The position numbers were made by a program, and so were the translations under genes. 64,000 bases of DNA from positions 3,680,001 to 3,744,000 of the forward strand of contig OY762492.1 of assembly GCA_963665845.2 (NCBI GenBank), read 5' to 3'. Shown here piece after piece: positions 1-64,000 of this stretch (its first letter is position 1; each line of letters starts with the position of its first letter). Under the pieces are notes generated by a model. It was not told the origin of the DNA and did no database searches. It saw only the letters and a list, made by a program, of their open reading frames with translations. This stretch comes from Candidatus Poribacteria bacterium. GTDB lineage: Bacteria; Poribacteria; WGA-4E; GCA-2687025.

Positions 1-437
1 ACGTAATGGTCCCATGCCTTCGCGTCTTCTTGGAATTCCAGCAGCTGCGCCAGCGCGTAATGGGCGTCGGCGTATTTGGGCGAGAGGGTGATCGCGGCGC
101 GCAGATTTTCCTCCGCCGTTTCGTTCATTCCGAGATCCAGCGCGTCCAGCCCCGCCCGCAGACGCAGCGCCGCTTCAGGCCGGGGCGAAAAAGCGCCCTG
201 TCCGTCCATCGCCATGACGATAACGCCGCCCGCGAACGGGAGCTGCTTCTCGGTTCCGTCGTCCAGCCGTATGCGGAACTGGTCGCGTCCGCTGCCTTCC
301 CATTCGCCGGTGTAGGAGACGCCGTCCGGCAGGACGACGCGCACGCGCGCCCCCCATGCGTCCGCCGATAGAAGCGCCGACAGAGCCAACAGCGCCGCCG
401 CCCGCCTCCACATGCGCCATGTCGTTCGTTCTCTCAT
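1..437 (-). CDS. Secreted TPR-repeat protein, runs off the left edge (partial)
   Basis: Manual translation, not in the ORF track: MRERTTWRMWRRAAALLALSALLSADAWGARVRVVLPDG...AEENLRAAITLSPKYADAHYALAQLLE. Signal peptide followed by a TPR helix pattern; no stop before base 1. Confidence 0.7.
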   Translation of the reverse strand, partial: MRERTTWRMWRRAAALLALSALLSADAWGARVRVVLPDGVSYTGEWEGSGRDQFRIRLDDGTEKQLPFAGGVIVMAMDGQGAFSPRPEAALRLRAGLDALDLGMNETAEENLRAAITLSPKYADAHYALAQLLEFQEDAKAWDHY

Positions 438-465
438 GCGTGTTCCTGTCGTTCATTCATTGGTT

Positions 466-1905
466 TCATGACAACGCGGTTTCGATTTCGTCCGCGCCCT
501 CTTGGTCAAATTCCGCCATCTCGTATTTTTTCAGTTTCGCGTGGAGCGTGTTGCGGTTGATGCCGAGCGCGTCTGCCGCTTTGCTTTTGTTTCCGTCCAT
601 CTTGTCGAGAACGAACTGAAACAGGGGGCGCTCCACCTCCGCGACCGCTTCTTCATGCAGGTTTCCCGTTCGCCCTTCGTTCATGCGTTTTTGAACCAGC
701 TTCCGCACCCAAAGCTCCATCGATTCTCCGCTTTCCATTTCTGCCGTCGGGCTTAACAGCGGCGCGTCCTCTACGCTCAAAACCCGCCCCTGCGACATGA
801 CGATGCCGCGGTGGATCACGTTTTCCAGCTCCCTCACATTCCCCGGCCAGCGGTAGGCGTTCAACCGCCTCGCCAGCGCCGGCGACAACGTTTTGATCTC
901 ATACCCGTACTTAATGCAATACTTTGCAAGGAAATATTTGGCAAGCGCCGGGATGTCTTCTCGGCGGCGGCGAAGCGGCGGAAGCGTGATCGACACTACA
1001 TTGAGGCGGTACAGCAGGTCTTCTCGAAAATCGCCCTCCTGGACGGCTCGGTCGAGACGGCGGTTCGTCGCGGCGATGACGCGCGCGTTCGTTTCAAGCG
1101 TCTCGTCGGAACCGACCCGCTGATAAGTGCGCTCTTGGAGAACGCGCAGCAGCTTCGTCTGCAGGTCAAGCGGTATGTCGCCGATTTCGTCTAGCAGAAT
1201 CGTTCCGTTGTCGGCGCTGGCGAAACGCCCCTCTCTGTCGGAATGGGCGTCTGTGAAGGCGCCGCGCACATGTCCAAACAGCTCGCTTTCAAGCAGATTG
1301 TCCGGTATGGCGGCGCAGTTGACCGCCACATACGGCATCGGCGCGCGCCGGCTGTTGGCATGAATCGCCTGCGCGACCAGCTCCTTGCCGGTGCCGCATT
1401 CGCCGAGAAGGAGCGCGGTGACGTCGCTCTCGGCGATTCTCCCGATCGTTTTATACACCTCCTGCATGGCGGCGCTGTTGCCGATGATCTCATCGCCGCC
1501 GTTCATCTTCGGCGGAGACGGCGGCGCGGGCGACTGCTCTATCGACGCGGCGGCGCGGCGCGCCAGCTCTTGCACTTTAAGTATATCGAACGGCTTGGTG
1601 ATGTAGTCGAAGGCGCGCCGCTTCATCGCTTCGACGGCGGTGCGCATCGTTCCGTGCGCCGTGAGAACGATGATCGGGATGTCTGGATTCGTTTCGCGTA
1701 TTTCGGAGAGGCTGTCCAGCCCGTTTCCGTCCGGCAAGAAAATGTCTAGAAAAAGTATGTCCGCCTCGGAGCGGTTGAGAGCGGCGCGCGCCTCCTTGAG
1801 CGTATGTACGCTGGTCGCCTTGAAGCCGGCGTCGATGAGCGACTCGGTCAAGACGCGGCAGATGTTCGGCTCATCGTCGCAGATGAGGGCGCGTTTTTGG
1901 TTCAT
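466..1905 (-). CDS. Sigma54-dependent response regulator, NtrC family (REC-AAA+-Fis HTH)
   Basis: Receiver domain ([14 protein letters not shown]), Walker [22 protein letters not shown] loop, [35 protein letters not shown]. Confidence 0.93.
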
Positions 1906-1917
1906 CTTGATCCGTCT

Positions 1918-2622
1918 CTATCCGTTCAGGTCGCATCCTACGAATTTGCGCTGGATCTGAATCGCCGCGTCCATTACGGAGAAGGAGCCGGCGGCGGGAT
2001 CGATCACATAGTCGCCCTCGTTCGTCACAGCGGCGATGAGCGCGCTTTGCAGCCCGACAGGTTTCTGGTGCGTGTGCGTCCGCCGTTCGATCTTCTCGCG
2101 CCATGTGTCCGGTATATTGCGTATCGTCCAGACGCCTTTGGCGCGGCGCGGTTTTTTTTGAAGAACAACGCAGTACTCGGTCGTTCGGCGGGTTCGGTAA
2201 CCCATGCCGATGCGCCCCTTGTCCCATGAGATCAGGTCGACGACTTCGAGAGGCGCGTCGCTGTGCCAGCCGCTGAAGCCTTCGCACAGGTGAAACTTGT
2301 CCATCCACAGAAACAAATGCCCGGACGGTTTCAGGACGCGCCCGATGCCGCCGATAAACAGGCGGATCGTCTCCTCGCTCATCTGCTGGAGAGCGGCGCG
2401 TTCTTTGCCGCGCCCTTTGCCTTCGTTTCCGTAGGCGAGTTTGTCTAGGACGCCGCGGTATTGCGGGTCTAAAAACGCGGCGGAGATCGATTCGTCCGGC
2501 AGCAGGCTTAGAAACTGTATGCCGTCCATCTGGAGGCGGCGGTTCGGCTCCATGCGGTCGGGCAGCCGCGTTTCAAGCGGGGCTTCTCGGTCGTCGTTGG
2601 CGGCTTGCGTTGATCTGCTCAT
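1918..2622 (-). CDS. Site-specific DNA methyltransferase (N6A/N4C, beta-type motif order)
   Basis: Motif IV variant FLDPQY, RVLKPSGHLFLW, HTHQKP, motif I DPAAGSFS, FVGCDL. Start probably MSRSTQ at 2622. Confidence 0.85.
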   Translation of the reverse strand: MSRSTQAANDDREAPLETRLPDRMEPNRRLQMDGIQFLSLLPDESISAAFLDPQYRGVLDKLAYGNEGKGRGKERAALQQMSEETIRLFIGGIGRVLKPSGHLFLWMDKFHLCEGFSGWHSDAPLEVVDLISWDKGRIGMGYRTRRTTEYCVVLQKKPRRAKGVWTIRNIPDTWREKIERRTHTHQKPVGLQSALIAAVTNEGDYVIDPAAGSFSVMDAAIQIQRKFVGCDLNG

Positions 2623-2689
2623 GCTTTGTATCCACAGCGATTCATTTTGAATTTTAACAATAAAAGGAGCGGGGGTCAAGTTGCCCCGC

Positions 2690-2857
2690 CTGACCTCATG
2701 GCTAAAGTTGGGACATTTGAACGAACAAAGCCTCTATTCATGGGAAAAAGGCGCCGCCAACCAAACGGTCATTCCCGCGTAAGCGGGAATCTAGAGGCGC
2801 CGCAGAAACCGTCCGCGTTCGCCCGTCGGCATGTCCCAACTAAAGACGTAAGGTCAG
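2690..2857. mobile_element. MITE family A, full copy
   Basis: Imperfect terminal inverted repeats CTGACCT-N10-AGTTGGGACAT at both ends, flanked by direct repeat GCCCCGC (2683-2689 and 2858-2864). Internal ATTCCCGCGTAAGCGGGAAT palindrome; non-coding. Confidence 0.75.
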
Positions 2858-2864
2858 GCCCCGC

Positions 2865-3030
2865 CTCTCCCCCCTTGAAAAGGGGGCAGGGGGGTTTCCG
2901 CGGACAGCGCCCGCGGCGGCTAAGATTCCCGCGCATTTTACCGCAGGGGCGGGAATGCATGTCCTCGCGGAAGCGGGGAACGCTTTGGGCTGCCGGACGC
3001 TGGAGTTGAACGCGGACGGTTTCGGCGGCT
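2865..3030. repeat. Composite repeat cluster (CCCCCTTGAAAAGGGGG hairpin, expanded dRS3-like palindrome, ATGCATGTCCTCGCGGAAGCGGGG module)
   Basis: Modules recur at about 3720-3930, 8510-8570, 23110-23280, 53005-53040 and 55890-56020. Confidence 0.75.
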
Positions 3031-3045
3031 AGATACCGCCTCGGT

Positions 3046-3516
3046 TCACCAGTTGAACAATCTCGCCTTCTCTGGAGGGAGCAGATAGAGCGTTGGCCGG
3101 GAAAATCTCACTCGCGACAGTCTCAAGCTTGAGTCTGGTTGCCACCGCACTTTCCGAAGGTTGCCGCCCCAAGTTTGGCGTGAGGCATCCTCGTCATAGT
3201 AGGCGTCTCCCTGGAATTCACCCAGCCCCGCGTACTTTTCCAGACCGGCGCGGGCAACAACAAGGTCGCCATCCTCAATCTCAAAATAGAACCGCTCTAC
3301 CATCCTGCAGCCTCTTTTTAACCCTCCCCATGCCGGGTTCGCGCGTTCTGCCCAGAGACTCCTCAAATGCTCTGGGGATTCTGGGGAATCTCCCAAGTTC
3401 CAACCAATGGAAATCACCCCGTTGGCATGGTCGTACTCCCAGCATTCGCGATACCGCTTCGCCGTTTTCCCACTGGTGCTGTATTTCGCAGGGGCGATTG
3501 CCCAATATTTTGCCAT
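3046..3516 (-). CDS. Stand-alone EVE/PUA-like domain protein resembling McrB/Mrr N-terminal domains
   Basis: KYWAIAP..WEYDHANGVISIGW..FYFEIEDGDLVVAR..GLGEFQGDAYYD..RKVRW pattern recalls N-terminal domains of modification-dependent restriction proteins; lower GC than flanks. Confidence 0.55.
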   Translation of the reverse strand: MAKYWAIAPAKYSTSGKTAKRYRECWEYDHANGVISIGWNLGDSPESPEHLRSLWAERANPAWGGLKRGCRMVERFYFEIEDGDLVVARAGLEKYAGLGEFQGDAYYDEDASRQTWGGNLRKVRWQPDSSLRLSRVRFSRPTLYLLPPEKARLFNW

Positions 3517-3599
3517 CGTTCACTCCGAATTCAGATTCAGGTTCAGTTTCGGCATAGGCATGTTTATAACGCCTTCCGCGGTCGGGGGCAAGCTGAAGA

Positions 3600-3930
3600 C
3601 GGTTTGAACTAGGATGGAAGGATGATTAAGATTGCCAAGATAGCCGCTCACGGGAATTTTCTTGGCAATCTTTTCAATCTTGGCAATCCTAGTTCAGACG
3701 ACAACAGCGGCAGCTACACTCTAAGATTCCCGCTTGCGCGGGAATGCATGTCCTCGCGGAAGCGGGGAACGCTTTGAGCCGCCGGACGCTGGAGGCGACG
3801 CGGACGGTTTCGGCGGCGCCTCTAGATTCCCGCTTACGCGGGAATGACGCTTTGAGCCGCCGGACGTTGGAGGTGAACGCGGACGGTTTCGGCGGCGCCT
3901 CTAGATTCCCGTTTTTACGGGGCAGGCTAG
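3600..3930. repeat. Repeat cluster: TGAACTAGGAT...CTTGGCAATC...ATCCTAGTTCA palindromic element plus dRS3-like palindromes
   Basis: Inverted termini TGAACTAGGAT/ATCCTAGTTCA; same family at about 22905-22945 and 23286-23365. ATTCCC-N8-GGGAAT at about 3726 and 3826. Confidence 0.75.
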
Positions 3931-3950
3931 GGGTGCGGCAGGCTTTAGAT

Positions 3951-5591
3951 TTAGGCTTTCGGAGCGGCGGGGAGCGTGACGGTGAAGCGGCAGCCTCCCC
4001 CGTTGACGGCGCTGACCTCAATCGTTCCGTTGTGATCCTCCACGATGCGCTTCGTCAATGCCAAGCCGATGCCCGCCCCTTTGCGCTTCGTTGTGTAAAG
4101 CGGGTCGAAGATGCGCCGGCGCAGTTCTGGGGAGACGCCGGGGCCGTCGTCCTGCACATACGCCTCCACCACCCGCATAGACCCGCCCGATGTCCGCTCC
4201 ACCGCGCGCGTCGAGACGCGCAGCTCGCCCCCGTCAGGCATGGCGTCGATCGCATTGCTGATGAGGTTCAGAAAAACCTGCGCGATCTGGTCGGCGTCCG
4301 CCAAGACGCGCGGCGCGTTCTCGGCAAAATCGCGCCGTATCCGCGCGCCCGATTTCTGCGCCTCATTCTTCATCAAAACTAAAGCCCTTTCAGCCGCCTC
4401 CGCCAGATCGATCTCCTGAAACATGTCCGGCGACGAACGCCCGTAACGCAGCTGTTTCTCCACCACGCGGTTCAGCCGTTCCACCTCCTCAATGATGATG
4501 GAGGCGTATTGAAGCATGTCTTCAGCCGATTTCGTCGAGAGCGCGGGCTGTCCGCCGCTCATCCGCTTGACGCCGATTTCGATCAGCTGCGCGGCGCCGC
4601 GTATGCCTCCAAGCGGGTTGCGTATCTCGTGCGCCAGGCTTTGCGACATCTCGCCCAGCGCGGCGAGCCGTTCGTGGAGCGCCGCTTCCTCTATCATCTG
4701 CTGTATTTTCAGCGCCTGCGAGAAGACGGAGGCGACGATGGTCAAGAAATTCAGGTCGTCGCGCAGGGTTCGCTCATCCATCGGCGCTCGGTCGACGCTC
4801 AACACGCCCGCCGTTTCGCCTTCCATGACGATCGGCAGGCATAGAAAAGCGACGGAGCGTTCCTCCTCCTCCGCTTCATGAAGCGCGATCGGCTTGTCGC
4901 CCAGGTTCGGCGCCGCGGTCGGCTGACCCGTTTTCAGCGTCTGGCGGTAGATCGTTTCGCCCAGGCGGTACTGTCCGCGTTCGATGTCGGCGTCGGTCAG
5001 TCCGTAGGCGCATTTGAGCGTGAACCGCTCCGCCGCGCGGTCGTAAAGCAGCAGCTGTCCTCTGTACATGTTCAGCTGGTCAGACAGGCGGCGCATGACA
5101 TCTTCAAACAGGCTTTCCATGTCGAAGGTGCGCGATATTTCGCGGGCGATTTCAAACAGAGCGGAGCTTTCGATCAGATGCTTTTGCGCTTCGGCGTTCG
5201 CTTCGTCCAGCCGCTTCAGCCGCGTTTGGGCATTATTCCGCCAAAGAAGAAGTCGGCTGAGCGCGGCGATCGTCATTCCGCCGACGCAGGCGAACATACC
5301 GGACACCATGGCGATGGCGGGGATATTCGGATGGAAGAGCGCATAGGCGAAAAGCGACGCCGCCCCCGCGCCCCATACCGCCCATGGCCTGCCGCGCAGA
5401 ACGGCGGCGACCAGAGCGAGAATGTAAAGATGCGACAGCGCAGCCGCCGCGGCAAGCGGGTTCAAACGATCCCCCGCGGCGTACAGGCACAGGCTGGACA
5501 GGCAGATTCCAACGATGAGAACGATGGTCAGCGCGGCGGGTCGGCGCCCCCGCCTTCCGTCGCCGATCTCGTTCTCAAGCGGGCTGTCCAT
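3951..5591 (-). CDS. Membrane GAF-domain sensor histidine kinase, NtrB-like
   Basis: N-terminal TM helices, GAF domain (AFLCLPIVMEGETAGVLSVD), H-box LAHEIRNPLGGIRGAAQL, N box QVFLNLISNAIDAM, DDGPG, GAGIGL. Confidence 0.9.
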   Translation of the reverse strand: MDSPLENEIGDGRRGRRPAALTIVLIVGICLSSLCLYAAGDRLNPLAAAAALSHLYILALVAAVLRGRPWAVWGAGAASLFAYALFHPNIPAIAMVSGMFACVGGMTIAALSRLLLWRNNAQTRLKRLDEANAEAQKHLIESSALFEIAREISRTFDMESLFEDVMRRLSDQLNMYRGQLLLYDRAAERFTLKCAYGLTDADIERGQYRLGETIYRQTLKTGQPTAAPNLGDKPIALHEAEEEERSVAFLCLPIVMEGETAGVLSVDRAPMDERTLRDDLNFLTIVASVFSQALKIQQMIEEAALHERLAALGEMSQSLAHEIRNPLGGIRGAAQLIEIGVKRMSGGQPALSTKSAEDMLQYASIIIEEVERLNRVVEKQLRYGRSSPDMFQEIDLAEAAERALVLMKNEAQKSGARIRRDFAENAPRVLADADQIAQVFLNLISNAIDAMPDGGELRVSTRAVERTSGGSMRVVEAYVQDDGPGVSPELRRRIFDPLYTTKRKGAGIGLALTKRIVEDHNGTIEVSAVNGGGCRFTVTLPAAPKA

Positions 5592-5604
5592 TGCGGCGGC
5601 GCGT

Positions 5605-7104
5605 TTATTCGGGCGTTTCGAAGCCGCGCAGCCGTTGCAGCGACTTCAACGCCTGCAGATAATTGACCGCCGACCGTATCTTCGGATCCCAAATGTAATC
5701 GTCCTCCTGACCGACCGTCTCTGCCGCAATCGCAAATCTCACCAACGGATCGCTCAAGGCGACGCCTTCCGCCTCCAGCGCCTCCAAGAAGCTGCGGTAG
5801 CTGCGCTCTAGGCTGGAGGGGGGCGAGTCGCGCGGGTCTTCCTTTGCCAGGCGGTCTAGCACATCGGCTCCCTCTTTTTCTAAAAACGCTTTCAACGCTT
5901 CGCTTGTCCGCGCCTTTAGCCACATGCGCCCTTCAGCTCCGCTCAACGGGTCCAGCGTCACATCCGGCACGATTCCGACCTTGTGGATATTGACATCGTT
6001 CGGGGTGTAGTAATGGGCGATGGTGAGTTTGACGGCGGACGGTTCAGGCGCCTCGTCCAGCTGAAAGATTTTTTGAACGCTCGCTTTTCCGAAGGTGTCG
6101 GTACCCATCAACAGCGCCCGTCCATGCGCCTGAAGCGCCCCCGCGACAATCTCCGACGCGCTGGCGCTGCCCTGGTTCACCAGAACGATCAGCGGCAGGT
6201 CGGTATGGAAGCTCTTGCTTTCAACGTGAAAGTTGTTCGGTTCGCCGCGCCCCTTTGTATAGACAATCAGGTCGCCTTCGTTCAAAAAGAAGGAGGCGAT
6301 CTTCGTCGCCGAGTTCAGCAAGCCGCCGGGATTGGAGCGCAGGTCTAAAATGAGCGCATTCGCCCCCTTCGCTTCCATCTCTTTGATCGTCTCTTCAACG
6401 GCGGCCGCGGTCGGTCCCATAAACTGCGTGATGCGGATATAGCCTGTCATGGATTCTTCAAGGAGCGCGCTTTTGACCGACACGATCGTGATGATTCCGC
6501 GCACGATGGGCGTGATGATCGGCTCGTCAACGCCTTCCCGCAGGATGGTGAGGGTGACGCTGGTGCCGGGTTCGCCGCGCATTTTTCGGGCGCCTTCGTC
6601 GACCGAGATGCCGGCGGTCGATTCGCCGTCGATCTCGACGATCGCGTCCCCCGCCATGACGCCCGCTTTATGCGCGGGAGTGTCTTCGATGGGGGCAACG
6701 ACGGTGAGGCGGTTCTGCTTGATGCCGATATACATGCCGAGTCCGCCGAATTTGCCGCTTGTGTCGGTCTGCAGGGCGCTGTACGCTTCGGAGTCGTAAT
6801 ATTGGCTATACGGGTCTAATTCCCGCAGCATACCGCGTATGGCGCCTTTGACCAGCTTGTCGAAATCTTCTGGGCTATAATGCTCGCTCTGTACGCGGGC
6901 AAGCGCTTCGCTCAAAACAGCGAGGCTTTCCAGCGCCGCATCCTCTTCAGACTGCTCGGCGGGAGGCTGCTCAGGCTCCACAACGGGGGGCGTCTGCGCG
7001 TCGGCAAACAGGACGCTCAGCGCAAACAGAAAAGCGGTCAACAAGGCGAACAGCGCGCAAACCGAAGCGATTCGCCAGACAGCGCGGCTTTCAAGATGCT
7101 TCAT
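5605..7104 (-). CDS. ctpA: Carboxyl-terminal processing protease, S41A family
   Basis: LDPYSQY, PDZ GGLGMYI, ILDLRSNPGGLL, SASASEIVAGALQ, TFGKASVQ. Confidence 0.92.
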   Translation of the reverse strand: MKHLESRAVWRIASVCALFALLTAFLFALSVLFADAQTPPVVEPEQPPAEQSEEDAALESLAVLSEALARVQSEHYSPEDFDKLVKGAIRGMLRELDPYSQYYDSEAYSALQTDTSGKFGGLGMYIGIKQNRLTVVAPIEDTPAHKAGVMAGDAIVEIDGESTAGISVDEGARKMRGEPGTSVTLTILREGVDEPIITPIVRGIITIVSVKSALLEESMTGYIRITQFMGPTAAAVEETIKEMEAKGANALILDLRSNPGGLLNSATKIASFFLNEGDLIVYTKGRGEPNNFHVESKSFHTDLPLIVLVNQGSASASEIVAGALQAHGRALLMGTDTFGKASVQKIFQLDEAPEPSAVKLTIAHYYTPNDVNIHKVGIVPDVTLDPLSGAEGRMWLKARTSEALKAFLEKEGADVLDRLAKEDPRDSPPSSLERSYRSFLEALEAEGVALSDPLVRFAIAAETVGQEDDYIWDPKIRSAVNYLQALKSLQRLRGFETPE

Positions 7105-7157
7105 ATCAAGGTAACTCTCATCGTTGTTTCATAAAAGCGTTTCTATCTTACTCGGCG

Positions 7158-8402
7158 TCAACGGCGCGGGCGCATCCAGTTGTTGGCTTTAAACCCGCGC
7201 CTCATTTCAAAATACAGAACCGGTCGGTCAACCAGCCCGCCTGTGTTTCCGACCGTTCCGATCACGGTTCCTTTGGCGACCTTTTGCCCTTCTTTCACAT
7301 GGATGTCGCGCAGGTGGGCGTAAAATGTTCGCAAGCCTTGGTTCCTGTTATCATAGCCATGGAACACGCAGACCATTTTGCCGAATCCCAGCCCGGCGTA
7401 CCAATCGGCGAATCTGACCGTTCCGCTCATGATCGATTTGACGGGCGCGCCTTCTGGCGCCTGTATCGACACGCCGTTCTGGTCGTTGCTGAAATTGGAG
7501 ACGACAGTTCCGGAGACGGGCCAAATGACCTCCTGATAGGTTCCGCGCAGCTCCAGCTTTGAGGTGTGTCCGATGGTTCTTGGTTTCCACGGGGTTTTGG
7601 AGGCGGCGGTGGAAACGGCTCCCGTTCTGACCGTCTTTGCCGCCGGCGCCGCCGCCTCGCTTGCGTTTGCCAGATTGCGTATCATCGCGTCTAAGGCGCG
7701 GACGGCGGTTTCCCCCTCGCGTATGAGCCGTTCTTGGGCGGCTTTGTTTTGGCGCGCTCTGGCGAGCGTCGTTTGGCGCGTTGCGCGTTCTTTTTCGAGC
7801 GCCGTTTTTTGCTTTTGAACGGTCTGCTCCTGCCGCGCTAAAACGGCGCGCCGTTCCGACAGGTCCGCTTTTCGCGCGTCCAGTATCTTCTGCGAATCGA
7901 CAAGCTGTTGCAGTATCTCCTGATCTTTCTCGCGTATTTTGGAGAGGTATTTTAAGCGGGTGAGGGGACCGCCGACCCCGTTTCCGTTCAGATGTCCGCG
8001 CATGGCGATGCCGAAGGGCGCGCCGCCTGAACGATACGCGAGCTTATACTTGGCGCGAAAACGCTGCCCGACCCGCTCTTCGTGCGCTTTGTGCCGCTTC
8101 TCAAGCGCCTCAATATCCTGTTGTACGGCGGCGATGCCGGACTGGACTTTGGCGATGTCGCGCTGGGCGGCAATCAGCTGCGTCCGCGCCGAGTCGATTT
8201 TTCGGTCCAGGCGGTTGATTTCGGCGAGGATGCCTTTTTCAAGCTGCGCCGCTTTCTGCGCGGCGGCTTCAGCTTGACGGATGCGGGCGCGCTCTTTGTC
8301 CCGTTCGGTCTGGGCGCGCTGCAACTCGGCGTTTTCCTGCGCCTGCGCGGCGAGCGGAAACAGCGCGGCAAATGCGCATAACAATAGAAAGAAACGATTC
8401 AT
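7158..8402 (-). CDS. envC: EnvC-like coiled-coil plus M23 peptidase domain protein
   Basis: Signal peptide, long coiled coil, C-terminal WPVSG..GVSIQAPEGAPV..YAHL..GTVGNTG..LYFEMR (degenerate LytM site as in EnvC); directly upstream of ctpA. Confidence 0.8.
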   Translation of the reverse strand: MNRFFLLLCAFAALFPLAAQAQENAELQRAQTERDKERARIRQAEAAAQKAAQLEKGILAEINRLDRKIDSARTQLIAAQRDIAKVQSGIAAVQQDIEALEKRHKAHEERVGQRFRAKYKLAYRSGGAPFGIAMRGHLNGNGVGGPLTRLKYLSKIREKDQEILQQLVDSQKILDARKADLSERRAVLARQEQTVQKQKTALEKERATRQTTLARARQNKAAQERLIREGETAVRALDAMIRNLANASEAAAPAAKTVRTGAVSTAASKTPWKPRTIGHTSKLELRGTYQEVIWPVSGTVVSNFSNDQNGVSIQAPEGAPVKSIMSGTVRFADWYAGLGFGKMVCVFHGYDNRNQGLRTFYAHLRDIHVKEGQKVAKGTVIGTVGNTGGLVDRPVLYFEMRRGFKANNWMRPRR

Positions 8403-8448
8403 ACTCTTATGATACACTGGAGGGGGCGGGATCGCAAATATACGGACG

Positions 8449-8625
8449 CTGACCTTGCGTCTTTAGTTGGGACATTTCGGCGGGCGGACGCAGACGGTTT
8501 CTACGGCGCCTCTAGATTCCCGCACGTTTTACCGCAGGGGCGGGAATGCATGTCCTCGCGGAAGCGGGGGACGGTCTGGCTGGCGGAGCCTTTTTCCCAT
8601 GAATAAAGGCTTTGTTCGTTCAGCA
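8449..8625. mobile_element. MITE family A, near-complete copy in reverse orientation
   Basis: Begins CTGACCTTGCGTCTTTAGTTGGGACAT and ends TTCCCATGAATAAAGGCTTTGTTCGTTCA, matching the reverse complement of 2690-2857. Confidence 0.7.
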
Positions 8626-8636
8626 GCGTTTTCGTT

Positions 8637-8684
8637 AAAAGAAAGAAAGGAAGAGCAGACTCGATGGCGCAGAGCCGCTCTTCC
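8637..8684 (-). terminator. Intrinsic terminator of hup
   Basis: GGAAGAGC...GCTCTTCC stem followed on the minus strand by TTTCTTTCTTTT, just after the hup stop. Confidence 0.65.
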
Positions 8685-8694
8685 TCCGATCTGT

Positions 8695-8976
8695 TCAGTT
8701 GTCAACGCTGTCGCGCAGCGTTTTCCCTGGTTTAAAGGCGGCGACGGTTTTGGCGGCGATCTGAATCTTCTCTTTTGTCTGCGGGTTGGTGCCTTCGCGG
8801 GCGGCTCGATGGCGCGTTTCAAAAGTTCCGAACCCGATGATGCTCACCTTCTCGCCGTTTGCCAGCGCGTCTGTGATGGCGCCCAGAACGGCGTCCAGAG
8901 CTTGGGACGCCTGTTTTCTCGTCAGGCTCAGATCCTCATGATCGTAAAGGGCGTTGACGATGTCTTGCTTGTTCAC
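8695..8976 (-). CDS. hup: DNA-binding protein HU
   Basis: GTG start after AGGAGG; NKQDIV..GEKVSIIGFGTF..RAAREGTNPQT..AFKPGKTLRD. Confidence 0.95.
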   Translation of the reverse strand: MNKQDIVNALYDHEDLSLTRKQASQALDAVLGAITDALANGEKVSIIGFGTFETRHRAAREGTNPQTKEKIQIAAKTVAAFKPGKTLRDSVDN

Positions 8977-9042
8977 TGGAGGACTCCTCCTGATGCGTAC
9001 ATAAGTGTTCATGAATCGGCGCCGCTGGCGCCCACTCTCATT

Positions 9043-11982
9043 TTATTTACTGCGCAGCTCCTCAAAACGTTTCAGGATTCTTCCCAGCCGGTCGTAGTTG
9101 ACGCCGAATTCGCCCCAGTTTCCTTGTTTCTGGGCGGCTTCGCCCGCCTCGTACGCCTCCAGGGCGTTCAGCGCCTCCTGCATGATCGCCTGCGCGTCCT
9201 CTTCCAGCGGAATCGCCTGCATACCCGCTTCCCCGTCCGCCGCAACAACCGCGCCGCTCTCCTGACCAAACAGGCGCGACAAGGCGTCCATCAGGCTGTC
9301 GCCCATCGAGATGCGCGGCTGATCGGTGCCTTCGGTGTAACTCACATACCCCGCCAGCACCTTGCGCAGAAGCGGAATGGGCATGTTAGCCGCCTCTAGA
9401 TAAAGCGGCTCAATCGCCAGAACGCCCTGACTCAACGGAAACAGAAGCAGGTTGCCGCGCAGGACGTTCGCCTGCTGCGTCTTCCGCCAGAACGAGTAAT
9501 CGTTGTGTCCGCTGAAATGCGATTCCCACTGCTCCGTTCCGGTCATCTGCTGCCCCTTCGGGAAGGTGTAAATGTAGATCTGCCCGTACTGCGGACCTCC
9601 CTGCGGGTCGGATCGATAATCGCACCGCGCCGCCATCCATGCGCTCATGACCTCCTTGTCGCGCGGCGTGTACGGGTAGATGAGCAGAAATTCAGGGTCG
9701 CTGCCGTCCGGAAGCTCCATCGTCACATAATACGGCTCGACCGGAATGGTGTCTTTTTCGTCGCGGTAGTTTTCCTCCGACAGGTCCCACAGGTCCTCCT
9801 GTAGAAAAAAGGTGTCAGGGTCGGTCATATGGTACGCCCGCAGCTGCCGCGCTTGCAGCCAGAACATCGTCAGCGGGTAGCGGATATGTTTTTTCAGCTC
9901 GTCCGGCATCTCCGAGAAGGGGCGGAGCAGGTTCGGAAAGATGCGCGCGTAACATTCCAGCAGCGGATCGTCTACCTGAAGCGTCGGTTCGGTGTCGAGT
10001 CGGTAAAACTGAACCGATCCGTCATACACATCCACCACCGCCTTGACCGAGTTGCGGATGTAATTGCCCCATGGAACGCCGCGCGGCAGAACGCGCATGG
10101 ACGCCGAACGCCCGCGCGCGTCTCTCACCAGCCCTGTATAGGCGTCCAGAAGCGGCTGCGAATACGGATAATTCGACGCGGTCATATAGGCGTCGATGAT
10201 CCAGTGCAGGCGTCCGTCGGCAACGACAAGGTACGGGTCTTTGTCGTATTTCAAAAACGGCGCGATGCGCGTCACCCGTTCCAGTATGTTGCGGCGGTAC
10301 ATGAGCCTGCTGCCGTTTTTGATGTCGGTGTTGAGAATGTAGTTGTAGTCGCCGAACGCCGCGGCGTACGTGGCTCTCCGCAGCATCGAGTCGATGGGGA
10401 CGCCGCCCTTTCCGGTGTAGGTGTATTTGGCGAACTGATCGCCTTGCAAGGGGTAATCGAACTCGACCGGGTTCTCGTTTTCAGGGTTCACGATGACGCT
10501 GTGGTTGGTGCGTTCGCCGTAGTAGACGCGCGGACCGGGCGCCTCCGCCATTCGATGCTTCCATTCGGAGTCGTACTGGTGCGGTATGTCGCGCACATAA
10601 TAGATCGGCTCGCCCTCGCGCGTTTCGTTCACCGGACCGGCGACAAAGCCGTACCCGTGGGTGAAATTGAAGGTTCGGTTGATCCAGTTGTTACCGGCGC
10701 GCGTCAGCTGACTCACATCCACCTCGCGCGGCGAGATGGACACCTGGCGGACAATATCGCCCATCTCATACCGGTCAATGTCCACATTTTCAAAGTTGTA
10801 CTGGGGGCGCAGCTCCTGCTTCTGAATATACACCTTTTTGAGCGGGCGCGGGTCCAGCAGCCGTATGTTTTTTTCTATGCTGGGACGGGTGACATCGCTC
10901 AAACGCAGCGGCTCCCCGCCCTCCTGAAGCTCCTGCATCGTGATCCCGCTTAGTCCGAAGGCGTGGCGCGTCATGACAATGTTGTTGAGGATATAGGGGC
11001 GCTGAAGCTCCTGCTTGTTTGGGACAACCTGAAAATTGTTGATGAGAGTCGGATACACCGTGCCGCCGAGGATGAACGCCAGCAGATACAGCCCCGTCAT
11101 GTAGACCCCCCACTTGATCTTGTTCACGCTGACGCTGATGAACCAAGCGGCGGCGGCAAGCGCGCAGATCGCAATCAGGATATACAGCACGGGCAGGCGG
11201 GCTTTATGCTCCACAAAGCCCGCGCCGAAAAACAGCGGATTGTCGACATACAGCAGCTCGTATCGGCTCAGCCAATGCCTCCAGCCGAGCGCGGCAAAGG
11301 AGACGCCGGCAAGCGTCCCCAGATGAACGGCGGCGCCTTTGGAGATATTGAGCCGATTCTGGTCATCCAGCAGGGCGCCGTAAAAATAGTAGGCGGCCGC
11401 CATGACAAGCGTCACAGGAATGCTGACGGCGATGAGCCAGCCGTTCAAAAACTGCTCAAACGGCAGCGTCAGCATGTAGTACGCGACATTCTTTTGAAAG
11501 ATCGGGTCCAGTATCGGCTGCCCGGCGGAGTCGGCGAACTGTATGCTGTTGGCGTTGAACCAGCGCTGTATCACTTCCCACTGCGCGGCGGCAGAGTATC
11601 CCAGGGCGACCGCCGCGGCGACGGTCGCGCCGTAGAGAATGCGGCGCAGATACTGGCGCATTTCGGCGGGGGAGGCTTGCCACGGCATGGCGTTCCGGGC
11701 GGTTGGATGCATGCTTTCAGGCGCGAGGCGGTGGAGCAGCCAGACGTTCAACAAGCCGACCGCCAAGATCAGCAGACCAATCAGAACGGCGACGACAACC
11801 TTTGTCCACAGAATCGTCGTGAAGACATCGACATACTCGGAGCCGCTGGCGGAGCCGACGGAACGGAACCACCACACATCCGGCAGGACGGCGAGCCATA
11901 TTCTGATCAAAACCCATAAAATGCCGACGACGATGCCGGCAATAGCCATTTTTCGAACTCTCTGCGTCATAGACGACTCCAT
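9043..11982 (-). CDS. UPF0182 family membrane protein
   Basis: WWFRSVG, DPIFQKNVAYY..LP, NIRLLDPRP, FTHGYG, DPYLVV, NYIRNSVKAVVDVYDG, HIRYP, PVEPYY. Start is 11982 or 11970. Confidence 0.9.
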   Translation of the reverse strand: MESSMTQRVRKMAIAGIVVGILWVLIRIWLAVLPDVWWFRSVGSASGSEYVDVFTTILWTKVVVAVLIGLLILAVGLLNVWLLHRLAPESMHPTARNAMPWQASPAEMRQYLRRILYGATVAAAVALGYSAAAQWEVIQRWFNANSIQFADSAGQPILDPIFQKNVAYYMLTLPFEQFLNGWLIAVSIPVTLVMAAAYYFYGALLDDQNRLNISKGAAVHLGTLAGVSFAALGWRHWLSRYELLYVDNPLFFGAGFVEHKARLPVLYILIAICALAAAAWFISVSVNKIKWGVYMTGLYLLAFILGGTVYPTLINNFQVVPNKQELQRPYILNNIVMTRHAFGLSGITMQELQEGGEPLRLSDVTRPSIEKNIRLLDPRPLKKVYIQKQELRPQYNFENVDIDRYEMGDIVRQVSISPREVDVSQLTRAGNNWINRTFNFTHGYGFVAGPVNETREGEPIYYVRDIPHQYDSEWKHRMAEAPGPRVYYGERTNHSVIVNPENENPVEFDYPLQGDQFAKYTYTGKGGVPIDSMLRRATYAAAFGDYNYILNTDIKNGSRLMYRRNILERVTRIAPFLKYDKDPYLVVADGRLHWIIDAYMTASNYPYSQPLLDAYTGLVRDARGRSASMRVLPRGVPWGNYIRNSVKAVVDVYDGSVQFYRLDTEPTLQVDDPLLECYARIFPNLLRPFSEMPDELKKHIRYPLTMFWLQARQLRAYHMTDPDTFFLQEDLWDLSEENYRDEKDTIPVEPYYVTMELPDGSDPEFLLIYPYTPRDKEVMSAWMAARCDYRSDPQGGPQYGQIYIYTFPKGQQMTGTEQWESHFSGHNDYSFWRKTQQANVLRGNLLLFPLSQGVLAIEPLYLEAANMPIPLLRKVLAGYVSYTEGTDQPRISMGDSLMDALSRLFGQESGAVVAADGEAGMQAIPLEEDAQAIMQEALNALEAYEAGEAAQKQGNWGEFGVNYDRLGRILKRFEELRSK

Positions 11983-12074
11983 GCGGTCTTTCAACGGATC
12001 GACTTTACCGTACAACAACAACGCGCGCAGCGCAAGCGCCGAAAAGGGCATGGCAGTACGTTAAAGCGCTGGTC

Positions 12075-12186
12075 GTCATTCCCGCTCTCCCATCCTGTCA
12101 TTCCCGCTCTCCCATCCTGTCATTCCCGCTCTCCCATCCTGTCATTCCCGCTCTCCCATTCTGTCATTCCCGCGTAAGCGGGAATC
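12075..12186 (+). repeat. Tandem array of four 22-bp units (GTCATTCCCGCTCTCCCATCCT) ending in a full dRS3-like palindrome
   Basis: Units start at 12075, 12097, 12119 and 12141; GTCATTCCCGCGTAAGCGGGAATC starts at 12163. Confidence 0.95.
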
Positions 12187-12356
12187 TTAGGCGCCGCAGC
12201 CGCCGCGCGCGGCTAAAACCCCCTAGCCCCCCTTTTCAAGGGGGGAATCCAGAGGCGCCCAATTTTTGTGAACAGCGCTCAATTATGCGTCGTTCGCCAA
12301 GAGGAGCGCATGACGCGAAACCCGCTAGAGGCGCGGGATCATGGACAGACGGGCGT

Positions 12357-12372
12357 TGGCACGCTTATTGCT
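12357..12372 (+). promoter_or_regulatory. Sigma54 (-24/-12) promoter
   Basis: TGGCACG-CTTA-TTGCT matches the consensus TGGCACG-N4-TTGCW exactly; intergenic, about 65 bp upstream of the ORF at 12438. Confidence 0.75.
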
Positions 12373-12437
12373 AATGAAACGGCGTGAAACAAAAAAGAAT
12401 GCAGCGCGGCAAGACGACCGCGAAGGAGAACAGGACA

Positions 12438-12668
12438 ATGCCTCGATTTCAATGCGCCTTTCCGTATGAGAACGGGAGCCGACGCGAATGCAGCCAGGAG
12501 CGCTCAAACGGCAACGGAGCCGACCGCAAAACCCGCGCGCCCATCGAAGCGGTGTACGAGTTTGAAGCGCGCAACGCCGAGCAGCTGTACAAATGGCTCG
12601 AAATGAAAGGCGCCCCCATACGCTCCATCCGCGACATCAAGCTGGTGGAGAAGGAAACTTCCTCTTAA
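12438..12668 (+). CDS. Small hypothetical protein (76 aa)
   Basis: AAGGAG upstream of ATG, sigma54 promoter upstream, converges on the sulfatase stop with a 1-bp gap. Confidence 0.6.
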   Translation: MPRFQCAFPYENGSRRECSQERSNGNGADRKTRAPIEAVYEFEARNAEQLYKWLEMKGAPIRSIRDIKLVEKETSS

Positions 12669-12669
12669 C

Positions 12670-14064
12670 TTACTCCTCTTCAGCGCGGCCGGGACCTCGC
12701 GCTTGATCTTTCAGCTGCGCGTCAAATCGGCGCGCCGCGGCGGTCAAGCGCTCTACGACCGCTTCGTTCGCTTCCGCCGTGTTCTCCGACTCGGCGATGT
12801 CGGCGTCCAGCTGGTACAGCTGGGCGGGGTTTTTCTCGTCGTTACCGCCAGCCAGATGCAGTTTCCAATTGCCGCGGCGGACGGCGCGCAGATTGGTTCC
12901 CCTGTAAAAATAAAAATGCCGATCCGGCGCGGACGCCTCAGGGTCGCGCAGCGCGGCGCCGACATCTTCGCCGTCGATGGCGCGTTCCGGCAGATCGGAG
13001 CCGACAAGACCGGCGATGGTCGGCAGCAGGTCGATGGAGCTGACGATCTCGGAGCTGACCGTTCCCGCGGGAATGGTTCCCGGCCAGCGCATGACGCACG
13101 GGACGCGGAAGCCGCCCTCATAGACGCTGAATTTGCCGCCGCGCAGGGGGAGGGCGCATCCGCCGTCCTCCTTTTTCTGAAGCCAAGGGCCGTTGTCGGA
13201 AGTGAAGACGACGAGCGTTTTTTCGTCGATGCCGAGATCGCGCAGCGTCTCCAAGATGCGCCCTGTCGACCAGTCGATCTCCTCAATGGTGTCGCCGTAA
13301 AGTCCGCGCTCGGACGTCCCGACAAACCCCTCGGAAGCGTAAAGCGGCACATGCGGCATGGTGTGCGCGAGATAGAGAAAGAAAGGGCTGTCATGGCTGC
13401 CGCGTATGAACCGCAGCGCCTCCTCGGTGTAACGCTGCGTCAGCGTCTCTTGGACGGCGGGGCGTTCGATGATCTCTTCGTTGCGCATGATCGGGACATT
13501 AAAAATGCGTCCGTTTTCGGTTTGAACCGCGTCCATGTCGTTCGAGTACGGGATGCCGTAGTAGGAATCGAAGCCGTGCGCTGTCGGAAGAAACTGGGGC
13601 AGATGTCCGAGATGCCATTTTCCGACGCATGCGGTGGCATATCCTTTTTTCTTTAAGAGGCTGGCGATGGTCGTTTCGCTGGAGTCGAGTCCGATTGTGT
13701 TGCGCGGAAAGAGAACGGAGGTGATGCCGACGCGCGGCGGATAGCAGCCTGTCAACAGGGCGGCGCGGGAAGGCGAACAGATAGAGGCGGCAACATAAAA
13801 ATCGGTGAGCCGCATGCCCTCTTTCGCCATCTGGTCAATGCGCGGCGTCTTGATGTTGGGCGAGCCGAAGCAGCCCAGATCCTGATACCCTTGATCGTCC
13901 GTGAAGATTATGACGATGTTGGGCAGGTCGGGCGGTTCGTTTTCGGTCTCGTTTTCGTTCGCCGCTCCGGTTTGAGAAGCGGCTTGCGAGGCGGCAACGG
14001 CGGACGCCGCGGCTGTTTTGATGAAGTCGCGCCGGGTCGGTTCGTCTGCGCGCTCGGTTGTCAT
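12670..14064 (-). CDS. Tat-exported sulfatase (formylglycine-dependent)
   Basis: Tat motif TRRDFIK, PNIVIIFTDDQG, CSPSRAALLTG, GKWHLG, FTSDNG. Confidence 0.95.
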   Translation of the reverse strand: MTTERADEPTRRDFIKTAAASAVAASQAASQTGAANENETENEPPDLPNIVIIFTDDQGYQDLGCFGSPNIKTPRIDQMAKEGMRLTDFYVAASICSPSRAALLTGCYPPRVGITSVLFPRNTIGLDSSETTIASLLKKKGYATACVGKWHLGHLPQFLPTAHGFDSYYGIPYSNDMDAVQTENGRIFNVPIMRNEEIIERPAVQETLTQRYTEEALRFIRGSHDSPFFLYLAHTMPHVPLYASEGFVGTSERGLYGDTIEEIDWSTGRILETLRDLGIDEKTLVVFTSDNGPWLQKKEDGGCALPLRGGKFSVYEGGFRVPCVMRWPGTIPAGTVSSEIVSSIDLLPTIAGLVGSDLPERAIDGEDVGAALRDPEASAPDRHFYFYRGTNLRAVRRGNWKLHLAGGNDEKNPAQLYQLDADIAESENTAEANEAVVERLTAAARRFDAQLKDQARGPGRAEEE

Positions 14065-14136
14065 GGGGCGCTCCCTTGGCTGAGCATGTGTGTTCAAGGA
14101 TGTATGTTAAAGGCAACGGCTGATAGGCGCAACATG

Positions 14137-14315
14137 CGACCTTATGTCTTTAGTTGGAACATTCCGCCTGGCGAACGCGAACGTCTTCTGCCGCGCCTTT
14201 GGATTCCCGTTTTCACGGGAATGACGAAATCAGAGCATAAGATTCCCGCTTGCGCGGGAATGACGAAAACCAGCGTCTAAGATTCCCGTTTTCATGGGAA
14301 TGACGAAATCAGAGC
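14137..14315. repeat. MITE-A arm followed by three dRS3-like palindromes at about 39-bp periodicity
   Basis: GATTCCCG-N6-(C/T)GGGAATGACGAAA three times with about 10-nt linkers. Confidence 0.85.
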
Positions 14316-16214
14316 CTAGCCGCCGGGCGCAACCGATATGCCGAAGAGGCGGCGGTAAAACGCCAGCTCCGTTTCTAAGGCGCGCCGCACGTTTTTCGCC
14401 TGGCGAAAGCCATGCCCTTCCCCTTCAAAGAGGACGCATTCGGCGTCCAGCCCGTTGTCGTTCAGCGTTTTGAGCATCGCTTCCGTTTGGTTGGGCGGAA
14501 CAACCTTGTCCTCCATGCCCTGCAAGAACAGAACTGGTCCGGAGATGTTCTTGGCGGAATGGATCGGCGACCGCTCCCGGTATAGATCGGCGCGTTCAGG
14601 ATACGGTCCGATCAGTCTGTCCAGGTATCTCGATTCAAACTTATGAGTGTCCTTCGCCAGCGCCTCCAGATCGCCGATGCCGTAGTAGCTGCATCCCCCC
14701 TTAAAGACGTCTCGAAACGCGAGCGCCGCCAGCGCGGTGAACCCGCCGGCGCTTCCGCCGCGTATCGCCATGCGTTTGCCGTCAACAGCTCCCCGCTCCG
14801 CCATAGCGCGCGCCCCGTTGACGCTGTCGTCCACATCGACGACGCCCCATTGCCCGTTCAGCCGCTCTCTATAGCCGCGTCCGTAGCCGGCGCTTCCGCC
14901 GTAGTTGACATCCAGAACGGCAAACCCTCGGCTGGTGAAAAACTGAACGGCGGGGTTGTAAGACGCGGTCGCCGCGCTGGTCGGCCCGCCGTGGCAGCTG
15001 ACAATCAAGGGCGGCTTTTCCCCTTCAAGAGGCGCGTACTCGTCGTTCTTAGGCGGATAAAAGAAACCGCGCGCCGTCAGCCCGTTTTCCGTTGAAAATT
15101 CAACCTCCACAGGCAGCGACAGATAACGTTCGTCCGCTTCCGTTTCGTCGGGGCGGCGAATCGTCTCGATCTCCCTGGAGGCAAGATCGATCTGAATCAA
15201 CTCGGCGGGGCGGGACGGCGAAGCGGCGTATAGATAGAGATGTCCATCCGCCGCCAAGGGCGAACTCAACTCTGTATAAGGCGTCTCAATGCGCTCCGCC
15301 TCTCCAGAGGTCAAGTTGATGAGCGCGAGGCGGGACTGCCCATTCTGACGATAAACGGCGGCAACCTCGTCTGCCGAGATGTAGGCGTAGGCGCGCATTC
15401 CAAACCCCCATTGCGGCAGTCCAAATTCGGCGTCCATCGGGGCGATGTTTCGCGCGGCGCCGTTTTCGATGCGGTAGAGGTTCCACCAGCCGGTTCGGTC
15501 AGACGCGAAAGTGAGCGTCCCGTCGGGCGACCATGTCGGTTGAAAGATCGACTCGTCCGAACCGCCGGCAACGCGCCGCTGGTTCGTTAACTCTCCTGAA
15601 GGCGCGCATTCCGCTGTCCACAGCTCCGTTCCGTCCCACGGCATATTCGGGTGGTTCCACGCGAGCCATGCAATCTGCGAGCCGTCTGGACCGATTCGCG
15701 GCGAGGAGACAAAGTCGCTTTCCGCGTAAAGAATCGAGACGGCGCCGGTCTCCGCGTCTACGGACGCCAGCGCGTTCAGCGGTTCGTTTCCGCTCCGCTC
15801 CCGTTCTACGACACATAAAATGCGGTTGCGCCGCGCGTCCATCACGCCGTCCGCATAGCGGGAGCCGTTCGCCGGGGTGAGCGGATCGGGCTGCATGCCG
15901 GCGTCCTGCCGGTAAAGGCGCTGGTCGGCGTCGTTTGAAAAAAAGATCGTTCCGTCATGGACGAGATAATCGCCCCCGCCGTATTCATGGACGCGGCTGC
16001 GGACGCTCAAGGGCGCCGGGGTGAGGTCGCGGCGCGTTCCATCCGGCGTTCGCTTCACGAGAACGCTGCGCCCTTTGTCGGCGGGGCGCGTTTCTACCCA
16101 GTAAACATCGGCGCCGTCCGAGGCGGACAGCCCCATTCGGACGCCCGCTTGAGCGACCGTTTCAGCGGAGACGGGGGACTTCCATGAGCAGTATGGCGCG
16201 GTTATTTTGTTCAA
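14316..16214 (-). CDS. S9 family peptidase (dipeptidyl aminopeptidase/acylaminoacyl peptidase)
   Basis: SWKSPVS N-terminus, HGGPT, GGSAGG nucleophile, [16 protein letters not shown]; TTG start overlaps the upstream stop. Confidence 0.93.
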
Positions 16215-17110
16215 GAGACGCCCAATCGGCGCTTCTGCTCCGCTAACATCTTTTTCTGCTGCGCGACCCGCTTTGGCACGACGCGCTCTCTCGGCCGCGT
16301 CGGTTTGAAATCGAGCCGTTCGACGCCGAGCGCTTTCAGAACCGCCTTCTCAACAAGAGAGAAATCGTCCGGATTTTTTCGGTTGAAGTTCATCGGCTCC
16401 TTGAGCGCGACGGGCGGATTGGTGATGAAGCGCGCCCGTTCGGACGGGTTGCGCGACGCCGAATGGAGAACATACGGGTGGATCAGAACAATGTCGCCGG
16501 CAAGCCCTGTCAGCTCGACAAAGTCGCTGCAGTGTCGAATCAGTTTGCCGAAGCCCGCCTCGGAGGGAAGCAGCCCTTCTGGATGAGCGGCGAGATGGCG
16601 CGCGATATGCTGAACCGAGTCGGCGGCGACGAAGGTTCCGCCGCTTTTCGGAAAGATGTCAGACCAGATGATGATGGTGAGCAGCCCTTGTTCAGGGCTG
16701 TCGAGAAAATGCCGAAAGAAATCGCCGTCTTTGTGCCATCCGCTCATGTTAGGAGACGGAGGCTGCCACGGCTCGCCGTCGCCGATATTGAAATTGATGA
16801 TAAAGCCGTCGCCGAGCGAGAAGTTTTGGGCGTTGCGGATGCGTTCTTCGCCGCCCATGAGGTCGCAGATCGCGTTCCATGCTCTTGGGGCGATGTCGGC
16901 GGCGCGCTTCCAGTTCATGCCGGGGAGATGGACGCGGGGCTCCGCCCAGGTGTCGGGTTCGTAGGGGTCGTATCCGAGCCGTTTGAAAGCGAAGGCGCGC
17001 CATTCCTCAGCCAGCTCGCGCGGAAACGCCTGGCGGATGACGATATGCCCGCGTTCCAGAAACTGCTGCGCCTGCTCCTGCGTGATTTCTCGATAAGAGG
17101 CTTGCGCCAT
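16211..17110 (-). CDS. PhyH-like 2-oxoglutarate/Fe(II) dioxygenase family protein
   Basis: FLERGHIVIR, GWHKDGD (HxD), GDIVLIHPYVLHSAS. Confidence 0.8.
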   Translation of the reverse strand: MAQASYREITQEQAQQFLERGHIVIRQAFPRELAEEWRAFAFKRLGYDPYEPDTWAEPRVHLPGMNWKRAADIAPRAWNAICDLMGGEERIRNAQNFSLGDGFIINFNIGDGEPWQPPSPNMSGWHKDGDFFRHFLDSPEQGLLTIIIWSDIFPKSGGTFVAADSVQHIARHLAAHPEGLLPSEAGFGKLIRHCSDFVELTGLAGDIVLIHPYVLHSASRNPSERARFITNPPVALKEPMNFNRKNPDDFSLVEKAVLKALGVERLDFKPTRPRERVVPKRVAQQKKMLAEQKRRLGVS

Positions 17111-17189
17111 GATCTGTTCCTCTCTGGCGGTGCGTTGTTTGATTTACATTACAGCATTTCGGGTCGAGTTTCAAGAGCGGCGCTCTGAC

Positions 17190-17337
17190 GGCTGTACGCC
17201 CATGCGATGATAGTCGTTTTTAATCCTAAAGCGTCCGCGCCGCCGATCCGTCATTCCCGTGAAAACGGGAATCTTAGGCATCGCAGACGCCGTCCATACC
17301 GCGTCTCCGACCAACATCATCGTATGAGCGTACTGCC
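17190..17337. mobile_element. MITE family B, full copy
   Basis: Terminal inverted repeats GGCTGTACGCCCATGCGATGA / TCATCGTATGAGCGTACTGCC; exact 8-bp duplication GCTCTGAC at 17182-17189 and 17338-17345; internal dRS3-like palindrome. Related arms at about 12052, 32102, 49870 and 60820. Confidence 0.8.
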
Positions 17338-17540
17338 GCTCTGACCTTGCGTCTTTAGTTGGGACATGTCGGCATGGGAACGCGGACGTCATCCCCGATG
17401 CCTCTGGATTCCCGCTTACGCGGGAGTATCTGTGTTCAAAGTCAATCATTTTGCGCTTTCCGTAGCGCCGAAAGTCGCCGCGGCGGATATTTTTCGGCAG
17501 TACCGAAGGAGCCGCCGCAGCGAGATTTCGGAAAGGGTTT

Positions 17541-18955
<1,415 letters not shown>

Positions 18956-19040
18956 ATCATCATACAAATGACGGCATGGATCGGCCGGCTGTCGCGCAAA
19001 TGAATGTCATCGCTTGTAGGCTGGCGACTCCAGTTAGCCT

Positions 19041-19069
19041 TTGACACGCCGCCCGCCTTCTTATATGCT
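19041..19069 (+). promoter_or_regulatory. Putative sigma70 promoter of the WD40 gene pair
   Basis: TTGACA-17 bp-TATGCT. Confidence 0.55.
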
Positions 19070-19092
19070 GTAAAGACAGGCCGAAACTGGAG

Positions 19093-20958
19093 ATGTATAT
19101 GAAACGGAGCCTTTATTCGCTGTGCGCCTGCGTTTTGACGCTGCGCGCGTTCGCGGCGGCGCCTTCAGATTATATCTCGCAGCTTGGTCTGCCTGAAGGC
19201 GCCAAGATGCGCATCGGCAGGGGAAGCGTCCAATCGCTCGCCTATTCGCCGGACGGCAAGCGGCTTGCCGCAGCCGGCAGCGTCGGCGTCTGGATATACG
19301 ACGCGCTCTTCGGCGGAGAGATCGCGCTGCTTCGAGGACATACCGATCCCGTCAATTCAGCAGCGTATTCACCCGAAGGAGAGCGCATCGTCAGCGCCAG
19401 CGAAGACTGGACGGTTCGGATATGGGACGCGGAGACCGAAGCCCATCTCAATACGCTCAAAGGACATACAGAATCGATTAACTCGGCGGCGTATTCTCCC
19501 GACGGGAAACGCATCGTCAGCGCCAGCGCCGATCAAACGATTCGCATATGGGATGCGGAAACAGGGGCGCTTCTCAACACGCTCAAAGGACATACAGCCT
19601 CGGTCCGTTCGGCGGCGTATTCGCCGGACGGCAAGCGCATCGTCAGCGCCAGCGGCGACAAGACGGTTCGCGTCTGGGACGCGGAGACCGGCGACCTGCT
19701 CAAAACCTTGGAAGAACATACAAGAGGTGTTCTTTCGGCGCGCTATTCGCCGGACGGCAAGAAAATCGCAAGCGCAGGCTCTGCCATTCGCGTCTGGGAC
19801 GCGGAGACCGGCGCGCTTCTCCATACGCTTTCCGGTAGAGGCGCGACCGGCGGGTTGGCGTATTCGCCGGACGGCAGGTACCTTGCCAGAGGAAATATGT
19901 ATGACGATCTGCTGCTGTGGGACGCCGCTCACGGCGCGCCTCTTGAGCCGATGTTTAAACGCGCCCCTAGAAGCGGAGCCAGTACGCTCGCGTTTTCGCC
20001 GGACGGACATAACATTGCCGGCGCGGATAGAGAAGGCCCGATTCACATTAGGAACATCGAGATTCGCGCCCAGGTCCGCGCATTTGAGGGGCATACCGAT
20101 TTCCACCCCCGCGCCGCCGCTTTATCGCCGGACGGCAAGCGCATCGCCGCGGCAAATCGATTCGACCGCTTCGTTGACATATACGGCGCCGCCGACGGGG
20201 CGCTTCTCCATACATACAGCGCGAGCTCTCGTGTGACCTGTTTGGGCTATTCGCCGGACGGCAAGCGCCTTTTCATCGGAAGTATGGGTAATTCCTTTGG
20301 CGTTTGGGACGCCGAGAAAAAAACGCAGCTCCATAGGTTCATTGGACATTCCAGCATGATCGTCTCCGCGGCGTTTTCGCCGGACAACAAGCGCATCGCC
20401 AGCGCGAGTTGGGATAGAACGGTTATCATCTGGAATGCGGAAACAGGCGCCCTTCTCCATAGGCTTAAAGGACATATCTCCCCGGTCAATTGGGTTTCCT
20501 ATTCGCCGGACGGCAAACGCGTCGTCAGCGCAGGCCTCGACAATACGACTCGCATTTGGGACGCGGAAACCGGCGCGCCGCTCCATACGCTTGAAGGGGG
20601 CAGATCTGAACTCCATTCGGTTTCCTATTCGCCGGACGGCAAACGCGTCGTCAGCGCTGACAGCGATGGAAAGGCGGTCATATTGGACGCCGAGACATGG
20701 GCTGCCATCAAAAAGATCGACGGGGATGATTATGGAAGAATCTTATGCGCGGCATATTCTCCAGACGGCAAGATGATCGCGACAGGGGGCTGGGATAGAA
20801 TCGTACGCGTCTGGAACTCCGAAACCGGCGCCCTTCTCAAAAAGCTTGAAGGGCATACAGGCTATATCGGTTGGACCGCGTTTTTACAGGACGGAAAGAC
20901 GCTCGCCTCATCAGGTTTTGACGGCGTCGTCCTCCTTTGGGACATCTCCGACCTCTAG
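19093..20958 (+). CDS. Secreted WD40-repeat protein
   Basis: Signal peptide; about 14 repeats of 42 aa of type GHT..V.SAAYSPDGKRIVSAS.D.TVRIWDAETG. Confidence 0.93.
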   Translation: MYMKRSLYSLCACVLTLRAFAAAPSDYISQLGLPEGAKMRIGRGSVQSLAYSPDGKRLAAAGSVGVWIYDALFGGEIALLRGHTDPVNSAAYSPEGERIVSASEDWTVRIWDAETEAHLNTLKGHTESINSAAYSPDGKRIVSASADQTIRIWDAETGALLNTLKGHTASVRSAAYSPDGKRIVSASGDKTVRVWDAETGDLLKTLEEHTRGVLSARYSPDGKKIASAGSAIRVWDAETGALLHTLSGRGATGGLAYSPDGRYLARGNMYDDLLLWDAAHGAPLEPMFKRAPRSGASTLAFSPDGHNIAGADREGPIHIRNIEIRAQVRAFEGHTDFHPRAAALSPDGKRIAAANRFDRFVDIYGAADGALLHTYSASSRVTCLGYSPDGKRLFIGSMGNSFGVWDAEKKTQLHRFIGHSSMIVSAAFSPDNKRIASASWDRTVIIWNAETGALLHRLKGHISPVNWVSYSPDGKRVVSAGLDNTTRIWDAETGAPLHTLEGGRSELHSVSYSPDGKRVVSADSDGKAVILDAETWAAIKKIDGDDYGRILCAAYSPDGKMIATGGWDRIVRVWNSETGALLKKLEGHTGYIGWTAFLQDGKTLASSGFDGVVLLWDISDL

Positions 20959-20971
20959 GCGGAAGCGGCGC

Positions 20972-22825
20972 ATGAACAACCTCCGCGGCGCAAAACGATT
21001 TCTTCTTTTTCTATGCGCTTGCTTTTTCATGTGCGCCGCTCTTGAGGCTAGGTCGCCGCCGCTCATCTCGCAGCTGGGGCTTCCCGACGGCGTCAAGCTG
21101 CGCATCGGCAGGGGAAGCGTCCAATCGCTCGCCTATTCCCCGGACGGCAAGAGGCTCGCCGTAGCAAGCAGCATCGGCGTCTGGATCTACGACGCGCTCT
21201 ACGGCGGAGAGATCGCGCTGCTTCAAGGGCATACGCGCCAGGTCAATTCGGCGTCCTATTCTCCAGACGGCAAGCGCATCGTCAGCGCAGGCAACGACGG
21301 CGCCGTGCGCGTCTGGGACGCGGAGACCGAAGCTCTTCTCAATACGCTTGAAGGACATATATCGTTCGTCAATTCGGCGTCCTATTCGCCGGACGGGAAG
21401 CGCATCGTCAGCGCAGGATACGACGGCGCCGTGCGCGTCTGGGACGCGGAAACAGGCTCTCTTCTCCATACGCTTAAAGGACATAGGTATTCTGTCAATT
21501 CAGCGTCCTATTCTCCGGACGGGAAGCGCATCGTCAGCGCAAGCGGCAACAGAACCGTTCGAGTATGGGACGCGGAGACCGGCGCCTTCATCAAAGCGCT
21601 GGAAGGCCATACAGGGAGCGTCGAAACGGCAGTGTATTCACCAGACGGCAAGCGAATTGCAACCGCAAGCAGCGACGGAACTGCGCGCATCTGGGACAGC
21701 GATACTGGCGCCTGGCTCAACACGCTTGAGATGGAATCGGATAGAGGAATCATGTTGGCGTATTCGCCGGACGGCAGGCATCTTGCGGGCGGAAATGGGT
21801 ACATGCTGCAGTTGTGGAACGCCGCCTACGGCTCGCCTCTTCAGCCGATTTTCAGAAGCGCTAGCAACTCCGCAGCCAGTTCGTTCGCGTTTTCGCCGGA
21901 CGGCCATAGCGTTGCCGCCGCTGGTCTCGGCGGTCCAATTTACATTTGGAACATCAAGTTTCGCGCCCGCGTCCGCGCGTTTGAGGGGCATACCAACTTC
22001 GGCGCGGTCGCATTGTCGCCGGACAACAAGCATGTGGTCGCGGCGGACCCAATGCGTACCTTCATTTGTATATACGATGTCAGCGCCGGCGCGCTTCTCG
22101 AAGCATACAATATGCGCCGCGCGGTTTCGCTAAACTATTCGCCGAACGGCAGGCGTCTCGTCATCGGGTACCGCGACAGGACGGTTCGAATATGGGAAGA
22201 CACAAAGCAGCTCTATAAGCTTAAAGGTCATACGATTCGCGTCAGTTCGGCGTCCTATTCTCCGGACGGGAAGCGCATCGCCAGCGCAAGTTGGGATAAA
22301 ACCGTTCGCGTTTGGGACGCCGAAACCGGCGCGCTGATCCACACGCTTAAAGGACATAAGTATGCCGTCCATTCGGCCTCCTATTCGCCGGACAGCAGGC
22401 GCATCGCCAGCGCCGGCGCCGACGGAACGGTTCGCATATGGGACGCGGAAACAGGCGCGCCGCTCCATACGCTTACAGGGCATTGGACAGAGATTCATTC
22501 GGTTTCCTATTCGCCGAACGGCAAGCGCATCGTCAGCGCTGACCGCTATGGAAAGACGATCATCTGGGACGCCGAAACAGGAGCCCGTCTCCGTACGCTC
22601 AAGGGGCGCTTCTGGGCGGCGTATTCCCCAGACGGAAAGATGATTGTGAGCGGAGCCATGGATACAACCGTATGCGTCTGGGACGCCGAAACCGGCGCCC
22701 TTCTCAAGAAGCTCGAAGGGCATACGGAACATATCAATTGGGCGGCGTTTCTACAGGACGGAAAGACGCTCGCTTCATCAGGCTTTGACGGTACCATCCT
22801 TTTTTGGGACATCTCCGACCTCTAG
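20972..22825 (+). CDS. Secreted WD40-repeat protein, tandem paralog of 19093-20958
   Basis: Same ISQLGLP.G.K.RIGRGSVQSLAYSPDGKRLA start of the mature region and the same FLQDGKTLASSGFDG....WDISDL end. Confidence 0.93.
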   Translation: MNNLRGAKRFLLFLCACFFMCAALEARSPPLISQLGLPDGVKLRIGRGSVQSLAYSPDGKRLAVASSIGVWIYDALYGGEIALLQGHTRQVNSASYSPDGKRIVSAGNDGAVRVWDAETEALLNTLEGHISFVNSASYSPDGKRIVSAGYDGAVRVWDAETGSLLHTLKGHRYSVNSASYSPDGKRIVSASGNRTVRVWDAETGAFIKALEGHTGSVETAVYSPDGKRIATASSDGTARIWDSDTGAWLNTLEMESDRGIMLAYSPDGRHLAGGNGYMLQLWNAAYGSPLQPIFRSASNSAASSFAFSPDGHSVAAAGLGGPIYIWNIKFRARVRAFEGHTNFGAVALSPDNKHVVAADPMRTFICIYDVSAGALLEAYNMRRAVSLNYSPNGRRLVIGYRDRTVRIWEDTKQLYKLKGHTIRVSSASYSPDGKRIASASWDKTVRVWDAETGALIHTLKGHKYAVHSASYSPDSRRIASAGADGTVRIWDAETGAPLHTLTGHWTEIHSVSYSPNGKRIVSADRYGKTIIWDAETGARLRTLKGRFWAAYSPDGKMIVSGAMDTTVCVWDAETGALLKKLEGHTEHINWAAFLQDGKTLASSGFDGTILFWDISDL

Positions 22826-22859
22826 CTCTATGATCCCGCTTTGCCCATACCGCATTTCT

Positions 22860-23365
22860 CCCCAGCGATAAACGCGCGGGAATCTTAGACGGCGCCGCAG
22901 TTATTGTCTGAACTAGGATTGACATGATTAAAAGATTGCCAAGAGAACTGCCGAAAACGATGCGCCGCCCTTGACATGCCGCTTTCCAGCGCGTCATTCC
23001 CGCGCAAGCGGGAATCCAGAGGATTCGCCGAAACCGCCCGCATCCCCGGCCGTCATTCCCGCGTAAGCGGGAATCCAGAGTCGCCGCGGACGCTGTCCGC
23101 GCCCGCGGAAACCCCCTTGCCCCCCTTACAAAGGGGGAGTTATGAAAGCCCCCTTGAAAAGGGGGTTTGGGGGGGTTTCGGCGCCATAGAAACCGTCCGC
23201 GTTCATCCCAAGCGTCCGGCGGCTCAAATCGTTCCCCGCTTCCGCGAGGACATGCATTCCTGCGCAAGCGGGAATCTTAGCCATTGTCTGAACTAGGATT
23301 GCCAAGAAAATTTCCGCGATCCGCTCTCTTGGCAATCTTACTAATCCTTCCATCCTAGTTCAAAA
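22860..23365. repeat. Large composite repeat cluster
   Basis: Three to four dRS3-like palindromes, CCCCCTT...AAGGGGG hairpins and two TGAACTAGGAT-family elements. Confidence 0.8.
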
Positions 23366-23373
23366 CCATGCGC

Positions 23374-23402
23374 TTGACATTCCGCCCCCCGCGCCGTATA
23401 TT
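23374..23402 (+). promoter_or_regulatory. Putative sigma70 promoter
   Basis: TTGACA-17 bp-TATATT upstream of the PhyH gene. Confidence 0.6.
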
Positions 23403-23430
23403 GAACCGACCTAGGATGCGGAGCGGACGA

Positions 23431-24237
23431 ATGAAATCGATGCCGACAGCGGAATTGAATGTGGACGTAACAGAGGAGCAGATACGGTTTTTTCAGGAGA
23501 ACGGCTACCTGAGCATAGACCGCATCTCGCCGGACGAGGAGGTGGAATGGCTGCGGGGGATCTACGACGACCTGTTTGAGAGCCGCGCGGGCGAGGAACA
23601 GGGCGCCTACTTTGATCTGGGCGGGCCGCGCGCGCATCAAGGGCGGGAGGTTCTGCCGCAGGCGCTGGGTCCGGAGCGGGTCTATCCTCAACTGCGCGAG
23701 ACGAACACCTTTCGAAACGGGCGGAAACTCGCCGCCAAACTGCTCGGCGTTCCGCTCGAACAGGTGAACGGCGGCGGGCATATGATCTTGAAGCCCGCCG
23801 AGTACGGACGCGAAACGCCATGGCATCAGGACGAGGCGTACTGGAACCCTGCGGCGCTGCATCATGGCTTGAGCGTCTGGACGCCGCTGGACGAGGCGTC
23901 GCTGGAATCGGGCTGCATGCAGTTCATACCGCGCTCGCATTTGACCGAGGAGGTGCTGGTTCATCGGCATATCGACAACGACCCGCTGACGCATGGGCTG
24001 GTGACGGACGAGGCGGAGGCGTCGTTGGCGGAGGCGTGTCCGCTGCGTCCCGGCGGCGCGACGTTTCATCATTGCCGGACGCTGCATTACGCGGGACCGA
24101 ATCGGACGGAAGCGGCGCGTCGGGCGTATATCAATGTGTTCAATGCGCCGCCGAAGAAGCGCGCCGTCCCCGACCATCGCCCATGGCTCTTGGAAGAGCA
24201 GGAGGCGTTGAAAAAGCTGTCTTCTTTGGCGCGTTGA
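23431..24237 (+). CDS. Phytanoyl-CoA dioxygenase (PhyH) family protein
   Basis: FFQENGYL, TPWHQDEAYW, GCMQFIPRSH, GGATFHHCRTLHYAGPN. Start is 23431 or 23440. Confidence 0.92.
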   Translation: MKSMPTAELNVDVTEEQIRFFQENGYLSIDRISPDEEVEWLRGIYDDLFESRAGEEQGAYFDLGGPRAHQGREVLPQALGPERVYPQLRETNTFRNGRKLAAKLLGVPLEQVNGGGHMILKPAEYGRETPWHQDEAYWNPAALHHGLSVWTPLDEASLESGCMQFIPRSHLTEEVLVHRHIDNDPLTHGLVTDEAEASLAEACPLRPGGATFHHCRTLHYAGPNRTEAARRAYINVFNAPPKKRAVPDHRPWLLEEQEALKKLSSLAR

Positions 24238-24286
24238 CAGGTTCGTCTGCATGATGTTTCAACTTTATGCATGCGGTCGGCAAATC

Positions 24287-26002
24287 TTAAGAAACGGAGC
24301 GGGAGCGGCTGAACGGAAACTGAAACGGACTGGAACGGTGCCATATCTCATCCAGCGAAGGCGGATACGGCTCTTCCAGCAGACTCCCTTCCTCCACAAA
24401 ATCGAACAACTCGGCGTAAGATTTCACCTCCGACGGTCCTACGTTGCGGCATATATGCCTCGGCGTAATCTCCTCCGGGCTGGACATCCCGGCGGCGCCG
24501 AGCAGCTCAAGGACGCTGTGAACCGTCGCGCGGTGGTAATTCGCCGCCCGATGCGCCTTGTTGGTCGGATCCAGCGCTTTATACAGCCCTGGGTTCTGCG
24601 TCGCCACGCCGACGGGGCAATGGTTCGTGTTGCATTTCAACGCCTGAATGCAGCCGATGGCAAACATCATTCCGCGCGCCGAGTTGCATAAATCCGCCCC
24701 CAGCGCGATCTTCGACACGATATGAAAACCTGTAACGACGCGCCCCGCCGCAATCAAGCGCGTTTTGCCGCGCAAACCGGCGCCGGTCAAGCCGTTCTGC
24801 GCCAGCAGCAAGCCCATGTTGAGCGGCATTCCGACGGAGCTGGAAAACTCATGCGGCGCCGCTCCCGTGCCGCCCTCCGCTCCGTCAACGGCGATGAAGT
24901 CGGGCGAAATCTCCGTCTCCAGCATCGCCTTTACGACGCTCAAAAACTCGCTGCGGTGTCCGACGCACAGCTTGAACCCGACAGGCTTTCCGCCTGACAA
25001 ACGGCGCAGCTGGTCGATGAACTCCAGCATGCCGATCGGGGTGTCAAAAGCGGTATGCGCCGGCGGCGACAGAACGTCTCGACCCATCGGAACGCCGCGT
25101 ATTGACGCAATCTCCTTCGTCAACTTCGCCGCGGGAAGAATGCCGCCATGCCCCGGCTTCGCCCCCTGCGACAATTTCAGCTCGATCATCTTGACAGCGG
25201 GATGCGCCGCCTGGTCGCGGAACCTGTCGGGGCAGAAATCGCCGTTCGGCGCTCGGCACCCAAAATAGCCGGTGCCGATCTGCCAGACAAGATCGCCGCC
25301 GCCTTCCAGGTGGTAAGGGCTGACGCCGCCTTCGCCCGTGTTATGAAAAAAGCCGCCCATCTTTGCCGCGCGGCTCAACGCGAGAACCGCGTTCTTGCTG
25401 ATCGACCCGTAGCTCATAGCGGAGATATTGAACAGGGAGGCGGAGTAAGGCTGACTGCACTGGTCGTTTCCGATGAGAATGCGCGGCGGCTTCTTCGGCG
25501 GATCCACAGCGGCGATGGAATGGGTGATCCATTCATACCCGCCTTCGTACACATCCGCCTTGGCGCCGAAAGGGAGCGTGTCCAGTTGACCTTTGGCGCG
25601 CTGATAAACGAGCGACCGTTTTTCGCGGCTAAACGGCTTTTCTTCAGTGTCCGACTCGATGAAATACTGCCGTATCTCTGGACGAATCATCTCCAGCAGG
25701 TAGCGAAAATGTCCCAGGATGGGAAAGTTGCGCAGCGCCGTATGCTTTTTTTGAAACACATCCCAGACGCCGAGCGCAACGACCGGCAGCGCCACCGCGT
25801 AAAGCAGCAAAGCCCATCGGTTCCATAAGCCGAGCGCGCCGATGCCGACCATGAGCGCCGCCGACAGCGAAAACACAATCGGGCGCAGGCTTAGATGTAT
25901 CCGCAGCGGCGCCAGCGCCAGAAGAGCGATCAACCCCAAGACAAAAACCCCCGCCGAGACCGCCAACGCCACCGCGATGTAGTCGCCGACAAGTATTCGC
26001 AT
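24287..26002 (-). CDS. FMN-binding glutamate synthase family protein
   Basis: NFPILGHFRY, ISAMSYGS, NTGEGG, IELKLSQGAKPGHGG, DGAEGGTGAAP, CIQALKCNTNHCPVGVATQ. Confidence 0.93.
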   Translation of the reverse strand: MRILVGDYIAVALAVSAGVFVLGLIALLALAPLRIHLSLRPIVFSLSAALMVGIGALGLWNRWALLLYAVALPVVALGVWDVFQKKHTALRNFPILGHFRYLLEMIRPEIRQYFIESDTEEKPFSREKRSLVYQRAKGQLDTLPFGAKADVYEGGYEWITHSIAAVDPPKKPPRILIGNDQCSQPYSASLFNISAMSYGSISKNAVLALSRAAKMGGFFHNTGEGGVSPYHLEGGGDLVWQIGTGYFGCRAPNGDFCPDRFRDQAAHPAVKMIELKLSQGAKPGHGGILPAAKLTKEIASIRGVPMGRDVLSPPAHTAFDTPIGMLEFIDQLRRLSGGKPVGFKLCVGHRSEFLSVVKAMLETEISPDFIAVDGAEGGTGAAPHEFSSSVGMPLNMGLLLAQNGLTGAGLRGKTRLIAAGRVVTGFHIVSKIALGADLCNSARGMMFAIGCIQALKCNTNHCPVGVATQNPGLYKALDPTNKAHRAANYHRATVHSVLELLGAAGMSSPEEITPRHICRNVGPSEVKSYAELFDFVEEGSLLEEPYPPSLDEIWHRSSPFQFPFSRSRSVS

Positions 26003-26043
26003 AACGCGCCTCCTTCGCCTTTAACCAAACAAAACCGCCCGCC

Positions 26044-27531
26044 CTACGCGGAACGCCCGACCGACTCAACCTGCGCAAACAGCCGCTTCACCTCCGGCTT
26101 CATGACCTTCCCCATCGCGTTGCGCGGCAGCGCCTCAACGACAAGCAGGCGGGACGGTACCTTATAGACGGCAAGCCGCTCCTTCGCTAAGCTGCGCAGC
26201 GTCTGCAGATTCAGTTCGGCGCCGTTTTTCAAGACAGCCGCCGCGCCGACCCGTTCGCCCCACTCCTCGTCCGGCAAGCCGACGACGGCGCATTCCTGGA
26301 TCTGCGGCAGCTCCATCAGCGCGTTCTCCACCTCCAGCGCCGAGACCTTGTACCCGCCCGTTTTGACGATGTCGACCGAGCGGCGGCCGAGGATGCGGAA
26401 GCGTCCGCTTTCGTCTTGGACGGCGATGTCGCCCGTGCGGAACCAACCGTCATGGAACGCTTTTGCCGTCTCTTTCGGTCGATTCCAGTACTCCAAGAAA
26501 ACGGCTTCGCCGCGCGTTTCGATCTCTCCCCCCGGCGTCAGGCGCGCCTCCATGCCCGGAAGCGGGAAGCCGACCGTCCCTGGAAGCCGCGCGCCGCGAT
26601 ACGGGTTGGAGAGCGCCATGCCGAATTCGGTCATGCCGTACCGTTCCAGCAGCGCCTGTCCGGAAAGGGCGCGCCATTTTTCAAACAACGCGACCGGCAG
26701 CGCCGCCGAACCTGAAACCGCCAAGCGCAGATCCCCCGCCGCTTTAGACCAGACGGCGCGCTTCTCCGTCGGCGCCGCTTCCCATGCCTGTATCAAACGG
26801 GAATAGATTGTCGGGACGCCCATGAAGATGGAGACGCCCCCCTCGGCGAGACGTTTCCAGACGGCGTCGGCGTCAAAACGCGGCAGGAACTCGCATGCCG
26901 CGCCCGAATAGAGCGCGCAGGTCAAGCCGTTCACAATGCCATGGATATGGTGAAGCGGCAGCGCGTGGAGCAGCCTGTCCGACGGCGACCATTCCCACGC
27001 TTTTATTAGACAGCGCGTTTGCGCCTCTAGGTTGCCATGCGTTGAGACGACGCCTTTCGGGCGTCCGGTCGTGCCGCTTGTGTAAAGAATCATAGCGCGC
27101 CGTTCGGGCGAAAGGCGGGGCAGATCGGCATGCGGCGCGTCCGTCAGAGGGGCGGTCAACAAGGGGAGGTTGATGTTTTGAGCGGCGCTGTTGAGACGCG
27201 CCGCTTCTTCAGCGCCGGCAATCAGCGCGGACGCCTGCGAATCGCGCGCCGCATACTCCAGCTCCGCCGGCGGATGCGTCAGCCCAAGCGGAACGGCGAC
27301 CCCGCCCGCCCGCCAGATTCCCCATTGAACCGCGGCATACAGGGCGCCGGGCGGACATAAAAAGGCGACGCGCCGCTCCGCTAGATCGGAACATTCAAAA
27401 AAACGAAGCAGAGAACGCGCCGCCGACGCCGAACGTTCCAGCAGCTCGGCGTAGGCAGTCTGTCCGTCCGCGTCTTTAATGGCAAGAGCGCCGGGCGGAA
27501 AGGCGGCGGCGTTTTCAAACAGACGGCTCAT
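26044..27531 (-). CDS. Acyl-CoA synthetase, malonyl-CoA synthetase-like
   Basis: YTSGTTGRPKG, LPLHHIHG, ERYGMTE, WFRTGD, LPRNAMGKV. Confidence 0.9.
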   Translation of the reverse strand: MSRLFENAAAFPPGALAIKDADGQTAYAELLERSASAARSLLRFFECSDLAERRVAFLCPPGALYAAVQWGIWRAGGVAVPLGLTHPPAELEYAARDSQASALIAGAEEAARLNSAAQNINLPLLTAPLTDAPHADLPRLSPERRAMILYTSGTTGRPKGVVSTHGNLEAQTRCLIKAWEWSPSDRLLHALPLHHIHGIVNGLTCALYSGAACEFLPRFDADAVWKRLAEGGVSIFMGVPTIYSRLIQAWEAAPTEKRAVWSKAAGDLRLAVSGSAALPVALFEKWRALSGQALLERYGMTEFGMALSNPYRGARLPGTVGFPLPGMEARLTPGGEIETRGEAVFLEYWNRPKETAKAFHDGWFRTGDIAVQDESGRFRILGRRSVDIVKTGGYKVSALEVENALMELPQIQECAVVGLPDEEWGERVGAAAVLKNGAELNLQTLRSLAKERLAVYKVPSRLLVVEALPRNAMGKVMKPEVKRLFAQVESVGRSA

Positions 27532-27535
27532 CGGG

Positions 27536-28735
27536 CTAATACCGGTGCATCGTCCCGTCGGAACGGCGGACGATGGGCATATAGGCGCGTTTGTAAGGAT
27601 ATTTGGCGGCTTCTTTTTCGTCGATGTCCATGCCGAGTCCGGGCTTCTCATGCGGGTAAGCGTAACCGTCTCTCCAGGCGCATGGCTCTCCGATCACACC
27701 GCGCAGCCTCTCATGTCCAGGGGCGTTGAAGTCAATCCACTCTTGAACGCCGAAGTTATGGATAGCGGTTTGGAGATGGAGCGAGGCGGCTTGCCCGACA
27801 GGTCCGATGTCCGCGGCGCCGTGGAACGCGGAGCGTATCTGCGCAGGTTCGGCGAGCGTCATGATCTTGCGCGCCTCGGTGATGCCGCCGACATGAATCG
27901 GCTTGATGCGTATGTAATCGATCAGCTGCTCTTGAAAAAGGCGGATGCAGTCCCACTTGGAGGTGAAGATTTCGCCGATGGCAAGCGGCGTCGTGGAAGC
28001 GGCGCGGACGACGCGGAAGCTCTCGTAATGCTCAGGCGGCAGCGCATCTTCTAAAAAGAAAAGGCGGTGCGGCTCCAGCTGTTTCGCCAGCCATGCGGCT
28101 TGAATCGGCGTCAGCTGTTCGTGTACATCATGGAGAAGTTCGACCGTATCGCCCAGCGCCTTGCGCAGATGTTCAAACAGCTTTGGAACCTCCGCGAGAT
28201 ACGGCGCGGGTTCAAAATAGGAGGCGCCGGGGACGCCTGGGCGGGGAGACGGCTCGCTGCGAACGTTGCCGCTTCCGCCGTAGGCTCCCATCTGCGCGCG
28301 GATGACGCGGTAGCCGCGCTCCTGAAAGGCGCGGACGCTGTCGGCAACCTGTTCGGGCGAGCTGCCGCCGGCGTGTCCGTAGGTCAGAACGCCGTCGCGC
28401 GATTTGCCGCCGAGGAGCTGGTAGACCGGCATATTCGCCGCCTTGCCTTTCAGATCCCACAGGGCGGTGTCGATGGCGCCGAGAGCCGCCATGAAGACCG
28501 GACCGCCGCGCCAGTAGCTCCAGTTGTAGATCAGCTGCCACAGGTCTTCGGTCTTGAGCGGGTCTTGTCCGATGAGCAGCTCGGCGGCATGCTGCGCGGC
28601 GGTTGCGACGGCAAGCTCGCTGCCGTTCAGCGTCCCTTCGCCGACGCCGTAGAGTCCGTCGTCTGCGACGATTTTGACGAACAGGTAGTTGCGCGTTGGA
28701 CATGTGAGTATGACGCGGACTTCTGCGATCTTCAT
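27536..28735 (-). CDS. Mandelate racemase/enolase family sugar-acid dehydratase (RspA/ManD-like)
   Basis: VILTCPTRN, GEGTLNG, YWRGGPV, ALWDLKGK, LHDVHE, FFLED, PGLGMDIDE, RRSDGT. Confidence 0.88.
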   Translation of the reverse strand: MKIAEVRVILTCPTRNYLFVKIVADDGLYGVGEGTLNGSELAVATAAQHAAELLIGQDPLKTEDLWQLIYNWSYWRGGPVFMAALGAIDTALWDLKGKAANMPVYQLLGGKSRDGVLTYGHAGGSSPEQVADSVRAFQERGYRVIRAQMGAYGGSGNVRSEPSPRPGVPGASYFEPAPYLAEVPKLFEHLRKALGDTVELLHDVHEQLTPIQAAWLAKQLEPHRLFFLEDALPPEHYESFRVVRAASTTPLAIGEIFTSKWDCIRLFQEQLIDYIRIKPIHVGGITEARKIMTLAEPAQIRSAFHGAADIGPVGQAASLHLQTAIHNFGVQEWIDFNAPGHERLRGVIGEPCAWRDGYAYPHEKPGLGMDIDEKEAAKYPYKRAYMPIVRRSDGTMHRY

Positions 28736-28851
28736 CGCGGCTCCCTTGCGCGCGGGTTGCTTTGCCGTTCGTTTTGTTAAAGGTAACGTAGCGTACAGCC
28801 GCCTCCCGCGCAACAGGCGGCTGCCTCTATAGACGGCGATGCGCGAAATAA

Positions 28852-29006
28852 CCGACCTTGTGTCTTTAGTTGGGGCATGCCGGCGGGCGGACGCGGACGG
28901 TTTCTGCCGCGCCTCTAGATTCGCGCGCATTACATTTTACCGCAAGGGCAAGGGCGGGGACGACCCCGTTTTCACGGGGGCAGGCTATGGGGCGCGGAAA
29001 TGACGA
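28852..29006. repeat. MITE-A arm with degenerate palindrome
   Basis: CCGACCTTGTGTCTTTAGTTGGGGCAT..GGACGCGGACGGTTTC..CTCTAGATT, same orientation as the 8449 copy. Confidence 0.7.
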
Positions 29007-29016
29007 CCTTGGGCGG

Positions 29017-29868
29017 CTAATTCATCGCCCGAATATGCTTGCGGAGGGGCGCCATCCCCGCCAGCATTCCGACAAGCGTCGCGCCCGCCGCCACGATTCC
29101 CATCTGCTCTGGCTCTAAAAACGATGTGAAGCCGACCGACTCTCCGTACTGCCAGTAAAGCCCGTACAAGAGCAGCAAGCCCAGCCCGCTCCCGAACAGC
29201 CCCTCCAGCAAACCCTGCAGCAGCAGCGGAATGCGGATATAGCCGTAGGTCGCGCCGAGGAGGCGCAGAATTGCGATCTCCTCCCGACGCGCGTAGACGG
29301 TCAGCATGATCGAAAACGCGATGACGACCATCGAAACGGCGGCAATCAAGCCGCCCAGCAGAAACGCGACCCGCTTCATCTTGTCCAGCTGCTCCATCGC
29401 CTCGTTTTCAAAGACCACATCCTCGACGCCTTCCAGCTGTTTCAGCTCCTTCACTATTTCGCGCATCGATTCGGCGTTTCGGTACTCCTCGCCGGCAAAC
29501 GCTTCAATCGCGACAGGGAACGGGTTTTCTTCAAACCCTTGGATCATCAGGGCGGTGTCGTTTCCGAACATCTCTTGGCTTCTCTTGAGAGCCTCGTCTT
29601 TCCAGACGATATGCGTTCGTTCGACCGATTCCATCGCCAGGATCGTCTTTTCCAGCTGCTGTATCTGCTCTTCGGAGAGTTCGTCCAGGATGAAGGCGGC
29701 GGCCCCCGCGTTCTCTTCAAACTGCGCCATGTCCGCATAAACGGCGTTCCGCACCAAATAGAGCGAACTGAAAAGCGCCGCGGTGAGCGCGACGATGACG
29801 ACCGCCAGCAGGCTCACGACGCCGCCATGGCGCACATTTAACAATGCCTCGCGGAAGAGCCGCATCAT
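29017..29868 (-). CDS. ftsX: Cell division ABC permease FtsX
   Basis: Four-TM architecture, ENPFP, ARREEIAILRLLGAT..YIRIPLLLQG; coupled to ftsE. Confidence 0.88.
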   Translation of the reverse strand: MMRLFREALLNVRHGGVVSLLAVVIVALTAALFSSLYLVRNAVYADMAQFEENAGAAAFILDELSEEQIQQLEKTILAMESVERTHIVWKDEALKRSQEMFGNDTALMIQGFEENPFPVAIEAFAGEEYRNAESMREIVKELKQLEGVEDVVFENEAMEQLDKMKRVAFLLGGLIAAVSMVVIAFSIMLTVYARREEIAILRLLGATYGYIRIPLLLQGLLEGLFGSGLGLLLLYGLYWQYGESVGFTSFLEPEQMGIVAAGATLVGMLAGMAPLRKHIRAMN

Positions 29869-30578
29869 CCGTTGTCCTCAATCACGCGCCGCCGTTCAAT
29901 GCGCAGGATTGGCTGGCGCCTTGCAGCCGCCATCGCCGCGTCATGCGTCGCCACGACGACGGTCGTTCCTCTAAAATTAAACTTTTCAAACAGGTCCAGT
30001 ATCTCCGTCGACATGCGCGGGTCTAGGTTGCCGGTCGGCTCGTCCGCAAGCAGAACGTTCGGTTCGTTCACCATGGCGCGGGCGATGCTGACGCGCTGCT
30101 GCTCCCCGCCGGAGATTTCGCTTGGGTAGGCGTCTCTGCGGTGCGCGAGGCCGACGCGCGGGATGATCTCGTCCACTTTCTGCCGTATCGTTCGGTTGGA
30201 GGCGCCGGTAACGCGGAGAGCGAGCGCGATGTTTTCAAAGACGGTTCGGCGCGGAAGCAGTTTGAAATCTTGAAAGATGAAACTCACCTCCCGCCGGTAA
30301 TGCGCCATGCGCCGTCCGCGCATGTTGCGCAGGTTGACGCGCCCATAAAAGACGGCTCCTTCGGCAGGGCGTATGTCGCCGAACAGCAGGCGGAGCAGCG
30401 TCGTTTTGCCGGAGCCGCTCGGACCGAGGAGAAACACAAAACTGCCGCTCTCGATCGTAAAGGAGGCGCGCTGGATGACCGCTTCTCGGTTGCCGAAGCG
30501 CGCCGTCGCCTCTTTCGCTTCCAGAATCGGAACGCCGCTCTCGCCGGCGGGGTTGTGTATCGGTTGGGTCGTATGCAT
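29865..30578 (-). CDS. ftsE: Cell division ATP-binding protein FtsE
   Basis: GPSGSGKT, IFQDFKLL, SGGEQQRVSIARAMVNEP, LADEPTGNLD, GTTVVVATHD. Confidence 0.92.
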   Translation of the reverse strand: MHTTQPIHNPAGESGVPILEAKEATARFGNREAVIQRASFTIESGSFVFLLGPSGSGKTTLLRLLFGDIRPAEGAVFYGRVNLRNMRGRRMAHYRREVSFIFQDFKLLPRRTVFENIALALRVTGASNRTIRQKVDEIIPRVGLAHRRDAYPSEISGGEQQRVSIARAMVNEPNVLLADEPTGNLDPRMSTEILDLFEKFNFRGTTVVVATHDAAMAAARRQPILRIERRRVIEDNG

Positions 30579-30592
30579 GAACTCTCCGCCGT

Positions 30593-31225
30593 CTACAACG
30601 TTTTCCAGCCGACAATCAGTCCGTCCCGAATCGGAATGAGCGAGCAGGCGAAGTCGGGGTCGCTGTATAGAAGGCGCGTGATCTCGCGCACGCCGCGCGT
30701 CATGTCGTCGTTCACATTCTCGTCCCAGGCGCGCCCGCGCCAGAGCATGTTGTCGACGATCGCCAAGCCGCCGGGGCGCAGTTTCGCCTTTAAGACCTCA
30801 TAAGAGGCGGGGTAGCCGTCCTTGTCGATGTCGTTGAAGACGATGTCGAAGGGTCCGTCGGCGCCGCGGAGCGCGTCGACCGCTTCGCCGACCGTGTACT
30901 CGACGCAGTCGTTCAGTTCCATGCGGGAGAGGTACGCCCGCGCCTTTGCGGACAGCTCATCGTCCCAGACGACGTGGTGGACCGTTCCGCCGCCGTTGTC
31001 GCGCACCGCTTTTGCGAACCAGGCGGTGGAGTAGCCGTATCCGCTGCCCATTTCAAACACTTTTTTGGCGCCGACTGCCCGCGCGAGCATGTAGCAGAGC
31101 TGCCCCGCCGCCGGCCCGATGATCGGAAATCGGCGCCGTCTCGCCTCCGCCTCCATCTCCTGCAGGACCGGGTCCCCATGTTCAGCCAGCGACGCCAAAT
31201 AATCGTTCACCTCTAGAAAGTCCAT
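30593..31225 (-). CDS. SAM-dependent O-methyltransferase
   Basis: FEMGSGYGYS, FDIVFNDIDK..Y, RPGGLAIVDN, IPIRDGL. Confidence 0.9.
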   Translation of the reverse strand: MDFLEVNDYLASLAEHGDPVLQEMEAEARRRRFPIIGPAAGQLCYMLARAVGAKKVFEMGSGYGYSTAWFAKAVRDNGGGTVHHVVWDDELSAKARAYLSRMELNDCVEYTVGEAVDALRGADGPFDIVFNDIDKDGYPASYEVLKAKLRPGGLAIVDNMLWRGRAWDENVNDDMTRGVREITRLLYSDPDFACSLIPIRDGLIVGWKTL

Positions 31226-31272
31226 GCCCGCTCCTCTTCTTTTCTCTTGCGGTTCCGTTGCGCCATAATGCG

Positions 31273-32028
31273 TCAATTGCGTTTCAGCGCGCCCCATGCG
31301 GCGGCGGCTTTGCCTCTCGGCGAGACAGACAGCGGCAGCGGTCCAAACTCCATCACCGCGCGTACTTCCTCTTCGGTGAGGCCGCGCTTCCACAGGTTCA
31401 GATCGTCCATCCATCCGTTGAAGGGGCGGTTGTTGTCGATGTTGTATCCGACGCGGGCGCCCATGCCCCAGTCTTTGGCAATCAGCCCGTTTGCGGCTTG
31501 CCTGCCGACTATTTCGCCGTTGATGTAGAGGGCGGCTTGGCTGCCGTTGTAGGTTCCGGCGTAGTGAACCCATTCGTCCGCTTTGGCGACGCCGCCGCGT
31601 ATGTCGAAGATGAGGTTTCCGCCGTCGCCGCGGAGGAGCCAGCGGTAGTTGCCATCGCCGCGTATTTCAGGGTGGACGAGCCAGGTACCGTCGCTTGCGC
31701 GGGCGTTGAAGATGGCTTGGTCGGCGACCGCTTTCACATGCGCCCATGCCGAGACGGTCATGCCGTCGCGCGGCGTCAGCTCTTCCGGCCAGTTTTCGCC
31801 GTCCAGGTCGATGTAGCTGCCCTGTTCAAAATGCGCGGCGTTTCCGCGTTCGCCGTCATGCTCAAGGGACACGTTTCCTTCGACGACGCCGTTTCGCGCG
31901 TTGCCGGACATGTCTATTGCCGTCGCGCCGTCAAAATCTTCGTAATCAAAATAGAGAATGAGATCGGGGTCCTGCGCCAACGCAAACATGGCGCACGCCC
32001 AAACTGCCGTCCATAACGCAACCCGCAT
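31273..32028 (-). CDS. Secreted LamG-like jellyroll protein with C-terminal motif
   Basis: Signal peptide, LILYFDYE, WVHYAGTYNG..LYINGE, FNGWMDDL; C-terminus PLSVSPRGKAAAAWGALKRN. Confidence 0.88.
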   Translation of the reverse strand: MRVALWTAVWACAMFALAQDPDLILYFDYEDFDGATAIDMSGNARNGVVEGNVSLEHDGERGNAAHFEQGSYIDLDGENWPEELTPRDGMTVSAWAHVKAVADQAIFNARASDGTWLVHPEIRGDGNYRWLLRGDGGNLIFDIRGGVAKADEWVHYAGTYNGSQAALYINGEIVGRQAANGLIAKDWGMGARVGYNIDNNRPFNGWMDDLNLWKRGLTEEEVRAVMEFGPLPLSVSPRGKAAAAWGALKRN

Positions 32029-32101
32029 GCGACTCCTCCTGTTGATGCCTGGCTCTATTCTAACGCATTCCGCGCAAAAATGCAGCGTTTAGGTTTGGAC
32101 G

Positions 32102-32250
32102 GGCAGTACGTTCATACGGGATATTCGCGCCGCCGCGTCCGATTCCCCCTTGAAAAGGGGCTAGGGAGGTTTTCGGGCGGGATGACGGTTTTGCCGGGCG
32201 CGGACAGTTTCTGCGGCGCCTCTAGATTCCCGCTTGCGCGGGCATGACGA
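32102..32250. repeat. Composite repeat cluster (MITE-B arm, CCCCCTTGAAAAGGGG hairpin, dRS3-like palindrome)
   Basis: GGCAGTACGTTCATACG start; ATTCCCGCTTGCGCGGGCAT. Confidence 0.7.
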
Positions 32251-32255
32251 GATCG

Positions 32256-35155
32256 TTAGACGGCAAGCGAACCGTCAGGCCGCCGCTTGCTGCCGCGGAC
32301 AGAAGGCTCCGCAGCCCACTTCGCCGACAGCCCCCGCACCGCCTCATAAACCGCCGCCTCAAAACCAAGCAGCTCGCATACCACAGCGCGATCCAGAGCG
32401 GCGCGCGACGAATCCAAGTCGGCGATATACGCAGGCTGGAACTCCACCTCGCGGAAGTCATTGAAGATATGCTCAGCGCGCGACAGCTGATCGTCCGACA
32501 AGGCGCGCAGGTCTAGCGTCGGGAGCGATTCAAGCGCGCGGATCGTAATGCGCCCTCGCCCTGGCTGCTGACGGCTGGATCGCCACCAGTGCATGAGCAG
32601 ACCAAGGGCGCTGTTGCCCCATAATGCAAACGCGAAATCAAATCGATTGTTTTCGAAACGAATGCTTTTCCATGCGCTTCCGCCTATCGCTATTCGCTCT
32701 GTAAATGCGACAGATAACGGTTGTGAGTTGTATCGAAAGTCCTCATTGTGGTGGCATCGGCTAGCGGTTGCCGCTTTTCTCTTTGCCTGCTTCTCCATGC
32801 CTTGCCGCGCATGCAGTTGTGAATCCGGTTCGCAGACGATCTTCGTTTCTTTCTTGGCGTCATGACTCCAAAGAGAAGGATATGTCGCTGTCGGGCTGGG
32901 GCGGTCTTTAATGAAAGGGCCTCTAGGCGGAGGGTCTGTCAAATCCCGGTGCGGTAGTCCTCGACTGGCGATTTGATTAAGCGGAACCATCGGAATTTCA
33001 ATCGGGTCAAGAAGGCCCGGCAGCCATAGGCTAGAATTCGTCAGCGCATAAGCGGCTTGCGCAACAGAATAATCCACAATGCGCGGGACTTCCCAGTTGC
33101 CGCCGTCAGCATGAATCGGCGCGGTCAGCATATCCCCTTCTCGGTCATTTCCGACCGTTACAGGCGACCCGCCGAAAGGGCCATCCTCCAGACGCCGAAC
33201 AGAGTTCGCTGATTCAACCCGCTTCGCAACTTCAGCAGCATGCGCTAAATTCTGCGGCCGTCGGCGTAAAGAGGTGAAGCGCGCCGAATTTTCACCGGGG
33301 GGGGGGGGTACCTTTTAGATCTGGCATGTTTTTTGCTAGCGACAATTAAACATTCCGCCATGCCTGTATCTGCCGAAAAAGAAACCTCGTCCGTTTTCGG
33401 AGCGGCGATGCTCAGAATGTCAATACCGGTATAATTGCTTGCCAGCATTGCCCGCATTTTTTTCCATGATTGTCCAGAAACGGCGGTCAACGGCAGAACC
33501 AGCGCCATGACGCCGCCCGGCTTCAGTTTTATATCGCCCAATGCCGCAAATGCCGAGGCGATGCCCGCATTTCTAAAATAGCAGGTGTCTCTCTTGAATC
33601 TGTTCATCCGATCCCACATCTCCTTTTGCTCTTCAGCGGACGCTTCGAAGGCGGCAAAGGTTCCCGCCCGTGTGAACGGCGGATTCATAATCACAAGGTC
33701 GAACGACTCATCTTTGATCTCAACGTTGATCTGCGCCGCCGTTTCTTCGCCATGCCTGCCGGTGCGTTTTGCCGGGTCGGTGGTGTTGAACAGCGTCATG
33801 ACGCTGCTGAGCGTCAGCAGTTCCAGCGAGCCGAGTTTGACCGTGTTGTCCTCCTGCCGTCCATACGGCATCGTATAGACGCGCGAGTCTTTGTAATCGA
33901 TGTCGGGTCGGGCGCCGGAGAGGGTCGCGCTGGCGATATGCGCGGCGGACGGCATGACGTCGGCGCCGTGCAGAACCTTCTCCATCATGATCGGATGCAG
34001 GTCGTCCAGCGTTCCGCCCGCGCGTTCGTGGAGCGCCGCGATCTGATCGTAGACGGCGGAGAGCAAGGCGCCGGTTCCGCATGCGAAGTCGGCGATCTTG
34101 AGCCGTTCAATCGATTCGCGGTATTGCCAATGAACGCCGCGCATTTTGGAGACGGCGAGACGCGCGAGCAGGGCGGCGGAATGCGGCCGCGTGTAGAAGG
34201 TGGCGAGATATTTGCGGTCGGAGATGAGACGCTGAAAGACGCGCCCCGTCAGCTCATGCGCGTTCGTGATATGCGCTCCGATGGCGGCGCGCCGCAGCGT
34301 CCATAGAACTTCCCTTGCGAGGTCGGACGGCAGCTGCGCCAGGATGTCGGTTGCAACCGCGAAGATCGGGTAGTAGTTGATCTCAAGTATTTCGTCCCAC
34401 ACCTCTAGTACTTCGCCTTGCGGGTCCAGTACGGCGCGTCCGCAGACGACCGCGAGCGGACGGATGGACCGATGCATGCCGGCGATGCGTTCATGGAACG
34501 TGAGCGCGTTGGCGAGGATGGCGCATGCCATGCGTCGCGTTTGCGGGACGTTCGACATGCCGAGCAGGCGCGCAATCTCTTTGGAGTTTTCGGGCCGCAT
34601 TTCGGAGTCGGCGTCCAGCAGGAGCGCCGCTTGTTCAATGCCGTTTTCTAGAGCCTCGGCGGCTCTGTCCACCTCCTTTTGCGGGATGGAGATCATGCGT
34701 ATCAGATCGGACAGGTCGTCGATGGAGCCTTCGAGCCAGCCTGTTTCAGGGAAGCGCGCCGCTTCGTCCATGGCGCTTTGACCGCCGCCGCGTCCGCTGT
34801 CTTGAAAGAAGCAGTAGGAGAGGCGCGCGTTTTGGAGTTCCGCTTCGATGCTGCCGGCATGTTCCAGCGGTTTTGGGTAACGCAGCGCGACGACCGCTTC
34901 GACAGGTCTTGTTTGCTTTTCCAGTTCCAGTCCGAGCCTCTGTTTCGCTTCCTGTTCGACGCTGTTTGCGGGTTCGTATTCCGCTTCGATGATGACGGGG
35001 GAGCGCCCTGGCGCCGTGACGAGTATGTCCGGTTTTAGCCCTCTGCTTTCTCGGACGACGCTTGTATTTTCGGCGCGTATGCCGCTTTCTGGCGCCATGC
35101 CGCTTAGGATGTCCGCCAGATGGACGTTCAGGCTCGATTCGTCGTGATGCGCCAA
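32256..35155 (-). pseudogene. Type IIG-like fused restriction-modification gene, frameshifted at a C12 tract
   Basis: TTG start at 35155 after GGAG; PDILV..IIEAE nuclease-like motif, FYTRP, DFACGTGALL, VIMNPPF. The reading frame stops at 33245, but a 1-nt shift at the G12 run (33297-33308) gives GENSARFTSLRRRPQ... continuing into ORF 32256-33131. Confidence 0.85.
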
Positions 35156-35338
35156 TAGGTTCTCCGTTTGCGTTTGCCGGTTTAGTATGGCGCGTTTGGG
35201 CAGTTTCGTCAAGAGCGGCGCGCCTGATTCCCGCCCGCGTTCATATGCCGACATGTTCCAACAGGTATGTTGCATGGGCGGCGCGTTTAGCATACAATTG
35301 AAGCGTTGGACGCAAAGACGCATCGAAAGGAGCGGCGC

Positions 35339-36457
35339 TTGGCGGAAATCCGCATGGAAGGGCTGCGCAAAACATACCGCGGCAAAACGGCGCTGGACGG
35401 CGTGGACCTTCATATCGAAGACGGCGAATTCTTTGGGCTGTTCGGACCGTCCGGCGCCGGGAAAACCTCCCTGCTGCGCTGCGTCGCCGGGCTTGAAACG
35501 CCCGACGAAGGGCGCATTCTCATCGACGGCGAGGATGTGTCCGACCTGCCGCCCTCCGAGCGCGGAGCCGCGATGGTGTTTGAATCGTACGCCCTGTATC
35601 CGCATCTCACCGTCTGGGAAAATATCGCGTATCCGCTGCGCGAACGCAAAATGGAACCGAACGTCGTCCAACGGCGCGTCGAAGAGACCGCCGAACGACT
35701 CGGCGTCTCCCACACCCTGGACAGACGCCCGCAGACGCTCAGCGGCGGCGAAATGCAGCGCGTCGCCATCGGGAGGGCGATCGCGCGCGAGGCGCGGGCG
35801 TACCTGCTGGATGAGCCGCTCTCGCACCTAGACGCCCAGCTGCGCGAGCAGATGCGCGCCGAACTGAAACGGCTCCATCGGCAGATGGGCGCCTCGTTTC
35901 TCTACGCGACGCCCGACCAGCTGGAAGCGATGACGCTGCCCGACCGCATCGCCGCGCTGGACGGCGGAAAGGTCGCCCAGTGCGGACCGCCGCTGGAGCT
36001 GTATGATCGGCCGTCGCATGCGTTTGTGGCGCGCTGTCTGGGCGATCCGCCGATGAATCTGATGGCGGGGCATGTTGACGGAGAGGGTTTTTTCACAGCG
36101 GAGAGCGTTGAAATGCAGCCGCTGCATGTTGAGGCGCCGCCGGGGCCGGCTTTGCTGGGCGCGCGCCCTGAGGCGTTGACATTGAGCGTTGAGGCGGAGC
36201 CGCATGACTCGCATGACCCTGGGCGCGTCTCCTTTACGGCGCGCGTCTTTGCGGCGGAGATGCGCGGAGATTACGCTGTCGTCGCGTTGACCGCGGGAGA
36301 GGAGCGCATCCAGGCGGTCGCGGCGGAACGGCCGAGCGCCTATCGATACGACGAGAAGAGAATCGTTTCATTTTTAAAAAAGAACGCGTACTTGATCAAT
36401 CCAGCGACCGACTCGGTCGTCAGCTTACAAGCTCACACGGAAGGAAATGTTGAATGA
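35339..36457 (+). CDS. Carbohydrate ABC transporter ATP-binding protein (MalK-like)
   Basis: GPSGAGKT, YALYPHLTV, LSGGEMQRVAIGRA, LLDEPLSHLD; TTG start after AAGGAG. Confidence 0.92.
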   Translation: MAEIRMEGLRKTYRGKTALDGVDLHIEDGEFFGLFGPSGAGKTSLLRCVAGLETPDEGRILIDGEDVSDLPPSERGAAMVFESYALYPHLTVWENIAYPLRERKMEPNVVQRRVEETAERLGVSHTLDRRPQTLSGGEMQRVAIGRAIAREARAYLLDEPLSHLDAQLREQMRAELKRLHRQMGASFLYATPDQLEAMTLPDRIAALDGGKVAQCGPPLELYDRPSHAFVARCLGDPPMNLMAGHVDGEGFFTAESVEMQPLHVEAPPGPALLGARPEALTLSVEAEPHDSHDPGRVSFTARVFAAEMRGDYAVVALTAGEERIQAVAAERPSAYRYDEKRIVSFLKKNAYLINPATDSVVSLQAHTEGNVE

Positions 36458-37851
36458 AGCGCCTGCGATGGCTCGTTTTGCCGGCTCTGTTGATGGCGGC
36501 TGCCTGCTCGCAGCCCGACGAGGAAAAAAAGGTTGTCCTGCAGATGACCGGCCCCGACTGGCTTCCGATAAGCCTTATGGAGGAGATCTCTGCCGATTTT
36601 CCCGCTTACGCCAAAGAAAAACTGGGGTATACGGTCGAGATCAAGATGGATCCCGCGCCGTGGTCAAACTACTATGAACGGCTGACGGCGGCTCTTGCAG
36701 CGGGGAGTCCAACCTACGACCTGTTTGTCGCGGACAGCCAGTGGATCGGCGATTTTGCCGAAAGCGGGCATATACTCCAACTGAACGATCATATTGCGGA
36801 AGACCCTGATCTTGCCGCCATCATGGACAAGATTCATCCTGTCCTGAAGGGGGCGTACTGCGCCTACCCAGGCGGAACGGAAAACTGGTGGGGCTTTCCG
36901 CAGGAGGCGGACGTTCAAGGCTTCTTCGTTCGCAAGGACCTGTTCACAAACGCGGAGGAGCGCGCCGCCTTCCAGAGCCGGTACGGACATGAGCTTCCGC
37001 AAACGTACGAGGACTGGATGAAGGTGGAGTGGGAACAGGCGCGCGACTACGCCGAATTTTTCACGCGCGCGGCGGGCGAAACGCTTGCCGGCGAAACGCT
37101 TGAAAACGACTTTTTCGGACTCGCCCTCGCCTACAGCAAAGAGTACGATTTTGTGTCGATGGCATGGCTCCAGTTCCTTTACAACTGGGGCGGCGAGGTC
37201 TGGGACTGGGAGACGATGCAGGTGGACGGACATCTGAATTCTCCCAAAGCGGTCGAGTCGCTGGAATACTTTTTGGACCTGATGCAGTTTCAGCCGCCCG
37301 GCTCCGTCAACAACAACCTGGACGGAGTCAACAACGCGGTCGCCAGCGGGCTGGTCGCCATGGCGTGCAACTGGATCGCCGTTAGCCCTGGAGTCATCGA
37401 AGACCCGTCCTTCTCAACCGTGACCGACAAGATCATGGTGGTCGTTCCGCCGGGGGCGAACGGACAGCGTTCCTTTAACCTAGGCGGACAGCCGTTCGTC
37501 GTCGGGTCGAAGTCGGAGCATGTCAAGGAGGCGCTGGAGTATATCAAGTGGTGGTTCCAGGACGCGCAGCAGAAGCGGTTTGCGGAGGGCGGCGGGCTTC
37601 CGTCCACGGCGGCGCTCATCGAGAGCGATGAATTCAAGAACAGCCGCGCATGGACGCGCGCCTTTGCCGACACGATCCCGTTCCAGCGCGACGTCTGGAA
37701 ACATCCAGAGTTCTTTTCCATGATCACCGCGCAGCAGGAGGAGCTGCATAAGGCGGTGTCGGGCGAGCAGACCGCGCAGCAGGCGCTGGACAACGCCGCG
37801 AGCCGACAGGAGAAAATCCTGGAAGACTGGCGCAAGGACAAGGGAGAATGA
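36454..37851 (+). CDS. Sugar ABC transporter substrate-binding lipoprotein
   Basis: Lipobox MAAAC, YDLFVADSQW, C-terminal AVSGEQTAQQALD. Confidence 0.88.
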   Translation: MKRLRWLVLPALLMAAACSQPDEEKKVVLQMTGPDWLPISLMEEISADFPAYAKEKLGYTVEIKMDPAPWSNYYERLTAALAAGSPTYDLFVADSQWIGDFAESGHILQLNDHIAEDPDLAAIMDKIHPVLKGAYCAYPGGTENWWGFPQEADVQGFFVRKDLFTNAEERAAFQSRYGHELPQTYEDWMKVEWEQARDYAEFFTRAAGETLAGETLENDFFGLALAYSKEYDFVSMAWLQFLYNWGGEVWDWETMQVDGHLNSPKAVESLEYFLDLMQFQPPGSVNNNLDGVNNAVASGLVAMACNWIAVSPGVIEDPSFSTVTDKIMVVVPPGANGQRSFNLGGQPFVVGSKSEHVKEALEYIKWWFQDAQQKRFAEGGGLPSTAALIESDEFKNSRAWTRAFADTIPFQRDVWKHPEFFSMITAQQEELHKAVSGEQTAQQALDNAASRQEKILEDWRKDKGE

Positions 37852-38846
37852 GCGTGAAGACGCGCTATGCAGCCTTGAAACAGGCGCCGGACGGAATGCC
37901 GGCGCTGGACGATTTTCTGATCATTGAAGAGGAGCTTCCCGACCTCAAGCCGGGCGAAGCGCTGATTCAGAACCTGTATATGTCGGTCGATCCGTATATG
38001 CGGGGGATGATGCGGGCGGGGGCGTCCGATCCGCCGGCTCCGCTTTCGGGGGGATCGGTTGGGCGCGTCGTCCGCTCCCGGCTGGACGGGCTGCCGGTAG
38101 GCTGCATTGTGTTGACCGGAAGCGGCTGGCGCGATCATTTTGTAACGGACAGCGCGGGTCATGAGCGGGTGTACGAGCCGTCCGCCCCGCTGTCCACCTA
38201 CCTCGGCGTCTTAGGGATGCCTGGTTTCACCGGCTGGTACGGGTTGAACCGCATCGGCCGTCCGCAGGCGGGGGAGACGCTGGTTGTGTCGGCGGGGGCG
38301 GGGGCGGTCGGTTCGCTGGTCGGTCAACTGGGAAAACGGGCGGGCTGCCGCGTCGTCGGCGTCGTCGGCTCTGAAGAGAAGCGCCGGCATGCGCTGGAGA
38401 CGCTCGGATACGACGCGGCGCTGAACTGGCGCCAAGGCGGTCTCGGCGCCGCGCTGTCGGAGGCATGTCCAGACGGCATCGACATCTATTTTGAAAATGT
38501 GGGCGGCGCGCTGCTGGAGGCGGTTTTAGACCGCATCAACCTCGGCGCCCGAATCCCTGTATGCGGGATGATTTCGCAGTATAATCTAAAGGAGCCGGAA
38601 CCGGGGCCGAGCAACCTGTTTCAGCTGATTGGACGCCGCGCCGAGATGAAGGGTTTCATCATCAGCGACCACGGCGAACTGAAGCCGCAGTTTCTGGAGG
38701 AGGTCGCGCCGCTCGTCGCAGACGGAAGCGTCCATTACTCCGAAACGATTTTGGACGGCATAGAGAACGCCCCGCAGGCGTTTATCGATCTTTTCTTGGG
38801 ACGGAATACCGGAAAAATGGTTGTGAAATTGAGCGATGAGGCTTAG
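37848..38846 (+). CDS. NADP-dependent oxidoreductase (CurA/prostaglandin reductase family)
   Basis: YMSVDPYMRG, LGMPGFTGW, SAGAGAVGS, YFENVGG, GRNTGKMVV. Confidence 0.93.
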   Translation: MSVKTRYAALKQAPDGMPALDDFLIIEEELPDLKPGEALIQNLYMSVDPYMRGMMRAGASDPPAPLSGGSVGRVVRSRLDGLPVGCIVLTGSGWRDHFVTDSAGHERVYEPSAPLSTYLGVLGMPGFTGWYGLNRIGRPQAGETLVVSAGAGAVGSLVGQLGKRAGCRVVGVVGSEEKRRHALETLGYDAALNWRQGGLGAALSEACPDGIDIYFENVGGALLEAVLDRINLGARIPVCGMISQYNLKEPEPGPSNLFQLIGRRAEMKGFIISDHGELKPQFLEEVAPLVADGSVHYSETILDGIENAPQAFIDLFLGRNTGKMVVKLSDEA

Positions 38847-40599
38847 GCGGTTCATTCCCGCGCTGTTGGTTCTGACGTTGACGCTGACGCTTTCCGCTCA
38901 GGATGCGGAGAAAAAAAGCGGCGCCGCGGACGACATCCGTTTTGAGATCGCCAAACTGGAAGCGCAGAACCCGATGACGCGCGCCCGCGCGATGGACGCT
39001 CTCTGGAGGTACACGGCGCAGGAGGCAAATTGGAATGAACTGCGCAAGGCGCTGCCGAAACTGAAGGAGCTGCTAGGCGATCCGCTGCCGGTGGTGCGGG
39101 CGAGGTCGGCGCTGACGCTTCTGCGTCTCGCCCCCGAAGAGACGCGCGAGACCGCGTATGACACGCTGGAGAAGGATGCTGAACATCCGAAGAGCCATGT
39201 GCGCCTCGCCGTTGTGGAGGCGGCGGAGCTGATGGGCGGAGACGAACGCTTGAACGCCCTGCTGCGCCGTTTGGCTGAAGACGAGGACCTGGATGTGCAG
39301 GAAGCCGCGCAAGCCGCGATCAACAGCCTGAACCGACCAAGACGGGGCGGAGGCGGACCGCAGGTTCCGCAGTTGGAATTGATCGATGTCGACTTCAACC
39401 CGTTTATCGATGCGGAGGCGGAGACGGAACAGACGGAGGAGGAGATCGGATCGCCTTCAGAGTTGGCGCAGGCGCGCGACGCTGTCCGGCGCGTTCCGGA
39501 TCCGTCGGCGCTGGAGACTCTAGCGCGCTTGACCCGCTTCCGCGGCGGCTTTCAAACGGAGGAGGGCGGTCTCGTTTCATTGGCTGAAACGATCGCCCCG
39601 GCTGTTCAACCGCTCATACAGCTGCTGCGCGAGGAGGAGCCTGCCCGTCCGCTGGATCTGCGTTATGCGGCGATGGCTCTGGGCTGCGCGGACGAGGAAG
39701 CGCTGCCTTTTTTGGCGGCGTCTCTAGAATATCCGCATCCGCACACGCGCGAGGCGGCGGCGTTTGCGCTCATGCGCCGAGGAGCTGATCAGCGCGGGCG
39801 TCCAATTGAGGAGCGTTCCTTTGCGGAGGAGGCGGGCGCGCTCGCCTTCGCCTTAACCGACGAAAGCCCCGCGGCGCGCGCCTACGCGGCGGTCGGCATC
39901 GGCAAAATGCGCGGCGAAGCGTACGCCGACGAAATCGCTGCGGCGCTCGCGGACGAAGACGGACGAACGCGGACAGCGGCGGCGTTGGCGGCGGCAATGC
40001 TGGGCAGGTCTGAAGAAGCGGCGGCGGCGATTCTCGGCGGCATGGAGTCGCCTGACCTGTTGACGCGGGCGGCGGCCGTCTCCGCGTTCCCGACAGCCGC
40101 GCCGAACGGCTTGGAGTCGTTTCTGCGTCTGATGGAGGGCGCGCCGCCTCGATTGCTGTATTACGCTGTCGGCGCGGCGGCCGCGTTTGAAAACGGGCAA
40201 AACATCCTGCAGATGCTCGCTCAAGCCCCAGACGAAGAGATGCGGCTGGCGGCGCTGACGGCTCTCTCGCCGGCGGACGGGGCGGCGCTGTTTCCGCTGG
40301 TGGAACGGATCCCCGACGAAGAGGCGAAGCCGGCGCTGCGCTTGGAGATTGCGGCGGGCGCGGGCTGGACATATTTTTCAAACGCGCAGATCGAAATACC
40401 GCTGGCGGACGCGCTGGTTACTTATACAGGACCGGCAAACGGCTCCGCCCGAACCGACGCGCGCGGGCGGTTGACCTTAGAAAATCTGCCGCAGGGGGTC
40501 TATTTGGCGCGCGTGGAAGCGGAAGGGCATCTGCCGATAGAGGCGCCGATCGCGTTATATAAAGGCGCGGCGCGCATTCGGCTTCACCGACATTATTGA
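38836..40599 (+). CDS. Secreted HEAT-repeat protein with C-terminal beta-sandwich domain
   Basis: Signal peptide; LGDPLPVVR, LAEDEDLDVQ, LTDESPAAR repeats; TDARGRLTLENLPQGVY. Confidence 0.75.
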   Translation: MRLRRFIPALLVLTLTLTLSAQDAEKKSGAADDIRFEIAKLEAQNPMTRARAMDALWRYTAQEANWNELRKALPKLKELLGDPLPVVRARSALTLLRLAPEETRETAYDTLEKDAEHPKSHVRLAVVEAAELMGGDERLNALLRRLAEDEDLDVQEAAQAAINSLNRPRRGGGGPQVPQLELIDVDFNPFIDAEAETEQTEEEIGSPSELAQARDAVRRVPDPSALETLARLTRFRGGFQTEEGGLVSLAETIAPAVQPLIQLLREEEPARPLDLRYAAMALGCADEEALPFLAASLEYPHPHTREAAAFALMRRGADQRGRPIEERSFAEEAGALAFALTDESPAARAYAAVGIGKMRGEAYADEIAAALADEDGRTRTAAALAAAMLGRSEEAAAAILGGMESPDLLTRAAAVSAFPTAAPNGLESFLRLMEGAPPRLLYYAVGAAAAFENGQNILQMLAQAPDEEMRLAALTALSPADGAALFPLVERIPDEEAKPALRLEIAAGAGWTYFSNAQIEIPLADALVTYTGPANGSARTDARGRLTLENLPQGVYLARVEAEGHLPIEAPIALYKGAARIRLHRHY

Positions 40600-40623
40600 G
40601 CTCCGTATCGAAAGGAGAGAGCG

Positions 40624-41082
40624 ATGCTGCGGGGCATACCGCCGGCCATATCGCCGGCGCTGATGCATATACTCATGTCGATGGGGCATGGGGATGAGAT
40701 TGTGTTTGCGGACGGCAATTTTCCGGCGGCGTCCCATGCGCGGCGTCTGGCGCGGGCGGACGGGGTCGGCGTCACGGATCTGCTGGAGGCGGTCGCGCCC
40801 TTTTTCCCGCTTGATCAATACGACGACGAGCATGCGCTGGTCATGGCGGTTGTGGAAGAGTACGCGCCGGAGCCTCCGATTTGGGACGAATTTCGCGCGG
40901 CGTTGAGCCGTTCGGAAGGGAAGCCCGTGTCGCTGACTCCTGTTGAGCGGTTTGCGTTTTATGAACGCGCCCGACAATGTTTTGCCGTGGTCGCGACGAG
41001 CGAATCTGCGGTGTACGCCAACCTGATACTCAAAAAAGGCGTTGTGTACAGCGGCGCCGAACTCATAGAAAAGGATCGTTGA
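40624..41082 (+). CDS. fucU: RbsD/FucU family sugar mutarotase
   Basis: MLRGIP..MGHGDEIVFADGNFP..ERFAFYERA..YANLILKKGV. Confidence 0.9.
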   Translation: MLRGIPPAISPALMHILMSMGHGDEIVFADGNFPAASHARRLARADGVGVTDLLEAVAPFFPLDQYDDEHALVMAVVEEYAPEPPIWDEFRAALSRSEGKPVSLTPVERFAFYERARQCFAVVATSESAVYANLILKKGVVYSGAELIEKDR

Positions 41083-41351
41083 TGTCTACTCCTCTTGACG
41101 CGACGCGCGATATTTTGATCGCGTATATTGAAAAGTATCCGATGTCCTCCTCCGCCTACTCGGCGAACATGGAAAAGACGATGCGCCAGCTGCGCGAGGA
41201 TGTGATCGACTTTGCGAAGGACATATACCGCACCTTTCAGGAGCTGGAGGAAGGCGCTCCTCCGCCGGAACCGCCGAGGCGGCGGCGCGCCCCTGAGCCG
41301 ACCGATTCGTCCGACCCGTCCGATGAGCCGGATGAGGAACCGCCGCTCTGA
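41082..41351 (+). CDS. Hypothetical protein with Pro/acidic tail
   Basis: TGATG coupling to fucU; helical N-terminus. Confidence 0.6.
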   Translation: MSTPLDATRDILIAYIEKYPMSSSAYSANMEKTMRQLREDVIDFAKDIYRTFQELEEGAPPPEPPRRRRAPEPTDSSDPSDEPDEEPPL

Positions 41352-41427
41352 ATCGACAAATGGACAGAAGGGCGGCGGCGCGCCGAAGCGCACTTCCGCC
41401 CTAAAGGCGTTCATCGGGACGGTAAAG

Positions 41428-41658
41428 ATGTTTCTGCGCCCGGCGATGTTCGGATGGACGCTGCGCGCGTTTGGAACGGCGGCGATGCTGCTGATCCCGC
41501 TTGCCGCCGCCTCCGCATTTTACGAGATCCCCCCGAAGAGCCGCGGCATGCTTCTAGGGGCGTCCGCGGCGCTCTTTGCGGCCGCCTGGGGGCTTCGGCG
41601 TTTAGGGGGGTTTATACGCAGTCGCCGGTCGTCATTCCCGCGTAAGCGGGAATCTTAA
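41428..41658 (+). CDS. Hypothetical two-TM membrane protein whose stop lies in a repeat
   Basis: Two hydrophobic segments; C-terminus SFPRKRES is encoded by the dRS3-like palindrome; start uncertain. Confidence 0.4.
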   Translation: MFLRPAMFGWTLRAFGTAAMLLIPLAAASAFYEIPPKSRGMLLGASAALFAAAWGLRRLGGFIRSRRSSFPRKRES

Positions 41659-41714
41659 AGCGTCGCAGAAAACCCCCCTAGCCCCCCTTTTCAAGGGGGG
41701 AATCGGACGCGGGG

Positions 41715-43634
41715 CTACAGCCGTTCCAGCAGATATTCTAGATTCGCGGTCAACATTCCAGACGCCTCCGTTGTATAAAACCGCTCCGCCTCGCCTTCTC
41801 GATGAACGCTCTCAACAACCGCTTCAAGCGTTTCCCGCGCGGCTTGAACATCCTCTTCCGCCAAGAAAGCGTTCGCCCGCTTGAGAGATTCAACCGCCTT
41901 ATCCGCCGCCAATGGAGCCGCCCATCCGATTTCTTTACACCGGCGGAACAGGCTCTCCACATACTCTAAAAACGCCCCCGCTTCAAACGGCGACGGCTCT
42001 GGAACCGGCCCGACGACGAAACCGACCGCCCCATTCCCCCTTGTTCCTTCTGGAAATTCTACCATCTCATGGAGATGATTTGTCCGCGTCAACGATCCGA
42101 TGACGCGCGCCTTTAAAATGCCGGGCAGCCCCGAACTGCGCAGCTGAAACCCGCCCTGCGTTTCGCCCGGCATAATCAAACGGCCGCGGGAGGATGAGCC
42201 GTACCATCTCGCCCAGTTGGTTGCTGTAATATGGGGTCTGGGGACGGATTGAGTCCATCCAAGCCCCGCCGGGCTGACAAGCGTTGTCGGCGCGTTTCGA
42301 TCCAGCTCCATATCGATGCGCAGGCTGCTGATTGCCTGCAAGCTGGAAACGCCGCTGACGATCTCATAAGAATACGCATACCGAACGGACGGATCTTCTG
42401 ACGGCTCTAACCGATGAACGACCGTTTTGACCGCCGCGTCCAGATTGCATGCCGGCTCATACAGGCGCGACTGAAGGGAGTCGTCATAGTCGAGATGGTA
42501 GATGCGCAGCCATCCAGGCGGAACCTCCTTGACCGCCTCATTCGCCGCCGCCAGCAGCTCCAGATCGATCTTCCCTTGAAACGGCGGGCGCCGGGCTGCA
42601 ATCGGCGCAGGTTGTTTAAGCCTTTCCGCGAGATACTCCATATTTGCCGTCAACAGGCCCTCCGCTTCCGTTGTGAACGGCTGCTCGCGGACAAGCGGAG
42701 CGCCTGTTGAGGAGAGCCTCTGAACCAACTGAACGCCGTCTAAAACCGCCTGTCGAGCCGTTGGCGCGTCGCCGCTTTCTAAAGCGGAACGCGCTTTTTT
42801 CAACGCCCAAAGAACCTCTACGTTCTCCCGATGCGATTCGATCCAACCCGCCGCGCCGCATTTCCAATAAAGACCTTCGATATACTCCATGAACGCGATC
42901 GGGTGGAAATTTGCCGGCTCTGGAACCGGACCGACAACCCAGCCGCAGACGGCGTCCTCGCCAGGCTCATTGGGAACATACGCATTTTTAGGAACTCGGT
43001 TGGGGCGCAACGGCTTGCCCTGCATGAACGCCGGCAAAACGCCCGGCAGACCGACGCTGCGCAGCTCAAAGTTTGCCGTCTTTCCCGGCTCCAGCGGTTC
43101 ATGATCGGTCGTCCAGACCGCCCAGTTTTTGCCGTACCTGTTTTCGACGGGGCGTTGAAAGTTCCACCGCTCATATGCCGGTACCGCTCTATCGAACCTA
43201 ACCGGCGCGCCTTTTTCCAGCCGCATGCGTATCGTGAAGTTCCAGATGGGCTGCAGGCTGTCCTCCGCGCTGCGTATAGTGTACGCATATGCGTATGTGT
43301 AGCGAATCGCCGCATTGCTTGGCTTGTTTAGTTTTGTGACGATCGTTTGCGCCGTCGCGTTCACATTCACCTGCGGCTCATAGAGAAACGATTGAGAGCT
43401 GTCGTCCTCCGCGCTGTAATAGACGCGATAACGGCCGAGAGGCGCGATCAACGGGATGGCGCGCTCGACAGGTTTGTCAGCTAGGTTCGACTCACATGAG
43501 ACGGGCGGCCATAAGTTGAGCGTCCACTCGTCAAAACGGCTTTCAAACGGGATGCGTTTTGCTGAAACGGCGGACGCCGTCAGCGCCGCCAAAACCCATA
43601 CCATTTTTACGCCGTTTGCGCTTCGTCTGTTCAT
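41715..43634 (-). CDS. Secreted hypothetical protein made of two tandem modules of about 280 aa
   Basis: Signal peptide; both halves share DDS.QS.LYEP, F.LRS.GLPG, VVGPVPEP..F...AF.EY.E.L...C...GW and TTEA.G.LTAN.EYL.ERL. Confidence 0.8.
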   Translation of the reverse strand: MNRRSANGVKMVWVLAALTASAVSAKRIPFESRFDEWTLNLWPPVSCESNLADKPVERAIPLIAPLGRYRVYYSAEDDSSQSFLYEPQVNVNATAQTIVTKLNKPSNAAIRYTYAYAYTIRSAEDSLQPIWNFTIRMRLEKGAPVRFDRAVPAYERWNFQRPVENRYGKNWAVWTTDHEPLEPGKTANFELRSVGLPGVLPAFMQGKPLRPNRVPKNAYVPNEPGEDAVCGWVVGPVPEPANFHPIAFMEYIEGLYWKCGAAGWIESHRENVEVLWALKKARSALESGDAPTARQAVLDGVQLVQRLSSTGAPLVREQPFTTEAEGLLTANMEYLAERLKQPAPIAARRPPFQGKIDLELLAAANEAVKEVPPGWLRIYHLDYDDSLQSRLYEPACNLDAAVKTVVHRLEPSEDPSVRYAYSYEIVSGVSSLQAISSLRIDMELDRNAPTTLVSPAGLGWTQSVPRPHITATNWARWYGSSSRGRLIMPGETQGGFQLRSSGLPGILKARVIGSLTRTNHLHEMVEFPEGTRGNGAVGFVVGPVPEPSPFEAGAFLEYVESLFRRCKEIGWAAPLAADKAVESLKRANAFLAEEDVQAARETLEAVVESVHREGEAERFYTTEASGMLTANLEYLLERL

Positions 43635-43815
43635 GGCGCCCCGCCGTTCGCTTGCCGTTGCCGCTCTCTACGGGTTCATCCTAGTAGACCTCCCCCTTTC
43701 ATACAACCCGACTCAACACTTTAGCAGGGCAATGTCAGCAAGAGGCGAAGCGTTGCGAAACGGAATAGAGGGCGCTACAATTTCATCATATAGCCCATGC
43801 GTTAGGGAGGCGAAC

Positions 43816-44550
43816 ATGATTCGCAAGCAGATTTTGATATGGACGCTCGCATTTAGCGCAGCGGCAGCCGCCTCCGCCGTGACGGAAGGTCTCGTTGCTA
43901 ACTGGGATTTCGATGAAGGCGACGGAGACGCGGCGCGCGACATCACCGGCAACGGACATGACGGAGAGCTGGTTGGTAAAGCCGATTGGGTAGAAGGGCG
44001 GTTCAAGGGCGCGCTGGAATTTGACGAACCGCTAGAGTATGTTGCCGTGCCGGACCATCCCGACCTGAACCTGACCGACGCCGCAACCTACATGCTTCAT
44101 TTCAAGCCGATGGACTCGCTGGCAAGCCGACGGCTCATGGTTAAAAACGACTCGGTATTTGTCATCTTCGACTTCGGGAATGCAACCTCCATCGACTTTC
44201 TGGTCAAACCGACCAATTTTTTTGCTGAATCGGAGACGACCGAATGGACAATCGGCAGCTGGTACCATTTCGCAGGTACATTTGACGGCTCCACTCTCCG
44301 CGTCTATGTGGACGGCAAGCTGGACGGCGAAGCCCCTAACAATGAGCCGATTGCGGCCTCCGACAAAGAACTGTGGATCGGAGCTGACGATTTTGGCCGT
44401 CCAACCGATTCCTTTCCAGGCGCCGTTGACGATGCGCGCATTTACAACCGCGCATTGAGCGAACGCGAAATACAGGAGGCGATGAGCGGCCCGTTGAGCG
44501 TTGATCCGCGCGAAAAGATTGCCGTCGTTTGGGCGAATCTGAAACGCTGA
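43816..44550 (+). CDS. Secreted LamG-like jellyroll protein with C-terminal motif
   Basis: GLVANWDFDEG, WYHFAGTFDG..VYVDG, DDARIYNRALS; C-terminus PLSVDPREKIAVVWANLKR; GGAGG upstream. Confidence 0.9.
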   Translation: MIRKQILIWTLAFSAAAAASAVTEGLVANWDFDEGDGDAARDITGNGHDGELVGKADWVEGRFKGALEFDEPLEYVAVPDHPDLNLTDAATYMLHFKPMDSLASRRLMVKNDSVFVIFDFGNATSIDFLVKPTNFFAESETTEWTIGSWYHFAGTFDGSTLRVYVDGKLDGEAPNNEPIAASDKELWIGADDFGRPTDSFPGAVDDARIYNRALSEREIQEAMSGPLSVDPREKIAVVWANLKR

Positions 44551-44560
44551 AGGGCGTCCC

Positions 44561-46120
44561 ATGAAGCAAACAACGCCGAAACATGAGCCGAACAGGAAGC
44601 GAAAGAACGCCCCCTCGCGGTGGGGAGGCAGCGCCGTTCTGTCGTTGGCGCTGCATGCAGTACTCTTTTTTGCCGCTTCGTTTATTTTGATTGACGCGGC
44701 GGCGCCGCCGATTGGTTCTGTTCAGAAGGCGGACGCGGAGCCGCCGCTTCTATATCTTTTTCATGAGCCGCCGCCCGCTCCCGCGCCGCCTTTGAAAACA
44801 GAACAGGCGCCGTCCGTTCCGCCGGCGGTTGAGACGCCGAAGCCGCAGCGGCCGGACGCGGGGAACGGGTCTAGCTTTGAATTTCAGCATGAGCAAGTCG
44901 TAGAACGGAGCGCAGACGAGCTGTACAAAACAAGCGAGATCGCGTCCAAAACGCCTGTACTGAACGAGCCTGCCCATGCGCCGTCGAAGCGTCAGGAGGG
45001 AATGGAGGCGCCTGACTTCAAAGAACGGCAAAACATGGACGCGAGCGAGATCCGGCGGATGGAATGGCCGGCGCAGGAAGGTATGAACGCCGACGGCAGA
45101 ACGGCTGTTGGACGCGCGCCGAGGCTTTACGCGGCGGGGCGGCGCGGCGCCGGCGGAACCTCCTACAGCCCAGGCGCCAACGCGCAGCCCTCCTATATGG
45201 TTGACCCGTACCGCGGCGTCATGAGAAAGTTGGCGGAAGGCATTGTCCAATCAACCGAAGCGGAGAAGTTGGACATTGTCCTCATTGTGGACACGACAGG
45301 AAGCATGGAGGACAATGTGCGCGGCGTCCGCGCCTACGCCGATCAGTTCGCGCGCATTCTTCAACTCAACAAACGGGACGCGCATTTCGGGCTGGTGACC
45401 TTCACCGACGCCTCGCATGACCCGCCGAAGACGATGGGGATGACCGACAACGCGGTGGATCTGCGCAACTGGCTCAACAAGGCGAAATTCACAGGGGGCG
45501 GAGGGCTGGCGGAATCGGGGCTGGAGGCGGTCATGGCGGCGCTGAACGAGTTTCGTTACCGAGACGGCGCCAAAAAACGGTTCATCTTCATCAGCGACGG
45601 ACCCTTCCATGACCGGGATTACAACGGCGCCTCCGACTTGACGATGGACGCGGTCATCGAGACGCTCAAACAGCGGCGCGTCACGCTCGACTCGGTCTCC
45701 ATCGACTTTCTCTTGTCGAAGCAGATTGCATGGGGAACGGGCGGGCAATGGACGCGCATACCAGGGAAGGGGCATCTTGAACAGTTTATTCAGCCGCTGC
45801 CTGTCCAGTCGAACGCGGCTCTCGGCGTTCTGTCGACCAAGGCGGGCAGCGCCTCGGATGAAATCTACATATTTGTTCCTCCTGATCAGGAGATCCAGTG
45901 GTACCAGCTGACATGGCGGCTGCTCAACCCGCGCGGAGAAAAAATACAGGGCGAATTCACCGACCGCCGCAGCGCCGTCGGACAGAGGAAGATCGTCTTT
46001 AAACCTGAATTCGACCCTGAATGGTTCAGCGGCTTGCCCGGCGCCTATACGGCGATCTACCGCGTCACGGACAGCGCCGGGAACAGCAGCGCCCTGCGGC
46101 GCATCATGGACTACCGATAA
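44561..46120 (+). CDS. Membrane-anchored von Willebrand factor A domain protein
   Basis: TonB-like anchor SLALHAVLF, Pro-rich linker, MIDAS DTTGSM, FISDGP. Confidence 0.85.
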   Translation: MKQTTPKHEPNRKRKNAPSRWGGSAVLSLALHAVLFFAASFILIDAAAPPIGSVQKADAEPPLLYLFHEPPPAPAPPLKTEQAPSVPPAVETPKPQRPDAGNGSSFEFQHEQVVERSADELYKTSEIASKTPVLNEPAHAPSKRQEGMEAPDFKERQNMDASEIRRMEWPAQEGMNADGRTAVGRAPRLYAAGRRGAGGTSYSPGANAQPSYMVDPYRGVMRKLAEGIVQSTEAEKLDIVLIVDTTGSMEDNVRGVRAYADQFARILQLNKRDAHFGLVTFTDASHDPPKTMGMTDNAVDLRNWLNKAKFTGGGGLAESGLEAVMAALNEFRYRDGAKKRFIFISDGPFHDRDYNGASDLTMDAVIETLKQRRVTLDSVSIDFLLSKQIAWGTGGQWTRIPGKGHLEQFIQPLPVQSNAALGVLSTKAGSASDEIYIFVPPDQEIQWYQLTWRLLNPRGEKIQGEFTDRRSAVGQRKIVFKPEFDPEWFSGLPGAYTAIYRVTDSAGNSSALRRIMDYR

Positions 46121-47292
46121 TCGACACTCAACGCCCGAAATCAGGCAGAGCGCAGTTCATTGGACTCTCCACCGCGCACGGGGTCATTGACTCCTATGCG
46201 CTGTCCATACCGTATTTGCTGCCGATACTGGTCGACCGCGTCGCTCCGTTCGATCAGCGCGAGCTGTATGCCGGGCTGCTTGTCGCGGCGGCGGGCGCGT
46301 TCAACTCCATTGGACAGGTCGGCTTTGCCTGGATCGCCGACCGCGTCCGCAGCGTCTCGTTTATGTGGACAGGGCTGGCGGGCGCGGCGGTCGGCATCTC
46401 GCTTGTCGGGCTGGCGCCGAACCTGTTGACAATGATCGCGCTGCTGCTGGTTGGAGGCCTTGGGATCGCGGCGTTTCATCCGCCCTCGGCGATGGCGGCA
46501 AATCGGCTGTCCATTGAGGCGAAGGGCGTCGGCATGTCCATCTTTATCTGCGGGGGAAATCTTGGACAGGCGGCGGGTCCGCTCTTGTTGATGATCGCGT
46601 ATGAACGCTGGGCGAACGCCGTCTTTCTGCCGGCGATGATTCCTGGGTTGCTCATGGCGGGCGCGGTAGGCGCGCTGTTTTACCATGACGCGAAAACCGA
46701 GAAAAAGCCGACGCCGGTCAAGGGCGACCCTGTCTTCAACAAACCGCTCATCCTCCTGTGGGCGATTGTGACGCTGCGAACCTTGACGACGATCGGATTT
46801 CTCAACTTTCTGTCGATACATCTGAAAGACGAGGGGATGACCGACGCGGCGCGGTCGTTGATCTTGTCGGGCTATCTGCTGTTCGGCTCGGTCGGGATGC
46901 TGCTTGGCGGCTACGCGTCGGACAAGTTTTCGCGCAACAACGTTCTGATTGCGTCGCTGCTGCTGCCGGCGCCGCTTTTTCTGGGGGCGCTCGCGTTGGA
47001 AGGGCCGCTGTTCTTGACGACGCTTTTTGCCGGCAACTTCCTGCTTCAGTTGACGACGCCTGTCTACATCGTCATTGGACAAGAGACGACAGCGCAGCCG
47101 ACAAATGTCGCCACCAGCATGGTCATGGGAGGGGCATGGGGAGCCGCCGCGGTTTTGAACCTGCCGGCGGGCGCGGTCGCCAATCAGATTGGCATTGTCC
47201 CGATGCTGTCGGGGCTGGCGTTTCTTCCGCTGGCGTGCCTTGGGCTGCTGGCGTTTCTTCCGTCTCGGTTGAGACATCCAGAGTCGGCTTAA
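46117..47292 (+). CDS. MFS transporter (Fsr-like)
   Basis: AHGVIDSY, WIADR, GIAAFHP, GGNLGQAAGP, GGYASDKFSR; multiple TM helices; start codon non-canonical or upstream. Confidence 0.85.
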   Translation: MIDTQRPKSGRAQFIGLSTAHGVIDSYALSIPYLLPILVDRVAPFDQRELYAGLLVAAAGAFNSIGQVGFAWIADRVRSVSFMWTGLAGAAVGISLVGLAPNLLTMIALLLVGGLGIAAFHPPSAMAANRLSIEAKGVGMSIFICGGNLGQAAGPLLLMIAYERWANAVFLPAMIPGLLMAGAVGALFYHDAKTEKKPTPVKGDPVFNKPLILLWAIVTLRTLTTIGFLNFLSIHLKDEGMTDAARSLILSGYLLFGSVGMLLGGYASDKFSRNNVLIASLLLPAPLFLGALALEGPLFLTTLFAGNFLLQLTTPVYIVIGQETTAQPTNVATSMVMGGAWGAAAVLNLPAGAVANQIGIVPMLSGLAFLPLACLGLLAFLPSRLRHPESA

Positions 47293-48284
47293 GGAGCCTC
47301 TTCCTCCGCTGTCTTTTCCTCTGGCTGATATGTCCAAAACAGCAGCTTTCCGTCCGCCGAGGCGCTCGCGAGCGTCTTGCCGTCCGCCGAAAAGTCTGTC
47401 CATTTGACCCAGTCCTCATGCGCCTCCAGCGTCTCTTGCCGCTCTCCCGTTTGGACATCCCATACGATGAGCGTTTGGTCGCTGCTGGCGGTGGCGAGCG
47501 TCTTGCCGTCCGCCGAAAATGCGACCGATTCGACGCGGTCTTCATGCGCTTCCAGCTCCACGTTCTCGCCCGTTTGGACATTCCATAAGAGCGCCGTATC
47601 GTCGCTGCTGCCGGTGGCGAGCGTTTTGCCGTCCGGCGAAAAGACGGCAGCCAGTACCGCTTTTGAATGGCCTTCTAGTACGCGCGTTTGTCCAAGAGAG
47701 AGATCCCGCAGCCGAACGGTGAGGTCCCAACTGCCGGCGGCGAGCGTCTTGCCGTCCGGCGAAAAGGCTGCCGCGAGCGCAAAGCCGCGGTGTTTCAAGA
47801 CCGTTTCCTGATACTGTCCAGTCGCCGCGTCCCAGAGGCGGACGGAGCCGTCCATGCTGCCGGTGGCGAGCGTCTTGCCGTCCGGCGAGTAGGCGACGGC
47901 GCGGACATTCCCGGTATGTCCAATCAGAACGGCGTTCAAGCCGCCCGTTTCAAGATTGATGACGCGCGCCTGCCGGTCGAATCCGCCGAAAGCGGCGCTT
48001 TTTCCGTCTGGAGAGAATGCGGCGCAGTTCGCCCCGCCTGCTCGTCCAAGCGGGAGTTCGGCGTCCCCGCCCGTAGAAAAGAGAAACGAACGGACATCTT
48101 CAGGACCGACGACGAGGATGATCTTCCGGTCTGGAGAGAGCGCTCCGCCCATCAGCCCTTCTTTGTCCAATCCAGAGTCGATCTGTTTGGACGCTGTCCA
48201 ATTCGCCGGCGCCGAGACTACAGCGGCAAGCCATAACCCAACAAACGCCGCCGTCCATGCCCGCCATTGCATCCGATGTTTCAT
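47289..48284 (-). CDS. Secreted WD40-repeat protein
   Basis: Signal peptide; about 7 repeats of AFSPDGKTLATGS.D..V.LW type; ATGA overlap with cca. Confidence 0.9.
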   Translation of the reverse strand: MKHRMQWRAWTAAFVGLWLAAVVSAPANWTASKQIDSGLDKEGLMGGALSPDRKIILVVGPEDVRSFLFSTGGDAELPLGRAGGANCAAFSPDGKSAAFGGFDRQARVINLETGGLNAVLIGHTGNVRAVAYSPDGKTLATGSMDGSVRLWDAATGQYQETVLKHRGFALAAAFSPDGKTLAAGSWDLTVRLRDLSLGQTRVLEGHSKAVLAAVFSPDGKTLATGSSDDTALLWNVQTGENVELEAHEDRVESVAFSADGKTLATASSDQTLIVWDVQTGERQETLEAHEDWVKWTDFSADGKTLASASADGKLLFWTYQPEEKTAEEEAP

Positions 48285-49660
48285 TGATTCAACCTTCCTT
48301 TTGCGCGCAGCCATTCCAAACCTGTATCCAATGTGTCGAACGCTCCGTCCAATTGCGCCTCATACGCCTCTTTTAGCAGATGTCCAATCTTCGGCCCCGG
48401 CTCCATGTCCAATTCCTGCATCGCGTGTCGGCCGAGGAGGATCGGCTTCGGCTGCGAATCGAGCGCGTTCAGTTCCGCGGCGCGTTTTTTGAGCCATGCG
48501 AGTTCCGTTTGCCCTGTTTTGGGGAGGGGCGGGCGTCCGTTCATGTCGGCGGCGCAGACGCGCAGCAGTCGGTCTAAACGACCCGCCCGGCGCGAAAGGC
48601 GGCGGACCGCCGCGTCGCTCACGCCCGGAGCCAACTGCGCGGGAACCATATGCCAGCGCGTCAACGCCGCCGCCTCTTCCGCCAAACCTTTCTGATTGGA
48701 CAGCCTCTGGACAAAACGGCGCGTCAATTCTTCCCCTTGGACATCATGCCCAGGCGAACGCCACCTGCCCCGCTCAAAAACGGTTGAGGCGGGCTTTCCA
48801 AAGTCATGGCACAGGACGCCCAGCCCGACAACCAGATCTTCCCGCTCATGTCCAATGCGCTCTTTGGCGAAGGCGTCCATACAGTGCAGTGTATGCGTCC
48901 AAACATCCCCCTCTGGATGCCATTCAGGGTCTTGCGGGGTGTCGATGAGCGCCTCCAGCTCTGGAAAATAGCGCGTCCAGTCAACCTTGCGCAAAAAGTC
49001 CAGCCCCATGGAGGGCAGATCGCCCAGCAGCAGCAGCTTTTTCCATTCGTCAAAAATCCGCTCCTTCGCTAACCCTTCCATCGTCATGGATCGGCACAGC
49101 TGAACGGTTGACGGGTCGGCGTTCAAGCGGAACCGCGCCGCAAACTGCGCCCCCCGTAGAACGCGCAGCGGATCTTCAGCAAACCGACTGGACACATGGC
49201 GCAGAATGCGGCGGTCAAGGTCGCCGCGCCCTCCGAACGGGTCTAGCGTCTCGCCCGTCAACAGGTCGAACCCCATCGCGTTCATGGTGAAGTCGCGCCG
49301 GCTTGCCGCCTCCTCAAAAGAGAGCGTCGGGTCGGCGGTTGCCGTGAAGCCTTTATGTCCAAGTCCAGACTTGGACTCGCGGCGCGGGACCGACACATCC
49401 AGCGGCAGCCCCCTGATTTTGACGACGCAGAACGCCTCGCCGACCAGATCAACCGAGAAGCGCGTTTTGAGCAGCTGTATGAGACAGCGCGGGTCCACGC
49501 CGAACGCCTCCATGTCGGCGTCTTTAGCGGCGCGCCCCAGATGCGCGTCCCGAACGCACCCGCCCACCAGCAAAGCGCGTCCGCCCGCCTCATGAACCGC
49601 GCGCGCTGTCCATTCCGCCGCCTCCGCGGCTTGGTTGTCCTGCAGCTTCACCCGCTGCAT
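48281..49660 (-). CDS. cca: Class II tRNA nucleotidyltransferase (CCA-adding type) with HD domain
   Basis: LVGGCVRD..DAD, RRDFTMNAM, EDPLRVLR, WHPEGDVWTHT, HDFGKP. Confidence 0.88.
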   Translation of the reverse strand: MQRVKLQDNQAAEAAEWTARAVHEAGGRALLVGGCVRDAHLGRAAKDADMEAFGVDPRCLIQLLKTRFSVDLVGEAFCVVKIRGLPLDVSVPRRESKSGLGHKGFTATADPTLSFEEAASRRDFTMNAMGFDLLTGETLDPFGGRGDLDRRILRHVSSRFAEDPLRVLRGAQFAARFRLNADPSTVQLCRSMTMEGLAKERIFDEWKKLLLLGDLPSMGLDFLRKVDWTRYFPELEALIDTPQDPEWHPEGDVWTHTLHCMDAFAKERIGHEREDLVVGLGVLCHDFGKPASTVFERGRWRSPGHDVQGEELTRRFVQRLSNQKGLAEEAAALTRWHMVPAQLAPGVSDAAVRRLSRRAGRLDRLLRVCAADMNGRPPLPKTGQTELAWLKKRAAELNALDSQPKPILLGRHAMQELDMEPGPKIGHLLKEAYEAQLDGAFDTLDTGLEWLRAKGRLNQ

Positions 49661-49738
49661 CGGCTCCTCCGCTCATTTGGCGCCAACCGCCGTTGATGTT
49701 CTATTATACCGATTGAGGCGCTGATCTTCAACTTCCTT

Positions 49739-49891
49739 CTGACCTTACGTCTTTAGTTGGGGCATCCGCCTGGCGAACGCGGACGGTTTCTGCGGCGCCT
49801 CTAGATTCCCGCCCCTGCGGTAAAACGCGCGGGAATGACGGCATGGATCGGCGGTCAGTCGCGCAAAACGTCATCGCATGAGCGTACTGCC
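49739..49891. repeat. Chimeric repeat: MITE-A arm, palindrome, MITE-B arm
   Basis: Starts CTGACCTTACGTCTTTAGTTGGG and ends TCATCGCATGAGCGTACTGCC. Confidence 0.75.
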
Positions 49892-49977
49892 AACTCAAAG
49901 GAAGCAGTCCAAAAAAATGCAAAATAGCGGTAAAATATCCCATCCCCGATCATCATATCAGGGAAAGGGAGGCGTGT

Positions 49978-51888
49978 ATGCCAAACGGACGCGATCGGTT
50001 CCTATTCGACGAGGCGGCGCTCGCTCAAATCGAGAACATACGCCGCATCGGGCTGCGCAGGCTGCGCAACAAGAACGAGATCGACGATTTTGTTCAAGAA
50101 ACGCTGCTGCGCGCGTTCTCAAAACGGAGCCAACTGCGCGACGAGGCAAAGTTTGAGGCATGGATCGCCGCCATCGCCCGCAATCTCGCGCGTGAATGGA
50201 ACCGCGCCTACTACCGCAGAAAACGCGCCGAGGCGGACAGCGCGGCAGAAGCGGTCGACTCCAGAAACCCGCAGGACGCCCTTGAAAAGGCGGAGGAGCG
50301 GGAGCTTCTGAAACAGGCGGTGGCGCGCCTGAACGAGAGCGACCGCGAGATTCTGCGCGCCCGCTATGTGGACGACGCGTCTTACGCCGAGCTGCAGGAG
50401 CGTTACGGCTTGTCCTATTCGGCGGTCGGGCTGCGCCTTCACCGCGCAAAAAAACGGCTGCGCAAGATCTACCTGTCGATAGCCGCCGCGCTCTCCCTTT
50501 TCTTTGGAAGTTTCAAACATACGGCATGGGGAGGGGTGTTACTCATGAAAAAAACTGCAGCGATCGCTGTCGCGTCCGGCATTCTTGTTGGCGCTCTAGG
50601 CGCTGGTTTCTTTTGCAGGGGAGACGGAGGCGCCTTTTGGACGCAGAAAGAAGGCGGCGCCGCTTTGGAGAACTCTGACAAAACCGCATCGGCAGATTCA
50701 ACCTTGACAGCGCAAACGACCGACAATCAAGAAGCTCTGAACGGGTCAAGCTCTTCAGAGTCGTCCGATTCAAAGCCTGAACATTCAGAAAGGAACCGTG
50801 AAATGTCTGACCATGATACGCCTGCCGAAGAAGGCGGCGCAGAAGACGAAATCGACCCGCGCATTGACCATTACTGGACAGCGCCCGACGGACACCGCTA
50901 TGCGGTGCTTCGGCCAGAGCCGCTTGTCCCTGATGAAAGCGATCCAGAGATCTACCGCGCGTTTTGGGCGGACGCGGCAGAAGAGCTGAAAGATTACGAG
51001 CTGACATGGGACAAAAGCCGCGACCATTCCTCCGCGCTGGAAACGCTTCGCGCTCTCGCCGAGAAGCATGGAAACGGCGACGCCGACTGGACAGAATTTC
51101 TTTACCTTGAGTCATCGGAACATCTGGGCATGGCGCACGATCGAGGTCTTGATCCGTACGTGACTCAGCTTGAATTGAAAAGCAAGCTTGTGGGGTTGGA
51201 CAGCAGAGAATCGGCGCAGCTAACGCATTATCATCTTCAAGAAAAGTACAACGGCGAGGATGCCGAGGCCGCCTATAATATGCGGAAACCAATATCTGAT
51301 CTCTTTAACTGGATGGAAAAAACAATTCCTTCCGAAAAAGAGTCGTTTGTTGAAACGTACCGCAGCGCCTGGGAAGAGCTTCGAGTGGAGCGGAAGTTCC
51401 CCTATGCGATTTCCGAATCGCTTACTCATGAGAACTACCCGACCGTTGAGGAGCGGGTCAATGTCGCATACACCGCCTTCTTCGAGGCGCTCTCACAATT
51501 GCCGAGCGATTCGAGAGTTTTCACGGAATACTTTAACGAGTCTTTCGTTCCGCCCGCGCCCGACGCTGCCGCCCCGTCTACGCCAAAGACGGCAGAGGCG
51601 CCAGCCCCGGCGGAGGCGCCGCCCCATCCAACGCGGCATGAAAAGGAAACTCCTGATAAGCAAACGCTGCCTTCTTCGCCGGACGCCCCGCCCCCGTCCG
51701 TTTCGCCTGAAGAGGTTGCGGCGTTTGAGGCGGCTGTCCGTGATTCCATCCGGCGCCACGGACATCAAGAGGGTCTGCGCCGTTTGATCGCGTCCAATCC
51801 AGAATGGGTGGAGCGGATCATGCGGCTGCAGGAGGCGCGGAGGCAAGGAGAAACGCCGCCGCCCCCTTCAGAAGAATCGCAGCCGTAA
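49978..51888 (+). CDS. ECF sigma factor fused to a TM segment and a large C-terminal domain
   Basis: Region 2 DDFVQETLLRAF..FEAWIAAIARN, region 4 SYAELQERYGLSYSAVGLRLHRAKKRL, then hydrophobic helices and about 420 further aa. Confidence 0.88.
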   Translation: MPNGRDRFLFDEAALAQIENIRRIGLRRLRNKNEIDDFVQETLLRAFSKRSQLRDEAKFEAWIAAIARNLAREWNRAYYRRKRAEADSAAEAVDSRNPQDALEKAEERELLKQAVARLNESDREILRARYVDDASYAELQERYGLSYSAVGLRLHRAKKRLRKIYLSIAAALSLFFGSFKHTAWGGVLLMKKTAAIAVASGILVGALGAGFFCRGDGGAFWTQKEGGAALENSDKTASADSTLTAQTTDNQEALNGSSSSESSDSKPEHSERNREMSDHDTPAEEGGAEDEIDPRIDHYWTAPDGHRYAVLRPEPLVPDESDPEIYRAFWADAAEELKDYELTWDKSRDHSSALETLRALAEKHGNGDADWTEFLYLESSEHLGMAHDRGLDPYVTQLELKSKLVGLDSRESAQLTHYHLQEKYNGEDAEAAYNMRKPISDLFNWMEKTIPSEKESFVETYRSAWEELRVERKFPYAISESLTHENYPTVEERVNVAYTAFFEALSQLPSDSRVFTEYFNESFVPPAPDAAAPSTPKTAEAPAPAEAPPHPTRHEKETPDKQTLPSSPDAPPPSVSPEEVAAFEAAVRDSIRRHGHQEGLRRLIASNPEWVERIMRLQEARRQGETPPPPSEESQP

Positions 51889-52044
51889 GCATTTGCGCAG
51901 CGGATGAATGGACGGTATGCTCAACGATAAGCGGCGTTGAGCGCATGGAATAAAACCGCCGCCCACGATCCGGCATTGCTTGACGCCGTTCGACAGCGGC
52001 GCTAACATGGTTGGACGCGAAAGAGTGTCTCGGAAGGAAAAGCG

Positions 52045-52855
52045 ATGAAAAAATCGACAAAGGCTTACGTTCCTGACGCCGATGAGCCGCTTGCGTACCG
52101 CCTCTTTTGGCAGGAGGTCAGGGAGCGGCTGACCGGGGAGGAGACGCAAGGCGACCCCGAAGGCGCCAAGGAAACGCTGCGCGCCATCGCCGAAAAGCAT
52201 GCGGACGGCAACGCGGACGCGGAAACCTACTTTTTTCTGGATGCCGAGTGGATGGTGAAGGAAAAGTCCCGCCGCTTTATTTCAAGCGATAAATATCGAC
52301 TGTGGCTTGAAGCAAAGAAAAACCTATACGGTTTGGACAAGTGGGAAAACGCCGATCTGGTCGACATCTATTTGTCAGACCAGTATGCCGAGCGACACGG
52401 AAAAGATCGAACTCTATACAAAGCCGCTGGACGACTGGATCCGTTGGATACGAGAAAACGCCCCTTCCGAATGGGATGTCGTTTGGGAGGCGTACGAGGA
52501 CAATCAGTGGAAGTTCCTGAACGCGGAGCCTGGGGCGGTGGACGGTCCATCCCATCTCACCCATGATAATTTTCCAACGGTTGAACAGCGGGCGCGCGCC
52601 TACTATGCCGCTTTCTTTGAGGCGGCTGCGCTGCTGCCGGACGACGCCGCTGCGTTCACGGTTTATTTCGGCTCCGCTTCGCCTCCTCCAGACGAAGATG
52701 CCGCCGTTGAAGCCGCATTTGAGCAGGCGGTACAAGATTCGATACGGTCGCACGGTCCTGAAGAAGGGCTGCGCCGCTTGATCATGTCAGATATGGACTG
52801 GATCGAACGGATTGGACGTTTGCAAGAGCGCCGGCAAAGCGCGCCTCCGGACTGA
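52045..52855 (+). pseudogene. Frameshifted paralog of the ECF C-terminal domain
   Basis: ORFs 52045-52566 and 52307-52855 align consecutively to the ECF C-terminal domain (ETLRA.AEKH, LTH.N.PTVE.R, AFE.AV.DSIR.HG..EGLRRLI); shift near 52390. Confidence 0.75.
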
Positions 52856-52893
52856 AACTGCAAGAGGAGTGGCGATCCTCTGCAGAAAGAATC

Positions 52894-53090
52894 CTGACCT
52901 TACGCCTTTTAGTTGGGACATTCTGCTTGGCGAATGCGGACGTCTTCTGTGGCGCCTCTGGATTCCCGCTTACGCGGGAATGACGGCCTGGCCGGCGCCG
53001 CATCCGATTCCCCCCTTGAAAAGGGGGGCTAGGGGGGTTTAAAGAGCGGGCGCGGCGGCTGCGATGCCTTAAGATTCCCGCTTGCGCAGA
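52894..53090. repeat. Composite repeat cluster
   Basis: MITE-A arm, ATTCCCGCTTACGCGGGAAT, CCCCCCTTGAAAAGGGGGG hairpin. Confidence 0.75.
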
Positions 53091-53100
53091 AAGAATCTCC

Positions 53101-53129
53101 TTGACTTTGATCCAAGCCCGGGTTACGAT
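53101..53129 (+). promoter_or_regulatory. Putative sigma70 promoter of rplM-rpsI
   Basis: TTGACT-17 bp-TACGAT. Confidence 0.55.
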
Positions 53130-53182
53130 AATTCTTGCCGTTAAGAACGCGGCGGACGAACACTTAGAAACGGGCATTCTCG

Positions 53183-53659
53183 ATGTTGAACGATCGTTTT
53201 GCGATGAAGGACGGAACGCACAGAAGAGAGCGGAGCTACGTCAGCCCGCCCCAAGAGGAGCGTCAATGGGCGGTCGTGGACGCGTCCAATCAGATACTTG
53301 GGCGGCTCGCCTCGCAGGTGGCGGCGATGATACGCGGCAAGCATAAGCCCAATTTCACCCCGCATATCGACACGGGCGACAATGTGATTGTGATCAACGC
53401 CGCGCATATCCGCGTCACGGGGCGCCGCCTTGACCAAAAAATTTACTACCGCCATACGGGCTATATCGGCGGTCTCAAAAGCGAAAAGCTGCGCGATTTG
53501 ATGGAGCGGGACCCCGCGGAGGTTGTCCGCCGCGCCGTGAACGGAATGCTGCCGCATACGCGGTTGGGGCGCGTTTTGCGAAAGCGGCTGCGCGTCTATA
53601 GCGGTCCTGACCATCCGCATGAAGCGCAAAAGCCGACCGAAGTAAAACTGCATTATTGA
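53183..53659 (+). CDS. rplM: 50S ribosomal protein L13
   Basis: [47 protein letters not shown]; start may be 53204. Confidence 0.97.
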
Positions 53660-53686
53660 TCGAAGCTGACGAAGAAGGAGCCGAGC

Positions 53687-54076
53687 ATGGCTGATTATGT
53701 TTGGGGAACGGGGAGACGGAAAACGTCGGTCGCCCGCGTCCGCATCGCGCCGTCCGGGAGCGGTCAATTTACGGTGAACGGGCGCGAGCTGGATGTCTAT
53801 TTCAACCGAGCCGCCCACAGCGCTGTCGCCAGAGAGCCGATTCAAGCCGTCGAAACGGAAGGCATGGATGTGTTTGTGAATGTCAAAGGCGGCGGACAAA
53901 CGGGGCAGGCGGGCGCCATACGGCACGGCTTGTCGCGCGCCCTTGTGAAACACAACGAGTCGTTTAGACCGGCGCTCAAGCAGCGCGGTTTTTTGACGCG
54001 CGACGCCCGCATGGTTGAACGTAAAAAGCCGGGGCAGCCAGGGGCGCGCAAGCGGTTCCAATTCTCAAAACGTTAA
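53687..54076 (+). CDS. rpsI: 30S ribosomal protein S9
   Basis: [50 protein letters not shown]. Confidence 0.98.
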
Positions 54077-54116
54077 GTCAAGCCGAATCTCCGCTGAAAG
54101 GTCGGGAGGAAGCAGC

Positions 54117-55382
54117 ATGTTACTCAAAGGCAACACGTTTGTGGCGGGCAGCCAGTGGGGCGATGAAAGCAAGGGCAAAATCGCCGACTGCCTCGCCGCC
54201 GAAGCCGACATCGTCGCGCGCGCGCAGGGCGGACCGAACGCCGGACATACGGTCTGGATCGGCAAGGACAAGTATGTGTTCCATCTGCTTCCCTGCGGCA
54301 TTCTCCATGACCATTGCGTCAACATCGTCGGCAACGGCGCTGTCATCGGCGTCGAAGGGATCATCCATGAGATCAAGAGCCTGAAGGAACGGGGCTGGCG
54401 CGTTGACGGACAGAACCTGCTCATCAGCGACCGGGCGCATCTGATCCTGCCCCGCCATCTCGCCGCCGACAACGCCAACGAAGATTCTGAAGGCAACAAG
54501 CTCGGCACGACGCGCCGCGGCGTCGGTCCGGCGTATTCCGACAAAGCCGCCCGAATCTTCGCCATTCGCATGGGCGACCTGATGGAGTTTGACCTGTTCC
54601 GTGAAAAATACGCGCGCGTTTGCGCCGTGTCAGGCATATCCGAAGAGCAGATGAACGCAGAGCTAAACGCATACGCCGACTATGCCGAGTTTCTGCGCCC
54701 GCATGTAACGGACACAACCGCCGTTCTTCATGAGGCGCTGGACGCGGGCAAGCGCATCGTTTTTGAAGGCGCGCAAGGGGCTTTGCTGGACATCGACTTC
54801 GGCACCTACCCGTATGTAACCTCCTCCAGCACGACAGCGGGGGGCGTTTGCGCCGGTCTCGGAATTCCGCCCAGCGCGGTTCAAGAAACGCTCGCGGTCG
54901 TCAAAGCGTATACGACGCGGGTCGGCCTCGGCCCATTTCCCAGCGAGATGGACGACGCGTTCGGCGCGAAGGTGCGCGAGGCGGGCGACGAATACGGCGC
55001 CACCACCGGACGCCCGCGCCGCTGCGGATGGCTCGACATGGTCGGCTTGCGCTACTCAAGCCGCATCAACGGGTTCACGCAGCTGGCGGTCTCTAAAATG
55101 GATGTGCTGGACGGGCTTGAAACGCTGCGCATCTGCGTCGGCTATCGGCGCAGCGGCGAGGCGGTCAACCGCTTCCCCGCGCAACTTTCGGTTTTAGAAG
55201 AATGCGAACCTGTTTATGAAGAGATGCCCGGCTGGTCGGAGGACACCTCCGTCGTCCGGGAGTATGATCAGTTGCCGGCAAACGCGCGCGCCTACCTGGA
55301 GCGGATTGAGGCGCTTTTGGACACGCCCATAACATTCGTCTCGGTCGGCAAGGAACGTTCGGCGACGATGACGCGCATATGA
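54117..55382 (+). CDS. purA: Adenylosuccinate synthetase
   Basis: QWGDESKGK, GGPNAGHT, FEGAQG.LLDIDFGTYPYVTSS, EYGATTGRPRRCGWLD. Confidence 0.97.
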   Translation: MLLKGNTFVAGSQWGDESKGKIADCLAAEADIVARAQGGPNAGHTVWIGKDKYVFHLLPCGILHDHCVNIVGNGAVIGVEGIIHEIKSLKERGWRVDGQNLLISDRAHLILPRHLAADNANEDSEGNKLGTTRRGVGPAYSDKAARIFAIRMGDLMEFDLFREKYARVCAVSGISEEQMNAELNAYADYAEFLRPHVTDTTAVLHEALDAGKRIVFEGAQGALLDIDFGTYPYVTSSSTTAGGVCAGLGIPPSAVQETLAVVKAYTTRVGLGPFPSEMDDAFGAKVREAGDEYGATTGRPRRCGWLDMVGLRYSSRINGFTQLAVSKMDVLDGLETLRICVGYRRSGEAVNRFPAQLSVLEECEPVYEEMPGWSEDTSVVREYDQLPANARAYLERIEALLDTPITFVSVGKERSATMTRI

Positions 55383-55455
55383 CCCGCTAGCTCAGTGGGA
55401 GAGCAACGGACTTTTAATCCGTAGGTCCTGGGTTCGAGTCCCAGGCGGGTCACCA
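55381..55455 (+). tRNA. tRNA-Lys (anticodon UUU)
   Basis: Acceptor stem GACCCGC/GCGGGTC, D arm GCTC/GAGC, anticodon arm ACGGA-CTTTTAA-TCCGT, T arm CTGGG-TTCGAGT-CCCAG, encoded CCA. Confidence 0.96.
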
Positions 55456-55482
55456 ACCCCCTCGCCGATACAGAAAGCGAAC

Positions 55483-55848
55483 ATGAAAGCGGCTCCAGTT
55501 TCCGTACTGCTCGCGCTCAACATTGTCTTGACCATCGCCGCGCAGTCGATGCTTCGCGCCGGCATGAAACATATCCAGATGGGCGACAACGCGCTGCGCT
55601 TTATCTGGCGCGCCGCGACGAACGGCATGGTGATCGGGGGGATCGTTACGTTCGGCGTCTCGCTGCTGCTCTGGCTCGCGCTGCTGTCGAAGATGAAACT
55701 AAGCGTCCTTTACCCGATGCAGCAGGGGCTGGTGTTCATCGGCATTCAGATTGTGGCATGGAAATTTCTCGGCGAAGGCGCGTCGCTGGCGCGGTGGGCG
55801 GGCGTCGCGGTGATCTGCCTCGGCGTTTATCTCGTTTCTAGAGGTTAA
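55483..55848 (+). CDS. EamA/SMR (DMT superfamily) small membrane transporter
   Basis: Four TM helices; WLALLSKMKLSVLYP, FLGEG..WAGVAVICLGV. Confidence 0.8.
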   Translation: MKAAPVSVLLALNIVLTIAAQSMLRAGMKHIQMGDNALRFIWRAATNGMVIGGIVTFGVSLLLWLALLSKMKLSVLYPMQQGLVFIGIQIVAWKFLGEGASLARWAGVAVICLGVYLVSRG

Positions 55849-55851
55849 CTG

Positions 55852-56150
55852 ATATTCATGGGAAAAAAAGCGCCGCCAACAAGATCGTTCTCCGCTTCCG
55901 CGAGGACATGCATTCCCGCGCCCCTCCTCGTCATTCCCGCGCAAGCGGGAATCTTAGCCGCCGCGGGAGCTGTCCGCCCCCGCGGAAACCCCCCCTGCCC
56001 CCCTTTTCAAGGGGGGAGTCTAGAGACCCGCACCCTTATAGTCTGCCCCGTGAAAACGGGGTCATTCCCGCGTAAGCGGGAATCCAGAGGCAGCGCAGAA
56101 GACGTCGGCGTTCGCCAGACGGAATGTTCCAACTAAAGACGTAAGGTCAG
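55852..56150. repeat. Expanded MITE-A-type composite cluster
   Basis: TATTCATGGGAAAAA start, two full palindromes, ends AACTAAAGACGTAAGGTCAG. Confidence 0.75.
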
Positions 56151-56153
56151 AAG

Positions 56154-57416
56154 ATGCGCGTTGAACAGTTTTTTGTTTTGGTTAAAAAGAACGACGCCGA
56201 CGCGGTCCGCGCCGCCCTGGATTCCGACCCGTCCCTGTTAGAAGCGTTGGACGGCGATCATCAGCCGATTCATGAGGCGGCGCTGCGCGGGAACGCCGCC
56301 GTCTTGAACGCGCTCATCGAATGCGGAGCCGACATTAACCGAGAAAACGGCTGGGGATGGACGCCGATCGTCTTAGCCGCCTACCATAACCGCCTCGAAG
56401 CGGTACGGCGACTCATCGCGGCGGGGGCGAAGGTCGGCGAAGACGGCGGGAATCCGATACATTACGCTGGTCAAAATCGGCATCAAGAGATATGCCGCCT
56501 TTTGGTTGAACATGGCGCCGTCGATTCGCTTGTCCCCGACGGCGATCCTGACGCGCTGTCAGTTTTCCGCGCCGCTTACGCTTACGACGCCTCAACCCTT
56601 CAGCGACTCTTAAAACGGCGTCCTGATTTGGCGAACGCGCGCGACCGTTACGACCGTACCCCCATGCATGAAGCGGCGACAGGCGGCGCATTGGAGGTTG
56701 TCAAAACGCTCATCGCGGCGGGCGGCGATGTGAACGCCGAGGATGAAGACGGCGAAACGCCCCTGACGCGCGCCGCGGCGCATCGTCAAGAGGAGGTTGT
56801 GGAAACGCTCATCGCCGCCGGCGCGCGCGTCGACCTGTTCTCCGCTGTCCAGTTCAACATACTGGAGGAGGCGCGGCGGCTGCTTGAAGAAAAACCAGAC
56901 CTAGCCCGCGCTGAGCATAACGGACATGCGCTGACCGAATGGGCGGCTGAAGCGGGGTATGTGGAGATGGGGCGGCTGTTGGCGGAATTCGGCGCGGAGA
57001 TCGACATCCATGCAGCCGCCAGCTTTGGATTGACGGAACGCGCCGCGCAGCTTCTGGACGACAACCCTGACCTTGTACATGCGCAGCGCGCGATGGGCGA
57101 ATACGCGCCTCTCCATGCCGCCGCCGAATGCGGACACGCAGAAACGGCCGCGCTGCTCATCCAACGCGGAGCCGACCTGAATCAGAAAAACGGCTGGGGA
57201 TTTCGACCGCTGCATCTGAGCGTTCTGGCGGCGCGGGGGCATGCCCCGACCGAAGCGCATCTGCGTATCACACGCGCGCTGATCGAGAACGGCGCCGATC
57301 TGGAACCTGAAGACGACTACGGACGAACGCCGCTCTCGCTGGCGGAGGGACACTGGACGAAGGGGGAGATCGAACACGCGCTCATCGATCTGCTCCGAAC
57401 TGCTATAGACGCTTAG
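56154..57416 (+). CDS. Ankyrin repeat protein
   Basis: Multiple TPL/PIH.AA..G...V..LI..GAD.N repeats. Confidence 0.93.
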   Translation: MRVEQFFVLVKKNDADAVRAALDSDPSLLEALDGDHQPIHEAALRGNAAVLNALIECGADINRENGWGWTPIVLAAYHNRLEAVRRLIAAGAKVGEDGGNPIHYAGQNRHQEICRLLVEHGAVDSLVPDGDPDALSVFRAAYAYDASTLQRLLKRRPDLANARDRYDRTPMHEAATGGALEVVKTLIAAGGDVNAEDEDGETPLTRAAAHRQEEVVETLIAAGARVDLFSAVQFNILEEARRLLEEKPDLARAEHNGHALTEWAAEAGYVEMGRLLAEFGAEIDIHAAASFGLTERAAQLLDDNPDLVHAQRAMGEYAPLHAAAECGHAETAALLIQRGADLNQKNGWGFRPLHLSVLAARGHAPTEAHLRITRALIENGADLEPEDDYGRTPLSLAEGHWTKGEIEHALIDLLRTAIDA

Positions 57417-57426
57417 AGGCGGCGCG

Positions 57427-58380
57427 ATGAACATTCAGAACAGCGTTTTAGAGGCGGTCGGCGCAACGCCGCTCATTGCCCTTGACCGCATACGCCCAAA
57501 AAACGGCGCGCGCATCCTCTTGAAACTGGAGCTGATGAACCCAGGCGCCAGCATGAAAGACCGCATCGCTCTCCAGATCATCGAAGACGCGGAGGCGGCT
57601 GGGCGTCTGAAACCGGGCGGCGACGTCGTGGAGCTGACCAGCGGCAATACCGGCATCGGTTTGGCGATGGCGTGCGCCGTGAAGGGGTATCGGATGACGG
57701 CGGTCATGTCGGAGGGCAACTCGGTGGAGCGGCGGAGCGTTCTGTCGGCGCTGGGCGCGCGCGTGGAGCTGGTTGCGCAGGCGGGCGGGTCGGCGCCTGG
57801 ACAGGTTTCTAAAGAGGATCTGGAGCTGGTGGAAGAACGGACGCGGGAGCTGGCGCGCGAACTGGGCGCCTTCCGCCCTGACCAGTTCAACAATGAGAGC
57901 AACCCGCGGGCGCATGAGCTTGGAACGGGGCGCGAAATCTGGGAGCAGACGGGCGGACAGGTGGACGCCTTTACAGCGGCGGTCGGCACGGGAGGGACGT
58001 TCGTCGGCGCGGCGCGCGCGTTGAAATCGCGCAATCCGCGCGTGAAATGTTACGCGGTGGAGCCGACGGGCGCGCCGTATCTGGCGGGCGGGGAGATAAC
58101 GAACACGCGCCATCAGATACAGGGCGCCGGGTACGCCGTGACGCCCGGTTTCTGGGATGAGTCGATGGCGGACGGGTATCTCGCCGTTTCGGACAATGAG
58201 GCGGCGGAGGCGGCGCGCCGCTTGGCGCGTCGGGAGGGCGTCCTGGCGGGCTATTCAACAGGGGCGAACGTCGCCGCGGCGGAACGGCTCGCGCGTTCGA
58301 TGCCGCCGAGCGCCGTTGTCGTTACGGTCGCATGCGATTCAGGGATGCGGTATTTGAGCGAGAACCTTTACCGTCTCTGA
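57427..58380 (+). CDS. Cysteine synthase family PLP-dependent enzyme
   Basis: KLELMNPGASMKDRIA, TSGNTGIGLA, VGTGGT, HQIQGAG, DSGMRYLS. Confidence 0.92.
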   Translation: MNIQNSVLEAVGATPLIALDRIRPKNGARILLKLELMNPGASMKDRIALQIIEDAEAAGRLKPGGDVVELTSGNTGIGLAMACAVKGYRMTAVMSEGNSVERRSVLSALGARVELVAQAGGSAPGQVSKEDLELVEERTRELARELGAFRPDQFNNESNPRAHELGTGREIWEQTGGQVDAFTAAVGTGGTFVGAARALKSRNPRVKCYAVEPTGAPYLAGGEITNTRHQIQGAGYAVTPGFWDESMADGYLAVSDNEAAEAARRLARREGVLAGYSTGANVAAAERLARSMPPSAVVVTVACDSGMRYLSENLYRL

Positions 58381-58400
58381 CCTTCGCGGTGAAGCATGCC

Positions 58401-58763
58401 TTATGCAGAATCTGCTGCATCGTTCGCACGATCGCTTGCAGCATTTAGCGCATTCTTCTTATTATCCAGTATCTTTGCTAATTCCACATTCGAATCTATA
58501 AGTTTTGTATAAAATTCAGTATTCGATTTCTTTATATCCGCATAAAGCTTATTATTCGATTCATGCATATCTGCATAAAGCTTATTATTCGATTCGTTCA
58601 TATCTGTGTAAACTTTATTATTCGATTTGTTTATATCTGCATAAATTTCTGCCATTCGCTCACGAGTTTTGAGAGTTTCTCTAACTAGCCATATAAGTAA
58701 TATAAGAATGGCGATCTCAGGACTTTTTTCGATTACGGCAGGCAACAATGTTGAGAGATTCAT
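58401..58763 (-). CDS. Low-GC membrane-anchored protein with 11-residue repeats
   Basis: N-terminal TM (IAILILLIWLV), then YADINKSNNKV/YTDMNESNNKL/YADMHESNNKL/YADIKKSNTEF (33-bp units); GGAG upstream. Confidence 0.7.
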   Translation of the reverse strand: MNLSTLLPAVIEKSPEIAILILLIWLVRETLKTRERMAEIYADINKSNNKVYTDMNESNNKLYADMHESNNKLYADIKKSNTEFYTKLIDSNVELAKILDNKKNALNAASDRANDAADSA

Positions 58764-58837
58764 GATGCTCCATTCAAAATGACCAACTACTCATGTGTGA
58801 AACGGATAGACAAGCATGGGGGTTTCAATTTTCCATT

Positions 58838-59053
58838 TCAAAGAACGCCTTGCTTCTTCAGCTCCGCTAGCATAAATGCCTGCGAGCGGTCCCCTTTCAG
58901 GCTGTTGCATGCGACGCACAACAGTTGCAGGTTCTTCTCATGGTCAGAACCGCCTCTGCTGCGCGGAACGATATGGTCTATCGTAAAGTTGCAGAACGGA
59001 AACATCGCGCGGCAACCGGCGCAAGGCCCCTCCTGTTTGCCGAGAAACAGATA
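58838..59053 (-). pseudogene. 5'-truncated HNH endonuclease domain (probable remnant of an MTase-HNH gene)
   Basis: CAGC..IDHIVPRSRGGSDH..NLQLLCVACNSLKG, homologous to the C-terminus of 59225-60733; the apparent start lies inside a repeat. Confidence 0.75.
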
Positions 59054-59139
59054 CTCCCGCACAAACGGGAATCCAGAGGCGGCGCAGAAACGGTCCGCGT
59101 TCGCCCTCCGGCATGTCCCAACTTAAGACGCAAGATCAG
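59054..59139. repeat. MITE-A arm beginning at a truncated palindrome
   Basis: CTCCCGCACAAACGGGAATCCAGAGGC..CATGTCCCAACTTAAGACGCAAGATCAG; the usual GTCATT left part is missing. Confidence 0.8.
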
Positions 59140-59224
59140 TTGCTGACGGCTTCGCTTGCGCAATTCCGGGCATTCATGTAATGTGGAGGCGTCAGGGTCT
59201 GCTGCGCTTTCTCCAGGAGGGTAG

Positions 59225-60733
59225 ATGAAACAAGAAACGCGCCCGGCCAACTTCGCTTCGCAAACGATATGGACAGGCGACAACCTGGACATCATGCGCG
59301 GCATGAACTCCGACAGCGTCGACCTGATCTACCTTGATCCGCCCTTCAACAGCAAGGCAAACTACGCCGCCCCTATCGGAAGCAAAGCGGCCGGCGCCGC
59401 CTTCAAAGACACCTGGGGGCTGGACGATGTGAATCTGGTCTGGCACGGCGAGATCAAGCATGAATATCCCGGCCTATACGCTCTCCTGACGGCAACGCGC
59501 GAGATTCATGGCGCCTCCATGATGAGCTACCTGATCTACATGTCCATACGCATTATGGAAATGCGCAGGCTGTTGAAACCGGCAGGCTCCATCTATCTCC
59601 ATTGCGACGACACAGCGGGCGCGTATCTGAAACTGCTGATGGACTCGGTGTTCGGGGCGCGGAACTTCCGCAATGAGCTGATTTGGAAACGGACGGCTGG
59701 AAAGGGCTTAAACCCGACGCGATTCATGCGTAACACCGACATCCTCTTACTTTACGGAAAGGGACAAAAGGCGACGTGGAATCAGCAGTATCTTCCATTT
59801 CCGCCTGATTTCGCAGAGGGTTGGCGCGACGATCCGGTTAATGGAAAATGGCAGCCAGCGGACTTGACAGGCGGCAAGGGCGGCTCCGAATCCGCCTACG
59901 CTGAATTCAATGGAGCGCTCCCGCCTGCGGGGCGAGCGTGGGCGCCGCCCCGCCGTGAGAAGTTTCCTCCCGGCGTTGATCTGCCCGACGACTACGAGGA
60001 GCTGACGCCTCTGGAAAAATGCGAGGCGCTGGATCGGGCGGGGATGATCCATTGGTCGTCTGGCGGCAAGCCCTACTACCGGAAGTTTCTTAGCGCCCTG
60101 AAGGGCGTTTACGCCTCTACGCTGATTGAGGACATCCCGCCCGCGAAGGGAGATGAGAGGCTAGGCTATCCGACGCAAAAGCCGCTGGCGCTTCTCCGCC
60201 GCATCATCAAGGCGTCCTCGAACGAGGGCGATATGGTCATGGATCCGTTCTGCGGCTGCGCGACAACCTGCATCGCCGCCGAACAGCTACAGCGAGACTG
60301 GGTCGGCATCGACATCTCGGAGAAGGCGGCGGATCTTGTTCAGTCGCGCCTGCGGGAAGAAGTCGGGCTGACATACCAAGGCGCGCATCGGACCGACATT
60401 CCCAAACGAACCGACTTGGGCAAGATTCCGAAATACAATTGCGCCGAGAACCGCCGTTATCTTTACGGACAGCAGGGCGGTTACTGCACTGCTTGCGGGA
60501 CGCATTTTGAGCCGCGGCATTTTCAGGTGGATCATATCATCCCGCGCGCGAATGGCGGGAACGACCATATCAGCAACCTGCAGCTTCTGTGCGGCTCATG
60601 CAACGCGCATAAAGGCACAAAGTCGCATGAGGAGCTGATCAAGCTGCTGACCGATAAGGGATGGATCAAGCGGCGGCAAGAGATGATCGCTAAAGGAAAC
60701 CGCCAATCCAAACAGGCGCCGCCGAACGAATAG
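59225..60733 (+). CDS. DNA methyltransferase fused to a C-terminal HNH endonuclease
   Basis: DLIYLDPPFNS, GSIYLHCD, YPTQKP, DPFCGCAT, then CTAC..VDHIIPRANGGNDHISNLQLLCGSCNAHKG. Confidence 0.92.
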   Translation: MKQETRPANFASQTIWTGDNLDIMRGMNSDSVDLIYLDPPFNSKANYAAPIGSKAAGAAFKDTWGLDDVNLVWHGEIKHEYPGLYALLTATREIHGASMMSYLIYMSIRIMEMRRLLKPAGSIYLHCDDTAGAYLKLLMDSVFGARNFRNELIWKRTAGKGLNPTRFMRNTDILLLYGKGQKATWNQQYLPFPPDFAEGWRDDPVNGKWQPADLTGGKGGSESAYAEFNGALPPAGRAWAPPRREKFPPGVDLPDDYEELTPLEKCEALDRAGMIHWSSGGKPYYRKFLSALKGVYASTLIEDIPPAKGDERLGYPTQKPLALLRRIIKASSNEGDMVMDPFCGCATTCIAAEQLQRDWVGIDISEKAADLVQSRLREEVGLTYQGAHRTDIPKRTDLGKIPKYNCAENRRYLYGQQGGYCTACGTHFEPRHFQVDHIIPRANGGNDHISNLQLLCGSCNAHKGTKSHEELIKLLTDKGWIKRRQEMIAKGNRQSKQAPPNE

Positions 60734-60744
60734 CGCGCTATCGG

Positions 60745-60843
60745 CGCCTGCGGCGCCTAAGATTCCCGTTTTCACGGGAATGACGAGGGGCGGCGCGGAC
60801 GCTTTAGGGTTAAAAATGAATGTCATCGTATGAGCGTACTGCC
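60745..60843. repeat. MITE-B partial copy with dRS3-like palindrome
   Basis: Reverse complement matches 17190-17290; ends TCATCGTATGAGCGTACTGCC. Confidence 0.75.
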
Positions 60844-60911
60844 GAAATACGGCAGGGTTGCGTCAGCGGCTTCCTCTCGTGTATGATGAGCAAAACAGAG
60901 CGGAGGGCGGC

Positions 60912-61820
60912 ATGTTCAAGCGATTAGGGTTGAGATGGGCGGTATGCGCGGTTTGGACGGCATGCGCGGGCGTCGCCGCGGCGGATGGCGAACATATCTT
61001 TCCGTCGCTCAACATCGCGCTTGGCGCGGCCGCCGTCGGCACAGGGCAATCCGGCTCCGCCGACTCCGCCGACGCCTACTCCATCTATTGGAACCCTGCG
61101 GGACTCGCGCTGGCGCGCCAAACGGAGATTGCCGCAATGAGCAACGCATGGGTTCTGGATGTCCAGCAGAGCTGCGCCGCGCTTGCGCATCCGCTTTCGG
61201 ACAAGATCGGCGCCGGGTTTTTGGTGAGCTATCTCGACTACGGCGAAATTGTCCGAAGGGACGACAACGGAAACGAGACGGGGCAGTTCCGCCCTTATGA
61301 CCTTGTCGCAGGCGCGGGTCTCGGCGCGAATGTCGGCGCTCAAACCCATATTGGCGCCGCTGTCAAGTATCTGCTTCAAGAGATCGACGGCGAATCGGCG
61401 GACGGAATCGCGCTGGATGTCGGCATACGGCGCGAGTTCTTGAACGGACGCGCCTCCGCGGCCGCCTCCGCGCACCATATCGGAAACGGGATCGGTTTTG
61501 ACGAGGAGCGGTTTCCGCTGCCGACAACGTTTCGGGTCGGCGGGGCGTACCGTTTCGAGTCGGCGGTTCTGGTAGCGGACGCGGCGTTTCCGTCCGGCGC
61601 GGATACGCTCATCGGCGCCGGCATGAGCGTCCGCCCCTTGGAGCTGTTGACGCTGCGCGGAGGGTATCGATACGAACTTGGCGGAAACGATCTCGGCGCG
61701 CTGTCGGGGCTGACGGTCGGCTTTGGGCTGCATATTGAGCCGTTTACGGTCGATTATGCGCTGGTGTCGATGGGGTCGCTGGGTCCGTCGAATCGGGTGT
61801 CGGTTGCCGTGCTGTTTTGA
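60912..61820 (+). CDS. PorV/PorQ-like (UPF0164) outer-membrane beta-barrel protein
   Basis: Signal peptide, DAYSIYWNPAGLA, YLDYGEI, GIALDVG, LPTTFRVG, LRGGY, C-terminal Phe. Confidence 0.8.
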   Translation: MFKRLGLRWAVCAVWTACAGVAAADGEHIFPSLNIALGAAAVGTGQSGSADSADAYSIYWNPAGLALARQTEIAAMSNAWVLDVQQSCAALAHPLSDKIGAGFLVSYLDYGEIVRRDDNGNETGQFRPYDLVAGAGLGANVGAQTHIGAAVKYLLQEIDGESADGIALDVGIRREFLNGRASAAASAHHIGNGIGFDEERFPLPTTFRVGGAYRFESAVLVADAAFPSGADTLIGAGMSVRPLELLTLRGGYRYELGGNDLGALSGLTVGFGLHIEPFTVDYALVSMGSLGPSNRVSVAVLF

Positions 61821-61843
61821 CGGGAGCGTCAAACGACCAATAA

Positions 61844-62047
61844 CTGACCTCATATGTAAAGTTGGGACAGCTGAACGAACAAAGCCTTTATTCATGGGAA
61901 AAAGCGTCGCCAACCAGACCGTCCCCCGCTTACGCGAGGACATGCATTCCCGCGCAAGCGGGAATCCAGAGGCAAACAAAGAACGTCTAAATATCCCAAA
62001 CACATCCCGCGAACCAAACCAGTCATTCCCGCGCAAGCGGGAATCTT
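61844..62047. repeat. MITE-A arm plus two dRS3-like palindromes
   Basis: CTGACCTCATATGTAAAGTTGGGACA..GAACGAACAAAGCCTTTATTCATGGGAAAAAG, near-identical to 2690-2760. Confidence 0.8.
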
Positions 62048-62167
62048 AAAAGCGTTATCTTCTGATCAAACGCCATCGCCCCCAATAAGTCCATCTGGGC
62101 ATGAAGCCGCTCTTACCGTCATTGACGAAGACATTTCAGCCATGCGCCAAAGATACGGAATCAACCC

Positions 62168-63304
62168 ATGACACAGACGGGCGTCCTTTTCGGCGTCGCC
62201 GCGCCAGAGTTCGTTCCGACGGAAGGGATCAAGTATATCGGCTCCAAACTAAAGCTGATTCCGCATATCCTGCGGCTTGTGAAGAAGGTTGACGCCAAAA
62301 CGGTTCTGGACGGCTTTTCCGGCACGACGCGAGTCTCGCAGGCGCTCGCCAAGCTCGGCTATACGGTTGTCTGCAACGACATCGCCGCATGGTCAAAAAC
62401 GTTCGGCGCCTGCTATCTTCTGAATTCTAAACCGAAAGAGGCGTATCAGCCTCTCATTGACCGCCTCAACGCCGTTCCGCCCGCGGACGGATGGTTTACT
62501 GAGCATTACGGCGGCGATTCAAACGGGGGGCTTTCCATTCAAAAGGACGGACTTAAAAAGCCATGGCAGCGGCATAACACGCGCAAACTGGACGCGATCC
62601 GACAGGAAATCGACAACCTGCGCCTAGACCCCGTGGAGAAAGCGGTCGCCCTCACAAGCCTTATTTTAGCGTTGGACAAAGTGGACAACAGCCTAGGGCA
62701 TTTTTCCTCCTATTTAAAAGATTGGCCGCCCAGATCGTATCGAGCGTTGACGCTGCGTACGCCGGAGACGTTCATCTCTGAAGGAAACCATCAGGTGTAT
62801 CAGAGCGACATATTCGATCTTGTACCGCGCGTTTCGGCGGATCTCGCCTATTTTGACCCGCCTTACGGATCCAACAACGAAAAAATGCCGGCTTCCCGCG
62901 TTCGTTACGCCGCTTACTACCACCTATGGAAAACTGTCGTCCTTAATGATAAGCCGCCGCTTTTTGGCAAGGCGAAACGGCGAAAAGACACCTCCGACAC
63001 CCTTGCCGCGTCCGTCTTCGAAGAATTTCGAAGCAATAGCGGCGGTCAATATATCGCCGTAGAAGCGCTATCGACGTTGATCCGAGAAACGCAGGCGCGG
63101 TGGGTTCTTCTCTCATACAGCTCGGGCGGCAGAGCGACCGCGCAGCAGCTCAACGATGTCATGCGGGAAAACGGCGATCTGCTGGAAGTCGTCAAAATCG
63201 GCCACAAGAAAAATGTGATGGCTGGAATGCAATGGACGCATGAGTGGGTCAACGACGCGCAGCAGCCGAATCAAGAGTATCTGTTTTTGCTTGAAAAAGC
63301 GTAG
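62168..63304 (+). CDS. DNA adenine methyltransferase (D12 class)
   Basis: KYIGSKLKL, LDGFSGTTRVS, AYFDPPY, LLSYS, EYLF. Confidence 0.9.
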   Translation: MTQTGVLFGVAAPEFVPTEGIKYIGSKLKLIPHILRLVKKVDAKTVLDGFSGTTRVSQALAKLGYTVVCNDIAAWSKTFGACYLLNSKPKEAYQPLIDRLNAVPPADGWFTEHYGGDSNGGLSIQKDGLKKPWQRHNTRKLDAIRQEIDNLRLDPVEKAVALTSLILALDKVDNSLGHFSSYLKDWPPRSYRALTLRTPETFISEGNHQVYQSDIFDLVPRVSADLAYFDPPYGSNNEKMPASRVRYAAYYHLWKTVVLNDKPPLFGKAKRRKDTSDTLAASVFEEFRSNSGGQYIAVEALSTLIRETQARWVLLSYSSGGRATAQQLNDVMRENGDLLEVVKIGHKKNVMAGMQWTHEWVNDAQQPNQEYLFLLEKA

Positions 63305-63312
63305 CCAAACGC

Positions 63313-64000
63313 TCAACCGCGCTTCAAAACGACGATGCGGTTGCTGTTCGTCCCCTTGCGGTTGTTGGAGACGCCCCAGCAGTTTGCCGTCTTGGTGAAC
63401 CGCTGCGCGTTGATGAGCAGGCGGGACGGCGACAACCCGCCCTCCAGCGCCGCGCGGACGACCGCCTCCTCCAGCAAAACGGAGCCGCCGCGCACCTCCC
63501 CCACCTCAAACGCGACCAGCCCGTCCGCCTTCAGCGTCCGCCGAAGCTCCGCAAACACGCCGACCATCCGCGCCGTCCAGTCCGACAGCGAACGCAGCTG
63601 CCAAACCGACCCGTCCGACGGCGGCTCCAAACCGCAAAACCACATCCGAAGCCAGTTGTCGCGCATATAATCGACCGTGTCCAAAAACGGCGGCGAGGTT
63701 ACGACCAGATCGACCGATTCGTCCGGCAACTGCGGCGACGAGTCCGCCGAGCCTGTCAACAGAAGCGCGTCTCCGCGGCGGTAATGCGGCGGCAGCGGGC
63801 GGCGCAGCAGCGCCTTCGACTTGCGCAGAATCAGCGCCCGCGTGTCCCGATATTCAGGCGTCTGTTCGCGCCGCGCGTTGATTTTCCGTTGAGACGCGGG
63901 CGACGCGGCAAGGTTCGGCGGCAGCGTATAAACCGAAAAGAAGCCGGGAGAATGCCCCGTCAAACGCCCGCACGCGACCATCTGAATCCAAGCGTCCGCG
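63313..64000 (-). CDS. Site-specific DNA methyltransferase, SPPF type (5' part beyond the window)
   Basis: SVDLVVTSPPFLD..DY..DNWLR.WF, FTKTANCWGVSNN; frame open to the right edge (ADAWIQMVA). Confidence 0.8.
   Translation of the reverse strand, partial: ADAWIQMVACGRLTGHSPGFFSVYTLPPNLAASPASQRKINARREQTPEYRDTRALILRKSKALLRRPLPPHYRRGDALLLTGSADSSPQLPDESVDLVVTSPPFLDTVDYMRDNWLRMWFCGLEPPSDGSVWQLRSLSDWTARMVGVFAELRRTLKADGLVAFEVGEVRGGSVLLEEAVVRAALEGGLSPSRLLINAQRFTKTANCWGVSNNRKGTNSNRIVVLKRG

Follow-up and report, generated by a model that had tools for sequence, protein, structure and literature searches.

A bridge recombinase probably mistook a site within a host gene for its donor and recombined this site with an NTS/dRS3-type repeat, as judged from the sequences of the junction, of the intact gene in a relative and of the predicted guides. 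The adjacent 5′ part of the gene is missing, and we infer that the recombinase was the agent of its deletion. The case comprises one clear event, one assembled genome and one ortholog allele. The genome under study (G000; 3.98 Mb, three contigs) is compared throughout with a same-genus relative (G001), and coordinates are those of the window, the whole 64,000-nt stretch of DNA that was analysed, unless contig C1 is given.

The orphan junction and the truncated MTase-HNH gene

The features at and around the junction are as follows:

58838–59055, minus strand: 3′ remnant of an MTase-HNH gene (HNH domain, 72 codons, open frame; Pfam HNH E 6e-13)
59047–59053, plus strand: left-donor-like heptamer ACAGATA, antisense of host-gene His-Leu-Leu codons (ACAGATG in the ortholog)
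59054–59055, plus strand: CT core, the last bases common to the remnant and the intact ortholog (TT in intact repeats)
59056–59140, plus strand: right half and usual tail of an NTS/dRS3-type hairpin repeat without its GTCATT left part; the right target is CCCGC
57427–58380, plus strand: PALP-family (cysteine synthase-like) gene, a synteny anchor common to G001
56154–57416: ankyrin gene, a synteny anchor common to G001
59225–60733, plus strand: intact MTase-HNH paralog of another subfamily, right of the repeat and distinct from the lost gene

Positions 59047–59060 read ACAGATACTCCCGC (ACAGATA-CT-CCCGC), the reverse complement of 17420–17433 and the sequence of an IS110 right junction. The 14-nt identity with 17433–17420 (minus strand) reported in a preliminary description of this DNA is therefore exact. 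The likeness which that description saw between the two loci holds for these 14 nt, while the further ~85 nt to the right reflect membership of a common repeat family only. As also described, the arm right of the core lacks GTCATT; it is otherwise ordinary, with 184 arm-like matches of at least 75 nt in the genome, the best other copies being 86–89% identical. The genome-wide check proposed for ACAGATACTCCC away from an IS110 gave nine sites in G000. The IS right end TTGACTTTGAAC precedes eight of them, and host sequence precedes the ninth, which is the junction studied here; the ninth full IS copy has a CCTG end and falls outside these matches. The crossover lies exactly at the core, since homology to the ortholog ends at 59055 and the repeat begins at 59056.

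The match was said to be unlikely by chance, and the counts agree. At genome composition the 9-mer has p = 1.8e-6. For the 44 repeat right halves whose left side is neither canonical nor an IS end this amounts to 8e-5, and for the full set of 972 oriented right halves in G000 to 1.7e-3. The remaining right halves carry the normal left part (815), a common variant (100), an IS end (9) or a palindromic arrangement (4). Among the 44 with odd left sides, only the orphan site matches the left donor at 7/7 positions, the next best reaching 4/7; genome-wide, 66 of 391,972 CT sites do so. The core position is TT in 813 of the 815 canonical repeats and CT in none. The junction, as read from the assembled sequence, is confirmed as real.

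An ancestral locus was sought in 40 relatives, and the syntenic locus was found in G001, where an intact 439-aa MTase-HNH gene (minus strand) follows the ankyrin and cysteine-synthase-like genes; the flank left of the junction is syntenic with G001 for ~6 kb. The remnant and the 3′ end of the ortholog are identical at 191 of 219 positions (87%) in a gapless alignment that stops at the CT core (59055). At the break the ortholog reads ACAGATG-CT-TATGC, antisense of His-Lys-His-Leu-Leu, and the donor-like bases are thus host coding sequence. On this evidence the G001 allele would represent the ancestral state. The loss of the 5′ end of an HNH gene at the junction is borne out by the comparison of the 72-codon remnant with this intact copy, and in G001 the HNH domain is the end of the 439-aa fusion, not a stand-alone gene. 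The ortholog natively carries donor-like bases to the extent of AGCATCTGT, 8/9 bases, and not the exact AGTATCTGT. A GTG inside the repeat offers a possible start for a 74-aa ORF (58838–59062) that would include the remnant.

The ortholog has PF01555 and HNH domains and is matched by PADLOC MTase_II (E 3e-57; N6/N4 MTase plus nuclease), so that its domain annotation suggests an anti-phage or restriction role. The earlier view of an event acting on a defence gene stands as far as this MTase/HNH annotation goes; there is no sign that the function of the gene caused the hit, and the genome has more than 20 related HNH-bearing paralogs. With the HNH remnant as query, tblastn gave 29 matches in G000, most of them ending long ORFs.

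Three further observations concern the gene family and the locus. More than 20 long ORFs of G000 end in related HNH domains, and the G001 gene matches paralogs at both ends with its middle unmatched, which suggests that specificity regions are swapped among MTase-HNH paralogs. ATG-CT-TATGC occurs at the same place in five intact paralogs (C1:471610, 2514492, 2563736, 975637 and 2545071) and forms a near-donor whose left arm is weaker. A 120-aa ORF (58401–58763, minus strand) with 11-residue repeats separates the cysteine-synthase-like gene from the remnant; it is absent from the corresponding place in G001 and has no Pfam match.

The resident IS110, its target repeat and its predicted guides

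A full copy of the element lies in the window:

17425–18966, minus strand: full IS110 copy, 1542 nt, in the same repeat family (left junction CCGTCA-TT-TGTAT, right junction ACAGATA-CT-CCCGC)
17541–18767, minus strand: IS110 recombinase ORF (DEDD_Tnp_IS110 PF01548 E 6e-18; Transposase_20 PF02371 E 6e-17)
18760–18925, minus strand: predicted bridge RNA with two long hairpins (folding z −4.2)
18897–18904, minus strand: predicted left target guide ACCGTCTT, for target NNCGTCAT with position 7 unmatched, by analogy with IS621
18863–18869, minus strand: predicted right target guide GCGGGAG, the reverse complement of CT-CCCGC, followed by TA
18810–18817, minus strand: predicted left donor guide ACAGATAC (ACAGATGC in copies C1:746704 and C1:1533509)
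18786–18792, minus strand: predicted right donor guide ATACAAG (ATGTAAG at C1:746704; ATATAAG at C1:1533509)

There are ten IS110 copies in G000, nine full and one truncated, and all of them occupy one position of the NTS/dRS3-type repeat. The ten left junctions (CGTCA-TT-TGTAT, with TACAT in one copy) and nine right junctions (ACAGATA-CT-CC) are in one register, which indicates fixed-position insertion without target duplication. Left cores are TT in 10/10 junctions and right cores CT in 9/9; the target core TT and the donor core CT are thus not both CT, and have the second base T in common. TT cores are reported to be functional for IS621 (PMC11208158). The predicted RNA at the IS left end contains ACCGTCTT, GCGGGAG, ACAGATAC and ATACAAG in the IS621 order, and from these matches and the analogy with IS621 (PMC11208160) the four segments would be bridge RNA guides. 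Across copies the donor loop reads ACAGATAC in six, ACAGATGT in two and ACAGATGC in two. The lowest-energy fold of the predicted RNA pairs parts of the donor loop.

Several minor features of the element family were seen alongside these. At the ten IS110 left ends of G000 the donor and target loops vary among copies and look shuffled; C1:1533509, for example, combines the common target loop start with a divergent donor loop. A bridge-RNA-like segment at C1:2788100–2788333 has its own guide variants and no adjoining transposase match, and could act in trans. TTGACT and TATGAT, spaced by 17 nt (17425–17445 plus 18959–18966), would form a circle-junction promoter; the orphan junction has no −35 box.

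The repeat family is represented in G000 by 888 exact matches to the half CCCG-N6-CGGGAATC (about 900 repeats) and follows the NTS/dRS3 pattern, an ATTCCC-N8-GGGAAT palindrome with CGTC on the left and CYRG on the right, the copy at the junction being without its left flank. The G000 core fits CGTCATTCCCGCGMAVGCGGGAATCYRG of the NTS/dRS3 repeats (Chenal et al. 2025, PMC11893778), with 427 and 353 instances of the two commonest cores; the commonest core differs in having T where the consensus has M. The term IS110 is absent from the main text of that paper (PMC11893778). In C1:630785, 2683231 and 758334, GTACT replaces GTCATT before the right half, which may be a scar or a repeat subfamily.

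Routes to the junction

The pre-event site, as represented by the G001 allele, matches the donor guides of the copy at C1:1533509 at 12/12 positions and those of C1:746704 at 11/12. Among the 12-mers of the 1320-nt ortholog, compared on both strands with three resident guide sets, it is the sole perfect match, and the next best has four mismatches. The lost side of the break fits too: the three bases after the core are TAT, and one of the triplets TGT, TAC and TAT comes next at only 2.4% of CT sites. A repeat-linked deletion or insertion that merely landed on these bases would have had opportunities in a genome with about 900 repeats, heavy shuffling relative to G001 and 44 right halves with odd left sides, but it would have had to break on the sole 12/12 guide match of ~2,600 gene positions, in register with the repeat core, and is very improbable. 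A guided reaction is also supported by the core pattern, which is as in true insertions (TT left, 10/10; CT right, 9/9). The joining of a cryptic donor-like host site to a repeat, one of the possibilities put forward initially, is accordingly supported by: (i) the native site in the ortholog, (ii) the end of homology at the core and (iii) the unique guide match.

For the guided deletion we envisage that a bridge RNA with a donor loop fitting ACAGATG-CT-TA would load the recombinase, which would bind the gene site as if it were the IS circle junction. The bound site would synapse with the repeat in direct orientation, strands would be exchanged next to the core, and the intervening DNA would be released. 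This would be insertion chemistry inside one chromosome, and the excised circle would be without an origin. Programmed excision between donor and target has been shown for IS621, and cleavage next to the core is described in PMC11208158.

In the two G000 copies with the best-matching guides (C1:746704 and C1:1533509) the recombinase frames are broken. All 11 IS left junctions found in G001 begin TACATGATTA, as in the C1:746704 type, and this type, as typed by left junctions, is probably older than the split between G000 and G001. In G001 the perfect site remains intact in the presence of at least eight IS left ends of matching type, which argues that the reaction is rare. Perfect donor 12-mers are absent from G000 for all three guides; by estimate well under one would be expected per guide, so this count is no evidence of depletion.

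The reciprocal junction was not found in G000, either as GTCATT followed by bases like the right donor or with four patterns that allow mismatches; the matches listed (12 of 105 for the loosest pattern) are intact paralogs and unrelated sequences. In G000 the stretch to the right of the ancestral core is confined to the five intact paralogs and never follows a repeat left half, ortholog positions 551–880 have no match in G000, and the missing DNA amounts to at least 1.1 kb. Since the reciprocal product of a deletion is expected to be lost, the lack of a reciprocal junction together with the missing adjacent 5′ part points to a deletion. A guided inversion or translocation whose reciprocal half was lost later appears highly unlikely. 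The same reaction does give inversions in E. coli (PMC11208160), and the gene after the ortholog in G001 sits 2 Mb away in G000, but the right-donor side occurs only in the intact paralogs, the gene middle is unmatched and the displaced block keeps the orientation of the cysK block. The inversion entertained at the outset is thus not supported, no reciprocal junction having been found among the matches listed for G000. In general, gene order in G000 and G001 is interrupted every few kb; a single 20-kb piece of G001 corresponds to four regions of G000 that lie far apart. The gene to the right of the intact repeat arm is without a syntenic counterpart in G001.

Twelve residue changes distinguish the remnant from the ortholog. 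In seven of these changes the residue of the remnant is present in 0 or 1 of 119 homologs (the first codon, altered by the junction, is excluded), and because the remnant has decayed in this way the event looks old. A misassembly or chimeric read would not be expected to produce decay at near-invariant residues from the joining of an intact gene, and the site lies inside a 3.95-Mb contig; despite the frameshifted paralog on contig C3, which speaks for an assembly artefact, we regard this explanation as scarcely credible.

One of the seven changes, His to Tyr, replaces the G at donor position 7 by A, the base found in the IS. The His at the junction place is kept in 120/120 homologs, so the ancestor had G at this position and A is derived. 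On this strand, G to A is the change most often seen in the remnant, where it affects 9 of 58 G; the figure for the intact neighbour is 5%. Decay can account for the A, although decay alone would yield it at about 10–15%. Position 7 of the IS621 donor is tolerant of mismatches (PMC11208160). Three of the seven decay changes fall within the 4 of 71 codons next to the junction (p 0.005 for this window, which was picked post hoc); with the adjacent pair taken as one event p becomes 0.04, and with all 28 differences 0.16. Such a cluster beside the junction would fit processing against an IS end.

This bears on whether the repeat was empty or occupied. Within the guided reading we favour the direct route, in which the gene site was joined to an empty repeat, and place it a little short of an even chance. 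Alternatively, the repeat held an IS110, and the recombinase joined the IS right junction to the cryptic donor, so that both the IS and the 5′ part of the gene were lost; a variant in which a donor-to-donor insertion into the gene was later resolved would lead to the same end product. We consider an occupied repeat a serious but rather less probable starting point. It would account for the A at position 7 and for the GAA-ACAGATACT look of the left flank, right junctions have been used against upstream CT sites elsewhere (three scars in G000, four in G001 and one truncated IS), and donor-only and half-match reactions are documented (bioRxiv 2026.08.31.748434; 2025.05.14.653916). However, cleavage by the core leaves position 7 on the host strand (PMC11208158), so that the A would need an extra conversion, and the IS is present in only 10 of about 900 repeats. 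Half-match excision, moreover, is described as mostly copying out one strand, which leaves the chromosome intact, and a reinserted expanded circle was not found in G000. IS-specific bases beyond those of the host, such as the TTGACT −35 box, are absent at the junction, where position 7 alone resembles the IS. The flank, which has a gapless alignment to the ortholog, does not qualify as a remnant of an IS110 right end. Nor does the locus belong to an expanded IS110, the nearest same-strand left junction lying 235 kb upstream with its own right end.

Ordinary repair could also have joined an IS110 end to look-alike gene bases without any guide. The IS end GAACACAGATACT is close to the gene sequence GAACAACAGATGCT, which would explain the A at position 7; another genome (L187) has a right-end remnant of at least ~70 nt without a transposase match, and at C1:1481910 a repeat is joined at a plain CCTCC microhomology. 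Yet only one of 209 gene–IS microhomologies of at least 8/9 touches the IS end, G000 is without any longer right-end remnant, and the match on the lost side (2.4%) is not predicted by such a deletion. We therefore consider host microhomology repair unlikely, and the plain form of the earlier suggestion that an IS was inserted and then deleted, leaving ~12 bp, is disfavoured by the same count of 1/209.

As for the consequences of a guided deletion, the event was probably an accident of a short guide, with no function, and, being one event, probably near neutral. That IS110 donor loops work as an engine of natural RNA-guided deletion where target repeats number in the hundreds is a more speculative proposition, which we put forward tentatively and hold to be somewhat doubtful. 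If it were true, any host 11–12-mer fitting a donor loop would pass for an end of the element and undergo recombination with an empty repeat nearby; host genes would be removed with no IS left behind, and donor-loop variants among copies would widen the range of vulnerable sites. The His-Lys-His codons of the MTase-HNH family would already supply the core and the right donor arm, and orphan junctions would form a searchable fossil record of bridge-RNA activity.

Other joins and relation to known systems

The IS110-type element family is usually described as leaving no scars. In G000, the IS110 at C1:469929–470372 is reduced to 444 nt: it breaks off at an internal CT, where the right target is attached. 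This truncated copy lies directly upstream of a further MTase-HNH gene. At C1:3524954, 3450722 and 1919881 a 12-nt piece resembling the IS left end lies between GTCATT (or GTCTTT) and the right target; a fourth match to this scar pattern lies outside any repeat and was left out. G001 has four scars (L226, L229, L232 and L034; 11–12 nt), of which three are identical, TACATGATTA-CT, and one is shorter. Joins of the form X-CT-right-target thus recur, and they show that the IS right junction can serve as a partner.

A possible orphan of the opposite, left hand lies at C1:523376–523530, where a repeat left half is joined at TT to TGTATG in a cut 150-nt gene fragment, which we take to derive from a multi-copy repeat-protein gene, TolB/PD40-like. 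Three paralogs read ATATAGA-TT-TGTATG, 0.04–0.13 such matches being expected among 95 loose candidates, and a true ortholog of the junction was not found in G001; as a second orphan this site is only suggestive. Two other candidates were rejected: at C1:1274027 G001 natively has nearly the same bases, and at C1:1481910 the join falls on the CCTCC of a ribosome-binding site, the G001 sequence there showing no resemblance to the donor.

Orphans like the present one were also sought more widely. In 185,579 species genomes there were 62 matches to the pattern, and none of the 56 resolved was such an orphan: these 56 have an IS-type right end (42 with a transposase match, 13 cut by the contig end and 1 remnant), and the other six are without a repeat tail. 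Among the 12 CT-core repeats of G001, those resolved (L035 apart) include no orphan of this kind, and the junction pattern has no match in six other genomes of the family (completeness 61–95%). In strain-level metagenome contigs the DNA pattern gave 0 matches, and the protein search gave only homologs at most 72% identical in the best segment.

The closest precedent comes from Durrant et al. 2024 (PMC11208160), who observed that IS621 acting on a donor-like E. coli site gave six deletions and two inversions of 50–537 kb. That case resembles ours in the use of a chromosomal donor-like site as a recombination end without a donor plasmid, in the CT core and in the repeat targets (PMC11208160). 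Its setting was an engineered assay, in which allele frequencies were 0.001–0.023 (PMC11208160), whereas the G000 junction is natural, lies in an assembled chromosome, has decayed, has a known intact allele and retains no IS. The natural context of donor-like recombination was named as future work by the same authors (PMC11208160).

The resident element and IS621 (PMC11208160; PMC11208158; PMC13626964) are alike in their DEDD and Tnp domains, 5′ non-coding RNA and four guides, and further in 14-nt target and donor, a repeat target and promoter halves across the circle junction. The G000 donor ACAGATACTTG is close to the ACAGTATCTTG of IS621 (PMC11208160). The G000 element differs in its TT target core as against a CT donor core, in donor loops that vary within the genome and in its NTS/dRS3 hairpin target.

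Natural donor matches away from the canonical ends are described by Hu et al. (bioRxiv 2026.08.14.744561) and Xie et al. (2026.08.31.748434), together with partial circles, inversions and translocations of IS110 loci. The loci in these preprints were filtered for an IS110 gene and are mostly one-sided matches, whereas the present junction is element-free and its ancestral site matches both donor arms. One-sided donor matches also occur in the off-target insertions that both groups report, and donor-like off-targets are reported to dominate for IS622 in human cells. ISPpu9 and ISPpu10 (PMC12288879; bioRxiv 2026.03.19.712850) are REP-targeting IS110s with alternative circles and IS-bounded amplifications; their rearrangements, as described there, keep IS copies or modules at the ends.

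In the literature covered, which took in freely accessible papers and the main texts of bioRxiv preprints, we saw no description of a natural IS-free junction whose ancestral allele is known. The chemistry is known from the laboratory; what is new is a natural, element-free product with the substrate and a predicted guide in hand. The founding paper left open whether donor-like recombination reshapes genomes naturally (PMC11208160), and the present locus is a base-resolved natural candidate in which substrate, product and a matching predicted guide can be compared. Bridge recombinases are under development as editors, and donor-like genomic sites are a known off-target class. The junction also provides a search signature for IS-free rearrangements, which pipelines requiring an IS110 gene would miss.

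Two minor observations come from the wider comparison. In G001, L043 has an internal right end that resembles the IS end but has another left donor, ACCGATG-CT; its match to the G000 element is limited to the final 32 nt. IS110s that are ~38–41% identical in protein (L160–L221) share the donor and the NTS target across several phyla.
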